A DNA stretch of 64,000 bases, taken from the NCBI GenBank assembly GCA_963743865.1, contig CAVURG010000006.1:75198-139197 (forward strand), given 5' to 3'. Under the pieces are notes generated by a model. That model was not told the origin of the DNA, searched no databases, and saw nothing but the letters and a program-made list of their open reading frames with translations. The position numbers were made by a program, and so were the translations under genes. Shown here piece by piece: positions 1-64,000 of this stretch; within the stretch, counting starts at the first letter, position 1, and the number at the start of each line of letters is the position of its first letter. The DNA is from an uncultured delta proteobacterium (GTDB lineage Bacteria > Desulfobacterota > Binatia > Binatales > Binataceae).

Positions 1-1
1 A

Positions 2-619
2 ATGGGAATACCGCTGACCAGGATGCGCGAAACGGTGAAGATTCTTCGCGCCGCGCTCGAGGGGGGCAAGACCGGGCCGCGCGTCAGCACGAAGCTGCCC
101 CTCTATCTGGCGGGGGTATCGCGCCCGATGGTAAAGCTGGCCGGCGAAATCGGAGACGGCGTCATTTTCAACTTCTTTCCGCCGGCGCGGGTCAAGGAGG
201 CGCTCGGCGAGGTGGCCGAGGGCGCACAGATCGGTGGCCGCGACGCCAAACAGATCGAGGCGACGCTGTTCGCGACCGCGTTTATTTCCGATGATCTCGA
301 AGCCGCGCGTCGTCCCGCGCGCAAGCTTCTGTCCCGCTACGGCGCGCTCAAGTTTTACGGCAACATGATGGCGCATTCGGGATTCGAGCGGGAAATAGCA
401 GCTATTCGCGCCGCCGGGCGCGACGGCGAGGCGGCCGTCAAAGCGGTCAGCAACGAGCTGATCGATGCGACCCTGCTGGTCGGCTCGGAAGCGCGCGTTC
501 GCGAGCGACTGCAGGAGCTATGCGCGCCGGGAATTGGCACTGCGATCGTGTTCACGAATCCGGTCAACGAAGATCGCAACGCTGCCGTGATGCGGACGAT
601 TCGCGCGCTCAAGCAATAG
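2..619 (+). CDS. LLM-class flavin-dependent oxidoreductase, 5'-partial
   Basis: Luciferase-like motifs (PLYLAG..MVKLAGEIGDG; LVGSEARVRERL); runs off the window start. Confidence 0.75.
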   Translation: MGIPLTRMRETVKILRAALEGGKTGPRVSTKLPLYLAGVSRPMVKLAGEIGDGVIFNFFPPARVKEALGEVAEGAQIGGRDAKQIEATLFATAFISDDLEAARRPARKLLSRYGALKFYGNMMAHSGFEREIAAIRAAGRDGEAAVKAVSNELIDATLLVGSEARVRERLQELCAPGIGTAIVFTNPVNEDRNAAVMRTIRALKQ

Positions 620-638
620 CGCAGATTCGCTGGCGCGC

Positions 639-1398
639 TTACGGTATTTCCTCTTGCTCGTTGACCTTGCCGCGGGCGAGTGCGACGCGATCGAAGAAAC
701 GCCGGATACGCTTGGCGTTGACGCCGAAATCGCCGATCCCGTCGCGCGATTTCGAGCGCATCTCGATCAGGCTTACGCCGTCGGGAGTCGGCCGAATCTG
801 GATCACGACATCATCCTGGAAATGGAACAGCCGCGAAGTCGCGACGACCTCGAGTGTATTCTTGGCCGGATCCGAATAGGTGATCTTCCACGCTAGGCAC
901 GCCTTGGGCGACCTCTGTTACGCGCGCGAATTCTGCCGGCGGTTCAAGGCGCTCCTTGATCGGACCGATCAGGCCGTAACCGGCCTGCTGCTTAATCGCG
1001 TATTTCGCTTTGTTGTACTTCATGTCGCGGTTCGGTTCATGCTGCAGGTTCTGGGCGAAAACGAACTCGGGCGGATTGTCGAAATCGGTAGTGATGTCGT
1101 TGATGGCCGGATACTTCAAACTGCGCAGCACGGTCACGATTAACGGCAACGCGATCAGCAGGCATACCGCCGTGCCCACCAAAGCTCGATTGTGCCCGGC
1201 TCGCAATTGAGGCTTGCGCGTCATGAAAATAGCGACGAACCCGACCAGCGCTCCCATGATGCTCAGCAGAAATCCGAGTGCGAACAATTGGAAACCCATG
1301 AACGGCGCAAACAGGTAGAAGTGAGCGCCAACAATTCCTGCCGCGATCAGCGCAATCGCCAACAGTGCATCGAAGAAAGCCAGCCATGCAAAAATCAT
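639..1398 (-). CDS. DUF1499-family membrane protein (frameshift near 890)
   Basis: N-terminal TM helices and INDITTDFDNPPEF; another frame continues FQDDVVIQIR..MRSKSRDGIGDFGVNAKRI to a stop at 639. Confidence 0.7.
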
Positions 1399-1440
1399 CC
1401 GCTGTTCTCCCGTAAGAGATTCGGGTTTCCGCCCGGACGC

Positions 1441-2244
1441 CTAGTTCCTGATTCCGCGCACCACAAACTGCGGCAATACGAACAGAAACGATCCTCCGGC
1501 GACGGCGCGATCGATCGCGGCGAACCAACCCTCGACCTCGGCTGCCGCGATCTTGCCGGAGTCGCGCGCATACCGCGCGAAACTGGCCTTGAGCATCGGC
1601 ATTGAGCGGCCGGCAGTATCCGCGCCGGCGTGAATCTCCACTTTCACGTCGCCAAGACCGGCCGCGCGAAACAGCCGATAGAGCTGGCGCCCAATCTGCG
1701 GCTCCTTGATCGCAATCGTCTTCGACGCGGCGATAATTCGATCGCTGCGTTCGCGCGCCGCGGGACCGATATCGAGCGCGAGCATGTCCCAGTCGCTATC
1801 GACCGCGACCACCACCCCGCCCGGCGCCGTCACTCGCGCCATTTCCGCGACAGTATCGGCTGCGGAATCGACATACTCAAGAACATTTTTGCACCAGACC
1901 CGGTCGAATGAGGCGTCTGGAAACGGGAGCGGCGGAAAGGCGCTTTGCACGAACTCCGCTGCCAGCTTTGCCTCGCGCGCGCGAGCGCCGGATCGCTCGA
2001 CGAACTCGGCGTTGATATCGACGCCCGTCACCTTCCCGCCGGGAGCCACGCGCCGTGCAAGTTCGAGCGCGGTGTAGCCGGGTCCGGAGCCAACATCGAG
2101 TACGCGCAAGCCTGCCTTAAGATCGAGCGGACGCAGAAGCGGCTCCATCGCAGGATGAAACGCAAGGATCTTGTCGTATGCGCTGTGGCGGTCCGAGTCG
2201 ATATCGACCCAGTGCTGCTTGTAGTAAGGCTCGGCCATGACCAA
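1441..2244 (-). CDS. Class I SAM-dependent methyltransferase (UbiE-like)
   Basis: VLDVGSGPG motif I; LPFPDASFD; EMARVTAPGG. Confidence 0.85.
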   Translation of the reverse strand: MVMAEPYYKQHWVDIDSDRHSAYDKILAFHPAMEPLLRPLDLKAGLRVLDVGSGPGYTALELARRVAPGGKVTGVDINAEFVERSGARAREAKLAAEFVQSAFPPLPFPDASFDRVWCKNVLEYVDSAADTVAEMARVTAPGGVVVAVDSDWDMLALDIGPAARERSDRIIAASKTIAIKEPQIGRQLYRLFRAAGLGDVKVEIHAGADTAGRSMPMLKASFARYARDSGKIAAAEVEGWFAAIDRAVAGGSFLFVLPQFVVRGIRN

Positions 2245-2251
2245 TGAGCGC

Positions 2252-3124
2252 TCAGACGAGGCGGAGTTCCTTCATCACGATGCGCAACTTCTCGGCGGGG
2301 CCTGCGGTCATCGGTACCAACGGCATCCGCAACTCGTTGGCGCACTTGCCCATGAACGCGAGCGCCTGCTTGACTGGAATCGGATTCGTTTCGACGAACA
2401 GCGCACGCATCAGCGGGATCAATCGGTAATGGATCTCGCGCGCCTTGGGGAAATCGCCGCCGAGCGCGGCGGCCGCAAGATCGTGCATCTCGCGCGGAAC
2501 CACGTTGCCGGACGTCGAGATCACACCCTTGGCGCCAAGTGCGATTAGCGGCAGCGTCAAGCCGTCGTCGCCGGAAAAGATCGCGAGCCGGTCGCCGCAC
2601 AGCTTGAGGATATCCGACGACTGATCCATCGAGCCCGACGCTTCCTTGACGCCAACGATGTTCTTGATTTCGCTGAGTCGCGCAAAGGTCTCGGGCGCGA
2701 TGTTCGAGGCCGTGCGACCGGGGATGTTGTACACGAACAGCGGGAGGTCCACGCTCGCCGCGATCATCTTGTAGTGCCTGAAGATGCCGTCCTGGGTGGG
2801 CTTGTTGTAATAGGGCGATAGCAACAGCGCGCCGTCCGCACCCATTTCGCGCGCAGCCGCGGTCAGCCGAATCGCTTCCGCAGTCGAGTTCGAGCCGGTG
2901 CCCGCAATTACCGGGACGCGCTTTCGCACCTGCTCGATCGTGAGCTTGACTACGTTGTCATGCTCTGCGTGCGTGAGCGTGGCGGATTCCCCGGTCGAGC
3001 CGCACGGGACCAGCCCGTCGATTCCGCTCTGGATTTGCCATTCGATAAGCTCGCGCAACGCTGGCGCGTCCACCTCGCCATCGCGAAATGGCGTAACCAG
3101 CGCAGTCAGTGCCCCATTTAACAT
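2252..3124 (-). CDS. dapA: 4-hydroxy-tetrahydrodipicolinate synthase
   Basis: GSTGES, PYYNKPTQ, YNIPGRT, GVKEASG, ETNPIPVK. Confidence 0.97.
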   Translation of the reverse strand: MLNGALTALVTPFRDGEVDAPALRELIEWQIQSGIDGLVPCGSTGESATLTHAEHDNVVKLTIEQVRKRVPVIAGTGSNSTAEAIRLTAAAREMGADGALLLSPYYNKPTQDGIFRHYKMIAASVDLPLFVYNIPGRTASNIAPETFARLSEIKNIVGVKEASGSMDQSSDILKLCGDRLAIFSGDDGLTLPLIALGAKGVISTSGNVVPREMHDLAAAALGGDFPKAREIHYRLIPLMRALFVETNPIPVKQALAFMGKCANELRMPLVPMTAGPAEKLRIVMKELRLV

Positions 3125-3146
3125 CGTTCGAACCCTCCCGCCTTAT

Positions 3147-4038
3147 TCAACTCACCGGAACCATCTCGCCCGCGCCCAGCTCGACCTCGCCGCGAAAAAC
3201 CTCGACGGCGTCGCCGGTCATGAAGACGTGATTCGCATCGGCTCCGCCGGCGCGCCATTCGATTTCAAGGTTGCCGCCGCGCAACTCTACCGTCGCGGTC
3301 CGCTCGGAGTGATTTGTCAGAACCGCCGCGACCAGCTGCCGCGCATGCTCCGGTGCCGCAGGCCCAAGTCTCGCCCGAGCCGCGCTCCCACACGCGCATC
3401 TTGAGATTGCGGCGCGAGACGGCCCTGATGAACTCGGTATTTACGCCGCGGGGAAAGAACGGATGATGCTCAAACTTGCGGCCCAGCTCTGCGAAATCAC
3501 GATCCTGCAGCTTGAATACGCCGTCATCGGCAACGAATACGACGCAATGCGGATTGCCCATCGATACCGCCGTGATCGACTCGCGCATGCCTGCGACATC
3601 CAGCGGATAGTCTATAATTCGGCCGACGGCATCGACCGGGATGTCGCGGCCTTCGAGGATCGGCTCGCCCATGTCGACCGTCGCGCCGACCACGCGGCGG
3701 CGTTCCAGCCGCAGCTCGACCGTCTTGAGCCCGGCGTCGGTCTCCACGACCATCGGATTTGCGCGCACCAGGCCGCGCTCGAAGGCAAGCCGCGCAAGGC
3801 ATCGGATTCCGTTGCCGCACATGCCGCCGCGGCTTCCGTCGGCGTTGTACATCTCCATTCGTATGTCGGCGTTGCTTGACGGCGCGAGCATGATCAGACC
3901 GTCGCCGCCTACGCCAAAGTGGCGGTCAGAAAGCTTGACCGAAAGTGCGGACGGATCGGCGGGACGCGCGCGCAAAGCAACGATGTAGATATAGTCGTTG
4001 CCGCATCCGTGCATCTTGGTGAATTCGAGCGTTGCCAT
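3147..4038 (-). CDS. dapF: Diaminopimelate epimerase (frameshift near 3330)
   Basis: FTKMHGCGND, MCGNGIRC, SMGNPH, ERGSGETWACGTGACA; C-terminus MTGDAVEVFRGEV in a shifted frame ending at 3147. Confidence 0.93.
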
Positions 4039-4053
4039 CGCGTTTGTGCGCTC

Positions 4054-5313
4054 TCACGCCGGCTTGAGGGTAACTATATGTTCGCCGCGGATCAGGTCCT
4101 CGAAGCTCTCGCGCTCGCGAATCACGTGCACTTCGGCGCCGTCGACCAGGACCTCGGGCGCGCGCGGGCGGCTATTGTAGTTCGACGACATGACGAAGCC
4201 ATAAGCGCCGGCGCTCATCACTGCCAGCAGGTCGCCCTCCTCGGGCTCAGCCATCTCACGCTCGCGCGCGAAGAAATCGCCGCTCTCGCAAACCGGACCA
4301 ACGATGTCCGCCGTCACGGTCTTGCCGGGCCTGCGGCGATCGACGGGAACGATTGCGTGATATGCCTGGTAAAGCACGGGGCGAATCAAGTCGTTCATCG
4401 CGCCGTCTATAACGATGAAGCGCTTCACGTCGGTCTGCTTGTTATAGAGGACTCGCGTCACCAACACGCCCGCGTTGCCGACCATAACACGTCCCGGCTC
4501 GGTGATTATCTTGAGCCCCAGACCCACGATCGGCTTGAGCAGAGCGTGCGCGTATTCCGAGGGCGGCGGCGACTGCTCCTGATAGGGGATTCCGAGACCG
4601 CCGCCGAGATCCAGATACTTGAGCGCGATTCCCGCGCTGCGCAGCCGCCCGACAATCGCGGCAACCTTCCGTCCCGCTTCGGCAAACGGCGCCATCTCGG
4701 TTATCTGCGAGCCGATATGCGTGCTCAGACCGACGAGTTCAAGCTGCGCCAGCGCGCTCGCTTCCGCGTAGTACTCGTCCACCTGCGAGAGCGGCACGCC
4801 AAACTTGCTGTCGCGATGGCCGGTGGAAATGTGCGGATGCGTGCCCGGATCGAGATCGGGATTCACGCGCAGGCTGACCGGCGCGCGACGCTTCATCCTG
4901 CCCGCGACCTCGGCCACGCGATGCAGTTCCGGGCGCGACTCGACGTTGATCATCAGGATGCCGGCTTCGAGCGCAGCCGCGATCTCCTCGTCGGTCTTGC
5001 CGACGCCGGAGAAGACAATCTTGCGTGGGTCCGCGCCGATTCGCAGGCATCGCATCAGCTCGCCGACCGAGACGATATCGAATCCCGCGCCCATCGAGGC
5101 GAACAATTTCAGGATGCTCAGATTCGAGAGCGCCTTCATCGCGTAGCAGACCAAATGGTCGGTGCCGGCGAAGGCCTCGTCGAAGACCCGGAAATGGCGC
5201 CTGAGCGTGCGCGCGCTATATACGAAAAAAGGCGTGTTGATTCGCCGCGCCAGATCGGCGATCGGCACGTCCTCGGCATACAGCTGATCGTTGCGGTATT
5301 CGAAGTAGTTCAT
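4054..5313 (-). CDS. lysA: Diaminopimelate decarboxylase
   Basis: YAMKA (PLP Lys), HIGSQ, DLGGG, EPGR, GPVCES, NYNSRPR. Confidence 0.97.
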   Translation of the reverse strand: MNYFEYRNDQLYAEDVPIADLARRINTPFFVYSARTLRRHFRVFDEAFAGTDHLVCYAMKALSNLSILKLFASMGAGFDIVSVGELMRCLRIGADPRKIVFSGVGKTDEEIAAALEAGILMINVESRPELHRVAEVAGRMKRRAPVSLRVNPDLDPGTHPHISTGHRDSKFGVPLSQVDEYYAEASALAQLELVGLSTHIGSQITEMAPFAEAGRKVAAIVGRLRSAGIALKYLDLGGGLGIPYQEQSPPPSEYAHALLKPIVGLGLKIITEPGRVMVGNAGVLVTRVLYNKQTDVKRFIVIDGAMNDLIRPVLYQAYHAIVPVDRRRPGKTVTADIVGPVCESGDFFAREREMAEPEEGDLLAVMSAGAYGFVMSSNYNSRPRAPEVLVDGAEVHVIRERESFEDLIRGEHIVTLKPA

Positions 5314-5443
5314 TGCGATGTGGCGTCGGTCACGCGGCTGCTTTGCTCGCTCGACGGCGGTGCGACGGGTGAAGAATCGTTTCTATCATAGAGCAGCCCG
5401 GCGAATAAACGGACGCTCGCCGCAGTTGCGCTCGCGCCCCGTG

Positions 5444-5950
5444 TTATCGCAGCGGTACTGGCGTGGGCACCACGAAATTTTCCGGGTTCGGCGGAGCCGA
5501 TGCACCCTTGCGCACGATCGTCACATCGTTCGACGGCTCGCTGACGTAACCGTCGGTGGTGCTGGAAGTCACCTGGTAATGATAGGTCTTGCCCATGATG
5601 GTCGCACCGTCGATGAAGGTAAAAGTGCGTTGTACCTGGAATCGCCCTTCATCATGCACCTGGATGTCGCCAATCTTCTCGACCGGCTTACCCTCTTGGG
5701 CGCGCGAGATTGTAAAGCCGCCCAGGTCGCGCATCGTTTGGCCGCCGGCGTAGCTTTCGGGTCGGTCCCAGGTCAGCCGAATTCCATCTTTCGCATTGGC
5801 GGCCTCGAGGCCGAGGATTTTTTCGGGACGCGCCGCCTCCGGCGATATCGGCTGCGACTTCACGCCGCATCCGAGGAACGCCGCGCTTGCAAGCGCGGCA
5901 ATCATGAACGCAAACGTCAACCACTTCGCACGGTTGGTTTCCCGATTCAT
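5444..5950 (-). CDS. Lipoprotein with CGxK-type N-terminus and fibronectin type III-like domain
   Basis: Lipobox FLGC followed by GVKSQP; LTWDRP and TYHYQV..SEPSN; start overlaps the argH stop (ATGA). Confidence 0.7.
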   Translation of the reverse strand: MNRETNRAKWLTFAFMIAALASAAFLGCGVKSQPISPEAARPEKILGLEAANAKDGIRLTWDRPESYAGGQTMRDLGGFTISRAQEGKPVEKIGDIQVHDEGRFQVQRTFTFIDGATIMGKTYHYQVTSSTTDGYVSEPSNDVTIVRKGASAPPNPENFVVPTPVPLR

Positions 5951-7370
5951 CGGCGTCCTAGCTCCTTGAGGCGGCGCTTGACTGCGGACGGCGCCGGACC
6001 GCCTTCGATCGTACGCCGGGCGACCGAGTTCTCGGCTCGGAGAATCGCGATCGCGTCGGCGCCAAACGCGCTGGAATGCCGTCTCAATTCGCGCGATGCT
6101 CAAGTCCTCGAGCGTGCTGCCCGCTTGCGGCCGTCTCGCGGACTATCGCGCCGACGATTTCATGCGCCCGGCGAAACGCAGTGCCGCGACTGACCAGGTA
6201 TTCCGCGAGATCTGTGGCCAGCGCAAATCCTCCCGCTGCCGCTCGCATGCGTTTGGCGTCAAACCGCAGCTTCGGCCAGAACTTCGCCAGCAGTTCGAGC
6301 GCCGGCTTGAGCGCGTCGAGCGCGTCGAACACGCGCTCCTTGTCTTCCTGCAAGTCCGAGTTATAGGCCAGCGGCAGGCCCTTCAAAACCGTCAGCATAG
6401 CGACCAAATCGCCGATTACGCGGCCAGTCTTGCCGCGGATCAGTTCGAGCAGATCAGGATTCTTTTTCTGCGGCATCATCGAGCTGCCGGTCGAAAATTC
6501 ATCGGGCAACGCCGCGAACCCGAACTCTGTGCTCGTCCAGAGAATTATTTCTTCGCTCATCCGCGACAGGTGCACCTGCGTGAGCGCGGCGGCCGAAAGA
6601 AAATCCACCGCGAAATCGCGATCCGACACCGCGTCCATGCTGTTGGCGGTGATCGCCTTGAAGCCCAACGCTCGCGCGACCATCCGGCGGTCCAGCGGCA
6701 GCGTCGTCCCCGCCAAGGCGCCCGCGCCCAGCGGCATGATCGCCGTGCGCGCCGCGCACTGCTCAAAGCGCTCGCGATCCCGGCCAAGCATCTCGACGTA
6801 GGCGAGCAAATGATGCGCGAGCGTGACCGGCTGCGCGCGTTGCAAATGCGTATAGCCCGGCATGATCGTGGCGACGTGGCGCCTGGCGAGCCGAATCAGC
6901 ACGGCGCGAAGCCCGGCGACCAGCGCGATCACGCCGGCAATCTCGTCGCGGAGATAGAGCCGCAGGTCGAGCGCGACCTGATCGTTGCGCGAACGCCCGG
7001 TGTGCAGCTTGCGCCCGGGTTCACCAATCAGCGCGATCAGCCGGCGCTCGACCGCCAGGTGGATGTCTTCATCGGCGATGTCAAACTTGAAGCGTCCATC
7101 CGCGATTTCACTTTCGATACGCTCGAGTCCGCCAACGATTGCACGCAACTCGCTCGGCTTGAGCAGCCAAGCCTTCTCGAGCATCCGCGCATGCGCGATC
7201 GACCCGCGAATATCGTGCCGAAAAAGCCGCCGGTCGAAGGGCAACGACGCGGTGAAGGCTTCGACCTCGGGGATGCGGCCGCGCGCAAATCTTCCCCGGA
7301 TGAGATTGCGCGCGGCGGCGCCGGCCGGCACCGCCTTGACGTTCTTTTTCTGGCCGCGACGCATTTTCAC
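5947..7370 (-). CDS. argH: Argininosuccinate lyase (frameshifts near 6090-6120)
   Basis: HTGRSRNDQ, PGYTHLQRAQP, GSSMMPQKKNPD, YNSDLQEDK; tail ..KELGRR* in a shifted frame. Confidence 0.95.
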
Positions 7371-7433
7371 TGATTCACTGTGAAACGAGCGCAGTCACCC
7401 GCCGCCGGCAATCCGCGACAAGATCCACGCGCA

Positions 7434-7610
7434 TCAGTTGGCGGGCCGCAATTGGCAGGTACATCCGCGTGCCGCACAACTCATCGAACCGTCGGGATGG
7501 GTGATATGGACGTCCATCTTGTGATGGCAGTGATCGCAATCTCCCGTGCGCGGACGGGGCACCAGCTTGGGCTGTGTTCGCGGCGGCTTGAACTGGATGA
7601 CCTTGCCCAA
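7434..7610 (-). CDS. 58-aa Cys/His-rich small protein (not in the ORF track)
   Basis: TTG start with GAAGGA upstream; MGKVIQFKPPRTQPKLVPRPRTGDCDHCHHKMDVHITHPDGSMSCAARGCTCQLRPAN*; fills the argG-argH gap on the operon strand. Confidence 0.65.
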   Translation of the reverse strand: MGKVIQFKPPRTQPKLVPRPRTGDCDHCHHKMDVHITHPDGSMSCAARGCTCQLRPAN

Positions 7611-7642
7611 CTCGATGCGTCCTTCGATGATCGATTTGACGA

Positions 7643-8861
<1,219 letters not shown>

Positions 8862-8875
8862 GATTCGTCCGAACC

Positions 8876-9820
8876 TCACTCCGGCGACGGCGAAGTCTGC
8901 AAAATTTCAGGACGGATCAGCCAGACCATCACCGCCTTCTGCGCATGCAGCCGGTTCTCGGCTTGATCGAGCACGACCGAGCGCGGCCCGTCGATCACGT
9001 CGTCGGTGATTTCCTCGCCGCGATGCGCCGGCAGGCAATGCATCACGATCGCGCCCTTGCGCGCGTTCTTGAGCAGCGCGTCGTTGACCTGGAACCGCCT
9101 TGAAGTCGCGCCGGCGCTGCGCGGCTTCCTTCTCACGGCCCATCGAGGTCCAGGTGTCGGTGTAAACGACGTCCGCGTCCTTGCACCGCCTCGGCAGGAT
9201 CGTCGGTGAGCGTGCCGATCTCCTCGCCGCGCAGGCGATTCGATGAACGCCTTCTCGGGCTCGTAGCCCTTCGGGCAAGCCAGCCGAAGCTCGAAACCTG
9301 CGATCGAGGCCGCCTCGATCCAGCTCTGTGCGAGGTTGAATCCATCGCCCACAAATGCGACGCGCACCTTCCTGAGATCGCGCCCGAAGTGTTCCTGCAG
9401 CGTCATCAGATCGGCGAGCAACTGGCACGGATGAAGCAAATCGGTGAGCCCGTTGATGACCGGCACGGTGGCCTCGCGCGCAAGCTCGACCGCGGTCTCG
9501 TGCGAGAAGGTGCGAATCATGATCAGATCCACCGAGCGCGAAATGTTGCGCGCGACGTCCTTGACCGATTCGCGCTCGCCGATACCGATATCATTCGGCG
9601 CCAGATAAATCGCATGCCCGCCAAGCTGCGCCATGCCGGTCTCGAAGGTGATTCGCGTCCGCAGCGACGGCTTCTGAAATACCATCGCGAGCGTCTTGCC
9701 GCGCAGGTACGGATGCTCGAGTCCTATCTTGAGCTCGGCCTTGAGCCGCGCGCCAAGCGCGAGCAGTCCGGCGAGTTCAGCCGGCGAGAGCGAACTGAGA
9801 TCGAGCAAATCGCGTTTCAT
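8876..9820 (-). CDS. argF: Ornithine carbamoyltransferase (three compensating indels, about 9100-9235)
   Basis: [26 protein letters not shown]; [12 protein letters not shown] lies in another frame. Confidence 0.93.
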
Positions 9821-9839
9821 CTGGCGTATGCGACGCGGC

Positions 9840-11039
9840 TCATTTCGGAATTGGCGCGCTCTTGAATGCATTTTCGATAATCGCAAGACCGGCGTCGGCT
9901 TCCTCGCGGGTGAGGTTCAGCGGCGGCAGCAGCCGCAGCACGTTGCCCGCGGTGCCGTTGACCAGCAGCCGCTGCTTGACGCACTCCTCGACGATCGGAC
10001 GCGCGTCGTGCTTGAGCACCACCCCGATGATCATTCCGAGTCCCCGAACTTCCACGATTCGATCGCACGAGCGCGCAAATTTGCCGAGCCGCTCGAGCAT
10101 ATAGCCGCCGACGCTCGACGCGTTGTCCAGCACGCCGTCCTGCTCGAGCGCGTCGATCACGGCGAGCGCCGCCGCGCACGCCACCGGATTTCCGCCGAAC
10201 GTGCTGCCGTGGCTGCCCGGCGTGAAGCTCGATGCGAACTCGGCCCGCGCAATCATCGCGCCGATCGGGATTCCACCGCCGAGCGCCTTGGCCAGGGTCA
10301 CGATGTCGGGTTTGATGCCGGCGTGCTCGTAGGCGAAAAATCGCCCGGTGCGCCCGACTCCGGTTTGCACCTCGTCCAGGATCAGCAGCATCTTGTTGCG
10401 ATCGCACCAGTCGCGCATTCGCTTCAGGTAATCCGCGCGCGGCACGACCACGCCGCCCTCGCCCTGGATTGGTTCGATCATCACGCCGACGGTTTCGTCG
10501 CGCCGGGCGCGATCGAGCGCGGCGAGGTCGTCGAAGGGCACGAGTCGGAAGCCGGGCATCAGCGGTTGAAAGCCCTGATGGTATCGCTCCTGGCCGGTCG
10601 CGCTCAGCGTGGCCAGCGTGCGTCCGTGGAACGATCCGAGCGTCGCCAGAATCTCGAAGCGCCCGCCGCCTGCGTTGCTGCCCCATCGCCGCGCAAGTTT
10701 GATCGCGGCCTCGTTGGCTTCGGCCCCCGAGTTGCCCAGGAAAACTTTTCCCTCGCCGAAACGATTCGCCAGCCGCTCGACCAATCGCGCAGTCGGCTCG
10801 GTGTGAAAGACGTTGGAAACGTGCGTGAGCTTTTCCGCCTGCTCCTTGATCGCGCGCACCACGCGGGGATTTCCATGACCGAGACTGGTGACCGCCAGCC
10901 CGCAGAAAAAATCGAGATAACGGTTGCCGTCGGCGTCATACAGATAGGCGCCATGCCCGCGTGCGAACGCGATCGGGAGGCATCCGTAAACATCGACCAT
11001 GTGTCGATGCGTGAGTTCAACTATCTCAGCATTGTTCAT
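9840..11039 (-). CDS. argD: Acetylornithine aminotransferase
   Basis: [40 protein letters not shown]; arg operon context. Confidence 0.92.
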
Positions 11040-11980
11040 CGCGCCTTGCCGCTGCCCTCCGCGCTGCGCGCCGTGTCCGCCAACGCCGACACCTTGGCGC
11101 GGCGTTGAACCACTTCCGTTCCGATTCCCGAGCGGGTGAAGATTTCCAGCAGCACCGCGTGTTTGACGCGGCCGTCGATTATGTGGGTCTTCGCCACGCC
11201 CTTGTTCAGCGCCTCGATGCAGCATTCGACCTTCGGAATCATCCCTTCCTGTATCACCCCGCGCGCGATCAGCCGCCTGGCTTCCGCGGCGTCGAGCGTC
11301 GAGAGCAATTTGCCGTCCTTGTCCTTCACCCCTTCGACGTCGCTCAGCAGGATCAATTTTTCCGCTTTGAGCGCGGCCGCGATCTCGCCCGCGGCGACGT
11401 CGGCATTGATGTTGTAAGTCTGGCCGTCGCGGCCGAACCCGGTCGGCGCGATCACCGGGATGAAGTTGTTGGCCTCGAGCGTGCGCAGCAGTTCCGGATT
11501 CACCCGATCGACTTCGCCGACCAGCCCGATATCGACCCGCGAGCGTTTGCCGGTGTCATCGGTCACGACCATCCGCATCTTGCGCGACCTGATCAGGTCG
11601 CCGTCCTTGCCCGAAAGCCCGACCGCGCGGCCGCCCTGGCGCGAAATCGTCGCCACCAGGTCCTTGTTGATTCTCTGCAGGACCATCTCGGCCGCTTCCA
11701 TCGTCGCCGGATCGGTGACCCGCATCCCGCGCACGAAGCGCGACTTCAGTCCGAGCTTGCCGATAAGTTCCGTAATCTGCGGCCCGCCGCCGTGCACGAT
11801 GATCGGGTTGATCCCGACCAGGTCGAGCAGCACGACTTCCTGCGCAAAGCTTTCGCGCAACTCCTCGGTCTGCATCGCGTGGCCGCCGTATTTGATCACG
11901 AACGTTTTGCCGCGAAAGCGCCGAATGTAGGGCAGCGCTTCGATCAGCACGGCAGCTCGATTGTGGATGGTCTCTTTCAC
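11036..11980 (-). CDS. argB: Acetylglutamate kinase
   Basis: [40 protein letters not shown]. Confidence 0.96.
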
Positions 11981-12086
11981 GCCTTGAGCAACCTCTCCAA
12001 AAAAGGAAATCAAAACAGTATTGAGCGCGCGGCGCAATCCATCGCTTGGCAGCGGCTGTTAAGCAATTGTAGCGGGTGAACGGGAG

Positions 12087-13457
<1,371 letters not shown>

Positions 13458-13486
13458 CGGCTGGAAACTTCCTGGGGGTATTGTGG

Positions 13487-14059
13487 CTACAGCTCTTCGA
13501 AGACAAATTGGTCGTTGGTGTAAACGCAGACTTCCGACGCGATTTTCATCGCGTCTTCCGCGATCTGGCGCGCCGTCATCCCGGAACCGTGGCGAACCAG
13601 CGCGCGCGCCGCCGACAGCGCGTAGTTGCCGCCCGATCCGATCGCCAATATCCCATCGTCGGGCTCGAGCACGTCGCCGACGCCCGAAATGAGCAGCGAA
13701 CTCTCCTTGTCCGCCACCACCAGCATCGCCTCGAGCCGGCGCAGGATTCGATCCGTGCGCCAGTCCTTGGCCAACTCGACCGCGGCGCGGCGAAGCACGC
13801 CGTTGTATTCCTGCAGCTTCGATTCGAACTTGTCGAACAGCGTCAGCGCGTCCGCGGTCGAGCCCGCGAATCCCGCCAGCACGCGATCCTGATGCAGCCG
13901 GCGCACTTTCTTCGCCTTGCTCTTCATGATCGTTTGTCCAACGCTCACCTGTCCGTCACCCGCGATGACGACGTGCCCTTCGTGGCGCACGCACAGAATC
14001 GTGGTGTGGCGAATTTCGGCGCCCGGCTCGAGGCCCTGGTCAAACCCGTGGGAAGGCAC
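13487..14059 (-). CDS. hslV: ATP-dependent protease peptidase subunit (exact start uncertain)
   Basis: [33 protein letters not shown]. Confidence 0.96.
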
Positions 14060-14945
14060 GTCGATAAACCTCTTTCAAATGATTCACGCTCACATGAGTA
14101 TAGCGCTGCGTGGTCGCCAGGCTCGCATGGCCGAGCATTTCCTGTATCGATCTCAGGTCCGCCCCATTGCCAAGCATATGCGTTGCGAAACAGTGACGCA
14201 GCCCATGCGGCGTGATTGCCGCGCTCAGACCCACAGCCGCCAATCGCCGCTGCAGGATCATCTCGACGCTGCGCGTGGTCAGTCTGCCGCCGCGAAGATT
14301 GGTTATCACGGCGCTGTCGGGCTCCCACGCAACCGCCGTCGCACGCCGCCACGCCCGCAATGCATCCAGCGCAGGCTCGCCCAGCGGCACCAGCCGATCC
14401 TTGTTGCCCTTGCCCGCTCGCACCATGACCATCCCGAGTTCTTCGTCGATATCGCGCCAGTTGAGCCCGACCAGCTCGCCGACGCGCAGCCCCGACGAAT
14501 ACAGCGTCTCGAAGATCGCGCGATCGCGTATCGCCGCGGGCTTCGAGTCATCGGCAGATGCTTCGATCAGCCGGCGGACTTCGTCCGGCTGCAATATCGA
14601 GGGCAGGCGTCTTTCGTTTTTTGGCGAGCGAATCGATCGCGCGGGGCTTGGCTCGCCAATCGTCGTCTCGCGGTAGCGGAAAAATGCCTTGATCGCGCTC
14701 AGCCTGCGCTGGACGGTGGCGCGTTTTGCGTTTTTTTTCATCAATTCGGCCAGGTAGCTGCGGATATGATCGGCGGTGATGCGCTCGACGTCGATTTCCT
14801 CGACTCGTCTGCCGACCATCGCCGCCCGCTCGAGCATGAAACTTCGAAACGCGAGCAGATCGCGGCGATAGCTCGTCACCGTATTGTCCGCGGCGCGCGA
14901 CACCTTCTTCAGCGCCGCCGCAAAAGCCTCTACCTCCGCTTCCAT
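14040..14945 (-). CDS. xerC: Tyrosine recombinase XerC
   Basis: [44 protein letters not shown]; directly upstream of hslV. Confidence 0.88.
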
Positions 14946-15099
14946 TGTCTCGCGCGCACCCACCTGAGCGGCTATGCTATCAGCGGCGATTCGGCCGAAA
15001 AAGCATGCCGCTCTCAGCGCGTCCCCCAGGGAACCAACGCTTTCGAATTATGGGAATATCGCTGCGCACGATGCCGCGCGAAGAGCGCGCCGCCTCGCT

Positions 15100-15396
15100 A
15101 TGAACTGCTGGAATTGCGCAAAGAAGATCGAAGTCATCGCCGGGATGGATCGCGTCGGTTTTCGCGACGAATGTCCCGGATGCGGCCGCGCGCTGCACTC
15201 ATGCCGCAACTGCGGCTTTTTCGATCCGGCCTACAACAACAGTTGCCGTGAGACGATGGCCGAGCGGGTGGTGGACAAGGAACGATTTAATTTCTGCGAA
15301 TACTTCATGCCCGGCGATGCAGCCGTCAGGCCGCCGGCGAAAACGAAAGCCGGCGCGCAGAGCAAGCTGGAGGCTCTCTTCAAGAAAAAATCATGA
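15100..15396 (+). CDS. Small Cys-rich hypothetical protein
   Basis: CWNC..CPGC..HSCRNC..C..NFCEYF; 4-nt overlap with the next gene. Confidence 0.75.
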   Translation: MNCWNCAKKIEVIAGMDRVGFRDECPGCGRALHSCRNCGFFDPAYNNSCRETMAERVVDKERFNFCEYFMPGDAAVRPPAKTKAGAQSKLEALFKKKS

Positions 15397-15821
15397 CATC
15401 CTGCAGATTCCTGCTTCGCGACCGCTGCGCCGGGCTTGTTTTCATCGCGGCGTTCGCTTCGATCGTCGCCGCCGGATGCCATCCGGCCAACAGCGCGCGC
15501 GGCGTCGCCGATCGCTTCGTCGATCAATACTATGTGGCGATCAATCTGAAGGCGGCCGAGCCATTCTGCACCGGCCTCGCACTCGACAAGCTTCATCGCG
15601 AGATACAGATGATCGGCGGCCAGAAGATCGACGCCAATACTCACAAGCCCACCGTGCATTACAAACTCACTGCCGAGCGCGACGGCGCCGACCATGTCGA
15701 GTTCCTGTTTCGCGCGACCATCGAGGTGCCCGACGGCGGCAGCTTCAATCGCAACTTGCTGATCACGGCGCGCAAGACCGGCGACACGTGGAAAGTCTCG
15801 AACTTCGATGACTACGAATAG
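15393..15821 (+). CDS. Hypothetical lipoprotein
   Basis: Hydrophobic signal ending VAAGC; coupled between neighbouring genes. Confidence 0.7.
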   Translation: MTSCRFLLRDRCAGLVFIAAFASIVAAGCHPANSARGVADRFVDQYYVAINLKAAEPFCTGLALDKLHREIQMIGGQKIDANTHKPTVHYKLTAERDGADHVEFLFRATIEVPDGGSFNRNLLITARKTGDTWKVSNFDDYE

Positions 15822-15833
15822 CCGAGACCGATC

Positions 15834-17228
15834 ATGAGCCTCGCCGCAATCATTCTCGCTGCGGGCAAAGGGACCAGGATGCGCTCGAAGCGGGCCAAGG
15901 TCCTGCACGAGCTTGGCGGAGAACCGATGATCGCGCGCGCGATTCGCGCCGTCGCCGCGCTCGAGCCCGAGCCGCTCGTGATCGTCGTGGGCCACCAGGC
16001 TGGCGAAGTCGAGGCCGCCGCAAGCTTCTCCCGAGCGCGATTCGCGCTCCAGGAGCCTCAGCGCGGCACCGGCGACGCCGCTCGATGCGGCCTGGGCCAG
16101 GTTCCCGCGGGCTTCACCGGCGACGTGCTTATCGCTTACGGCGACATGCCGGCAATCACGCCGGCGACGCTGCGCGCCTTTCTGGACGCGCATCGAAAGC
16201 GCGGCGCAAAGCTCTCGTTCATCAGCATCATGCTCGACGATCCGGCTGCGTACGGCCGGGTGGTTCGCGACGCCAGCGGCAAGGTCGAGAAAATCGTCGA
16301 GTTCCGCGACGCGTCGCCGGCCGAGCGCGCGATCAAGGAAATCAATACCGGCTTTTACCTGGTCGATGCGGCGATCCTTCGGTCGGCGCTGGCGGAACTG
16401 AAAGCGGGCAACGCGCAGAGTGAGTATTACCTGACCGATATCGTTGCGATCGCGCGCGCTCGCGGCGAAAGCGAAAAAGTCGAAGCGTGGGTTGCTGCCG
16501 ACCCGGCGCAGTTCGCCGGAATCAACTCGCGCGAGGAGCTGGCAAATATGGAAGCGGAAATTCGTGCGGCGGTTAACCGAAAGCTGATGCAATCCGGCGT
16601 GACGCTCGTCGATCCTCCTACCGCCTACATTTCTGAACAAGCGGAAATCGCGCCCGATTGCGTAATCGGTCCCAACGTCCAGATTATCGGCGCGTGCAAG
16701 CTCGGCGAGGGCGTGCGAATCGACGGCACCGCATGGCTCAGCAACGTGACGATTGGCCCGCGATGCCATCTGAAGCTGGGCGTGCGCGCCGAAGATTGCG
16801 TGATCGGCGAAGAATCCGAAATCGGCCCGTTCGCCAACTTGCGCGCCGGCACCGAGCTTGCCGGGCACAACCGGATTGGCAATTTCGTCGAGACCAAAAA
16901 GGCGCGGCTCGGACGCGGCACCAAGGCCAGCCATCTGAGCTACCTCGGCGACGCCACTATCGGCGCCGACACCAACGTCGGATGCGGCGTTATCACGGTG
17001 AATTACGACGGCTACGACAAGCATCAGACGGTGATCGGCGACCGCTGCATGGTCGGATGCGACACGCAACTGGTCGCGCCGGTCAAGGTCGGCAGCGACG
17101 TGTTCGTCGCGTCAGGGACGACGATTGTTCGCGAGGTGCCCGACGGCGCGCTGGTGATGTCGCATCATCCGCAGCGCGAAAGGGCCGGCTGGATGGCGGC
17201 CTGGCGCAAGCGCCACGGGCAGGGGTGA
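15834..17228 (+). CDS. glmU: Bifunctional UDP-GlcNAc pyrophosphorylase / GlcN-1-P acetyltransferase
   Basis: LAAGKGTRM, EYYLTD, GNFVETK, HLSYLGD, NYDG, hexapeptide repeats. Confidence 0.97.
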   Translation: MSLAAIILAAGKGTRMRSKRAKVLHELGGEPMIARAIRAVAALEPEPLVIVVGHQAGEVEAAASFSRARFALQEPQRGTGDAARCGLGQVPAGFTGDVLIAYGDMPAITPATLRAFLDAHRKRGAKLSFISIMLDDPAAYGRVVRDASGKVEKIVEFRDASPAERAIKEINTGFYLVDAAILRSALAELKAGNAQSEYYLTDIVAIARARGESEKVEAWVAADPAQFAGINSREELANMEAEIRAAVNRKLMQSGVTLVDPPTAYISEQAEIAPDCVIGPNVQIIGACKLGEGVRIDGTAWLSNVTIGPRCHLKLGVRAEDCVIGEESEIGPFANLRAGTELAGHNRIGNFVETKKARLGRGTKASHLSYLGDATIGADTNVGCGVITVNYDGYDKHQTVIGDRCMVGCDTQLVAPVKVGSDVFVASGTTIVREVPDGALVMSHHPQRERAGWMAAWRKRHGQG

Positions 17229-17490
17229 CGGCAGCACCCAATGTTAAGGCCGCCCGCCGTTGGCGGGCGCGGCATGAAGGAAGAATCACCTGCGCGGTGG
17301 GCGGCAGGGGCTGCGGCCCCTGCACCCGCAGTGAGAAGACGCGAAAATCTGCGCAGCGCATCTTTTCGCGACTACGCGACGGCCAGGGGTGACCCCTGCA
17401 CCTGGTGAAAAGTGAAAAGTAAAAAGAAAAGATGCGGGCTTCGCCCTGTTAGAACTTTTTTTGTGTCATCCTGAGCGCAGCGAAGGATCT
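17219..17490. repeat. Cluster of REP-like palindromic repeats
   Basis: 28-mer TAAGGCCGCCCGCCGTTGGCGGGCGCGG (17245-17272); two CAGGGG-n-CCCCTGCACC hairpins; 32-mer 17424-17455 repeated at 61058; TGTCATCCTGAGCGCAGCGAAGGATCT at 17464-17490. Confidence 0.8.
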
Positions 17491-17686
17491 CGCGCGCCAG
17501 CGCGTATCGCTTCAGCACCAACATCCGGTTACGCAAAGCTCTCCCTGTCAGGGCGAGGCAAACATGCCACCGAAGCCGCAATAAGGATCATTGAGGTCAT
17601 CACGTCGCTTGAACGAGGTTTCCTGAAAAGGAATAATCATCCCAACGAGGTGACGGTCGAAGCGATAGAAAACAGAGAGCGAGAGT

Positions 17687-17833
17687 AGCGCCAGGACTCA
17701 TGGCCGCATCGCGCCATGAGTTGACGAGGTGGAAGCAGTATCGAAAGATTCGGCGGATGGCTTCCCGGCTCCACAGTCGATAGAGGTGAGCAAACCGCGC
17801 GAGCGATCGCGCGACAAAGTACGCCTTGCGTGG
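17687..17833 (+). ncRNA. glmS ribozyme (GlcN6P-activated self-cleaving riboswitch)
   Basis: AGCGCCAGGACT, P1 ACTCATGGC/GCCATGAGT, TGACGAGG, GGAAGC/GCTTCC, TATCGAAAGATTCGGCGGATG, CGGCT/AGTCG, GCGA-capped P4 hairpin, CCAC/GTGG pseudoknot; 134 nt upstream of the glmS ATG. Confidence 0.93.
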
Positions 17834-17966
17834 CAGAGCATCCGGCTCTGACGTGATTTCCTAAACTCTCCTGCACAAATCGTATCGCGATCGTTTCGCC
17901 CTGAGCCGGTGGGTTCGGATAACTCTGCAAACTTCCCTGCGAATCCGGGGAAAGGAGCGAACGATC

Positions 17967-19797
17967 ATGTGCGGAATAATCGGATACGTCGGGCCGCGCG
18001 AAGCCTACCCTATCCTGCTCGAAGGGCTGGGCCGGCTGGAGTATCGCGGCTACGATTCGGCCGGCATCGCGACTTTAGTTGACCACCAGCTCGAAATTCG
18101 CCGCGCCAAGGGCAAGCTCGACAACCTGCGCCATCTGCTGGCCGACTCTCCGCTGCACGGACACATCGGAATCGGGCACACGCGATGGGCGACTCACGGC
18201 CGCCCGTCGGAAGAAAATGCGCATCCGCACAAAGCCGGGCCGGTCGCCGTCATCCACAACGGCATCGTCGAGAACTTCATCGAGCTGCGCGCCGAACTGC
18301 TCGCTCGCGGCCACAAGCTGCGCTCCGAAACCGACACCGAGCTGATCTCGCACCTGATCGAGGAAAAGCTCAAAGGCGGCCGCGGGCTGACCGAGGCCGT
18401 GCGCGAAGCCGTCTTGCGGCTGCGCGGTTCGTTCTCGATCGTCGTGCTGTCGGAAACCGAACCCGACAAGCTGGTCGCCGCCAAGACCGCGACGCCGTTG
18501 GTGTTGGGGCTGGGCGACGGCGAGAACTTTGTCGCGTCGGATATTCCCGCGATTCTCGAACACACGCGCCGCGCGATCGTGCTCGAAGACGGCGAGCTGG
18601 CCGAGGTCACCGCCACCGCCGCGCGGCTGATGAAGTTCGATGGCACCGCGGTCACTCGCGCGGCCCCGTCAAGTGGAATGGGACGCCGTCGCCGCGACCA
18701 AGGGCGGCTTTCGCCATTACCTGCGCAAGGAAATCAACGACCAGCCGCAGGCGTGGATCGACACGATGGCGGGGCGGGCGGACGGCGGCTCGACCAGCGT
18801 CCGCTTCGAGGGCGAACTGATGCCGGCGGGCGGGCCTGCGTCGATCGGGCGAATCGTGATGCTGGGTGCGGGCGCGTCGTGGATAACCGCGCAGGTGGCC
18901 AAGTTCATGATCGAGGAACTCGCCGCGATTCCGGTCGAGGTCGATTACTCATCCGAGTTCCGCTATCGCCGGCCGCCGATCGACGGCCGCACGATGATCA
19001 TCGCCGTGTCGCAGTCGGGCGAGACCGCCGACACGATCGCCGCGATGGAAGAAGGACGCGCGCGCGGTGCGCATCTGCTGGCGATCACCAACACGGTGGA
19101 TTCGTCGATCGCGCGCAAGGCCGACGCGCAGTTGTACACGCGATGCGGTCCCGAGACGAGCGTGACGACGACCAAATGCTTTCTCACGCAGCTCGAGGCT
19201 TACTATCTGTTCGCGATTCATCTGGCGGCGCGGATGGGACGGCTGTCCGGCGCGGACGCCGGGAAGTTGCTGCAGCCGGCGTTCGCGATCCCCGGACAGA
19301 TCGAGGCGATTTTCGAGCGCGAGCCGAATATTCAGCAGATCGCGCGCAAGTACGCGCCGGCGCGGGACTTCCTGTTCCTCGGCCGCGGCATCAACTACCC
19401 GATCGCGCTCGAGGGCGCGCTCAAGCTGAAGGAAATTTCCTACATCCACGCCGAGGGTTACTCCGCGGGCGAGATGAAGCACGGGCCGATCGCGCTTATC
19501 GACGAGAAGATGCCGGTGGTGGTGATAATTCCCAACGACGACTTGTTCGAGAAGTCGATGTCGAATCTGAAGGAGGTCGAATCGCGCAACGGCCGGATTA
19601 TCGCGGTGACCAATCGCGCGACCGCCGAGCTGAAAAGCGTCGCCGCGGAAATTATCGAGGTGCCGGAGACAAACCGGATGCTGACGCCCGTGCTGATGAC
19701 GGTGCCGCTGCAGTTGCTCGCGTATCATATCGCGGTGGAGCGCGGCACCGACGTCGATCAGCCGCGCAATCTGGCGAAGTCAGTGACGGTCGAGTAG
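17967..19797 (+). CDS. glmS: Glutamine--fructose-6-phosphate transaminase (frameshift near 18665)
   Basis: MCGIIG, LEYRGYDSAG, GHTRWATHG; second frame SQSGETADT, EGALKLKE, QPRNLAKSVTVE. Confidence 0.97.
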
Positions 19798-19865
19798 GCA
19801 GGGGTGAGCCCTGCACCCACCGGTAAGGCCGCCCGCCGTTGGCGGGCGCGGACCCTGCCAACGGC
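19794..19865 (+). repeat. ~70-bp REP-like unit starting at the glmS stop
   Basis: GTAGGCAGGGGTGAGCCCTGCACCCA, the 28-mer (19824-19851), then CCCTGCCAACGGC; near-identical inverted copy at 58514-58584. Confidence 0.85.
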
Positions 19866-20067
19866 GCGCGGGTTGATGTCGGTCGAGCGCGGCGTTGGCG
19901 CTGATTTCCGCGCTGAACAGCACGCTGGCGCATCGCGACTGCATGCGCTTGACATCCGGGTTCGCGCCGAAGATCGAATCGAGCATCCGATGGCTTTAAT
20001 CGCGCGGCTAGCGCGCAGATCACTTGCCGAGTTAACCTTCCAGACAGGAATTTGCATTGACAAGGGC

Positions 20068-20849
20068 ATGACTACAACACGGGAGCGAGGATGGACTGTC
20101 GCGGTCGCGGCGTCGGCGATAATCGTGGCGATGGCCGGTGCGCGCCCCGCGTTTTCAGCCGATGCGCTCAGCTTTCCGCCGACCAGGTTCGAGATTCTGA
20201 ATCCTGATACCGGTATTGCGATCGGGCGCGGGCCGCTACCGTATCGACAGTACCGGCGAGGGCGCGACGTTGCACGGCGAGAATAACTACTACGACGATC
20301 AGTCCGACGTCGAGACCGCCGAGTTGCAGCCGGGAGCCGGCGGCGAGCCGCCCAGGCTGGTCGAATTCGATCACACGTTCTTCAACGCCGACGGATCGAT
20401 CCAGCGCCGCGCCCATCTGGATCTGAAGTCGGGCGCCGCGACCTGTATCGACAACTCCGGCGCACAAAAGAGCGAGCAGTCCGAAGCTGCTCAGCATCCC
20501 GGACAACACCTGGGCGGGCGCGAGCATAGTGATTCCGATCCAGGATTTATTGCGCGCGGGCGACAAGGGATTGGCTCGTCCAATCCACGTCTTCAACTGC
20601 GCTCCCAGCCCGAAGATATTTGCGATCAGCGTGAAGATCGATCCGGAAAATACGGTGTGGGCGGCCTACGGCGCCGAGGCGATCCGAGTCGAAGTCCGGC
20701 CGGATTTTGGATGGTTGAACATAATCGTCGCGCCTTTGGTGCCCAAGCTTCACGCATGGTTCGATCCGAACGACGGATTCGCGTTCGTCGGCGACGAAGC
20801 CACGCGGTACTACAAGGGCCCGCGGATCATGCTGGTGAAGACCCGTTGA
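20068..20849 (+). CDS. Exported hypothetical protein (frameshifts near 20230 and 20485)
   Basis: Signal peptide ending PAFSA; three overlapping ORFs join into one plausible protein. Confidence 0.6.
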
Positions 20850-21035
20850 GACGGGTCCACAGGGGCCGCGACGCTTGAGATGCTTGAGCCAGATCGCTCG
20901 GCAACGTGACGCCCGTTGAGACAGGAGCGGTCGCTGCGGTAGCGGCGCGGTCGTCGCTGCGACGACCGCGCAGGGAAAGAGGTCGCCTGAGGGCGCGGAT
21001 AGGATGTGTTTCGCTGAGTGACAGCCAGTGAAAAA

Positions 21036-21251
21036 CTAAAAGTGGACGATGCCCTCGCCGTCGGGATGGCGCGCATTTTTTGCGGGTTTGGGCTTTCGAT
21101 ACTGAAACGAGGTCTTGCACTGCTGGCAGGTGCCTTCGGGCTGTTGGCCGCTGCGGCGCACCAGTTTTACGTAGCGCACGGTTCCGCCGTCGCACAGATG
21201 AGCAGCGACGGGGAAGTCGTACACCGTACGGACCGTGATTTTCTCGCTCAT
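21036..21251 (-). CDS. 71-aa protein with possible Zn ribbon
   Basis: GAGGAG RBS; HLC..CQQC; AT-rich upstream region. Confidence 0.6.
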   Translation of the reverse strand: MSEKITVRTVYDFPVAAHLCDGGTVRYVKLVRRSGQQPEGTCQQCKTSFQYRKPKPAKNARHPDGEGIVHF

Positions 21252-21514
21252 TCTTCGCTAGCGCTCCTCAAGTCAGTTGGTCTCTCCCGCCATTTGGTAC
21301 GCACGACGACTTTTTTCGTTTCAACTTTTCCACCACGCGCCCGAGTCACACTCGAATCAAACAAGATAGTGAAATCGCGCTGGCGATCAATCTTTTTGAC
21401 GATCAATTCAGAAAATATTTTTTTCAGTCTTGTTCGGTTTTCCCCTTCTCACCGACGCCCGCGGGCGCGCCGCTTTACGCGGCGACGACTTGTGCTAGCT
21501 TTTTCGACGGATCG

Positions 21515-23024
21515 ATGGAACGCCGGCTCACAAAACTTCTGGTCGCCAATCGCGGCGAAATCGCGCTTCGGATCATCCGCAGTGCGCGCCTGTTCGGCCT
21601 AAAAACCGTGGCTGTCTATTCGGCGGCGGATGCGAAAGGCGCACACGTCGGCGCGGCTGACGAGGCAATTGCGATCGGACCCGCCGAGGCCGCAAAGAGC
21701 TACCTCGACATCGCGGCGATAATCGCGGCCGCAAAGCATTCCGGCGCCGACGCGATTCATCCGGGCTACGGATTTCTCTCCGAGCGTCCCGAGTTCGCGC
21801 AGGCCGCGGCCGATGCGCAGATCGTGTTTGTCGGACCGCGGCCGGAGGTGATGGCGGCGCTCGGCGACAAAGTCGCGGCACGGCGAATCGCAGTTGCAGC
21901 CGGGGTTCCGGTGGTGCCGGGAATCGAAGCCGCGGAAATTTCCGCGACGCGCGAGTATGCCGCGCTCGTGGGCTACCCGCTGGTGGTCAAGGCTGCGGCA
22001 GGCGGAGGCGGACGCGGGATGCGCGTCGATTGCAGAAGCCGCGCAACTCGAGAGCGCGCTGGGAGCGGCCGCGCGCGAAGCCGCGGCGGCATTCGGCGAC
22101 GGGCGGATATTCATCGAAAAATATCTCGCGCATCCGCGCCACATCGAGATACAGTTTCTCGGCGACGATCACGGCGCCGTGGCCGCTCTCGGCGAGCGCG
22201 ATTGCTCGATCCAGCGGCGGCATCAGAAGATTATCGAGGAGTCGCCGGCGCCCGGACTCACCGTCGAGATGCGCGCGAAAATAATCGACGCGGCGCTGAA
22301 ACTCGCGCGCGCGGCGCACTACACCAACGCCGGCACCGTGGAGTTTCTGGTCGAGGGCGACAACTTCTACTTCCTCGAGGTCAATGCGCGCCTGCAAGTC
22401 GAGCATCCTGTGACCGAGATGCGTTTTGGATGCGACCTGGTATGCGAGCAATTGCGGATCGCGTCGGGCGGCAAGGTGCCGGAGCCCGCGGCCCCGCGCG
22501 GCGCGGCGATCGAATGCCGAATCAACGCCGAGGATCCCGAGCATGACTTCCGTCCCGCGACGGGAACCGTGCTTCACCTGAGCGTTCCCGGCGGACCGGG
22601 CGTGCGCTTCGACTCGCATCTGGCGCGCGGCGCCGAAGTGACGCCGTGGTACGACGGTCTGCTCGGCAAGCTGGTCTGCTACGGCGCCAATCGCGAGGAG
22701 GCGCGCGGCAGGCTGGTCAATGCGCTCGACGAATTCGCTTTGCTTGGCGTGACGAATAACGCCGCCTACCTGCGCGATATCGTAGCGAGCGGGCAATTTC
22801 GCGACGCGAAACTCTCCACGCACTTCATCGACTCATTCTTTTCAGGGTGGGAGATCGGCAAGTCCGAAATCGATGCGGCAATTGTCGCGGCGGCGATTAC
22901 CGCCGGCGGCGCGATGGGCGATATCCCGTCAGACGGCGCTGCGTTGCCGTTGCCGGCCGGCGCCGAGCGTCGCTCGCCGTGGGACGATCTCAAAAACTTC
23001 GAGCTGTGGGGATCGCGGCGATGA
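21515..23024 (+). CDS. Acyl-CoA carboxylase biotin carboxylase subunit (frameshift near 22030)
   Basis: ANRGEIA, HPGYGFLSE, GGGGRGMR, ERDCSIQRRHQK, EVNARLQVEHPVTE. Confidence 0.92.
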
Positions 23025-23551
23025 AACTCACGCGCGCGGGTGACTCGCGCGAGATCGACGCCGAAGTGATCTCGCGCGACGGCAGCACGATTCGCGTCCG
23101 CATCGGAGACCGGCAACTCGCCGCGGAGTTCATGCCCAATGCGGACGGCGGCGGGGTGCTTACGATCGACGGGCGGCGCTACCCGGTTTTCGGCGCGCGG
23201 CGAAAGGATTCGATACTCGTTTCAGTCGGTCCCGCGTCCTTCGAGTTCAAGCCCGCGCAAGCGGCTTCCCGGCGCCGCGCGCGCGGGCTCGCAGCGCCGG
23301 AAATCATCGCGCCGATGCCCGGCAAGGTGCTCAAGGTGATGGTGCGCGATGGCGACCTGGTCGAGGCCGGACAGGCGCTGGTCGTGATCGAAGCGATGAA
23401 AATGGAAACGACGCTCGCCGCCGAGAGCGCGGCGATGGTGAAACATGTTCGCGTCGAGGAGGGTCAGATGGTCGATCACGGCGCGGTGCTGATCGAGCTT
23501 AGTCCGTCTCCGGCTTCGTCAGGTCGCGAATCCGCGCCTCGAGTTGAGTGA
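23021..23551 (+). CDS. Biotin carboxyl carrier protein
   Basis: APMPGKV, EAMKME. Confidence 0.92.
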   Translation: MKLTRAGDSREIDAEVISRDGSTIRVRIGDRQLAAEFMPNADGGGVLTIDGRRYPVFGARRKDSILVSVGPASFEFKPAQAASRRRARGLAAPEIIAPMPGKVLKVMVRDGDLVEAGQALVVIEAMKMETTLAAESAAMVKHVRVEEGQMVDHGAVLIELSPSPASSGRESAPRVE

Positions 23552-23732
23552 TCCAATCGTCGAAGTCGCCGTCGCGCTCGACGACTATCTCCAACTTGCC
23601 GTCTTTCAAAATCGAGACGCGCCCCGGATGCTCGGTGCGCAGCGGAATCACAACCGCCTCGCGCGAAATTCCCATCGGTTCGATCACCGCGAAGATTCTT
23701 TCAATTTCCTTCAGGGTGACGGCCTTGAGCAT
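23499..23732 (-). CDS. 77-aa hypothetical protein
   Basis: Protein-like composition; fills the gap; convergent overlap with the BCCP tail. Confidence 0.6.
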   Translation of the reverse strand: MLKAVTLKEIERIFAVIEPMGISREAVVIPLRTEHPGRVSILKDGKLEIVVERDGDFDDWITQLEARIRDLTKPETD

Positions 23733-23822
23733 GAGCGCGCCTCGTGCGAGCAGGCTCTTTACTTAAATCGCCGGCGTCGTAAGCTCAAGGCGCCGGCCCA
23801 ATATCGTTCGGCGGAGGATCGC

Positions 23823-24026
23823 GTGTTTGGCACAATCAAGAAGGTAGTCAAGGACAAGGGCTTCGGCTTCATCATCGCGGACGACGGCGGCGACGAAGTT
23901 TTCTTTCATCGCTCGGCGCTGTCGCCCAAGGTCTATTTCGACGACCTGCGCGAGGGCAACGAAGTTCAGTTCGACGTCCGTCCGGGCGAGAAGGGCCGTC
24001 AGGCATTCAACCTGCGCCTGCGGTGA
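23823..24026 (+). CDS. Cold-shock domain protein
   Basis: GGAGGA RBS and GTG start; KGFGFI (RNP1), VFFH (RNP2). Confidence 0.93.
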   Translation: MFGTIKKVVKDKGFGFIIADDGGDEVFFHRSALSPKVYFDDLREGNEVQFDVRPGEKGRQAFNLRLR

Positions 24027-24053
24027 CTCCGCAACCGATCTGGAATCCGCCGC

Positions 24054-25577
24054 TCATCGCGCCAGAGCGAGCCAGCGCTTCATCAGTCCCGCGACGAATG
24101 GCGTGAGCCGGGTGCGCGTGTAGAGTCCCGCGGCGCGGCGAATCGCGTCGGCCTGCGTCGGGTATGGATGGATCACGTCACCGAGGCGGCCCAATCCGAC
24201 GCCTGCGGCGATCGCGGCGGTGAGTTCCGAGATAATCTCGCCCGCGTGGCTCGCGACCACCGTCGCACCGACGATCCGATCGCTCCCCTGGCGGACGTGC
24301 AGCTTGACGAAGCCGTCGGTTTCTCCGTCCAGCACCGCGCGATCGACCTCGGCCAGTTCCTGGGTATAGGTAGCGACCGTGACTCCGCGCTGTATCGCCT
24401 CGGCTTCGTATAGTCCGACGTGCGCTATTTCAGGATCGGTGTAGGTGCACCATGGAATAGTCAGCCGGCTCGCGCGCTTAAGTCCGAAGAATAGTGCGTT
24501 GCGGAGTATGATTCGCGCGTGCGCGTCGGCCAAGTGAGTAAACTTGTACGGCGATGCGACGTCGCCGGCGGCGTACACTGTCGGATTGGTTGTGCGCAGG
24601 TAGTCATCGACCTTCACGCCGTTTTGCCTGTCGTATTCGATCATGGCGGCTTCGAGATTCAACCCCTCGACTGCGGGGGCCCGTCCGACGCCGATCAAAA
24701 TCTCGTCGGCGACGATCTCGCGGCTGACGCCGTCGCGTTCGGTCGCGATCATTTTTTCATTGCCGCGCAACTCGACGCGGGAAATCATGCATCCGGTGAT
24801 GATTTCCACGCCGTCGCGGGCGATAGCGTGCTCGACCCGCTCTGCGGCGTCGCGATCCTCGCGAATCAGGATTTGCGGGGCAACTTCGAGGATGGTGACC
24901 TGCGCGCCGAATCGCGCGAACGTCTGCGCAAGTTCGCATCCGATCGGCCCGGCGCCGATCACGGCGATTCGCCGCGGCAACTCGGTCAGCGAAAAAACCG
25001 TCTCGTTGGTCAGATAGCCGGCCTGTGCAAGACCCGGTATAGGGATCGCGGCGGCGCGCGCTCCCGTGGCGATCGCGGCCTTTTTGAAACGAAGCTTCCT
25101 GCCGTCCACCTCTACGCAGTCAGGCGCGACGAAACGACCGTCGCCGATAAACACGTCGACGCCCAGGGAGCGAAATCGACTGGCGGAGTCGGTCGGGCTG
25201 AGTTCGGCGCGCAGCTTGCGCATCCGCTCCATCACGGCCTGGAAATTTACCCGCACACCCGCCGGGACCTCGACGCCAAAGCGGCCCGCGTCGCGAACTG
25301 CGGCGGCCGCTCGCGCCGAGCGGATCAGCGCCTTGGACGGAACGCATCCGAAGTTCAGGCAATCGCCACCCATCAGGTCACGCTCGACCAGCGCAACCTT
25401 CGCACCCAAAATGGCGGCGCCCGCAGCGATCACGAGACCCGCCGGCCCGGCTCCGATCACCACCATGTTGTAGCGGCGCGCGGGTTGCGGGTTGATCCAT
25501 GCGGCGGGATGCAGATTTTCGGTCAGCGCGAGGTTGTAAGCGTCGAGCGGCTCATGCTTCAGCGCGTGCGATACCAT
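24054..25577 (-). CDS. Pyridine nucleotide-disulfide oxidoreductase (MerA/Lpd-like)
   Basis: GAGPAG, GGDCLNFGCVPSK, GAGPIGCE, IHPYPT; no C-terminal Cys-Cys. Confidence 0.88.
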   Translation of the reverse strand: MVSHALKHEPLDAYNLALTENLHPAAWINPQPARRYNMVVIGAGPAGLVIAAGAAILGAKVALVERDLMGGDCLNFGCVPSKALIRSARAAAAVRDAGRFGVEVPAGVRVNFQAVMERMRKLRAELSPTDSASRFRSLGVDVFIGDGRFVAPDCVEVDGRKLRFKKAAIATGARAAAIPIPGLAQAGYLTNETVFSLTELPRRIAVIGAGPIGCELAQTFARFGAQVTILEVAPQILIREDRDAAERVEHAIARDGVEIITGCMISRVELRGNEKMIATERDGVSREIVADEILIGVGRAPAVEGLNLEAAMIEYDRQNGVKVDDYLRTTNPTVYAAGDVASPYKFTHLADAHARIILRNALFFGLKRASRLTIPWCTYTDPEIAHVGLYEAEAIQRGVTVATYTQELAEVDRAVLDGETDGFVKLHVRQGSDRIVGATVVASHAGEIISELTAAIAAGVGLGRLGDVIHPYPTQADAIRRAAGLYTRTRLTPFVAGLMKRWLALAR

Positions 25578-25592
25578 CGATGTGTCCCCTGG

Positions 25593-26357
25593 CTAGGTCT
25601 TTTTGCCGAGCGCCCGGGCGCCGATTCGCGTTGCATACACGACGACCGCGACCGTCGCGATGAATCCGACCGCGGTGAGTGCCCATTCAATGGGCGTGCG
25701 CCGGGCGCCGCCCCCGGCCGCGCGCGCGAGGTCGCCGCTCAGCGAGCCGATGTACACGTAGAGAATTGTGCCGGGAATCATCCCGGCCCACGACGCAAGA
25801 AAGTAGTCGCGCAGCGTCACGCGCGTCAGTCCGTAGGCGTAGTTGAGCAGGTTGAACGGAAACACGGGAGACAGCCGAGTCAGGGCAACTATCTTCCATC
25901 CTTCTATCCCGACCGCTTCGTCGATCGCTTTGAACTTCGCGTTGCCTTCGAGTCTCGCGCTCACCCAGTCCCGCGCAAGATAACGGCCCACGAGAAAAGC
26001 CGCCGTGGCGCCGAGCGTCGCGGCGATCGAAACGTAGATCGATCCGCGCACCACGCCGAAAATCACGCCGGCGCCAATCGTGAGGATCGACCCCGGAAGC
26101 AACGCGACGCACACCGCGATGTAGATTGCGATGAACGCGACCGGCGCCAGCGCGCCCAGGCCGGCAATCCAGTCCAGCGCATTCGTCAGCCACGGCCCGG
26201 CGCCGATGCGATGCGCACCGTAGAAGACCGCGATTGCGGCCGCGGCGATCAGCAGAATTTTCGGGCGAAGGAAACCGGCTGCTCGAATGGACGCGGTGGT
26301 CATCTTGAGGTTTCCGGCGCTGGCAGCTCGCGGGGCGGGCAATTTTTCGGTTTCCAC
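25593..26357 (-). CDS. TVP38/TMEM64 (DedA superfamily) membrane protein
   Basis: LPGSILTIGAG, RLSPVFPFNLLNY, GMIPGT; start uncertain. Confidence 0.9.
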   Translation of the reverse strand: METEKLPAPRAASAGNLKMTTASIRAAGFLRPKILLIAAAAIAVFYGAHRIGAGPWLTNALDWIAGLGALAPVAFIAIYIAVCVALLPGSILTIGAGVIFGVVRGSIYVSIAATLGATAAFLVGRYLARDWVSARLEGNAKFKAIDEAVGIEGWKIVALTRLSPVFPFNLLNYAYGLTRVTLRDYFLASWAGMIPGTILYVYIGSLSGDLARAAGGGARRTPIEWALTAVGFIATVAVVVYATRIGARALGKKT

Positions 26358-26412
26358 CGCGGCATCGCGGACTGCTTATAATGCCACCGGGGATTGTGTA
26401 ATCCTAATCCGC

Positions 26413-26910
26413 ATGTCGGTCCACGATCACCAAAAGCACGCGCGCGCAAATCTCAAGGTCGGCGTCATCACCGCCAGCGATTCGCGCAGCCCGGAAACTG
26501 ACGAGAGCGGCAAGCTCATCCGCATTTTGCTCGAGGCCGCCGGTCACCTGGTGGCCTACTACGAAATCGTCCCTGACGACGGTGAGAGGATTTCCGCGGC
26601 GCTGGTCAATAATTTGCCGAATCTCGACGCGATTATCGTCAACGGCGGCACCGGTATTACCGCGCGCGATGGCACCACTGAAGTTGTGAAGTCGGTAATC
26701 GACAGGGAGCTCGAAGGCTTCGGCGAACTGTTCCGGATGCTTTCGTTTCAGGAAATCGGAGCCGCCGCGATGATGAGCGGCGCTGTTGCCGGAGTGCGCC
26801 ATGGCAAGTTCGTGGCCGCGATTCCCGGTTCCCCCGACGCGTGCCGGCTTGCGATGGAGAAGCTGCTGATCCCCGAACTCGGGCACATCGCTTATCTGCT
26901 GAGTCTATGA
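26413..26910 (+). CDS. moaB: Molybdenum cofactor biosynthesis protein MoaB/MogA
   Basis: TASDSR, DESG, GGTGITARD, GFGELFR, PGSP. Confidence 0.88.
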   Translation: MSVHDHQKHARANLKVGVITASDSRSPETDESGKLIRILLEAAGHLVAYYEIVPDDGERISAALVNNLPNLDAIIVNGGTGITARDGTTEVVKSVIDRELEGFGELFRMLSFQEIGAAAMMSGAVAGVRHGKFVAAIPGSPDACRLAMEKLLIPELGHIAYLLSL

Positions 26911-26914
26911 ACCA

Positions 26915-27631
26915 GTGAACAAGTTCACGATCAAACTGTTCGCGACGCTTCGCGAGCGGGCGCATACGGCCGAGCTGACGCGCGAGTTCCCCGACGGCAC
27001 CACCGTCGGCGAGATCTGGAGGCGTCTGGTCGGCGAATTTCCCGCGCTCGGCGCGCATCACAACTCTGTAGGCTTCGCCGTCAACCAGGAATATGTCGAT
27101 GGCAGCTTCGAGCCGCGGATGGGCGACGAGATTGCCTTCATTCCACCCGTCAGCGGCGGCTCCGACAGCGGCGGCACGGACACGCCCGCGTACGTCGGCA
27201 AAATCACCATCGGCCGCCATCCGATCGACTTAGCCGCGCTGGAACGCGAAGTTGCCGACCCTGCGGCCGGTGCAATCGTATCGTTCGCCGGTTCCACTCG
27301 CCGCGACAACGCAGGCCGGGTCGTGATTCGCCTCGAGTACGAAGCCTATGAGCCGATGGCGCTATCCGAGATGCGCAAGCTCGCGGCCGAGGCCGGCGCG
27401 CGATGGAAAATCGTGCGCATCGCGATCGCGCATCGCATCGGCGTCGTCGAAATCGGCGAGACATCGGTGGCGATTGCGGTCTCGGCGGCGCATCGCGCAG
27501 AGGCGTTCGAGGCTTGCAGGTTCGCGATCGACCGCCTGAAAGAAATCGTCCCGATTTGGAAAAAAGAATATTTCGAAGGCGGCGAGGTATGGATCGGCTG
27601 CCAAACCTCGCATCCGCCGGCGCTTGAATAG
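26915..27631 (+). CDS. Fused molybdopterin synthase MoaD-MoaE
   Basis: LFATLRE..AVNQEY..IPPVSGG, then LEYEAY, HRIG, PIWKKE. Confidence 0.93.
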   Translation: MNKFTIKLFATLRERAHTAELTREFPDGTTVGEIWRRLVGEFPALGAHHNSVGFAVNQEYVDGSFEPRMGDEIAFIPPVSGGSDSGGTDTPAYVGKITIGRHPIDLAALEREVADPAAGAIVSFAGSTRRDNAGRVVIRLEYEAYEPMALSEMRKLAAEAGARWKIVRIAIAHRIGVVEIGETSVAIAVSAAHRAEAFEACRFAIDRLKEIVPIWKKEYFEGGEVWIGCQTSHPPALE

Positions 27632-27651
27632 AAACCTGGCCGCGTCGCAAA

Positions 27652-27691
27652 ACCCTCACCTAACCTCTCCCGTGAAATAACGGGCGAGGGA
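27652..27691. repeat. Single intergenic palindrome of the CCCTCACC..CTCTCCCG-n-CGGG.GAGGG type
   Basis: accctcacctaacctctcccgtgaaataacgggcgaggg forms a hairpin; one copy in the window. Confidence 0.5.
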
Positions 27692-27738
27692 CCAGAGCAT
27701 TATTGACCGGGCGGACAGTTACCAGTTACAAACATAGG

Positions 27739-28681
27739 ATGGCGTTGGGCGAAACATCGGTCGAAAAAATCATCCTCGCTGAGCCGCGCGGCTTCTGCGC
27801 CGGCGTCGATCGCGCGGTCGAGGCGGTCCGCAGCGCGCTGCGCTCTTACGGCCGCCCGCTCTACGTGCGCCATCAGATCGTCCACAACCGTTTCGTGCTC
27901 GAAGCGCTCGAACGCGAAGGCGCGATTTTTGTCGAGAGCCTCGACAAGGTTCCCGCCGGCCAGCGCGTGATCTTCAGCGCTCATGGGGTCGCGCCCAGCG
28001 AATGGGATCGCGCCAAGGATCGCGCTCTGCGCGTTATCGACGCCACCTGCCCGCTCGTCACCAAGGTCCATCTCGAAGTCAAGAAATACGACGACGAGGG
28101 TCGCACCGTGATCCTCATCGGCCACGCCGGCCACGAGGAAGTGAAGGGCACGCTGGGCGTCGCGCCGGGCAAGGTGGTGCTGGTCGGCAGCGTGAGCGAG
28201 GCGCGCACCGTCGAAGTCGAGAATCCCGAGCGCATCGCGGCGGTCACGCAGACCACGCTCAGCGTCGATGACACCCGCGAGATCATGGAAGCGCTCAAGC
28301 AACGGTTCCCCTCGATGCAGGAACCCGAAGACCGACGACATCTGCTACGCGACCCAGAACCGCCAGAACGCGGTCAAGGAGCTGGTGCAGGTCAGCGATG
28401 CGGTCCTGGTGGTCGGCTCGAAGCAGAGTTCAAATGCGAACCGGCTGGTCGAGGTCGCACGGATGCGCGGGGCGCGCGCGTTCCTGGTCGATTCGATCGC
28501 CGACGTCGAGCCCGCGATGCTCGACGGCGTGCGCGCGCTCGGCCTGACCGCGAGCGCTTCCTCTCCCGAGTGGCTGGTCGAGGAAATTATCGGTGCGTTT
28601 GCCCGCTCGGGCGCCGAAGTCGAGCTGCTCAGCGTCGCCAAGGAGCGGGTGCATTTCCCGCTTCCGATGCCCGCCGACTGA
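27739..28681 (+). CDS. ispH: 4-hydroxy-3-methylbut-2-enyl diphosphate reductase (frameshift near 28322)
   Basis: [29 protein letters not shown]; second frame [17 protein letters not shown]. Confidence 0.95.
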
Positions 28682-28803
28682 GCCGCGCGGCGATTCCCGC
28701 CACGCATCTACGCACGCCCGCCCGTTGCATTCCGCCTTGACAATTCCGCGCCATTGCTTGCAGACTCATCCCGATTTCGCCAAAACCTGAGAGGATTAGT
28801 CTG

Positions 28804-29661
28804 ATGCGAACAGCTATCGTGCGCGCGCTGGTACTGCCCGTCCTGCTGGCCATCCCGTTCGTCAGCGGATGCCAGTCCGAGGCGAAGCGTCATCTATACA
28901 AAGCTGAAGATCTGTTCGAAAAGCGCGATCTCGACGGCGCCAAAAAAGAACTCGAGCTGTCGATAAAGGCCGACCCCACCAGCCTCGACGCGCACAAGTC
29001 TCTCGCGCACATAGACGAAGCGCTCGGCGATGAGGAAGGCGCCGCGCGCGAGTATGAGGCGGCCTCGACGCTCGATCCCGCCGATCAGAAACTCCTCGAC
29101 AAGGCTCGGCTCTACAAGCAGCTCGAGAACATGGCGAATTCTTCGGGCAAGGCGCTCGATGACATCAAGGCAGGCAAGGTCGAAGACGGCGTCCGCAATC
29201 TCAAGGACATCATCTTCACCACCAGGATTCCGGCGGCCCGTCAAAAGGCGGTGCACGCGCTCGGCGACGCGATCCCGATCATCGAAAAAATCGGCGACCA
29301 GCAGATGCAGGACAAAAAGTACGCCGACGCGATCAATACCTATGATAAGGGCATCCGGGCCGCGATGCTGCTGGCCAGGGCGCACAAGCTGGAAGCGCTC
29401 GGGCCCGAGGCGGACCCGATGATGCACAAGATCAACCAAGCCGCCAAGGCCGCCGGCACGCCCGACGCGAACTTCAAGCTGTTCAATGACGTGATCGGCG
29501 ATTATCCCGACGACAAGACCGCCAACCTCGAATTGGCGCAGATCTATCTGACCAAAACTCCGCCGGACTATGACACCGCCGCCGATTTGGATGAGCGCGG
29601 CGGCGCGCCCGACGACGAGGTTCGCAAGCTTCGCGACCTGGCCAAGAAGCATCGCAAGTGA
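28804..29661 (+). CDS. TPR-like lipoprotein
   Basis: Lipobox VSGC; helical TPR-like repeats. Confidence 0.7.
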   Translation: MRTAIVRALVLPVLLAIPFVSGCQSEAKRHLYKAEDLFEKRDLDGAKKELELSIKADPTSLDAHKSLAHIDEALGDEEGAAREYEAASTLDPADQKLLDKARLYKQLENMANSSGKALDDIKAGKVEDGVRNLKDIIFTTRIPAARQKAVHALGDAIPIIEKIGDQQMQDKKYADAINTYDKGIRAAMLLARAHKLEALGPEADPMMHKINQAAKAAGTPDANFKLFNDVIGDYPDDKTANLELAQIYLTKTPPDYDTAADLDERGGAPDDEVRKLRDLAKKHRK

Positions 29662-29689
29662 GATGAGCTAGAGTCGCAATCGAGGCTCG

Positions 29690-30328
29690 ATGCGCCGGCG
29701 CGGCTATATCGCGGTCGAAGGCCCCATCGGGGTTGGCAAAACGAGCCTCGCGCAGGCGCTCGCCCGCGAGCTGGGTGCGCGCCTGATGCTCGAGGATGCC
29801 GACAACAACCCGTTCCTGCCCCGCTTCTACCAGGATCCCGACAAGTATGCGTTTCCCGCGCAGCTTTATTTCCTGCTCACCCGCCACAACCAGCAGCGCG
29901 AGCTCAAGCAGCAGGATCTCTTCACGCAGGCCACCGTCGCCGACTATCTCTTCGCCAAGGATAAAATCTTCGCCGCTTTGAATCTCGTCCCCGACGAACT
30001 CAAGCTCTACGACAACGTCTACAAGCTGCTCGACGCCGAGATCGCCCGTCCCGACCTCGTCGTTTACGTGCGCGCCACCATCGAGGTGCTGGCCGAGCGG
30101 CTGCGCAAGCGCAATCGTGATTTCGAGCGCCACATCAGCTTCGACTACCTCGAGCGCGTGTCATCGGCCTACCGCGATTTCTTTTTCTACTATGACGAGG
30201 CGCCGCTGCTGGTCGTCGATACTTCGGACATCGACTTCGTCGCCAATCCCGAAGACCTCGGCGAGTTGATTCGCGAGATCGATCGCGCCGGCGCCGGCAC
30301 CCAATACTTTGTCCCGCGCAAGAGCTGA
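29690..30328 (+). CDS. Deoxynucleoside kinase
   Basis: EGPIGVGKT, NPFLPRFY, PDLVVY, RNRDFE. Confidence 0.92.
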   Translation: MRRRGYIAVEGPIGVGKTSLAQALARELGARLMLEDADNNPFLPRFYQDPDKYAFPAQLYFLLTRHNQQRELKQQDLFTQATVADYLFAKDKIFAALNLVPDELKLYDNVYKLLDAEIARPDLVVYVRATIEVLAERLRKRNRDFERHISFDYLERVSSAYRDFFFYYDEAPLLVVDTSDIDFVANPEDLGELIREIDRAGAGTQYFVPRKS

Positions 30329-30577
30329 GGGGTCATCGTGGATGCCCACCTCGGCGCGCCTGTGGAAATCACGCTGACCTTTTGACACAAACCGATGGCG
30401 TCGAAGGGCAAAATCACCTCGGGGCGCAATCGGCTTTCGCCCAAAGACCGGCCGCGCGGTCACGACCGCCGCCCGGATTATGCGGTCCGGCTGATCGCTG
30501 CAGCAGGTGTTGAAAAACTACCGGCCGCCGGTGAAGGCGGCCGGTAGGCGTCGTCTATCAAGTAGTAGCTGCCGCCG

Positions 30578-31906
30578 CTAGAGCTCTGCGGGCTGCAGCC
30601 GGCTGCTCCCCTGCCCGGAGCCAGCGGGTACTTCTTGGCTTTGTTGGCTAGGACTGCAGGTGTCAGTGCCAGTGACGGTCGTGTTGATAACATTGGTGGT
30701 GCTTGCCAAGGCGAAGCTGACGGTATTTGGGCTCGTCGTGTTATCCTCGTACCCGGCGCACGCTTCGTTGATGATGTTGCTCGACACCGTGATTCCGCCC
30801 GACGACGGACTCCAGGTGCAGCTGCCGTCCAGATGGATCCCCGCCTGCGAGCTGCCGGCGACTCTGTTGCCGGTGATCGAACCGCCGGTCGAACCGCACA
30901 CGTCGATCCCGTCCTCGACCAGCGTTCCATCCACAACATTGCTCGCGATCTTTGCGTTGTTGGCTGTGCCGCTGGTTGGGTCATTAGGCTGTACCTCGAT
31001 ACCGCCCTGCGTGTTGGTCACGCGATTGCCGGTCACCGTCACATTGGCCGCCCCCCACACCAGGATTCCTGACGCCGACGCAGTACAATCGGCCACCGAA
31101 ACGCACGGCGCATAGATCACATTGCTCACCGTATTGTTCGTGGCTGTCCCGGTAGCGCCCAGGCCAAACTGAATGCCATTTTGGCCAACTTCGGTGATGG
31201 GGCCCAGCCCGCGCACCTGGTTGTTGATCAGCGTCAGGGTAGTGCCAGGTTCATTTCCTGTGATGCCGTTTTTCTCGAAGTCGTGCACACTGCTGTTCTC
31301 AACCGTCACCTTCGAAATGCCGGAGCCGTCCGGGCTCGACTGCACGAAAATGCCAAAACCAAAACCGCTTCCACCGGGAGGGATGGCCGTCTGATTTCGT
31401 GTGACGACGTGATTTACCAGTCCCGAAGCATTCTGATAAAGAATGCCCTCCAGGTACGGCGAGTTGTCTTTCCAGGCGGTACCACCGTCCACGACCACGT
31501 TCGAGATATTAGCCGTGACCCCGGACGCCACAAAGATTTGAGCGGCTAGCGCGGCGCCGCTAAAAAGGCTGACTGCGTTTGCGACGAGCGGGTCAGGGGC
31601 TAATATCACAGCCTGATTCGCGGTTCCGAGCGTGGCTCCCATGAGCGTCAGATTCTTGTTAATCGTCACCTCTTCCTGATAGCTGCCGTCTGGGCCTAGG
31701 CCGCCGCCCGGGCAAACTCTTACGATGCCTCCCACGGGGACAGCGGCTACGGCTGCTGTAATTGTGGGGTAAACATGAATCGTTTTGCTTTCGCTCTCGC
31801 AGTTTCCTGCGTAGTAGAGCGCCGCGTTTGCCGACGTAGCCACGCAGATCGCAAAAGCCAGCGCTAATCCCGAGACGACCCCTTTACCGAATCTAATCTT
31901 CGCCAG
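30578..31906 (-). CDS. Secreted right-handed parallel beta-helix protein (probable CTG start)
   Basis: TITAAV..VCPG..YQEEVTI, repeated N..GI strands; in-frame upstream extension gives a signal peptide behind AGGAGGAGG. Confidence 0.8.
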   Translation of the reverse strand: MAKIRFGKGVVSGLALAFAICVATSANAALYYAGNCESESKTIHVYPTITAAVAAVPVGGIVRVCPGGGLGPDGSYQEEVTINKNLTLMGATLGTANQAVILAPDPLVANAVSLFSGAALAAQIFVASGVTANISNVVVDGGTAWKDNSPYLEGILYQNASGLVNHVVTRNQTAIPPGGSGFGFGIFVQSSPDGSGISKVTVENSSVHDFEKNGITGNEPGTTLTLINNQVRGLGPITEVGQNGIQFGLGATGTATNNTVSNVIYAPCVSVADCTASASGILVWGAANVTVTGNRVTNTQGGIEVQPNDPTSGTANNAKIASNVVDGTLVEDGIDVCGSTGGSITGNRVAGSSQAGIHLDGSCTWSPSSGGITVSSNIINEACAGYEDNTTSPNTVSFALASTTNVINTTVTGTDTCSPSQQSQEVPAGSGQGSSRLQPAEL

Positions 31907-32036
31907 ATTTCCTCCTCCTGATTGCTGTTTAGTACCCTCCGACCTGACGGGAAAGTTCCATTTTTACGCTTCCACAAGGGGGTGTATGGCCCAATAAAAC
32001 TGTTAGTAGCCCAAGGCCGCCCTGCAGAGCGATCCG

Positions 32037-32081
32037 TAACATACAGTCATGTCTGCTGGCAACAGTCAAGCCTGTATGTTA
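32037..32081. promoter_or_regulatory. Candidate TetR operator pair
   Basis: TAACATACAG..25 nt..CTGTATGTTA inverted repeat containing two CAGTCAnGnCTG cores, between divergent genes. Confidence 0.6.
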
Positions 32082-32130
32082 ACTAAATTGGTTTTTTAAA
32101 TAATTTTTTGTTATAGAATCATGTAGATAA

Positions 32131-32745
32131 ATGCCATCGCTCCAAGAAGAACGAACCGCGGAAACGCGGCGGCGGTTGCTTGACGCTACCGTGGCGTGCC
32201 TTTTCGAGCGGGGATACGCGGGCACGACGACGACCGAGATAGCCAGCCGCGCGGGAGTGTCACGCGGCGCGCAGTCGCATCATTTTCCGAAGAAGGACGA
32301 ACTCGTGGTGAGCGCGTTGCAGCACGTGTTCGAGTTGCGGCTGAGCGAAATGAGGGCCGCCATCGCGGAGCCACCGTCCGGGAGCCGGGCGCATCGCATT
32401 GCCGTGCTGATCGACGCGATGTGGCCGATCTTCAAAGGGCCGACATTCTGTGCGTGGCTGGAGCTGGTGGTCGCAAGCCGCACCGATCCCGTGCTCAACG
32501 ACGCGGTGCGCGCGGTGAGCCGGGGTTTCAGGGAGGGACTTCGCGTCAGCCTCAGAGCGCTGCTCGATTGGCCAGCCGATCGAGAAGACAAACTTCGCGA
32601 TTTGGCCGGCATCGTAGTTGGACAGATCGAGGCGCTGGCGCTCGAGCGTGTGCTCTTTGCGCCGGGTGAAATCGATCCGCCGGAGTTTGGGCGTGCTTTG
32701 GAAACGCTCAAACGGGTCGGCGCCGCGCTGGTGGATGAGCTGTGA
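32131..32745 (+). CDS. TetR/AcrR-family transcriptional regulator
   Basis: TRRRLLDAT..GYAGTTTTEIASRAGVSRGA..HFPKKDEL helix-turn-helix. Confidence 0.93.
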   Translation: MPSLQEERTAETRRRLLDATVACLFERGYAGTTTTEIASRAGVSRGAQSHHFPKKDELVVSALQHVFELRLSEMRAAIAEPPSGSRAHRIAVLIDAMWPIFKGPTFCAWLELVVASRTDPVLNDAVRAVSRGFREGLRVSLRALLDWPADREDKLRDLAGIVVGQIEALALERVLFAPGEIDPPEFGRALETLKRVGAALVDEL

Positions 32746-32848
32746 TGAAGACTCACGAGAGCCGGTGGGGGGCTGCATGGGAAGAGGCAAGGGGCCAGGT
32801 TTGCCCGCGTGAGGCTGACGTCGAAAACTTCCTTCGTTTGCCCTCGCC

Positions 32849-33142
32849 CTACGCGTCGCGATCGTTGAACGCGATCTCGATATTGTCCGCCAGCTTGAAG
32901 TCCTTGTCGGTCACGCCGCCGGCATCGTGCGTCGAGCATGAGAACGTTACCCGCGTGTAGTTGATCGTGATATCGGGATGATGGTCGGCGGCCTCGGCGA
33001 TCTCGGCGACCTTCTGCACGAACTCGATGCCATGCAGGTATTCCTTGAACTTGAACGTTTTGCCGATGGCGTTGTTCTTGTACTCCCATCCGGGGAGCGC
33101 CTTGAGTTTCTCCGCGATCTGCTCCGGGTTGAGCTTTGCCAT
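32849..33142 (-). CDS. phhB: Pterin-4-alpha-carbinolamine dehydratase
   Basis: AEAADHHPDI, STHDAGGVTDKD. Confidence 0.92.
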   Translation of the reverse strand: MAKLNPEQIAEKLKALPGWEYKNNAIGKTFKFKEYLHGIEFVQKVAEIAEAADHHPDITINYTRVTFSCSTHDAGGVTDKDFKLADNIEIAFNDRDA

Positions 33143-33309
33143 CCTGGTATCCTCCGCATGCCGCCGGCCGCGACCGTCGACTCATTGCGGTTGTCATCCT
33201 ATTCCAGCGCATCCCAATGGCAAATGACGCTGCGTTATACCGTCGCGCGCGCCTGTGGTAATAGAGGCTCAGGCAGACCGAAACGTAAACAGGGGACACT
33301 GAAAAGACG

Positions 33310-33759
33310 ATGGCGAACAAATACGTTACCGACGAAGCTCGCAAGCAAATCGGCAAGGTCTCCGAACCGCGGACTTACGAAGTCGAGCGCGGCGCGATTC
33401 GCCGCTTCGCCGAGGCGATCGAAGATCCTAATCCGCTCTTCAACAGTGAACGCGACGCGCGCAAGACCCGCTTCGGCGCCATGATCGCGCCGCCCACCTT
33501 CTGCCGCTCGATGGGCGCTCCGCTCCCCAACATCAGGCTCGACATGCCGACCTTGCGCGGCCTCGACGGCGGCTCGGATTGGGAGTACTTCGTGCCGATT
33601 CGCGCCGGCGACCGCATCACCGTGCAGTCCAAGCTCGTCGATTTGCGCGAGGCCGCGGGCCGGCTCGGCCCGATGGTCTTCATTGTCGTCGAGACCACTT
33701 ACACCGACCAGTTCGGCGAGGTCTGCGTCATTCAACGCTCGACCGGAATCCGCTACTAG
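33310..33759 (+). CDS. MaoC-like hot-dog protein (N-terminal/HadA-like subunit)
   Basis: ERGAIRRFAEAIEDPNP, IAPPTF, PIRAGD. Confidence 0.85.
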   Translation: MANKYVTDEARKQIGKVSEPRTYEVERGAIRRFAEAIEDPNPLFNSERDARKTRFGAMIAPPTFCRSMGAPLPNIRLDMPTLRGLDGGSDWEYFVPIRAGDRITVQSKLVDLREAAGRLGPMVFIVVETTYTDQFGEVCVIQRSTGIRY

Positions 33760-33782
33760 AGTCAATCGAAAGGATGCCCACG

Positions 33783-34220
33783 ATGGCGAAGCAAATTTAT
33801 TTCGAAGACGTCGAAGTCGGCACTGAAGTCGGCCCGCTCGAAAAAAATCCGACCACCCAGCAGCTCGTCAGGTACGCCGGCGCCTCGGGCGACTTCTATC
33901 AAATCCACTACGACAAGGATTTCGCGCTTGGCAACGGTCTCCCCGGCGTGATCCTGCACGGCGCGTTGAAGAACGCCTTCCTCGGCCACCTGATGACCGA
34001 CTTCGCCGGCGAGCATGGATGGCTGCGCAAGCTCGGCGTGCAGTACCGTGGGATGGATCAGCCCGGCGCCAAGGTCGTCGCGCGCGGCAAGGTCTCCAAA
34101 AAATACACCGAAGGCGGCCATCACATGGTCGATTGCGAAATCTGGCTCGAAAACGCCAAGGGCGAAAAGACCACCCCCGGCTCCGCCACCGTCATTCTGC
34201 CCTCGCGCGCCGCGAGCTGA
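33783..34220 (+). CDS. MaoC-family (R)-hydratase catalytic subunit (HadB-like)
   Basis: YAGASGDFYQIHYD..GVILHG hydratase-2 motif. Confidence 0.88.
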   Translation: MAKQIYFEDVEVGTEVGPLEKNPTTQQLVRYAGASGDFYQIHYDKDFALGNGLPGVILHGALKNAFLGHLMTDFAGEHGWLRKLGVQYRGMDQPGAKVVARGKVSKKYTEGGHHMVDCEIWLENAKGEKTTPGSATVILPSRAAS

Positions 34221-34234
34221 TGAGGTAACACGCG

Positions 34235-34994
34235 ATGCCGATCCGGCGCGAGTTCCCGCCGCGATCGCTGGACGCCGCCGCCCTCAATGGGGGCCGCGTC
34301 GATCCGCATTACACCAAGGTGCTGCTGCGGCTGCTCGCCGCGCACGCGATGGCCGAGAAGCTCACCGCGCTGGGCTACCAGCGCGCGCTCGCGACGCTCG
34401 ACAATCCCGCGCTGCGTCCCACCGTCGAGAAAAATTTCGCCGAAGAAAAAAAACACGCGCGCCTTATCTACGACGCGCTCGAAGAACTCGGAGTTTCCCA
34501 GCAAGCCGCCGACCGTTCGATGATTTCCGTGCTCAAGGCGCCGTCCTTCGATGCGCCCAGCTACTTCGCCGCCAAGGCCGCCGGTGAGCTCGACCTGCTG
34601 ATGGCGTCGCTCAGCCTCGATACCACCGGCCTCATCATGATCGGCGAAAACTACCGGCAGTCCAGCTATGCGCCCCATGCGCGCGCCGCCGAAATAATTC
34701 TCGACGAGGAAGCCGATCATGAAATCTTCGCCTCGCGGCAGCTTGGCGATGCCGTCGAGCGCTTCGGCGTCAAGTCGGTCAACGACCGCGCTGCGCCGAT
34801 GGATCCCGCGCGCGGTGAACTTCTTCGGCCCGCCCGGCACCGGCTTCACCTACGACTGCATCCGCTACGGTCTGAAGTCGCGCGACAACGAAGAACTGGC
34901 CGAGCTGTACGTCACGATGCTATCCCGCCGCTGCGAGCAGCTAGGCCTCGAAATGCCGGCGCTGACGCCCACCTATCCTCACCGGCTCGCCTGA
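34235..34994 (+). CDS. Ferritin-like diiron protein, PaaA/PaaC/BoxB-like (frameshift near 34790)
   Basis: AEK..EEKKH..LD..SSYAP..DEEADH; second frame WIPRAVNFFG..GLKSRDNEEL. Confidence 0.7.
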
Positions 34995-35007
34995 ATTTCC
35001 GTCGCGA

Positions 35008-36345
35008 TCATCCGGCGGCGTCTAGCGCGCGCAATGCCAGGCCGCGCGCGACCGACGTGAACTCGTCGCCCATTCGGATTCGATCGGCGCCGAAGCGTTC
35101 GATGAAAATGCGGCGCACCGCGGGCACGAACGACGAACCTCCGGTCAGGAACACGCTGTCGATCGCGCCGGGCTTGAGCGCGACCGTCCTCATCAGCCGA
35201 TCGACGCATCCGGCGATCTGTTCGAGATAGCGCGCGATCCAATTTTCGAAATCGCCGCGCGCAACCGTCTTTTCGATCAGGACCGGCGGATCGGAAAACA
35301 TGAAGTCCGCGGCTTCCAGCGCGGATAACCCGAGCTTGGTCTTCTCCACCGATCGAAACAGGAAGTAGCCGAGATCGTTTCCCACAATATGAATCAGCGC
35401 GGCGATCTTTTCGGGCTCGAACGATTCCCGCTTCAGTTCCTCGAACCTGAGCATCGTCGAACGAGCCTTCAGGAACGACAGATGATGCCATCGCTCGAGC
35501 CTGGTGTACGGCCAGGTCGGCGCCGGCAGCACCATCCCGTACGGCGAGCGGTACTTCGTGCCGCGGCCGAGCGCGGGCGCGACCAGATGCCGCATCACGC
35601 GGCCGTCGAAGGCGTCGCCCGCGACGGCGACGCCGTCGTTGCCCAAAATCTCGTAGCGCGCCCCGCCATGCTTCGCGGCCGTTCGCGCCTTCAGTCGCAG
35701 CACCGAGAAATCGCTGGTGCCGCCGCCGAAGTCCGCAATCAGCACCGTCTCGTCGCGCGTGATTCGAAGCGCGTAGTCATACGCCGCCGCAACCGGTTCG
35801 TACTCGAACGCCACGTCGGTCCATCCCGCACGCCGAATCGCGACGTCCAGCCGGCTTCGCGCCAGAGCCTCGTCCGGATTGCCGGCAGCCGCGAAATGGA
35901 CCGGGCGTCCGACCACGATTCGCGGCGGCAACTCGCCGAACTGCGCGATCGCGCCGTCGCGGAGCGCGCTGATGATCGGCGCAATCAAATCTCCCAACGA
36001 ATACGTTTCGCCCATGATATCGGTGGATTCGAAAGTCTTGTCTGCGAGAAACGACTTGAGCGATTGTACCAGCCGCCCGTTGCCGGCGGCTGCGAGGTAG
36101 CGCCGAATCGCGTCGTTGCCGACCGAGACGGCCGAATCGGTACCGCCGGTTTCCTCCGGTGCCTCGAAAAACAGAATCGAACGCAACGTCTCGGACTGAT
36201 CGCCACCCTCTGCGGCGGGAAAACGCGCCAGGCGCGGCGAACCGTCAGCGCCGACGATCGCAATCGCGCTGTTGGTGGTGCCGAAATCGAGGCCGACCGC
36301 CTCCACTTTAGCCGCGGCCGGAGCGCTGGAGATGTCCTGCATCAT
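35008..36345 (-). CDS. Hsp70-family protein (YegD-like)
   Basis: GLDFGTTNS, GRLVQSLKS, VGRPV, EPVAAA, DFGGGTSDFS, FLTGGSS. Confidence 0.9.
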   Translation of the reverse strand: MMQDISSAPAAAKVEAVGLDFGTTNSAIAIVGADGSPRLARFPAAEGGDQSETLRSILFFEAPEETGGTDSAVSVGNDAIRRYLAAAGNGRLVQSLKSFLADKTFESTDIMGETYSLGDLIAPIISALRDGAIAQFGELPPRIVVGRPVHFAAAGNPDEALARSRLDVAIRRAGWTDVAFEYEPVAAAYDYALRITRDETVLIADFGGGTSDFSVLRLKARTAAKHGGARYEILGNDGVAVAGDAFDGRVMRHLVAPALGRGTKYRSPYGMVLPAPTWPYTRLERWHHLSFLKARSTMLRFEELKRESFEPEKIAALIHIVGNDLGYFLFRSVEKTKLGLSALEAADFMFSDPPVLIEKTVARGDFENWIARYLEQIAGCVDRLMRTVALKPGAIDSVFLTGGSSFVPAVRRIFIERFGADRIRMGDEFTSVARGLALRALDAAG

Positions 36346-36373
36346 GCGTTCACGATTGAGGCGCGTTGTACTG

Positions 36374-36402
36374 TTGTCAACGTTGAGCAAGACGCATATA
36401 CT
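36374..36402 (+). promoter_or_regulatory. sigma70-type promoter
   Basis: TTGTCA-17 nt-TATACT. Confidence 0.7.
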
Positions 36403-36464
36403 CGCCAAACCCTCAGGATGACGATCGCATTGCGGCTGCTCGTCCGAAACAACCCGGTCCCTCA

Positions 36465-36495
36465 GCGGACGAGATATTCTCGTCCGCATTTTTTT
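36465..36495 (+). terminator. Intrinsic terminator in the leader of a methyltransferase
   Basis: GCGGACGAGA-TAT-TCTCGTCCGC followed by A and 7 T. Confidence 0.75.
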
Positions 36496-36531
36496 CAGTC
36501 GCGCATCGCCAGTGCGCGCAGGAAGGAAAGA

Positions 36532-37329
36532 ATGCCGCCGGAAATTCGTGAGTCTGAAGTCGCCGCGCAATGGGATCGCAATGCCGATGTGTGGGCCGAC
36601 CAGGTTCGCAACCGCTGGGATATCTTTCGCGAGCATTGGAACAATCCCGCTTTCCTGGAATTCGCCGGCGACTTAAGCGGGAAGGCTGTGCTCGATGCCG
36701 GATGCGGCGAGGGCCACAACACGAGGATCTTCGCGCGCCGCGGCGCCCGCATGACGGGAGTGGACCTGTCCGCCAAAATGATCGAGTTCGCGCGCGAAGA
36801 GGAACTCCGCGAACCGCTGGGAATCCGCTACGAACGCGCTTCGTTCAGCAACTTGGCAACTTTCCGCGCAGAGTCATTCGACGCGGCCGTCTCGACGATG
36901 GCGCTGATGGACGGTCCTGATTTTCCAGGCGCGATGCGGGAAATCACACGCGTGCTGCGCCCGGGCGGGACGCTCGCGTACAGCATCCTGCATCCCTGTT
37001 TCGCGACCAAGGGGATGGGCTGGGTGAGAGACGGTTCGGGGCACGCCATCAAATTCACCGTCGCGGATTATTTCAACAGCGAACCGTTTGTCGAGCGCTG
37101 GAAGTTCGGTCATGCGCCCAACGCGTCGCAGGTCGAGGACTTCGGCGTGCCGCGCTTCGATCGCACGCTTGCCGACTACATCAACCCGACCGTCGCGGCT
37201 GGTCTGCGGGTCGAGGAGATTCGCGAGCCGCGCGCTCCCGAGTCCGCGTGCGCGCTGTATCCCGAGGCGTTCGCCAAATTTCGCGATCACATCCCGTGGT
37301 TCTTTTACGTTCGCGCATCGAAGTCGTGA
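36532..37329 (+). CDS. Class I SAM-dependent methyltransferase
   Basis: AGGAAGG RBS; VLDAGCGEG, GVDLS, RVLRPGG, ILHPCF. Confidence 0.88.
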   Translation: MPPEIRESEVAAQWDRNADVWADQVRNRWDIFREHWNNPAFLEFAGDLSGKAVLDAGCGEGHNTRIFARRGARMTGVDLSAKMIEFAREEELREPLGIRYERASFSNLATFRAESFDAAVSTMALMDGPDFPGAMREITRVLRPGGTLAYSILHPCFATKGMGWVRDGSGHAIKFTVADYFNSEPFVERWKFGHAPNASQVEDFGVPRFDRTLADYINPTVAAGLRVEEIREPRAPESACALYPEAFAKFRDHIPWFFYVRASKS

Positions 37330-37337
37330 GACAAAAT

Positions 37338-37763
37338 ATGATTCGTACGCTGACAGGAATCCTTGCAGGAGCCGTTTGCATGATGCTCGCCGGATGCGGC
37401 GCGCAGGGCGAAGCGTATCAGCCGATGGCGACTCCCGCGTCCAAGAGCGTCATCTACATTTACCGGCCGTACCAGGTTCTCAGTTCGCAGGCGACTCCGA
37501 TGATCACTTGCGGCCATGAGAGCATTGAATTGGAACCAGGCGGCTATTACGCGTTCGTCGAGGACAGCGGAGCGGTGACTTGCGCGGCCGCGACCGGCAC
37601 CAAGACGGAGTACAAATTCGATGCGCGCGCGGGCGAGCAATACTTCATCAAGGAGGATGTCGATTCCGTCGGGCTCGGCAGCCAGGTGCGATTCAGCTTG
37701 ATGAATGCCGCGGTGGCCGGCGACGAAATCAAGGAATGCAACCGCCAGGGAATTAAACAGTGA
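37338..37763 (+). CDS. Lipoprotein, DUF2846-like
   Basis: Lipobox LAGC; VIYIYRP; GEQYFIK. Confidence 0.7.
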   Translation: MIRTLTGILAGAVCMMLAGCGAQGEAYQPMATPASKSVIYIYRPYQVLSSQATPMITCGHESIELEPGGYYAFVEDSGAVTCAAATGTKTEYKFDARAGEQYFIKEDVDSVGLGSQVRFSLMNAAVAGDEIKECNRQGIKQ

Positions 37764-37851
37764 ATCCGGCGGCGCCGCCGCATCGTCGAGGAGTCGGATT
37801 CATTTCGGCCACGAGGGCTCGGGTTGGCGCCGATTGTAGCGGCAGCGCAAG

Positions 37852-38766
37852 CTATTTCTTCGCGAGATACGCCATCCCGATGCGGGCCGGCGTGAGATTT
37901 ATTCCGAACTCATCGACCAGCGGCTTGATGTTGCACGCGTTGTCGGCGGTGACAAACGTGACCGCGTCGCGCGACAGCATCGGCTTGGGCAGCTTTTCCA
38001 GCAGGGCGCCGATCGTGCGCATGATGCCTTCCGGAATATGAAACAGCGGGCGGCGATGTCCGCTCGCGTCCATGATGATCCGCATCATCTGGTCGAACGT
38101 CATCAGCTCCGGCCCGCCGATTTCGTAAGTTCCGTTGCGGCCGCGACCCGACACCGCGAGCATCACGCACGCGGCGAGATCATCGACGAGCACCGGCTGA
38201 ACTTTCTGCCGCCCGGTGCCGGGCACGCCAAAGACCGGCGCGAAACGCAGCGCGCGGGCGAGACCGCTTACAACTTTGTCCTCCGGTCCGTACACCAGCG
38301 ACGGGCGGAAGATGGTGTAGGCCAGGCCCGACTCGCGGATCGCGCGCTCGGCTCGGCCTTTGGCGCGAAAGCCGGGATGGGTGCTGTTCTCGTCGGCAGC
38401 GGCGCCGCTGATGTAGATGAATTGGCGCACAGCGGCTTGCTTCGCCGCGTCGATGAGCGCGACCGCGCCGGCGTAGTCGATTCGTTCGAAGGTGAGGCCG
38501 CGGCGCGGATTTTCGACCGGATAGCCATCGAACTGGATCGCATCGACAATCGTGTCCGCGCCCTGGAGCGCATCCTTGAGCGATGCGGGCTGTCCGATGT
38601 CTGCGCGAACAAACTCGATGCCGGGCAGATCGAGCCGCGCGCGCGCCGCCTGGGGATTTCGCGTGAGCACGCGAAGCCTGGTTTCGCCCGGAGCGAGCAG
38701 GCGCCGCGCGATCGCGCGACCGATGAATCCCGAGCCGCCCGCGAGAGTGACGGTTCTTGCGCCCAT
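37852..38766 (-). CDS. NAD(P)-binding atypical SDR (NDUFA9-like)
   Basis: GGSGFIG, TIFRPSLVYG, QPVLVDDLA, YEIGGP. Confidence 0.85.
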   Translation of the reverse strand: MGARTVTLAGGSGFIGRAIARRLLAPGETRLRVLTRNPQAARARLDLPGIEFVRADIGQPASLKDALQGADTIVDAIQFDGYPVENPRRGLTFERIDYAGAVALIDAAKQAAVRQFIYISGAAADENSTHPGFRAKGRAERAIRESGLAYTIFRPSLVYGPEDKVVSGLARALRFAPVFGVPGTGRQKVQPVLVDDLAACVMLAVSGRGRNGTYEIGGPELMTFDQMMRIIMDASGHRRPLFHIPEGIMRTIGALLEKLPKPMLSRDAVTFVTADNACNIKPLVDEFGINLTPARIGMAYLAKK

Positions 38767-38844
38767 CGATCGATTCTGAGCTTGAATCCGTGGCGAGGCT
38801 ACCGGCTTCGCCATCCAGGGAAGAACCGCTCGCGCGCGATTAAG

Positions 38845-39840
38845 CTAGACGTGCTTGCGATGGGGTCGATGAGTGACGGGGCGCGGCTTGCGGCGGTGGC
38901 GGATCCGCTTCAACGGATGGAGCTTCGCTCTCAAGCCCGGTTTCTCGGCGTGCGGCACTTCGACGAGAGGGGTCAGCGAGAAACGCGAGACTTCCGGCGG
39001 GCAGTTGATGCGGATCCTGAGCCAAAACGTGCCCAGACCGCGATTGGTGTAGATGTAAAAGTCTTCGTAGCGGTTCAGGCCCGAGTAGAATTCCTTGCCG
39101 ATGCGCAGGACCGATTTGAGCGGCGATCCATAAAACGGAATTCGCACGACGCCGCCATGGGTGTGGCCGGAGAGCATCACGCCCGGCTTCAGATGGCGCG
39201 TGTACAGCGCAGTGTCGGGATTGTGCGCCAGCACGATCGTGCAGTCATCGCGCTTGACGTCGGCAAACGCGCGCGCAGGCTCCGCGCGCCGCGACCACAG
39301 ATCGTCAATGCCGACGATTACGAGTTTCTCGTTGCGAATGAAGAGCCGGCGGCTGTCATTGGCGAGCACGTCGGCGCCGGCGCGCTTGAGCGCATCGGTG
39401 ATCCGCTCGGCCGACGACCAATGGTCATGGTTGCCGAGGATCGCAAACAGGCCCGACTGTGGACTTAGATTCCGGAGCGCGTCGCGAAACGGGCCGAGAT
39501 AGCGATGCATCGTGTCGGGGCCGGAAAAATAATCGCCGGTGAGAAAGACGAGGTCGGGGCGCTGTTGATTGATGGCTTCGACGGCGAGCGCCAATCGTTC
39601 GAGATCCTCGTCGCGATCGACGTGGAAGTCGCTTATCTGGCATGCGACCAGTCCGCGCAAAGCGTCGGGCAATCCGCGCACCGGCAGGTCCACCTCGGAC
39701 ACCTGAATCGCGTCGATCGTGCGCCGCCACATTCGATGCAGCGGGCGCAGCGCCAGGGGAGGCTTCGCTTTTGCACGACCGGCAGCGCCAACGGGCGGCT
39801 GGTGCGGAAGCAAGTCGTCTATGAGTTCGGCAGTGGACAT
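38845..39840 (-). CDS. Calcineurin-like metallophosphoesterase
   Basis: SDFH, TGD, GNHD, AHNPD, SGHTHGG, RGLG. Confidence 0.9.
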   Translation of the reverse strand: MSTAELIDDLLPHQPPVGAAGRAKAKPPLALRPLHRMWRRTIDAIQVSEVDLPVRGLPDALRGLVACQISDFHVDRDEDLERLALAVEAINQQRPDLVFLTGDYFSGPDTMHRYLGPFRDALRNLSPQSGLFAILGNHDHWSSAERITDALKRAGADVLANDSRRLFIRNEKLVIVGIDDLWSRRAEPARAFADVKRDDCTIVLAHNPDTALYTRHLKPGVMLSGHTHGGVVRIPFYGSPLKSVLRIGKEFYSGLNRYEDFYIYTNRGLGTFWLRIRINCPPEVSRFSLTPLVEVPHAEKPGLRAKLHPLKRIRHRRKPRPVTHRPHRKHV

Positions 39841-39853
39841 CGAGTGATCGATA

Positions 39854-40558
39854 CTAGAATACTTCGACCAGGCGGCGGAAGGAGGATAGTTCGATAATCC
39901 TGTCGCCGGCTTCGTTGATTTCTTCGTGCTCGAGGTCCCAGGTATGCGGATGCGGTATGAAAACGGCGCGCAGACCGGCCGCGACCGCGGGATTGATGTC
40001 CGAGCGCGGACTGTTTCCAATCATAAAAGTCAGCGACGGATCGAGGTCGGCGTCGCGCACCAGGCGGCGATAGGCATCGACGTCCTTCTCGCGCGGGGTC
40101 TCGACGCGATCGAAGAGCGGACCGAGACCGGAACGCGCGAGCTTTTGCAGCTGTTCGTCGCGCTGGCCCTTGGTGAAAATCAGCAGGCGGTGACGCTGCG
40201 CAAGCTCCTGAAGCGTGGGTTCGACGCCGGGCAGCAATGCGCAGTCGCGCTCGAGCAGATGCGCGCCGATTCGCTCGATCTCGTCGCGCAAGCGGTCGTC
40301 ACCTGCGGGCGCGAGTTCGGCAGCCGCCTGATGCAGCGCCATCACGTAAGGACGGCGGCCGTAGCCATGGGTTTTGATAAGCCGCATTTCGGCGCGCCGC
40401 ACCGCGGCGTGAATCTCGACGCGAGAGATATCGAGGACCGCGTCGCCAACGGCCGCAGCGAAGAAATCGAACGCCTCGAGAAAATGGATATTGGAATCCC
40501 AGAGCGTGTCGTCGGCGTCGAATACGAGGTTCAAAGACTCAGTCGGAGCAGAGGACAT
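39854..40558 (-). CDS. HAD-family hydrolase
   Basis: FDADDTLW, TKG, EK, IGNSPRSDINP. Confidence 0.9.
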   Translation of the reverse strand: MSSAPTESLNLVFDADDTLWDSNIHFLEAFDFFAAAVGDAVLDISRVEIHAAVRRAEMRLIKTHGYGRRPYVMALHQAAAELAPAGDDRLRDEIERIGAHLLERDCALLPGVEPTLQELAQRHRLLIFTKGQRDEQLQKLARSGLGPLFDRVETPREKDVDAYRRLVRDADLDPSLTFMIGNSPRSDINPAVAAGLRAVFIPHPHTWDLEHEEINEAGDRIIELSSFRRLVEVF

Positions 40559-40622
40559 CTAGCGTACAGGGTACCGGCGCGCGCCCGAGCGGGCAAACGT
40601 CCAGCCGAGCGGGGCGAACTAG

Positions 40623-41442
40623 CTATGCGCGGGCAGTGGGAAGTGCGGCGGGCAGAATTATGAGCGCACCGGTCGAGGGATTGCGCCCGACGTACACCTC
40701 GGTCTCGTAAACGCGCCGCAGATTCTCCGCGGTCAGAACTTCCGCGGCAGTTCCATACGCGACCGCGGCGCCATCGGCGAGCAGCAGCACGCGATCGGCA
40801 TAGAGCGCGGCGGCATTGAGATCGTGCAGCGTCGCAACGACGGCCATGCCGCGCTCGGCGCACAGCTCGCGAAAGCGCGCGAAGATTTCGGCGACGTGCT
40901 TGAGGTCGAGAAATGCGGTCGGCTCGTCGAGCAGTGCAATCTTCGGCTCCTGCGCGAGTGCGCGGGCCAGGAACACGCGCTTGCGTTCGCCGCCGGACAG
41001 TTCCTGAACGTGGCGCGCGGCAAGATCGAGCAGGTCGAAGCGGTCGAGCGCCGCGGATGCGATTTCCAAATCGTGGGGGCTCTCGAAGCGCGAAGGCGCC
41101 GAGATGCGGCGCGCGTCCCATCAGCACGATTTCCAGCACCGTGAAGCGAAATGCGACCGCGTTTTCCTGGCCAACCGACGCGACCGTGCGTGCGAATTCC
41201 CGGCGATCGATCGAATCGAGCGGGCGGCCGAAAAGTTCGACGCTTCCCGCACTCGGCTTTATCGAGCCGCCGAGCACCTTGAGCAGCGTGGACTTGCCGG
41301 CGCCGTTTGGACCGACGATGGCGAGCATTTCGCCGGCCGCCACTTCGATCGAGACGCCATGCAGCACGGGCACTCCCGGATATCCCGCGTGAATCGCGCT
41401 CGCACGCATGGCGGCGGCGGTGTCGCGCGAGGTCGTCGTCAT
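40623..41442 (-). CDS. ABC transporter ATPase, FecE/BtuD type (frameshift near 41090)
   Basis: GPNGAGKST; second frame [19 protein letters not shown]. Confidence 0.9.
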
Positions 41443-42471
41443 AGCGAAAGCGGTCTCCTGCCTTCGCGCCGCAGCATGTAGATGAAGAACGGGCCGCCGC
41501 ACAGCGCGGTGATCGCGCCGACGGGAATTTCGGCCGGGGCAATTGCGACGCGCGCGACCAGGTCTGCCGCGACCATGAATGCGGCGCCGCCGATCAGCGA
41601 CGCGGGCAGCAGCAGGCGATGATCCGCGCCGAACGATCAATCTCAAAGTATGCGGAACGATTAGTCCGACGAACGAGATGATTCCGCTGACGGAGACCGC
41701 GGCGCCGATCATGACCGAGGTCGCAACGAAAATCGTGCGCCGCAGGCGGTCCACGTCAACGCCAAGTTCGGCCGCCGACTCGTCGCCGAGACTGAGCAGG
41801 TTCAGATCGCGAGCTTGAAACATCAGGACGGCGAAACCGGCCAGTCCCAAACCCGCGACGCTCGCCGCTTCGCCATAGGTCGGCGCCTCGAGGCTGCCCA
41901 TCAGCCAGAACAGAATGCTATGCGCGTAATAGAAGTTGACGACGCTGTTCACCAGCATGATTGCCGCGCCCCAGAACGCGTTGAAGATCACGCCGACCAG
42001 CAGCAGCGTGAACGGTTCCAGCTGACCGTCAACCATCGCGAGCCGGTAAACCGCCACGGTCGAGAGCAGCGCCGCGCCGAATGCGCACAGGGGGACGGCC
42101 GCCTCGCCGCCGCCGAGTTTCGCGGACATCACGAGCGCGAGTATCGCGCCGAGCGCGCCGCCGCCGGAGATTCCGAGGATGCCACCCTCTGCCAGCGGAT
42201 TCCTCACGAGCGCTTGTAGAGCCGTTCCGACCGCGGCCAGCATCGCGCCGACGATCACGCCCATCAGCACACGCGGCAATCGGGCGCCGAAGAAAATCGC
42301 GTGATCGGGACTGGTGGGATCGGAAAATGCGCGCACGAGGCTGATATGCGCGCTGCCAAACAGCGCGGCTGCGGCCGCGCAAACGATCAGCAAGATTGCC
42401 AGCGCCGCCAGTATCGAGAGCAGCCGCGAGCGCGTCAGGTGCGACGGCGGTTTGCTTGCGGCCGCGTTCAC
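41439..42471 (-). CDS. FecCD/BtuC-family permease (frameshift near 41630)
   Basis: [35 protein letters not shown]. Confidence 0.9.
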
Positions 42472-43337
42472 TGCGGTGCACCAGCGGACACATTTTGCCA
42501 TGCCTCGGGATGAATCATCCGCGCGATTATCTCGAGCGACTGTCCCACGCGCGGGCCGGCATGAAGAATGGGATCCTGCGCATAGCCGAAGACGCGATGG
42601 TCGCGCACCGCAGGAATCGCCGGATATTTTTCCCAGAAGTCGCTCGACGACGATGGATCGGTGCCCATCGAGCCGTCCAGCACGACCTCGGGACGCATCG
42701 CGATGATGTACTCCATGCTCAGCTGCGGCCACTGCTCGCCGGCGGCCGCAGCGATGTTGTCGGCGCGCGCGATGCGCATGAGCTCATCGAGATAAGTGCC
42801 GGCGCCCACCGCGACGATCGGCTGATGACCGACGAGCATCAGCACACGCTGCGGCTTTACGTTTGCCAGGCGCCGTCGGACTGCGGCGATCTGCGCCTGA
42901 ATCTTCGCGACGAGCCGATGCGCCTGCGGCTGGCGATCGATTCGCGCGCCCACCGTTTCGATACTGGTTTCGATCTGTTGCAAAGTATCGTCGCTGACCA
43001 TCAGCACCGGATAACCCATCGACTTCAACGCGCGAATCTGGCGCACGTCCGATGACAGTTCAAGTCCGACGACCAGCGTGGGCCGCAGCGCGATGATCGC
43101 TTCGAGGTTCGGAGTCAGAAAGGAACCGACCCGCGGCAGGTCGCGCACCTGCGCAGGGTAGTCGCAATACTGCGAGACGCCGACGACGTCGGGACCCGCG
43201 CCCAGCGCGAACAGTGTCTCCGTTACCGATGGCGCCAGCGATACGATCCGCATCCGAGCGGCTGCGTTGGCCGGCGGCGCGAGCGCCAGAGCATACACAC
43301 ACAGCGCGGCGGCGGCCGCGAGCCGATACAAACCCAC
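42468..43337 (-). CDS. Cobalamin/iron-siderophore substrate-binding protein (BtuF-like)
   Basis: Signal peptide; RIVSLAPSVTETLFALG, CDYP, NLEAIIALRP, GPR. Confidence 0.85.
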   Translation of the reverse strand: MGLYRLAAAAALCVYALALAPPANAAARMRIVSLAPSVTETLFALGAGPDVVGVSQYCDYPAQVRDLPRVGSFLTPNLEAIIALRPTLVVGLELSSDVRQIRALKSMGYPVLMVSDDTLQQIETSIETVGARIDRQPQAHRLVAKIQAQIAAVRRRLANVKPQRVLMLVGHQPIVAVGAGTYLDELMRIARADNIAAAAGEQWPQLSMEYIIAMRPEVVLDGSMGTDPSSSSDFWEKYPAIPAVRDHRVFGYAQDPILHAGPRVGQSLEIIARMIHPEAWQNVSAGAPQ

Positions 43338-43442
43338 ATCGCGAAACTACCTGATCGTACCGGCGCCGGTAAGCGCCGCCCCGCGCTTTGTTGGCTGCGC
43401 CCGGCGTGCTCAACTAGCCTCGTCGGGACGGGGTGTATCGCC

Positions 43443-45266
43443 GTGCTCAAGATTGCCGTTTGCATCAAACAGATACCGCTCGTCGAGGAAGCCAACTTCG
43501 ACGCCGCCACCAGGACCATCAAGCGCGACGGTCCCAATGTGACGAGCGCGTTCGATCTGCGCGCGATCTCGCTCGCCGTCGAGCTGAAAAATCGCCACGG
43601 CGCCGATACCACCGTCGTCACCATGGGGCCGCCGCAGGCGCGCGACGCGCTGCTGGATGCGCTCGCGATGGGAATGGACCACGCGGTGCATCTGGAAGAC
43701 CGCGCTTTCGCGGGTGCGGATACGCTCGCGACGGCGCGTGCGCTCGCGATTTGGCTGGCGCGCGGAAACTTCGATCTCATTTTGCTCGGCAAGTATTCGC
43801 TCGATGCGGAGACGGGGCAGGTCGGCCCCGAGATCGCGGAACTAATCGGCGCCGCGCAGATAACCGGCGCGCGAAAGCTGGAAATCGACGGCCGCCGGCT
43901 GCGCGCCGAGCGCGAAAGCGACGAAGGATTCGAGGAAATCGAGGCTGCGATGCCCGCGGTCATCACCTGCGCCGAGCGCATCGCGCAGCCGGTCAAGCTG
44001 AAGCCGGGTGCGTCCGAGGAGGCGAAGAGCAAGCCGATCCAATCCGTGCGCGCGGCGGAGCTCGGCGGCGATCCGAAAGAATTCGGACTCGCGGGTTCGC
44101 CGACGTGGGTGCAGGAGGTTCGCGCCGTCGCGACGCCGAAGACCGAATGCAAGTTTATCGACTCGACCGACGCCGAACGCGCTGCGGCCGAGGTGATGTC
44201 GGCGCTCGAAACAATCGGTGCGCTCAACCCGCGCGCGCACAATCGCCGTTCGATCGGATCGGCGCGGCGTGCGAGCAAGCGCAGTCATGACCTGTGGATC
44301 GTGTGCGAGACCGACCTTGAAGGTCGCGTCACGCGCGGCACGCTCGAGCTGCTTTCACGCGGCGACGAACTCGCGTCGCGACTCGGCGGCGCGCTCGTCG
44401 CGGTGGGATTTGGCGGCGCAATCTCGCGACACGCGGAGCTGCTTGCGGGTTTCGGCGCCGACCAGGTGCTGATCGTCGAGCATCCTGCACTGGTTCCGTA
44501 CACCCCCGAGACCGCCGCCGAGGCTGTTGCGAAGCTCGTCTTGACGCACGCGCCGTGGGGAATTTTGATCGGCGCGACCGAGCGCGGGCGCGACTGGGGA
44601 CCCCGGCTGGCCGCGCGCTTAAGCCTGGGGCTCACCGGCGATGCGATCGCTATCGAGCTCGACTCGGAGCATCGGATGGTCGCGCTCAAGCCGGCCTTCG
44701 GCGGCAACATCGTCGCGTCGATCTACTCGAAAACGTTTCCACAGATGGCGACGGTGCGGCCGGGCGTGCTCGAACTCGCGGCGCCATCGCAAGTCAAGGA
44801 TGCCGAGATTTGGATTGCGCGTCCTGAGCTGAGCCCGCCGAAAAGCCGGCTCATAAAGGCGCACTCGATCCTCGACCCTACCATTGCGCCGCTCGAAGGC
44901 GCCGAAGTTGTCGTTGGCATCGGCATGGGAATCGGCGGACCTGACGGGGTCGCGAGGGCCTGCGCATTCGCGCGAGTGCTCGGCGCCGCGATTTGCGCGA
45001 CCCGGCGCGTGACGGACAATGGATGGGTGCCGCGGAATTTGCAGGTTGGCTTAACCGGCAAGTCGATCGATCCGCGCCTGTATATCGCTCTTGGGGTGCG
45101 CGGCGCGCCCAACCATACCTGCGGTCTCAAGCGCGCGGATACGATCGTCGCGATCAACAACGATGCCGACGCGCCGATCTTCGAGCGCGCGAATATAGGG
45201 TTGGTCGCCGATTGGGATAGCGTCCTGCCCGCTTTCCAGGATGCCTTCCAGCGCCGCCTTCGATGA
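43443..45266 (+). CDS. Fused electron transfer flavoprotein beta-alpha
   Basis: VCIKQ..GADTLATA..DAETGQVG (beta) and PAFGG..TVRPG..QVGLTG..AINND.APIF (alpha) in one frame. Confidence 0.9.
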   Translation: MLKIAVCIKQIPLVEEANFDAATRTIKRDGPNVTSAFDLRAISLAVELKNRHGADTTVVTMGPPQARDALLDALAMGMDHAVHLEDRAFAGADTLATARALAIWLARGNFDLILLGKYSLDAETGQVGPEIAELIGAAQITGARKLEIDGRRLRAERESDEGFEEIEAAMPAVITCAERIAQPVKLKPGASEEAKSKPIQSVRAAELGGDPKEFGLAGSPTWVQEVRAVATPKTECKFIDSTDAERAAAEVMSALETIGALNPRAHNRRSIGSARRASKRSHDLWIVCETDLEGRVTRGTLELLSRGDELASRLGGALVAVGFGGAISRHAELLAGFGADQVLIVEHPALVPYTPETAAEAVAKLVLTHAPWGILIGATERGRDWGPRLAARLSLGLTGDAIAIELDSEHRMVALKPAFGGNIVASIYSKTFPQMATVRPGVLELAAPSQVKDAEIWIARPELSPPKSRLIKAHSILDPTIAPLEGAEVVVGIGMGIGGPDGVARACAFARVLGAAICATRRVTDNGWVPRNLQVGLTGKSIDPRLYIALGVRGAPNHTCGLKRADTIVAINNDADAPIFERANIGLVADWDSVLPAFQDAFQRRLR

Positions 45267-45276
45267 TCGACTACAA

Positions 45277-46350
45277 CTACGCGCGGATTTCGTAGAGCGC
45301 CGAAAACATATCCCCGACCGGCAGCCGGCGAAAGTGCTTGAATCCCGCCGCTGCGACCAGCTCGCGCGCCTTTGTTTCGCCCATGCACGCGCCGATTCCC
45401 GCGCCGCCGTGAGCGAGCGACGTCGTCATGCAGTACAGCGTGCTTATCGAATACATCAGCCGCCCCATCGGATTGATATTGTCCTCGAGATTCGACGACA
45501 CGTTTACCTCGACCATCAGGTAAGTGCCGTCGGGTTTGAGCGCGGCTCGAATCGATTTCAGCAGCGCGTCCGGATGGACGGAATCATGCACCACGTCGAA
45601 GGTCGAGATGAAATCGAATTGCGCGGCCGGGAGCCTGGTGCAATCGACGAGGTCAAACTTGATTCTGTCTTCCAGGCCGGCGGCTTTCGCGTTTGCTCGC
45701 GCGCGCTCCACCGAGCCGAGGTGCGCGTCGAAGCCGAAAACCTTCGCTTTGGGAAATGCGGATGCGATCGCGATCGACGCGCGACCGCTGCCACAGCCGA
45801 CGTCCAGCGACGAGCCGCCTTCGTTCAGCTTCGCCACCACCTGCGGCATCGCCGGCAGCCAATTGCGAATCAACTGATTCCGGAATAGCGAGGCTGACGA
45901 ACGCTCCATCGCCTCCCACGTCTCGGGCGGATACTCGCTCTGCGATACGCCGCCCCCATTCTTGAATGACGCCATCACTTTCGGCGCAACCGACACATGA
46001 GGGACGATCATTTCGATCATGCCGCCGGCGAAGAACGGCGAGTCGTCGCGCGCCAGCACCATCGCATGCTCGGCCGGCATCGCGTAGCTCTTCGCCGAGG
46101 CGTCGTAATTCACATATCCGGCCGCCGTCATTGCACTGAGCCATTCGCGCAGATACCGCTCGTTGAGTCCCGTCCGCTCCGCAAGCGCCGCACTGGTGAC
46201 GTCGCCCGCTTGGGCCAGCGCGCTGAAGATTCCGAGCCGATCGCCGATATAGGTCAGCGCACCGAGCATCGCGGCGCCGATATCAATCGATACCTGCATC
46301 CAGAATTGCCTGATCTTGTCCCAATCGAGCTGCTGCTTTTCGTCGGCCAT
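45277..46350 (-). CDS. SAM-dependent methyltransferase with N-terminal winged helix (Rv2258c-like)
   Basis: GDRLG, ERYLREWL, LDVGCGSG, FDVVHD, STLYCMTTSL. Confidence 0.88.
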   Translation of the reverse strand: MADEKQQLDWDKIRQFWMQVSIDIGAAMLGALTYIGDRLGIFSALAQAGDVTSAALAERTGLNERYLREWLSAMTAAGYVNYDASAKSYAMPAEHAMVLARDDSPFFAGGMIEMIVPHVSVAPKVMASFKNGGGVSQSEYPPETWEAMERSSASLFRNQLIRNWLPAMPQVVAKLNEGGSSLDVGCGSGRASIAIASAFPKAKVFGFDAHLGSVERARANAKAAGLEDRIKFDLVDCTRLPAAQFDFISTFDVVHDSVHPDALLKSIRAALKPDGTYLMVEVNVSSNLEDNINPMGRLMYSISTLYCMTTSLAHGGAGIGACMGETKARELVAAAGFKHFRRLPVGDMFSALYEIRA

Positions 46351-46431
46351 CGTTTCCCTCCGCAGAGGGGGCAGTATCTATCAATTCACGCATCGGCGGC
46401 TAGGCTTTCCAGACCTGGGCCTTTGACCCCA

Positions 46432-48768
46432 CTACTTTTCGGGCGCCGCCTTCTCTTTTTCGGGCTTCGCTTGCGGGGCGGCGAACATCGAGAGCTGAGC
46501 CGGCTTGCCCTCGTCTTCCGCGGCCGGCGCGAACAGGCCGGGCTGTTCGACGAATACCTGGAATTTTTCAAAAAGGTCGGCCAGCTTGGCCTGGTAGTAC
46601 TCGACGTTTTCGTCGGGATTGTCCGGGTCGTACTCCGCCGCCATCTTCGCGGACGCGTTCACCGCCGCACGCGCGCCGCGCCCGGTGACGTAGTATGAAA
46701 TTTGATCGCCGGCGAGGTACGGCCGCTCGGCCTTGAGCGCAAGCTCGTATGCTGCCGCGGGATTGCGGCTGCTGTCACTGATCTTTTTGCGATAAGTGTC
46801 GAGCGACTCCTGGATCGTTTCGGTCTTCATCAGATCGGCGATTCCTATTTCGTGGCGGGCCAGCCGCGCGCGATAGTCGCCGTGGAGTTTCACAATTTCG
46901 CCGCACCGATCCTCCAGCAGCATGCGGAACATCTCCTCCATGAAGCGGCGCTGGAAGCGTTCGAGTCCCCGCGAGCGCAGCCCCGAGCCGCGAATGGTCA
47001 TTTTTCCCGCCTCGTCCAGCAGGACGTAATTTTTCATTTTGTAGGAGAACATCGCGCGGTAACGGCCGTCGATTTCCAGCCGGATTCCCTCGGGCATAAT
47101 CGACCCGACCTGCTCCAGGAGCCTGTCTGCGCCTTCCCGGCTTCCAGCGTCGGGGGGCGGCACGAAATAAATTCCGTCGGTATCGACCTCGATAACCTGC
47201 GCGCCGTGCTCCTCGAGTTTCGCCACTGCGCGCTGAATCAGATCGCGTCCCCGCTTGGTTACAGCGTTGGCCGCGCCAAAGTCATTGAAATGGCCGAGCG
47301 AAAAACCCAGGTAGCCGTAAAATGAATTGATGAGAATCTTGAACGTCTGCTGGAGCGCGTCGGCGTTGCGCCGCTCGGCGCCCTTGAGTTCGCGCGCGAG
47401 CGCCTTGGCCTGCACCCGGAAGCTGCGCAGATCGCCGAGCATCTTGAGGAACACGCCCAGGCGGTCAGTGGCCGGCGCATGCCGATATTGCAGCATCAAC
47501 GACGGATACAGCGACGTCACGTCGCAGTGCAGGACGCCGTGGGCGACCCCGCATCGGCGAACCTCGGTGTAACCGCCCGCGACCGGGCTCGGCGGCGACG
47601 GCTCCGGAATGGAGTGCCCCGCCGCCAGGTAAGCGCGCATCATGAGCGCGTCAATCTTGGTCGCATTGCCGCGCAGCACCGCGCTCTGGTACGAGTACGG
47701 GAATATCTGCGCTTGCACGAAGTAGCTGGGAGAGAGGGTCTCGGCCAGCGCGCGCGTCTCACGCGCATCGTCGAGCGCGTACTCGTAGAGCTTTTCCGGT
47801 TCGTGCTCGAAGTAGTGGCTGATTTTCGACGCGTCGATATACACGCGATCCTTGCGCGCCAGCCCGAAGTGTTGCGCAAGCTGCTTCAGCCCCAGGCTCT
47901 CCAGTTCGCGGCTCGAGATGTCGTAGTGCTGCGCGAGGATCCACGTATCTATGATGCTGCGGCCCGGGATGTCGTAGCGGCGGTAGGCGATCGATCGTTC
48001 CGCAATCTGCATCCGCGACGGGCGGGCGCGAAGCTCGCCGCCATCGCGCCCCAGCTTGAGTTTCATTTTGTGGCGGCGCGCCCGCGTCTCCAGGTATTCG
48101 AGATCGAATCGAAACAGATTGTGGCCCTCGACGACGTCGGGGTCGCGCTCCTGGACGATTCGCACCATCTCGTCGAGCATCGCGCGCTCGTCCATCTCGG
48201 TGCCCCTGAGCAAGCGCTCGAAGCCGGTCGAGTCGGTGAGCGAAATCGCGATAACCCGATCGCCCGCGCGCGCCGCCGACGGAAATTCAAAGCCGGGCGA
48301 GATATAGGTCTCGATATCGAGCTGGAGGCGGCGCAGCTCGCTGAAATCCATCCCGATGAAAAACGTGGTCCCGCTCAGCATCAGATGTTGCTCGACCGGA
48401 TCGGCCAGCACCAGATACGGCGCGTCGGGCGCGTTAGGCGCCTTGCCGGTTGCGCTCCTGAGATGACGCCTGGCGGCTTCCAGCGCGTCGAGCGAGCCAA
48501 AGGTGACGAGCATCCGGTAACGGAAATCGCCGTCGAGCGCGCGCGTCTCATGCGCGGGCCTGAAACCTTCGAGCAGGGCAATATCCTCGACCAGCGCAAA
48601 CAGCCGAATCGGACGGCGCTCGCGCGCAAGCTCGCCCGACCGGCGCCGGTAAACGTCGATCTCGGTCTTCGATGCGGTCTCGACCGCGACCACGCCCGGC
48701 TCGGCGGGATCGCCGAACAGCAGGCGGTTGCCGTAAAACTGCGCCGAAATCTCCTGGTAAGTAGTCAT
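46432..48768 (-). CDS. Family B DNA polymerase with 3'-5' exonuclease domain
   Basis: DIET, GHNLFRFD, YALDD; DVTSLYPS, KILINSFYG, DTDG. Confidence 0.92.
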   Translation of the reverse strand: MTTYQEISAQFYGNRLLFGDPAEPGVVAVETASKTEIDVYRRRSGELARERRPIRLFALVEDIALLEGFRPAHETRALDGDFRYRMLVTFGSLDALEAARRHLRSATGKAPNAPDAPYLVLADPVEQHLMLSGTTFFIGMDFSELRRLQLDIETYISPGFEFPSAARAGDRVIAISLTDSTGFERLLRGTEMDERAMLDEMVRIVQERDPDVVEGHNLFRFDLEYLETRARRHKMKLKLGRDGGELRARPSRMQIAERSIAYRRYDIPGRSIIDTWILAQHYDISSRELESLGLKQLAQHFGLARKDRVYIDASKISHYFEHEPEKLYEYALDDARETRALAETLSPSYFVQAQIFPYSYQSAVLRGNATKIDALMMRAYLAAGHSIPEPSPPSPVAGGYTEVRRCGVAHGVLHCDVTSLYPSLMLQYRHAPATDRLGVFLKMLGDLRSFRVQAKALARELKGAERRNADALQQTFKILINSFYGYLGFSLGHFNDFGAANAVTKRGRDLIQRAVAKLEEHGAQVIEVDTDGIYFVPPPDAGSREGADRLLEQVGSIMPEGIRLEIDGRYRAMFSYKMKNYVLLDEAGKMTIRGSGLRSRGLERFQRRFMEEMFRMLLEDRCGEIVKLHGDYRARLARHEIGIADLMKTETIQESLDTYRKKISDSSRNPAAAYELALKAERPYLAGDQISYYVTGRGARAAVNASAKMAAEYDPDNPDENVEYYQAKLADLFEKFQVFVEQPGLFAPAAEDEGKPAQLSMFAAPQAKPEKEKAAPEK

Positions 48769-48835
48769 CGCGACCCGCGTCCCTCGATTGTGCACCCGCA
48801 AGCTCTCGTGGGACAACGCGCCCCCGCGCGTGGAT

Positions 48836-49855
48836 TCAGAACGCGCCGAGGTACCAGACGCCAATCAGAAAGATCGCGTATGCGGCTCCGCCGATCATCA
48901 GCGTCGGAGTTCCGAGTTCCGAGTCGCGCAAGTTGATGTACAGAATCGCTGCCGAAGCGAGCGCGATCGATCCCGCGAGCAGTTCGGGGCTGGTCAGATG
49001 CCACGGCGAAAACGCGAGCCCAAGTGCAACCGGAATGCACGACTGGAAGACCATTGCGCCCGTGATGTTGGCGAGCGCGAGATGGTCCTTGCCCTGCCGA
49101 ATCCAGACAACGGAGTTGTATTTCTCGGGCAGTTCGGTCGCGAGCGGGCTCAACATGAGCGAGAGCACGCCGGGATTGAGATGCACATGGGCTGAGAACA
49201 CGACGATCTGATCGACGAACTCGACTGCACCGATCAGAATCGCCAGTACGCCCACGATTACCTGCGCGGCCGTCGCCGATGCGCGCGGATCGAGCGGATT
49301 TCCGCGCAAAATCGACTCGAAATAGAGTCCGTGCTCGAGTTGCGCGCCGGCCACGCGCCTGAGCCGCAGCATCACAACCGCGTAGCTCGCGTACACTATC
49401 AACAATGCCAGTGCGAGGAGGTGGCGAAGTACCGCGCCCATCTCGACTGTGCCTGCGATCATCAGGCACAAAAAAACCGGCAAGAAGAATGCGAGATCCC
49501 GGCGCGCGTCCTCGCTTACCACTTTCAGCGCAATCCGTCCCCGGCGCCGGCGAAATGCGAGCGCCGCAACGCCCATCACGAACATCGCCACCGTGGACAG
49601 CATCAGCGGTGCGCCGACAATCGCGCCAAGTCCGACCGCGGTATGCGCCGCCGCGGCGGAGTCGCGGCCGGTCAACAGCGCGACCGCCGGGATGAAGGTC
49701 TCCGGCAGCGCGGTCCCGACCGCGGCGAGCAAGCTCCCGACCGCGGCCTCAGCAACATTCAATCGATGCCCCGCCCATTCGACCCCATTGGTAAAAAGTT
49801 CCGAGCCGGCGAGGATTATCGCGAAGCTAAGCGTCAGAATTATCGCGTGGATTGC
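48836..49855 (-). CDS. CaCA-family Na+/Ca2+ antiporter (start uncertain)
   Basis: GTALPE and ATELPE alpha repeats; many TM segments. Confidence 0.87.
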   Translation of the reverse strand, partial: AIHAIILTLSFAIILAGSELFTNGVEWAGHRLNVAEAAVGSLLAAVGTALPETFIPAVALLTGRDSAAAAHTAVGLGAIVGAPLMLSTVAMFVMGVAALAFRRRRGRIALKVVSEDARRDLAFFLPVFLCLMIAGTVEMGAVLRHLLALALLIVYASYAVVMLRLRRVAGAQLEHGLYFESILRGNPLDPRASATAAQVIVGVLAILIGAVEFVDQIVVFSAHVHLNPGVLSLMLSPLATELPEKYNSVVWIRQGKDHLALANITGAMVFQSCIPVALGLAFSPWHLTSPELLAGSIALASAAILYINLRDSELGTPTLMIGGAAYAIFLIGVWYLGAF

Positions 49856-50101
49856 CAAAATTTTGCTCAAAGCGAGGCGCAGCAGCGTCGAGAATAGAGA
49901 GGCCCGCTCGCAATTTCCAGCGCGCACTCATTTTCCGGCATTTCGGCTCGAGTCAGAGGAAAAGATCGGCCGCAATGCAGCCAAACCGGCAAACGATGCG
50001 TATAATGTAGGTAGCGGTCGGCGGCGAGCGCGAATTCGCGACAGGGCCGCGTGGCGGAGCGTGATTCGCCCAATGATCGCGCGGGCGAGGCGACGGGTAA
50101 G

Positions 50102-50130
50102 TTGACTCTGAGCGTAGCGATCCTTAGACT
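50102..50130 (+). promoter_or_regulatory. Candidate sigma70 promoter for rpoD
   Basis: TTGACT-17 nt-TAGACT. Confidence 0.55.
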
Positions 50131-50286
50131 TGATTTTTTAGCGTGGCTCACTTGCCTTTGTATTCTCGTCTGTATAAATGAGGCTACTTGATTCCCGGCT
50201 CGCGGTCGCAATGACGGCCGCATTGCGCGCCGATTTTCACCGATCGCATCGACGGCCAACGCCCGCGCAAAACGGAAGCAAAACGA

Positions 50287-52050
<1,764 letters not shown>

Positions 52051-52078
52051 CGCCCCCATAATTTCAACAATGCGAGTT

Positions 52079-52115
52079 AAGGGCTCGGATGCGATCGCAT
52101 CCGGGCCCTTTTTTT
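52079..52115 (+). terminator. Intrinsic terminator after rpoD
   Basis: AAGGGCTCGGATGCG-AT-CGCATCCGGGCCCTT stem followed by a T run. Confidence 0.85.
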
Positions 52116-52250
52116 GCCCGCTTGTTGCGCTTACAAGCGTTGTGTACAGCCCGTGTTGGCGGCGAATTCCGTCCCCGATCGATCGCGCCGATCTGTGCGC
52201 CGTGATAACAACTTGATATCCAGATTCCGCAACTGCATGGGAGCAATGAC

Positions 52251-53570
52251 ATGGCGGCAGATCTCGCGCAGATTCGGACGGTCGTCGTACTGATGATGGA
52301 GAACCGCTCCTTCGATCACATGCTGGGCTACCTGCGATTGCCCGCGTACGGCGGAAATACGAACGTAGATGGCGTGCGCGACGATCAGAACTGGCTGAAT
52401 GCGGTCGCCAACCAGTGGCAGGGCGTAGCGTATCAGCCCGGGCCGCTGCTGGAAGCGCGCATCCCCGATCCGCCGCACGAGCGAGTCAACATCCAGCTTC
52501 AGATGGGCGGTGCGGATGCGTCGGGAAAATTTCCGCTCAACGGCTTCGTCGCGAGTGCTAGCGGCGACTCCGAGGTAATGCGCTATCAGACGCCGGATAA
52601 GGTTTCGATTCTGGATTTTTTCGCGCGCAACTTCCGCATTTGCGACCATTGGTTCTCGCCGCTGCCCGCGAGCACGCAGCCAAACCGTCTGATGGCGATG
52701 GCGGGATATTCGCTGATTGACGGCAACGTGAAGGTCCTCCCGAATCATGTGCTCGCTTACGACTGGTTGAACGCGCATGGGGTAAGTTGGCGTGTGTATC
52801 ACCAGGGATTCTTCCCGTTCTTCAGCATCATGCCGCGATGGCTCCCTGAAATCGCGACCAGTGACAAATTCCGCGAGTTCGGCCGGTTTGCAACCGACAT
52901 GGAACTGGAAAGCGACGACACCTTTCCGCAGGTGATTTTCATCGAACCCATCTACACCGACGCGCCTCACGCTGAGGCAGAAGGAACGGACGATCATTCA
53001 CCGTCGTCGGTCACGGGGGGACAACGCCTGATGCTGGACGTGTACCGCGCGCTGCTGCGGAGCCGCCACTGGAACAACTCGATGCTGATCATCACGTATG
53101 ATGAGCACGGCGGCTTCTTCGATCACGTGCAGCCGCTGCAAGTTGAAACCGTAGCGACGGCAGAGCGCTACCCGTTCTTCCCGACGACTGGAATTCGGGT
53201 GCCGGCGGCAGTCGTATCACCGTTCGTTTCTGCCGGTTCGGTATGCAACGCAGCCTTTGACCACACCTCGATTCTCAGATTTCTCGGTCAAAAATTCGGT
53301 ATGGGCGGCGGCTACTCGCCAGAGGTTGACAAGCGCGCGCTTGTCGGCAGCGTCGGCGATATCCTCGATTTGGCCGCACCGCGACCCGACCGGCCTGCGC
53401 CGCCGGATCCAACCGTGATCGTCGCGCCGCCGGCGACGCTCCCGGCGCCATTGCCGCCGAGCAATGAAAACGTTGAGGCGTTCAAGCAAGTGTCGCAGCA
53501 AATGAAGGACAACTATGCTCATCAGCTCGCGACTAAATTCCCGGCGAGCCGCCGAGTCCTGGCGTTTTAG
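52251..53570 (+). CDS. Phosphoesterase (phospholipase C / acid phosphatase family)
   Basis: MENRSFDH, STQPNR, DDH, TYDEHGGFFDHV, GIRVP, DHTS. Confidence 0.9.
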   Translation: MAADLAQIRTVVVLMMENRSFDHMLGYLRLPAYGGNTNVDGVRDDQNWLNAVANQWQGVAYQPGPLLEARIPDPPHERVNIQLQMGGADASGKFPLNGFVASASGDSEVMRYQTPDKVSILDFFARNFRICDHWFSPLPASTQPNRLMAMAGYSLIDGNVKVLPNHVLAYDWLNAHGVSWRVYHQGFFPFFSIMPRWLPEIATSDKFREFGRFATDMELESDDTFPQVIFIEPIYTDAPHAEAEGTDDHSPSSVTGGQRLMLDVYRALLRSRHWNNSMLIITYDEHGGFFDHVQPLQVETVATAERYPFFPTTGIRVPAAVVSPFVSAGSVCNAAFDHTSILRFLGQKFGMGGGYSPEVDKRALVGSVGDILDLAAPRPDRPAPPDPTVIVAPPATLPAPLPPSNENVEAFKQVSQQMKDNYAHQLATKFPASRRVLAF

Positions 53571-53723
53571 ATCGCTACCGGCGAAGTGCGATCGCGGCGG
53601 ATTGAATTTCTCCATGAGGGTCTGATTTAAGAGTCTGTTACAGGCGCCTTCGCCCCGGTTTCCGGCTTTCGTTTTTCGTGCTTCACTCTTTGCCGCCGGC
53701 CGCATGGTCCTGATGGAGCGCAA

Positions 53724-55829
53724 ATGAACGAGCAAGTTACCCGCCAAATTCTCTGGAACATCCCCGTTGCGTTCATCGTGCTGATGTACGCCCTGCTCGG
53801 GCTGCTGATCGCCGGGTTCATTTACGCCGGGGTCAGGTGGTATCGGCTGGTGAGGCTCGGCGTGTCCGACGATCGCCTCGATCATCCAGTCGAGCGCGCG
53901 CTGCTGGCGCTGCGCGATTCGTTGGGCCAGGGCAACGTGATTCGCGAGACGTGGGGATGGATGCATTACGCGTTCTACGTCGCCTTCGTCGGCCTGTTCA
54001 TCGGCACGACGATCGTGGTGATCAACAGCGACGTGCGCGATCTGTTCGATCTGTTCGGCCTCGACCTCTACTTCTTCTACGGCGATTTCTATCTCTACTT
54101 CAAAGTTGCGATGGACACCTTCTTCATTCTGCTGATCCTCGGCGTGCTGATGGAGGGTGTGCGGCGCGCGGTGCGCAAACCCAGCGTGCTCAATGAGCCG
54201 CCTGCGGAGAAAGTCCGGGACAATCTCGAGAACCGGCTCGGCTACTGGTTCCCGATGTCGATGATGGTGCTGGCCGCGGTCACGGGCCTGATGCTCGAGG
54301 GCGCGCGGATCAACGCGGCGCATCCGGCGTTCACCGAATGGGCATACGTCGGACGGGTGGTGGGCCGGATCGAGGGCGCGCTCGGCGCCGGCGCCACTTA
54401 CCATCGATGGCTGTGGCTGGTGCACGTGCTGTTCGTGTACGCGCTGCTGTTCTGCTTTCCGTTCACCAAGCTGCGTCATTTGATCTTCGGCCCGCTGAAT
54501 CTGTTCCTGCGCAACCTCGGTCCGCGCGGACGACTGGCGCCGATCAAGGATTTCGAAACCGCCGAGACCTTCGGCGTCTCGCAGGTCGAGCAGTACACCT
54601 GGAAGCAAATCCTCGACATGGGAGCGTGCCTCGAGTGCGGCCGCTGCACGATCAACTGCCCCACCGTCAATACCGGCAAAACGCTGAATCCCAAGTTTTT
54701 GGTGATCGAACAGCGTGAGCATCTGCTCGACAAGGCGCCCTTTCTGCTCGCGGCGAAGGCAATCGGCAAGCAGGGCGGCGGCGCCGAAGCGCCCGCATGG
54801 AACGGCCCCGACATGATCACGCAGGTCGCGACCGAAGAAGCGGTGTGGGCATGCACGACGTGCGGATGGTGCGAAGAGGGATGCCCGGTCGGCATCGAGC
54901 ACATCCAAAGAATCGTCGATATGCGGCGCTACGACGTGCTGATGGAGTCGAGGTTCCCGACCGAACTGACGGGAGCCTTCAAGGGAATCGAGAACCAGGG
55001 AAACCCGTGGGGCCTTGCCCGGGAAAAGCGCGCCGAATGGGCGGATGGACTTGAAATTCCCGAGATCGCCGCGCTCGACGATCCCTCAGAGATCGACGTG
55101 CTGTATTGGGTGGGGTGCGCGGGCTCGTACGACGAACGCATCCAGCGCGTAAGCAAGTCGTTCGCGGCCTTGATGAAACAGGCCGGCGTCAAGTTTGCGA
55201 TCCTCGGGCGCGAGGAGATCTGCACCGGCGACCCGGCCCGGCGCCTGGGCAACGAATACCTGTACGCTACCGTCGCGGCGCAGAACGTCGAGACGCTCAA
55301 TCGCTACAAGCCGCGGCGAATAGTCACTCAATGCCCGCATTGCTATCACAACCTGAAGAATGAGTATCCAGACTTCGGCGGCAACTATACGGTCGTGCAT
55401 GAAGCCGAGTTTATCGACGAACTAATCCAGGCCGGACGTTTGAAGCCCCGCGGCGAGATCAACCAGCGCATCACCTATCACGACCCGTGCTACATGGCGC
55501 GACACAATCGCAAATGGGACGGCGCACGAAGCGCGCTCGGCGCGATCCCCGGCGCCGAGGTGGCCGAGGTCGAACAGTCCAGGAATCGCACCTTCTGCTG
55601 CGGCGCGGGCGGCGGATGCTTCTGGAAGGAGGAACACGAGGGCACGCGGATCAATGAGAAGCGCTTCGATCAATTGAACGAGGCCAAGCCCGAGTGCATC
55701 GCGGTGGGATGCCCGTTCTGCATGACGATGCTCGAAGACGCGGTGAAGTCGCGCTCGCTCGAAGAGACCATGCGGGTGCGCGATCTCGCGGAACTGGTCG
55801 CCGAATCCACCGGCGCAAACACCAAGTGA
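53724..55829 (+). CDS. Membrane Fe-S oxidoreductase (FadF/heterodisulfide reductase-like)
   Basis: TM domain with FPFTKLRH; CLECGRC..CP and CTTCGWC..CP; CCG domains (YHDPC, CCGAGGG, CPFC). Confidence 0.9.
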   Translation: MNEQVTRQILWNIPVAFIVLMYALLGLLIAGFIYAGVRWYRLVRLGVSDDRLDHPVERALLALRDSLGQGNVIRETWGWMHYAFYVAFVGLFIGTTIVVINSDVRDLFDLFGLDLYFFYGDFYLYFKVAMDTFFILLILGVLMEGVRRAVRKPSVLNEPPAEKVRDNLENRLGYWFPMSMMVLAAVTGLMLEGARINAAHPAFTEWAYVGRVVGRIEGALGAGATYHRWLWLVHVLFVYALLFCFPFTKLRHLIFGPLNLFLRNLGPRGRLAPIKDFETAETFGVSQVEQYTWKQILDMGACLECGRCTINCPTVNTGKTLNPKFLVIEQREHLLDKAPFLLAAKAIGKQGGGAEAPAWNGPDMITQVATEEAVWACTTCGWCEEGCPVGIEHIQRIVDMRRYDVLMESRFPTELTGAFKGIENQGNPWGLAREKRAEWADGLEIPEIAALDDPSEIDVLYWVGCAGSYDERIQRVSKSFAALMKQAGVKFAILGREEICTGDPARRLGNEYLYATVAAQNVETLNRYKPRRIVTQCPHCYHNLKNEYPDFGGNYTVVHEAEFIDELIQAGRLKPRGEINQRITYHDPCYMARHNRKWDGARSALGAIPGAEVAEVEQSRNRTFCCGAGGGCFWKEEHEGTRINEKRFDQLNEAKPECIAVGCPFCMTMLEDAVKSRSLEETMRVRDLAELVAESTGANTK

Positions 55830-55874
55830 ATAGCGCCATGCTATGATGCCGAACGAGTCGCATGAGGCAGAACA

Positions 55875-56093
55875 ATGAAACTGACTGCGGTATTCAAGAA
55901 GGTGCGCGGGGGATATGTCGGATTTGTCGAGGAACTTCCCGGGGCAAACACCCAAGGGCGTACGCTGGGTGAGGCTCGGGCAAATCTGAAGGAAGCAGTC
56001 GCTCTGGTACTGGCGGCGAATCGTACTCTGGCGGAAGAATCCGTCGGAAGAGAAGAGGTCATCCGGGAGCCGTTTGAACTCGACGTTTCATGA
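55875..56093 (+). CDS. hicB: HicB-family antitoxin (short form)
   Basis: GYVGFVEELPGANTQGRTLGEARANLKEA. Confidence 0.88.
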   Translation: MKLTAVFKKVRGGYVGFVEELPGANTQGRTLGEARANLKEAVALVLAANRTLAEESVGREEVIREPFELDVS

Positions 56094-56275
56094 AGCGGCG
56101 GGACTTGGTGCAGCATCTGAAGAAATTCGGATGTGAATTCCTTTGAGAGGGCGGCGCGCATTCAGTGTACGTAAACCGGCGATCTGCCAAGTCATCTACC
56201 GTGCCGAGACATCGCGAAATCAAGGAATATCTGGCTCGCAAAATCTGCCGGGACCTGGAGATTCCAGAGCCATGA
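56090..56275 (+). pseudogene. hicA: HicA-family toxin with in-frame TGA at codon 19
   Basis: MKRRDLVQHLKKFGCEFL*EGGAHSVYVNRRSAKSSTVPRHREIKEYLARKICRDLEIPEP; ATGA overlap with hicB. Confidence 0.85.
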
Positions 56276-56424
56276 GTCCGCTCGCATCGACTGGCGACGC
56301 GATCCCTGCGCTGCACGCCCTTGAATCGTGGATTCACTTGAACGCCCGTGCGCCGGGCTCGACGCGCCCAGCCAGCAGCCATCCGCATCAACCACGATGT
56401 AGTATTTCGCGTTAGATCGAAAAC

Positions 56425-56459
56425 AAGAGCGGGGCCCCGGCGGACCCCGCTCTTCTTTT
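56425..56459. terminator. Probable bidirectional terminator
   Basis: AAGAGCGGGG..CCCCGCTCTT with A-rich and T-rich flanks between convergent genes. Confidence 0.7.
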
Positions 56460-56514
56460 GTTCAACTCACTCGCGGCGAGCGCATGAATGCGCGTGCGAG
56501 TTCGCTTGGGCGAC

Positions 56515-57333
56515 TCAATGCGCCGCCGGCGGCGCGCCCGCCTCCGGCGCCATTTTCATTTTGCCTGGCGCCATCTTCATTGTGCCCATGCTTGGCCCGG
56601 CCGGCAGTTCTTTCTTGGTGAAGCCTGCAGGAACCGCGAAATCGGCGTCAGCCAGCTTCTTTGACTCGATCTTCTCGACCTCCGTGGTGGTCGTGATCGG
56701 CGGGCGTTTCGCCATCATCTCGTTAATCTTGGCGGCCTGTTCCGGCGCCATCCCCGGCAGCGAGACGTGCCCCATCTTCATCGTCGAGTCCGTCGCGAGT
56801 GGCACTCCGCGTGGAATCTCGCCGCTGGTGGCCGGACCGGCGTTCGCGCTCTTGAGCTTGTCCGCCATATTTTTCTCGAACGCCGAAAACTCCTCGGCGC
56901 CGGGCGCGACGGTCGAGAAGCATTCCTTGATCGTGTAGTCGCCCTGCATCATGTGCCCGCCGCCGTTGTAGTCGGTGCACTTGTAGCCCGCGAACTCGCG
57001 CGTGGTGCCGGCCTTCTTGAAGTTCATCGCCGCGCTCCGGCTCGCCGCCATCATTGCCGCCATCTGCCCCTTGGGCGGAAACTCGATCTCGAAGTAGCTC
57101 TTCGCCTTCGGATCGATCACGTACATCACCCCTTTGTCGAGGTCAGTGATGATCGTGTGACGGTCGGTCTCCATCTTCTGCTTGTTGCCCTGCACCGAAA
57201 TGGTTTGTTCGCTGTCGCGAGTGTTGGCCCCATTGGTCACGTGCTGCTTTTGCGTGATGACGACTCCGGCAGCCGCGGGAAGCGCGGTCATTGCGAGCGT
57301 CATCCCCGCAACCAGGGCGGTTAATTTTCTCAT
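56515..57333 (-). CDS. Exported protein, DUF4412-like
   Basis: Signal peptide; IITDLDKG, GTTREFAGYKCTDY, FAVPAGF. Confidence 0.75.
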   Translation of the reverse strand: MRKLTALVAGMTLAMTALPAAAGVVITQKQHVTNGANTRDSEQTISVQGNKQKMETDRHTIITDLDKGVMYVIDPKAKSYFEIEFPPKGQMAAMMAASRSAAMNFKKAGTTREFAGYKCTDYNGGGHMMQGDYTIKECFSTVAPGAEEFSAFEKNMADKLKSANAGPATSGEIPRGVPLATDSTMKMGHVSLPGMAPEQAAKINEMMAKRPPITTTTEVEKIESKKLADADFAVPAGFTKKELPAGPSMGTMKMAPGKMKMAPEAGAPPAAH

Positions 57334-58382
57334 AGCGATTGCTCTCCTTGTGCTCGTTGCATTTTCATTACAGAGTCGCGACCCGCCGCGGCGGCGCCCG
57401 TCGTATCACCGCGCTGCTGCACGACCATCCGATGTATCATCAGGCTCAGCAGCCCGAACAACACCCATACCATTTCTTTGATTCGGCGGAGAAACCCCAC
57501 CGCGAAGCCTATTCCCGGCGGGTAACCGAGCATTCCCAGAATCAGCGCTTTACCGCCCTCCTGGCTTACCAGCTTGGCTGGAATCAGAAAGGTCGCGCGT
57601 TCGATCAGCAGCCCAACCGCCTCGACCAGCAGCGCTGTCTGTAGCGACGCCGGCTGATGCAGCAGCCGCAGCAGGATATAAATTTCCAGCGGCCCGAAAC
57701 TCCACGCGGCGGCATAGCACAGGCACGACGCGGCGAGCCGGGTGCGATGGCGCGCGTAAAAGTCGAGCAGCACCGCGTCGGCTTCCTCGGCGGACTCGCG
57801 GATTTCGCCGGTGTTGATTCGCGCGATATCGAACTTGGTCGCGGCACGCCACAGATGCGAGAACGGCCGCTTCATCTGCACGAAAAAGAAGGCCCCCGCC
57901 AGCGCCATCGCCAGCGCAAACCCGCCCAATATCGACCAGTAGAGGTTGGCGGCTACCGGGATCAGGCGCAGCGAAATCACCAGCGCGATCGAGATAAACA
58001 CGATCTGCCCGACCGCTTCGGCCAGCGACGCGACGATCACCGTCGCCAACCCCACCGGCATGCGCAGTTTCTCGCGCACATCCACCGCCATCACGAACTG
58101 CCCCCCGAGCTGCGCCGACGGCGTCACATAGTCGATCGCCTCACCGCCAATTCGCGCCGCAAACAACTCGATGAACCTGAGCTTCGGCGGATAGTCCTCA
58201 ATGGTGACGCGCCAGCCGAACGTGTTTGCGATCCGCGCCAGTACCTCCAGCGAAATCGTCAGCGCCAGGCCCCATCCCGCCATCCGCACGTAGCCGATCA
58301 CCTGCCCCGGCCCGTAATGGGTCAGGAACCAGGCGTAAAACGCGATCGCTATAACGATGAAGTATGTCTCGACGCGGCGCAT
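57330..58382 (-). CDS. Lysylphosphatidylglycerol synthase TM / flippase-like membrane protein
   Basis: GWR, GEAIDYVTPSAQLGG, FLIPAKL..EGG, RRIKEMVW; multiple TM helices. Confidence 0.75.
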   Translation of the reverse strand: MRRVETYFIVIAIAFYAWFLTHYGPGQVIGYVRMAGWGLALTISLEVLARIANTFGWRVTIEDYPPKLRFIELFAARIGGEAIDYVTPSAQLGGQFVMAVDVREKLRMPVGLATVIVASLAEAVGQIVFISIALVISLRLIPVAANLYWSILGGFALAMALAGAFFFVQMKRPFSHLWRAATKFDIARINTGEIRESAEEADAVLLDFYARHRTRLAASCLCYAAAWSFGPLEIYILLRLLHQPASLQTALLVEAVGLLIERATFLIPAKLVSQEGGKALILGMLGYPPGIGFAVGFLRRIKEMVWVLFGLLSLMIHRMVVQQRGDTTGAAAAGRDSVMKMQRAQGEQSL

Positions 58383-58513
58383 CGGCAGGTGGAGGCCGCC
58401 TCTTATGGAGGGGCGGCAACCGATGCATTCTTTCAGTCGCGCCCCACCTGCGCAACCCGCCACCGCCCCGCCCGCCTCTCCCCCTGGCCGTGGCGACGGC
58501 AGCGCAGTATTAG

Positions 58514-58584
58514 GCCGTTGGCAGGGGCCGCGCCCGCCAACGGCGGGCGGCCTTAATACTGGGTGCAGGGCTCAGCCCTGCTAC
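58514..58584 (-). repeat. ~70-bp REP-like unit starting at the aldo/keto reductase stop
   Basis: Near-identical reverse complement of 19794-19865; exact 28-mer at 58528-58555. Confidence 0.85.
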
Positions 58585-59696
58585 GGTTCTTCGCCGTGCT
58601 GGAACAGTCGCATCAACTCCTCGAGCGTCGCCGGCGGCTTGCGCGCCGTCTCGAGCGTGTCGCGAACGTGATCGGCCGACTTCATTCCTACCAGCGCCAC
58701 GTCCACACCCGGCGTCGAGCGGGTGAACTGAATCGCGCGCTGCGCATCGGTGGCGAAGCCGCTGAACGCATTCGCGACGATTGGCGGCAGACCGCGCGAT
58801 AACTGCCCCTGCAGCAGCGTCGCGCTCGCCGAAACCGCGACTCCGAACGCCTTCGCGGCAGCCAGCGTGATCGCCTTGCCGCCGTTCACGATTTGGTTCG
58901 ATCGCGTGACAGCCTCTGGCATCGCGAGATTGTACGGCAGCTGAATTGCGCGAAAATGATGCGCGTCGCCGCCAACCTCGCGCGCAATTCGCATCAGTTC
59001 GTCGAGCGAGAGCCATCCGCGCTCCGTTTGCGCCGCCCGGTAGCCGTTCCACGTCGCGGTCCCGTACACGCCGATCTTTCCGTCGGCCACCGCGCGTTCC
59101 AGGAAATCGAAAATCGTCGCCATCCGCGCCAGGAACTCTTTGCGCTCGACGGCCTCGAGCTGCGTCTCGGGATTGTGGATGTAATAGATGTCGATCGTCT
59201 CGAGATTGAGATTCTTGCGCGACAACTCCAGCATCGTGCCGATGTACTTCGGCGTCATGCAATGCGATCCGTCAACCAAATCGGCGGGCGCGACGATTCC
59301 CGTCTTCACGTAATGTTCTTCGAACCACGCGCGCGGATTGGCCGGCACGCCCCCGTCGAACGTGATATAACCGCCCTTGGTCGCGACCACCACCTGCTCG
59401 CGCGCGATTTCGCCCGCCACGACCAGCTCGTCAATCGCTTTGCCGATATTCCGTTCGCTGCGCTGGAAGCGGTAATTCACCGCGGTATCGATCAGATTGA
59501 TCCCGCCGCGAAGACTCGCCTTGATCGCCGCTTCGTAGGCCCGATCGGTCTCGTCGTCGGGATCGCCCAAGTACGTGCCGATTCCGATCGATGAAACCGA
59601 CAGCCCGAGCACCGGCCGGAAATTTCCCGGCAGCTGCGGGAACCGGCTCGCGTATGCGGTCGTAGCCTCCGCGGTCGCGCGCCCCTTAAGCATCAT
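58581..59696 (-). CDS. Aldo/keto reductase
   Basis: IGIGTYLG, IDTAVNY, TKGG, YIHNPE, IQLPYN, LVGM. Confidence 0.9.
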   Translation of the reverse strand: MMLKGRATAEATTAYASRFPQLPGNFRPVLGLSVSSIGIGTYLGDPDDETDRAYEAAIKASLRGGINLIDTAVNYRFQRSERNIGKAIDELVVAGEIAREQVVVATKGGYITFDGGVPANPRAWFEEHYVKTGIVAPADLVDGSHCMTPKYIGTMLELSRKNLNLETIDIYYIHNPETQLEAVERKEFLARMATIFDFLERAVADGKIGVYGTATWNGYRAAQTERGWLSLDELMRIAREVGGDAHHFRAIQLPYNLAMPEAVTRSNQIVNGGKAITLAAAKAFGVAVSASATLLQGQLSRGLPPIVANAFSGFATDAQRAIQFTRSTPGVDVALVGMKSADHVRDTLETARKPPATLEELMRLFQHGEEP

Positions 59697-60004
59697 GCCG
59701 TTTCTCCCGCGCGCCGTCGCGCCTGTTGCCTGGTTGCCTTGTACCCGGCCATCGCCCAAACCGGATCCGACGGCGGCGCGGCCGGCGCGCTCCCGTCGAT
59801 GAAATCCATATTCTCAAACGCGCCGCTCTCCATAAAGCTGCTCATCAGGTCGAGGAACGCGCCGCGCTGAGGCAGAATTTGCGCGTAGATCCCGCCGACC
59901 TTCGCGATTGCACCATCGTCGATATGAACGACGAGCCGCCCATCCGAGTAAAATACCTCATCATCGTCGTCATCGATGCGCTTGAAGAAATTGGCGGGAA
60001 GTTG
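59693..60004 (-). pseudogene. Internally deleted, start-less SAM methyltransferase remnant
   Basis: FFKRIDDDDDEVFYSDGRLVVHIDDGAI..LDLMSS joined directly to FMESGAFE..SDPVWAMAGYK; upstream in-frame TAA, no start codon. Confidence 0.6.
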
Positions 60005-60107
60005 TCTGGAAATGGTGAAATCGTGTTTTGAGGCCCTGTTGACAGATTACTTTTATCGTTAACTTTCAGCTATTTAGCGCAACTTCTGGGAAATTTAAGG
60101 AGCATCG

Positions 60108-60137
60108 TTGACATGCTTCGAGCGCGTCATCTAAAGT
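60108..60137 (+). promoter_or_regulatory. Candidate sigma70 promoter for the IclR gene
   Basis: TTGACA-18 nt-TAAAGT. Confidence 0.5.
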
Positions 60138-60195
60138 AAAACACTTTTACAAACCGCGCTTCGCCAACCTCGAGAACGGCCGGCGCGACAGCGGA

Positions 60196-60984
60196 ATGCC
60201 GATGGTCAGACGCGACAAAACCAACTACCTCATCCAATCCGTCGCCCACGCGTTCGATGTGCTCGAACAGTTCTTCGGCGACGTCGATGAACTCGGCGTT
60301 ACTGAACTTTCCAAGCGGCTCAAGCTGCATAAGAACAACGTCTTTCGAATCCTCGCGACGCTCGAAGCGCGCGGTTACATCGAACAAAACAAAGCCACCG
60401 AGAATTATCGCCTCGGCATCAAGTGCCTGCATCTCGGCCGCCGTTACATTCATCATATGGGCCTGGTGAGGCAAGCGCGCCCCATCCTGGCCGATGTCGC
60501 CCGCAAATGCCGTGAAAGCGCTTACGTCGCGATCGTCCGGCGTGACGGCGTGGTGCCGCTGGAAGCGGCCGAGGCCGAAGATCGCGCGGTGCGGATCACG
60601 CCGCCCATCGGAATTACCCTGCCGCTTCATTGTACGGCGGCCGGCAAGGCGCATCTTGCCTTCGACGCCGAAGAGCAGCTCAAGTCGGCGTTGCCCGAGA
60701 CGCTTCGGCGCTTCACCGATCGCACAATCGTCGATCGCGCCGCCCTGTTCGCGCAGCTTGAAGCAGTCGCGCGCGACGGTTACGCGGTGGATTCGGGCGA
60801 GTTCATCGAAGAAGTGTCGTCGGTCGCGGTGCCGATTCGCGACTACACCCGCTCGGTGGTCGGATCGATCGCGGTCGCCGGGCCGACGTATCGGATCGGC
60901 GCGGAACGAATCGCCGCCGAAATCGCGCCGAGCCTGCTCGAGGCCGGACGCGAACTGTCGCGCCGCCTCGGCTACAACGAGTGA
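60196..60984 (+). CDS. IclR-family transcriptional regulator
   Basis: IQSV..GVTELS..LHKNNVFRIL; PLHCTAAGKA; SVAVPI. Confidence 0.93.
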   Translation: MPMVRRDKTNYLIQSVAHAFDVLEQFFGDVDELGVTELSKRLKLHKNNVFRILATLEARGYIEQNKATENYRLGIKCLHLGRRYIHHMGLVRQARPILADVARKCRESAYVAIVRRDGVVPLEAAEAEDRAVRITPPIGITLPLHCTAAGKAHLAFDAEEQLKSALPETLRRFTDRTIVDRAALFAQLEAVARDGYAVDSGEFIEEVSSVAVPIRDYTRSVVGSIAVAGPTYRIGAERIAAEIAPSLLEAGRELSRRLGYNE

Positions 60985-60991
60985 TTCTTTT

Positions 60992-61089
60992 GTGGAACCC
61001 ACCGTGGGTTCCACGCCTCCTTGGGCAGGGGCCAGCCCCTGCACCTTAGTAAGGAAGAAGAAAAGATGCGGGCTTCGCCCTGTTAGAAC
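60992..61089. repeat. REP-like cluster
   Basis: GTGGAACCCAC-C-GTGGGTTCCAC hairpin; GCAGGGGCCAGCCCCTGCACC; 32-mer 61058-61089 identical to 17424-17455. Confidence 0.8.
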
Positions 61090-61287
61090 AGGTTAAGAGG
61101 AGATTTACGTCTCTGCCTCCGCCGCATTATTTCCTCTCTCCCATAGGGCGATTTGGAATTTGATTTCACGCCCGTCCATGATAGGAATGACACCGCGAAC
61201 TCATGAACGATGCGCGCTCAGTGGGGCGACGCTGCGGGTCTGGGTTCGCGCGGCTCAGGTTTTGAGGAGCCAAAGGAGAGGGGCCGC

Positions 61288-61428
61288 ATGGCAGTCGAAC
61301 CATCGCGCGACGAATTCTCCGAAGATAACATCCCTCCGCCCACAGGTACGATCTTCATCTTGGGAATGTACATGCTGGCGCTGGCCGTGGGATGGGCCGT
61401 GATGTTCTGGATGCTGCTGGACAGATAA
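61288..61428 (+). CDS. ba3-type oxidase small subunit IIa
   Basis: AAGGAG RBS; single TM helix PTGTIFILG..W..F..LLDR; abuts subunit II. Confidence 0.75.
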   Translation: MAVEPSRDEFSEDNIPPPTGTIFILGMYMLALAVGWAVMFWMLLDR

Positions 61429-61911
61429 GTGGAACGGTACGAGAAGGCCTTTCTTGCAGCGTGCGCCGGGGTGCTGGTCATTTTCCTGTGCGCGCTGGGC
61501 TACAGCGCCGTCGCGATGGGAGTGCATCTGCCCTCGCATAGCGAGAGGATCTATTGCAACGTCGGCCAGAAGCTTCGCAAGGTACTGCTCAAAACGCCGC
61601 CGTTTGATCACATAGGAGTGAGGGAAATCGCGCCGGGAAAATACGAGGCGGTGGTGATCGCCCAGGTTTGGCTCTTCACTCCCGATGAGATCGATGTCCC
61701 GGTGGGTGCCGACGTGAGATTCGTCGCAACCTCGGCTGACGTAATCCACGGATTTCTCATCCCCGGCACGCGGGTCAACATGATGCTGATTCCCGGGCAG
61801 ATTTCCGAGTTCGATTACCGCTTCACCAAGCCCGGCGAATACCTGCTGATTTGCCAGGAATACTGTGGCCGGCTGCATCACACGATGTCCGGAAAGGTGG
61901 TGGTCAAATGA
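61429..61911 (+). CDS. cbaB: ba3-type cytochrome c oxidase subunit II (CuA)
   Basis: One TM helix; DVIHGF; CQEYCGRLHHTM. Confidence 0.9.
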   Translation: MERYEKAFLAACAGVLVIFLCALGYSAVAMGVHLPSHSERIYCNVGQKLRKVLLKTPPFDHIGVREIAPGKYEAVVIAQVWLFTPDEIDVPVGADVRFVATSADVIHGFLIPGTRVNMMLIPGQISEFDYRFTKPGEYLLICQEYCGRLHHTMSGKVVVK

Positions 61912-63569
61912 GCACGGCTGTCGTCTCGGAGCCATCCGGCTTCGCGCTGCCGCAGGGCCAGTTGAACGTCATCCGATGGAACATCTACTTCGGATTCGCG
62001 GTGCTTGCGATCGGAGTCGTGATGGGCCTGGGCCAGGCGCTCAGCTATGCGCGAGTGAACATTGTCCAGTACTACCCGGTTGTGCATTCCTACTACCAGG
62101 GGCTGACGATTCATGGGGTGTTCAACGCGCTGGTGCTTACCACTGCGTTCGCCAACGGCTTCCTTTCGCTGACCACCGCGCGAGGACTCGCGCGCAAGCT
62201 CAACGATGCGCTGCTGCGTGCGGCGTTGTGGACGCTGGTCATAGGCTCCTTGCTGGCGGCGTATGCGATGTTCAGCGGCAAGGCCTCCGTGCTGTACACC
62301 TTCTATCCGCCGCTGGAAGCCGACTGGACCTTCTACCTGGGCCTGGCGCTGGTGGTGGTGAGCACGTGGATCACCTCGGCGGCTCAGCTTGCGGCTCTGC
62401 GCGGATGGCGCAAGGATCATCCGGGCGAGCGAGTGCCGCTGCTCGCCTTCATGTCGGTCGCTACCTATGTGATGTGGGACATCGCATCGATCGGGCTGGC
62501 GATCGAGGTCGTGGTGTTCCTGCTGCCATGGTCGCTGGGATTGCTTCCGGGCGTCGATCCGATGCTTGATCGCACGCTGTTCTGGTTCACCGGGCATCCG
62601 ATCGTGTACTTCTGGCTGCTGCCGGTTTACGTTTCATGGTACGGGCTGATTCCCAGACAGGTCGGTGGCGTGCTTTTCAGCGACACCCTGACGCGGGTGG
62701 CCTTCCTACTTTTTATCCTGCTGATCCCGGTCGGCTTTCATCACCAGTTCACCGACCCCGGAGTATCGCAGGGGCTGAAGTTCGCCGTCGTGATCATCAC
62801 CTTCGCGATTTTCTTTCCCAGTCTGATGACCGCGTTCTCGGTGATGTATGCGCTGGAGATCGCGGGACGGCGCCGTGGCGGGAGCGGACTCGTCGGATGG
62901 TTCTTCAGGCTTCCATGGAGCGATCCGTCAGTGGCGGCGCAGGTGCTGGCGATGATCGCATTCCTGCTCGGCGGCATCTCCGGCCTGATGAACGCGAGCT
63001 ACACAATGAACATGGAGATTCACAACACCGCGTTTATATCGGGCCATTTTCATCAAACCGTCGGCTGCGCGGTGGCTCTCTCCTACATGGGGATTGCCTA
63101 CTGGCTGATACCGTATTTCGAGCGGCGCGAGCTATGGTCGCCGCGCCTCGCACTGTTCCAGGCGTTTTTGTATTTCTTCGCAGTGATGATTTTCTCGAAC
63201 GCCCTGATGGCGGGAGGCATCGAGGGAATGCCGCGGCGCACCGACATGGTGCATGTAACCTACGGCCTGGCGGCGTGGAAGATTCCGGGAATTATGACGG
63301 GGGTCGGCGGCTCGCTGATGTTCGTGAGCGCGATGCTGTTCTTCTTCATCCTGGTGATGACGATAGTCGCCGGCAAGAAGACCCAGGCTCGCGACCTTCC
63401 GTTCACCGCGACGGTCCAGGCGCCGTCCACCATCGGATGGCAGCCGCGGCTTGATCGGCTTAGCTACTGGGTTCTCGCTTCGGTCGTCCTGATAATTGCG
63501 GTCTATGGCCCCTTCATCCTCGAACACTTCCCGCTGCGCCTCACGACCGCGGGCATCCTCTATCCTTAA
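61908..63569 (+). CDS. cbaA: B-family (ba3-type) heme-copper oxidase subunit I
   Basis: YYQGLTIHG, WFTGHPIVYFW, GFHHQF, GHFH, GMPRR. Confidence 0.93.
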   Translation: MSTAVVSEPSGFALPQGQLNVIRWNIYFGFAVLAIGVVMGLGQALSYARVNIVQYYPVVHSYYQGLTIHGVFNALVLTTAFANGFLSLTTARGLARKLNDALLRAALWTLVIGSLLAAYAMFSGKASVLYTFYPPLEADWTFYLGLALVVVSTWITSAAQLAALRGWRKDHPGERVPLLAFMSVATYVMWDIASIGLAIEVVVFLLPWSLGLLPGVDPMLDRTLFWFTGHPIVYFWLLPVYVSWYGLIPRQVGGVLFSDTLTRVAFLLFILLIPVGFHHQFTDPGVSQGLKFAVVIITFAIFFPSLMTAFSVMYALEIAGRRRGGSGLVGWFFRLPWSDPSVAAQVLAMIAFLLGGISGLMNASYTMNMEIHNTAFISGHFHQTVGCAVALSYMGIAYWLIPYFERRELWSPRLALFQAFLYFFAVMIFSNALMAGGIEGMPRRTDMVHVTYGLAAWKIPGIMTGVGGSLMFVSAMLFFFILVMTIVAGKKTQARDLPFTATVQAPSTIGWQPRLDRLSYWVLASVVLIIAVYGPFILEHFPLRLTTAGILYP

Positions 63570-63634
63570 GACTGTCGCTGCTAAAGCTCCGAAAGCGGTG
63601 AAGAGTCCAGCAGGCCAAGGCGGGGGCGGGCATT

Positions 63635-64000
63635 GGTAGCGGGTCAGTTTGAAATCCGCAGCCGTTGATTTGGCGATGCGTCCGCACTTCGGGTGTGCGA
63701 TAATGGTCGCATGGCGGAACGACGAAAGAAACGCCCGCGCGATCCGCTCGCGCTGGCGAAAATGATTGGCGACATCGCTACGGGTCAAGCGTCCGATACC
63801 GAGCCGGACAATCGAAATCCTGCTGCGGTTGAGATGGGCAGGCTTGGCGGACAGAAAGGGGGAAAGGCAAGAGCGGCGAAGTTGAGTGCCGAGAAGCGTC
63901 GGGAAATTGCCAAGAAAGCCGCACAGAAGCGGTGGGCTAGTCACTGAGGCAAAGAGTCTCAAGGCTCGTGAGAATCTCTATGTGTTGATGAGTTCTCAAC
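63635..64000. mobile_element. Probable end of an IS1-family-like element, continuing beyond the window
   Basis: GGTAGCGGGTCAGTTTGAAAT resembles termini I recall for such elements; followed by a small basic ORF; no transposase in the window. Confidence 0.5.
63711..63947 (+). CDS. Small basic hypothetical protein of a type seen in IS cargo
   Basis: KRPRDP.LAK.I.DIATG..AAV.MGRLGGQKGGKARAAKLS..R.EIAKKAA..RW. Confidence 0.75.
   Translation: MAERRKKRPRDPLALAKMIGDIATGQASDTEPDNRNPAAVEMGRLGGQKGGKARAAKLSAEKRREIAKKAAQKRWASH

Follow-up and report, generated by a model that had tools for sequence, protein, structure and literature searches.

A conserved single-copy promoter-to-terminator element between divergent Hsp70-like and methyltransferase genes in Candidatus Binatus and other Binataceae

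Results

Gene neighbours and architecture of the spacer

The element described here lies in a window of 64,000 nucleotides, the whole stretch of DNA that was analysed, from a member of the Binatia, which are abundant, uncultured bacteria of peat and soil. It occupies the spacer between two divergent genes (Table 1), and this spacer returns a single blastn match in its own genome. The minus-strand gene encodes an Hsp70-like ATPase that scores 186 bits against NF008673, under the 331-bit cut-off. The plus-strand gene encodes a SAM-dependent methyltransferase with generic NCBIfam matches below threshold only and no specific name. A DUF2846-like lipoprotein gene starts 9 nt past the methyltransferase stop, and the two are therefore taken to form one operon. 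Across lineages the DUF2846-like gene is the commonest gene downstream of the element, and the Hsp70-like gene is its neighbour at 36 of the 41 Binatus loci and in every other genus with its 5′ tag.

Table 1 Features of the spacer and of the neighbouring genes (positions in the window)
Feature	Position	Strand	Basis or remark
Hsp70-like (YegD/PRK11678-like) ATPase gene	35008..36345	minus	PF00012 E 8.9e-20; NF008673 E 1e-54
Spacer between Hsp70-like gene and methyltransferase, 187 nt	36346-36531		neighbours divergent
Putative Hsp70-like gene promoter, TTGACA (36380-36375)-17 nt-AATCGT (36357-36352)	36352..36380	minus	read from sequence
Sigma-70-type promoter TTGTCA-17-TATACT	36374..36402	plus	promoter scan, score 10/12
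5′ tag CCAAACCCUCAGGAUGA, general form CCAAA-N6-GGAUG	36405..36421	plus	invariant alignment columns; identity 0.95-0.97
CCCTCAG, first and second copy	36410-16, 36459-65		before hairpin 1 and before the terminator hairpin
ATG in segment 1	36418		114 nt (38 codons) before the methyltransferase ATG, in frame
Segments 1, 2, 3 and 4	36416-21, 36439-46, 36466-73, 36479-86		2:3 perfect over 8 bp in own genome
Hairpin 1 (segments 1 and 2 plus inner stem)	36416..36445	plus	MFE folds; 12 pairs, 98.3% of cells paired
Variable spacer including the second CCCUCAG	36446..36464	plus	identity 0.69
Intrinsic terminator, stem-loop 36465-36487 then A + U7 (T7 run 36489-36495)	36465..36495	plus	scan; 10 pairs, 7 G-C, loop 3
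Read-through leader with GC hairpin 36500-36518 and purine-rich SD AGGAAGGA 36520-36527	36496..36531	plus	scan and fold
Class I SAM-dependent methyltransferase gene	36532..37329	plus	ATG 36532, stop 37327-37329; PF08241 E 1.6e-24
DUF2846-like lipoprotein gene	37339..37763	plus	PF11008 E 1.4e-5, below cut-off

An earlier note on this DNA had pointed to a near-consensus promoter between the divergent genes, followed about 90 nt later by an intrinsic terminator that ends 36 nt before the methyltransferase ATG, and the scans recover both at those places. Two promoter-like sites were found in the 1.4-kb region against 0.3 expected. The -35 hexamer of the plus-strand promoter, TTGTCA, overlaps TTGACA, the putative -35 of the Hsp70-like gene on the minus strand. 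This second promoter falls under the scan threshold and was read from the sequence of the window and from 24 lineage representatives. The Hsp70-like ATG in the window lies 6 nt beyond the putative -10; across lineages, by eye, a weak -10 of the form (G/C)AT..T follows the minus-strand -35 after 17-18 nt, with an ATG 6-7 nt further on, and the Hsp70-like mRNA therefore looks leaderless. Again by eye, this ATG appears to open the Hsp70-like gene itself in Binatus and, in most other genera, a 6-10-codon uORF whose TGA overlaps the true start (ATGA).

From the position of the -10 we infer that plus-strand transcription starts at A36407-36409, which would give a transcript of 89 nt. Its minimum free energy fold consists of hairpin 1 and the terminator hairpin, at -30.8 kcal/mol and with a moderate z of -3.3. 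The terminator is a G+C-rich hairpin directly before a U-tract. A single terminator-like site was found where shuffles give 1.6, which alone is not above chance; it is conservation that lifts the observation above chance. The scan tool detected no second promoter in the window between the terminator and the methyltransferase start, and the read-through leader that joins them differs in sequence and length among relatives.

The element is conserved and its two hairpins covary in Binatus

A covariance model was built from 16 same-genus genomes with an orthologous methyltransferase, all of which share the divergent layout and a strongly conserved spacer. The model matched exactly once per genome in 41 of 47 Candidatus Binatus genomes, and in 24 of the 28 with completeness of 90% or more and contamination of 5% or less. 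For the alignment we kept 38 of the 41 matches, leaving out three in which the element is internally deleted (G060, G049 and G022); these give 36 distinct sequences and take in G023, a genome flagged unpublished.

Over the 36 sequences the two-hairpin structure has 98.9% of its cells paired; sliding the 3′ partners lowers this to 18-49%. Changes on both sides are seen in four pairs, and the covariation score observed was not attained in any of 500 shuffles. Pair 16/66 of hairpin 1 occurs as AU in 31 sequences, as UG in two, and as CG and UA in one each. The terminator is 99.7% paired, with three pairs altered on both sides. The U-G and G-U pairs are compatible with the plus strand alone, which marks it as the RNA strand. 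We conclude from the alignment that hairpin 1 and the terminator are both kept by compensatory changes.

Constraint is unevenly spread along the element, as judged by mean pairwise identity over 30 Binatus loci. The unpaired 5′ end (0.95), the 5′ arm of hairpin 1 (0.97), the terminator arms (0.95-0.97) and the promoter (0.92) are held, while the spacer (0.69) and the terminator loop (0.69) drift like third codon positions of the methyltransferase (0.685). Membership of a REP/BIME-like interspersed repeat family was considered and rejected, since the element is found in one copy per genome and always at the orthologous place. On comparative grounds the element is real and conserved, a single-copy non-coding unit.

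A switch between segments 2 and 3 is largely refuted

The earlier note had described four segments that can pair alternately, with a terminator state (1:2 and 3:4) opposed to a 2:3 antiterminator, and had proposed control by a ligand, a protein or a ribosome; the ribosome would here work on a leader peptide starting at the ATG in segment 1. The segments lie where it put them, and in its own genome 2:3 is a perfect 8-bp helix. The comparative data largely refute this RNA switch, which we now regard as very improbable. The central 2:3 pair is standard in only 10 of the 36 distinct sequences and an A-C mismatch in the other 26; overall 2:3 is 87.8% paired, no pair has changed on both sides, and every measure equals that of shuffled controls. 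Sequences with a change at position 6 of segment 1 have a compensating change in segment 2 but none in segment 4. The forced 2:3 fold is less stable by 9.5 kcal/mol in this genome and by 13.4 kcal/mol in a relative of the majority type, and even the best forced fold keeps segment 4 paired, with segment 1, beside the U-tract. Other genera have no 2:3 complementarity. The remaining combination, 1:4, is 97% paired yet invariant, and hence uninformative, and is broken wherever segment 1 changes; by eye, no consistent 1:4 or 2:3 pairing was seen in other genera.

The leader peptide fares no better. Of 33 distinct Binatus sequences, 25 have no stop in its frame from the ATG in segment 1 across the terminator to the T-run, but 29 have none in the +2 frame. 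This ATG has no SD at a working distance. It is in frame with the methyltransferase in the window, as had been remarked, but its frame is not kept: the distance to the downstream start is 0, 1 or 2 mod 3 among relatives, stops occur in the leader frame even in the closest relative, and the peptides are unrelated between genera. We accordingly rejected two further candidates, an N-terminal extension of the methyltransferase, the frame of which is not conserved, and a trp-type ribosome-mediated attenuator, for which we found neither a conserved leader ORF with a ribosome-binding site nor a conserved 2:3 antiterminator.

Two smaller features of the original description concern CCCTCAG. It does precede both hairpins in the window, but its reading as a tandem duplication fails, the second copy not being conserved: relatives have CCCTTAG, CCTTTAG, TTTTTAG and others at this place. 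CCCUC had also been suggested to form seeds resembling an anti-SD; the stretch turns out to be the variable N6 of the tag outside Binatus.

No riboswitch family matches the element. The expectation that it would match none of the SAM, SAH, ZTP, fluoride or guanidine classes is borne out by Rfam: searched at E<=10, positions 36000-36900 gave only mir-49, a meaningless match at 14.9 bits against 60; the only family to reach its gathering threshold anywhere in the window was a glmS ribozyme far from the element; and seven diverged loci searched at E<=1 gave nothing at the element. Neither the Binatus alignment nor the other genera yielded a conserved alternative structure or ligand pocket. Literature searches combining Binatia with ‘small RNA’ and Binatota with riboswitch found no publication in the text of open papers. 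The element is a new family of a well-known kind, a terminated leader or a small RNA, and on present evidence no new kind of mechanism is involved.

The promoter and 5′ tag extend across eight genera of Binataceae

The pattern TTGTCAAYGT-N20-23-CCAAAS occurs in 67 of 165 Binataceae genomes, with at most one match per genome; two of the matches (G108 and G149) were set aside as chance, there being neither an Hsp70-like gene nor GGATG at those sites. With N5-GGRTG added, the stricter tag pattern matches 45 of the 351 genomes searched in the class, every one of which belongs to the Binataceae. Within that family it is present in 44 of 106 genomes, spread over 8 genera, whereas the 244 genomes from 19 other families of the class yield none; the matches include G018 and G178, both flagged unpublished. 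An Hsp70-like orthologue (E<=1e-100, same completeness filter) is found in 55 of 107 genomes, which represent 10 of 27 genera. The tag occurs in 8 of the 10 genera with the Hsp70-like gene and in none of the 17 without it, and distant orthologues with 53-59% identity (g18 and g36) have no tag.

Across these genera the -10 varies as a working -10 would (TATAAA, TATTCT, TAATCT and TATTGT, all of the form TA...T), while the spacing from the promoter to CCAAA-N6-GGATG is fixed; the distance from the -35 to GGATG is constant over the 8 genera even as N6 varies. The 5′ tag alone is conserved at this depth, and the hairpin that follows it varies in sequence, size and presence. Most lineages have a terminator 55-110 nt downstream of the start, built from unrelated sequences at the same place, for example GGGCCGA...UCGGCCC or CGGCGGCUCGC...GCGGGCCGUUG. 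In a scan of five loci from other lineages the main promoter was recovered in four and the terminator in all five, and none of the five had a second promoter before the downstream gene. By eye, g32 has a candidate DUF2846 promoter after its terminator (TTGCGC-16-TAAAAT), which is sub-threshold for the scan tool.

The methyltransferase is an optional passenger

The genes behind the element differ among natural variants within Binatus. In G003 the methyltransferase is lost and the intact RNA with its terminator now stands before the DUF2846 lipoprotein gene; in G014 the methyltransferase is a pseudogene; in G016 a different gene lies downstream. The terminator is deleted in G049 and G022, fusing promoter and tag to DUF2846, whereas G060 has lost the 3′ half of hairpin 1 and retains the terminator and methyltransferase. 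Four genomes (G041, G042, G050 and G057) have lost the Hsp70-like gene and retain the RNA and methyltransferase.

The same is seen in wider comparison. Methyltransferase followed by DUF2846 is the downstream arrangement in Binatus, g44, part of g42, g20 and g22, and DUF2846 stands alone downstream in g32, G166, G079/G080, G006 and G010, as it directly follows the element in G003 and G049. In G010 the tag and hairpin run straight into DUF2846 with no terminator, while g32 and G166 have tag and terminator and then DUF2846. Other genes lie downstream in g26. G018, an unpublished genome, carries a 55-nt version reduced to promoter, tag and terminator, followed by a convergent alpha-L-fucosidase gene. 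Altogether the methyltransferase is absent or decayed in G003, G014, G016, G022, G049, G006, G010, G018, g25, g26, g32 and G166.

By this comparison the promoter and the 5′ tag CCAAA-N6-GGAUG are the constant features and the methyltransferase is an optional passenger. The link to a SAM methyltransferase that had been drawn from the window does not hold, and because in many lineages the gene is missing, decayed or replaced behind the same promoter and tag, a logic of SAM or SAH type has no basis.

Possible readings: a terminator-containing leader, a small RNA or a DNA operator

Both broad options of the earlier note, an attenuator or an sRNA of about 90 nt, survive the loss of the 2:3 switch, because the unit from promoter to terminator is conserved and the downstream genes have no recognisable promoter. 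We give about an even chance to a terminator-containing leader that releases an RNA of about 90 nt and on whose read-through the downstream genes depend. A strong sigma-70-type promoter, its -35 overlapping that of the Hsp70-like gene, would drive transcription away from this gene, and the transcript would open with the invariant tag AAAC-N5-GGAUGA, followed in Binatus by the covarying hairpin. Most transcripts would end at the intrinsic terminator as a short RNA, about 89 nt long here, and those that read through would supply the methyltransferase-DUF2846 mRNA, so that the leader sets or gates downstream expression. If read-through is regulated, the likeliest sensor would be a trans-acting factor on the 5′ tag and hairpin, rather than a 2:3 rearrangement.

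Several observations favour this leader reading. The element is single-copy, its promoter, tag and both stems are constrained, and terminators of unrelated sequence recur at the same place in other genera. The methyltransferase-DUF2846 operon lacks a promoter of its own and would thus be transcribed by read-through only; and, with no promoter downstream, promoter and tag are kept before DUF2846 after loss of the methyltransferase or of the terminator, which is why we read the element as a 5′ leader. The layout of a read-through pair of sRNA and mRNA (own promoter, terminator, promoterless ORF close by) is found in the window and likewise in g44 and G166. Several points tell against it. There is no conserved alternative structure or ligand pocket, and regulation is assumed. 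The minimal version in G018 precedes a convergent fucosidase gene, so it cannot be a leader there; the DUF2846 gene of g32 may have the promoter seen by eye; and the downstream genes of g26 differ. The invariant, unpaired 5′ end is also what would be expected of an sRNA seed.

The last of these points belongs to the main rival, a stand-alone trans-acting sRNA, in which the RNA of about 89 nt would itself be functional, its 5′ end acting as a seed or protein site, and read-through would be a by-product. We rate this as a tentative possibility. The element has its own promoter and a strong terminator, its 5′ end is single-stranded and invariant while internal loops drift, and it outlives loss of the methyltransferase (G003, G014 and G016) and of the Hsp70-like gene (G041, G042, G050 and G057); the minimal form of the unpublished genome G018, before a convergent gene, also fits. 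On the other side, the tag is kept without a terminator in G010, G049, G022, G006 and G080, lineages that would make no discrete sRNA; the N6 of the putative seed changes between genera; and a search of the own genome for sibling copies, with up to 3 mismatches to the tag and up to 2 to the promoter box, returned only the locus itself.

Target predictions were weighed in the same light. Scanning 5814 crude start regions of the own genome, we found a 14-bp duplex over the SD of a secreted-protein gene with a dG of -27.4, compared with -19.5 to -23.3 for the best matches of 10 shuffled seeds. However, this best target belongs to the accessory genes, with a match at E<=1e-30 in 22 of the 47 genus genomes, and the pairing is kept in none of the homologues' start regions examined (dG -7 to -18). 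The first 20 nt of the RNA were also compared with the 5′ region of the Hsp70-like mRNA in 18 lineage representatives, giving z near 0 except in the own genome, where z is -2.7 and the site is not conserved. RNA-binding partners offer no support either: Hfq (PF17209) was not found in the own genome (G000, 82.6% complete) or in five of five genus genomes that are 97-100% complete, the controls being positive, and CsrA (PF02599) is found in 0 of 6 genomes. An RNA that sequesters CsrA/RsmA was rejected on the latter count and because just one conserved GGA is located outside a stem.

The constraint might instead act at the level of DNA, with CCAAA-N6-GGATG an operator or initial-transcribed element serving both promoters and the terminator merely insulating the downstream genes. 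The constant distance between -35 and GGATG over 8 genera despite the variable N6 is in keeping with this, as is the persistence of the tag whether or not a hairpin or terminator follows. The -35 hexamers of the two promoters overlap, so that one polymerase would exclude the other, and a 10-bp palindrome, TCAACGTTGA, overlaps the -35 and spacer. The tag itself, however, is no dyad. Covariation in hairpin 1 and the terminator is that of an RNA, its G-U pairs being compatible with the plus strand alone, and an operator leaves unexplained why terminators have been recreated with different sequences in different genera. We consider this DNA-level reading improbable.

Under the leader reading, a leaderless Hsp70-like gene and a lipoprotein/methyltransferase operon dependent on read-through would share one compact control region. 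The element is in any case a clean candidate for an RNA family, being single-copy, with a promoter and terminator, covarying helices, an invariant tag and a sharp range, and it could enter RNA catalogues and serve as a marker.

Comparison with known systems

The arrangement recalls sgrS-setA of Escherichia coli (PMC9765468), where a short RNA with its own promoter and intrinsic terminator is followed by a promoterless ORF: setA begins 27 bp beyond the sgrS terminator, a distance comparable with the 36 nt found here, and owes its expression to read-through. SgrS differs in being Hfq-dependent, in having known targets and in encoding SgrT, whereas here we found neither Hfq, in the six genomes searched, nor a conserved target. 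The neighbour of sgrS, sgrR, is also divergently transcribed; the divergent neighbour here is an Hsp70-like ATPase and not a transcription factor as in the sgrS system.

A 5′ leader that ends at an intrinsic terminator is shared with rnTrpL of Sinorhizobium meliloti, an attenuator-derived short RNA that can act in trans once released (PMC6614838). The attenuator that yields rnTrpL is ribosome-dependent and has a leader peptide and alternative hairpins; neither is conserved here. More generally, the element resembles uncharacterised premature terminators in bacterial 5′ UTRs, the sensing portion of which is fast-evolving and unannotated (PMC2965389). Unlike those, the present element has an invariant 5′ tag, a fixed divergent partner and a defined phyletic range.

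In protein-dependent antitermination leaders (BglG/SacY RAT, ANTAR and PyrR) the protein binds a site that overlaps the terminator's 5′ arm. The element resembles them in having a short conserved RNA before a terminator that could be bound by a protein for read-through. It differs in that hairpin 1 and the terminator are separated by a variable 19-nt spacer and in having no Rfam match, and we know of no cognate antitermination protein.

Metatranscriptome coverage and complementarity to a repeat

In a wetland metatranscriptome, unstranded contigs of 85-95% likeness cover most of positions 35000-38000, which is uninformative either way. One contig of 273 nt spans 36266-36538. Such contigs reveal neither strand nor transcript ends nor level, and they may stem from DNA carry-over. 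The three other runs contained no pieces over the region.

The Binatus tag CUCAGGAUGAC is a perfect 11-nt complement of GUCAUCCUGAG, an arm of a REP/BIME-like mosaic hairpin repeat that lies mostly at gene ends. Allowing up to 5 mismatches to its 24-nt core, the repeat has 34 copies in the own genome; five other Binataceae genomes have 4-46, against 0-1 for a reversed control. A literature search with the repeat sequence as words returned unrelated primer matches only. The tags of other genera, CCCUAAGGAUGA, CCGUUUGGAUGU and GCAUAAGGGUGA, keep just 5-9 nt of this complementarity, so we retain the idea that the invariant 5′ end is a seed for REP-like repeats as a long shot. If it were true, the small RNA would modulate transcripts with REP sequences globally, or would be bound by the same protein as they are.

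Methyltransferase decay and the open frame across the spacer

The methyltransferase gene downstream of the RNA has decayed repeatedly among relatives, beneath an intact upstream RNA. It is frameshifted in G050 (locus L055) and G001 (L061), where tblastn recovers it as two pieces in different frames, and just 45 codons of it, including a TAG, are left in G014 (L063). The earlier note had described an ATG at 36418, within hairpin 1, as being in frame with the methyltransferase. This ATG looks in frame because a 646-codon open frame, antisense over the Hsp70-like gene, continues through the spacer and joins the frame of the methyltransferase; this open frame is not a gene but an artefact produced by the high G+C content.

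Start of the Hsp70-like gene

The divergent Hsp70-like gene appears to be leaderless, its ATG lying 6-7 nt past a weak -10 both in the window and at the orthologous places L102-L194. In most non-Binatus genera the ATG after the -10 starts an upstream ORF of 6-10 codons. The TGA of this ORF shares bases with the main start (ATGA), an arrangement that suggests termination-reinitiation coupling of the two. In Binatus, the upstream ORF and the Hsp70-like gene are fused in frame.

A structural variant and complementary sequences

In a diverged member of the Binatus clade (L102, the same as L017, in G024), the loop of hairpin 1 carries a 19-nt insertion composed of a GC hairpin and U7, a terminator-like module nested within hairpin 1. 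The stem of its main terminator has two compensatory changes.

The 5' end of the RNA forms a 14-bp duplex with the SD region of a gene for a secreted, repeat-rich protein in the window's own genome (G000) only. The family of this protein is accessory and fast-evolving, often with 2-3 copies per genome. The 5' tag is also complementary to the arm of a modular REP/BIME-like repeat, made up of a hairpin, T7 and GTGTCATCCTGAGCGCAGCGAAGGATC... in that order. In many cases it has an inverted partner, ...CGCTCAGAATGACAC, some 100-180 nt away. Copies number 34 at ≤5 mismatches to the 24-nt core. Rfam gave no family match to the repeat, the sole hit being a weak one to Enterococcus-1 (26.9 bits versus 71.4). 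Separately, the window of this Binatia genome holds a glmS ribozyme match (86.9 bits, E 1.3e-18).

Coordinates of the features described
Feature	Location	Strand
646-codon open frame (rejected)	window 35389-37329	+
Apparently leaderless Hsp70-like start	window 36343-36380	-
Variant RNA	L102 1351-1459	
374-aa GNLWV/GDLWV protein	G000 C6:1571715-1572836 (outside window)	+
REP/BIME-like repeat	window about 17380-17560	
Further repeat copies	G000 C6:4928, 587619, 1456752, 3220411-3226681 and others	
glmS glucosamine-6-phosphate ribozyme (RF00234)	window 17676-17836	+
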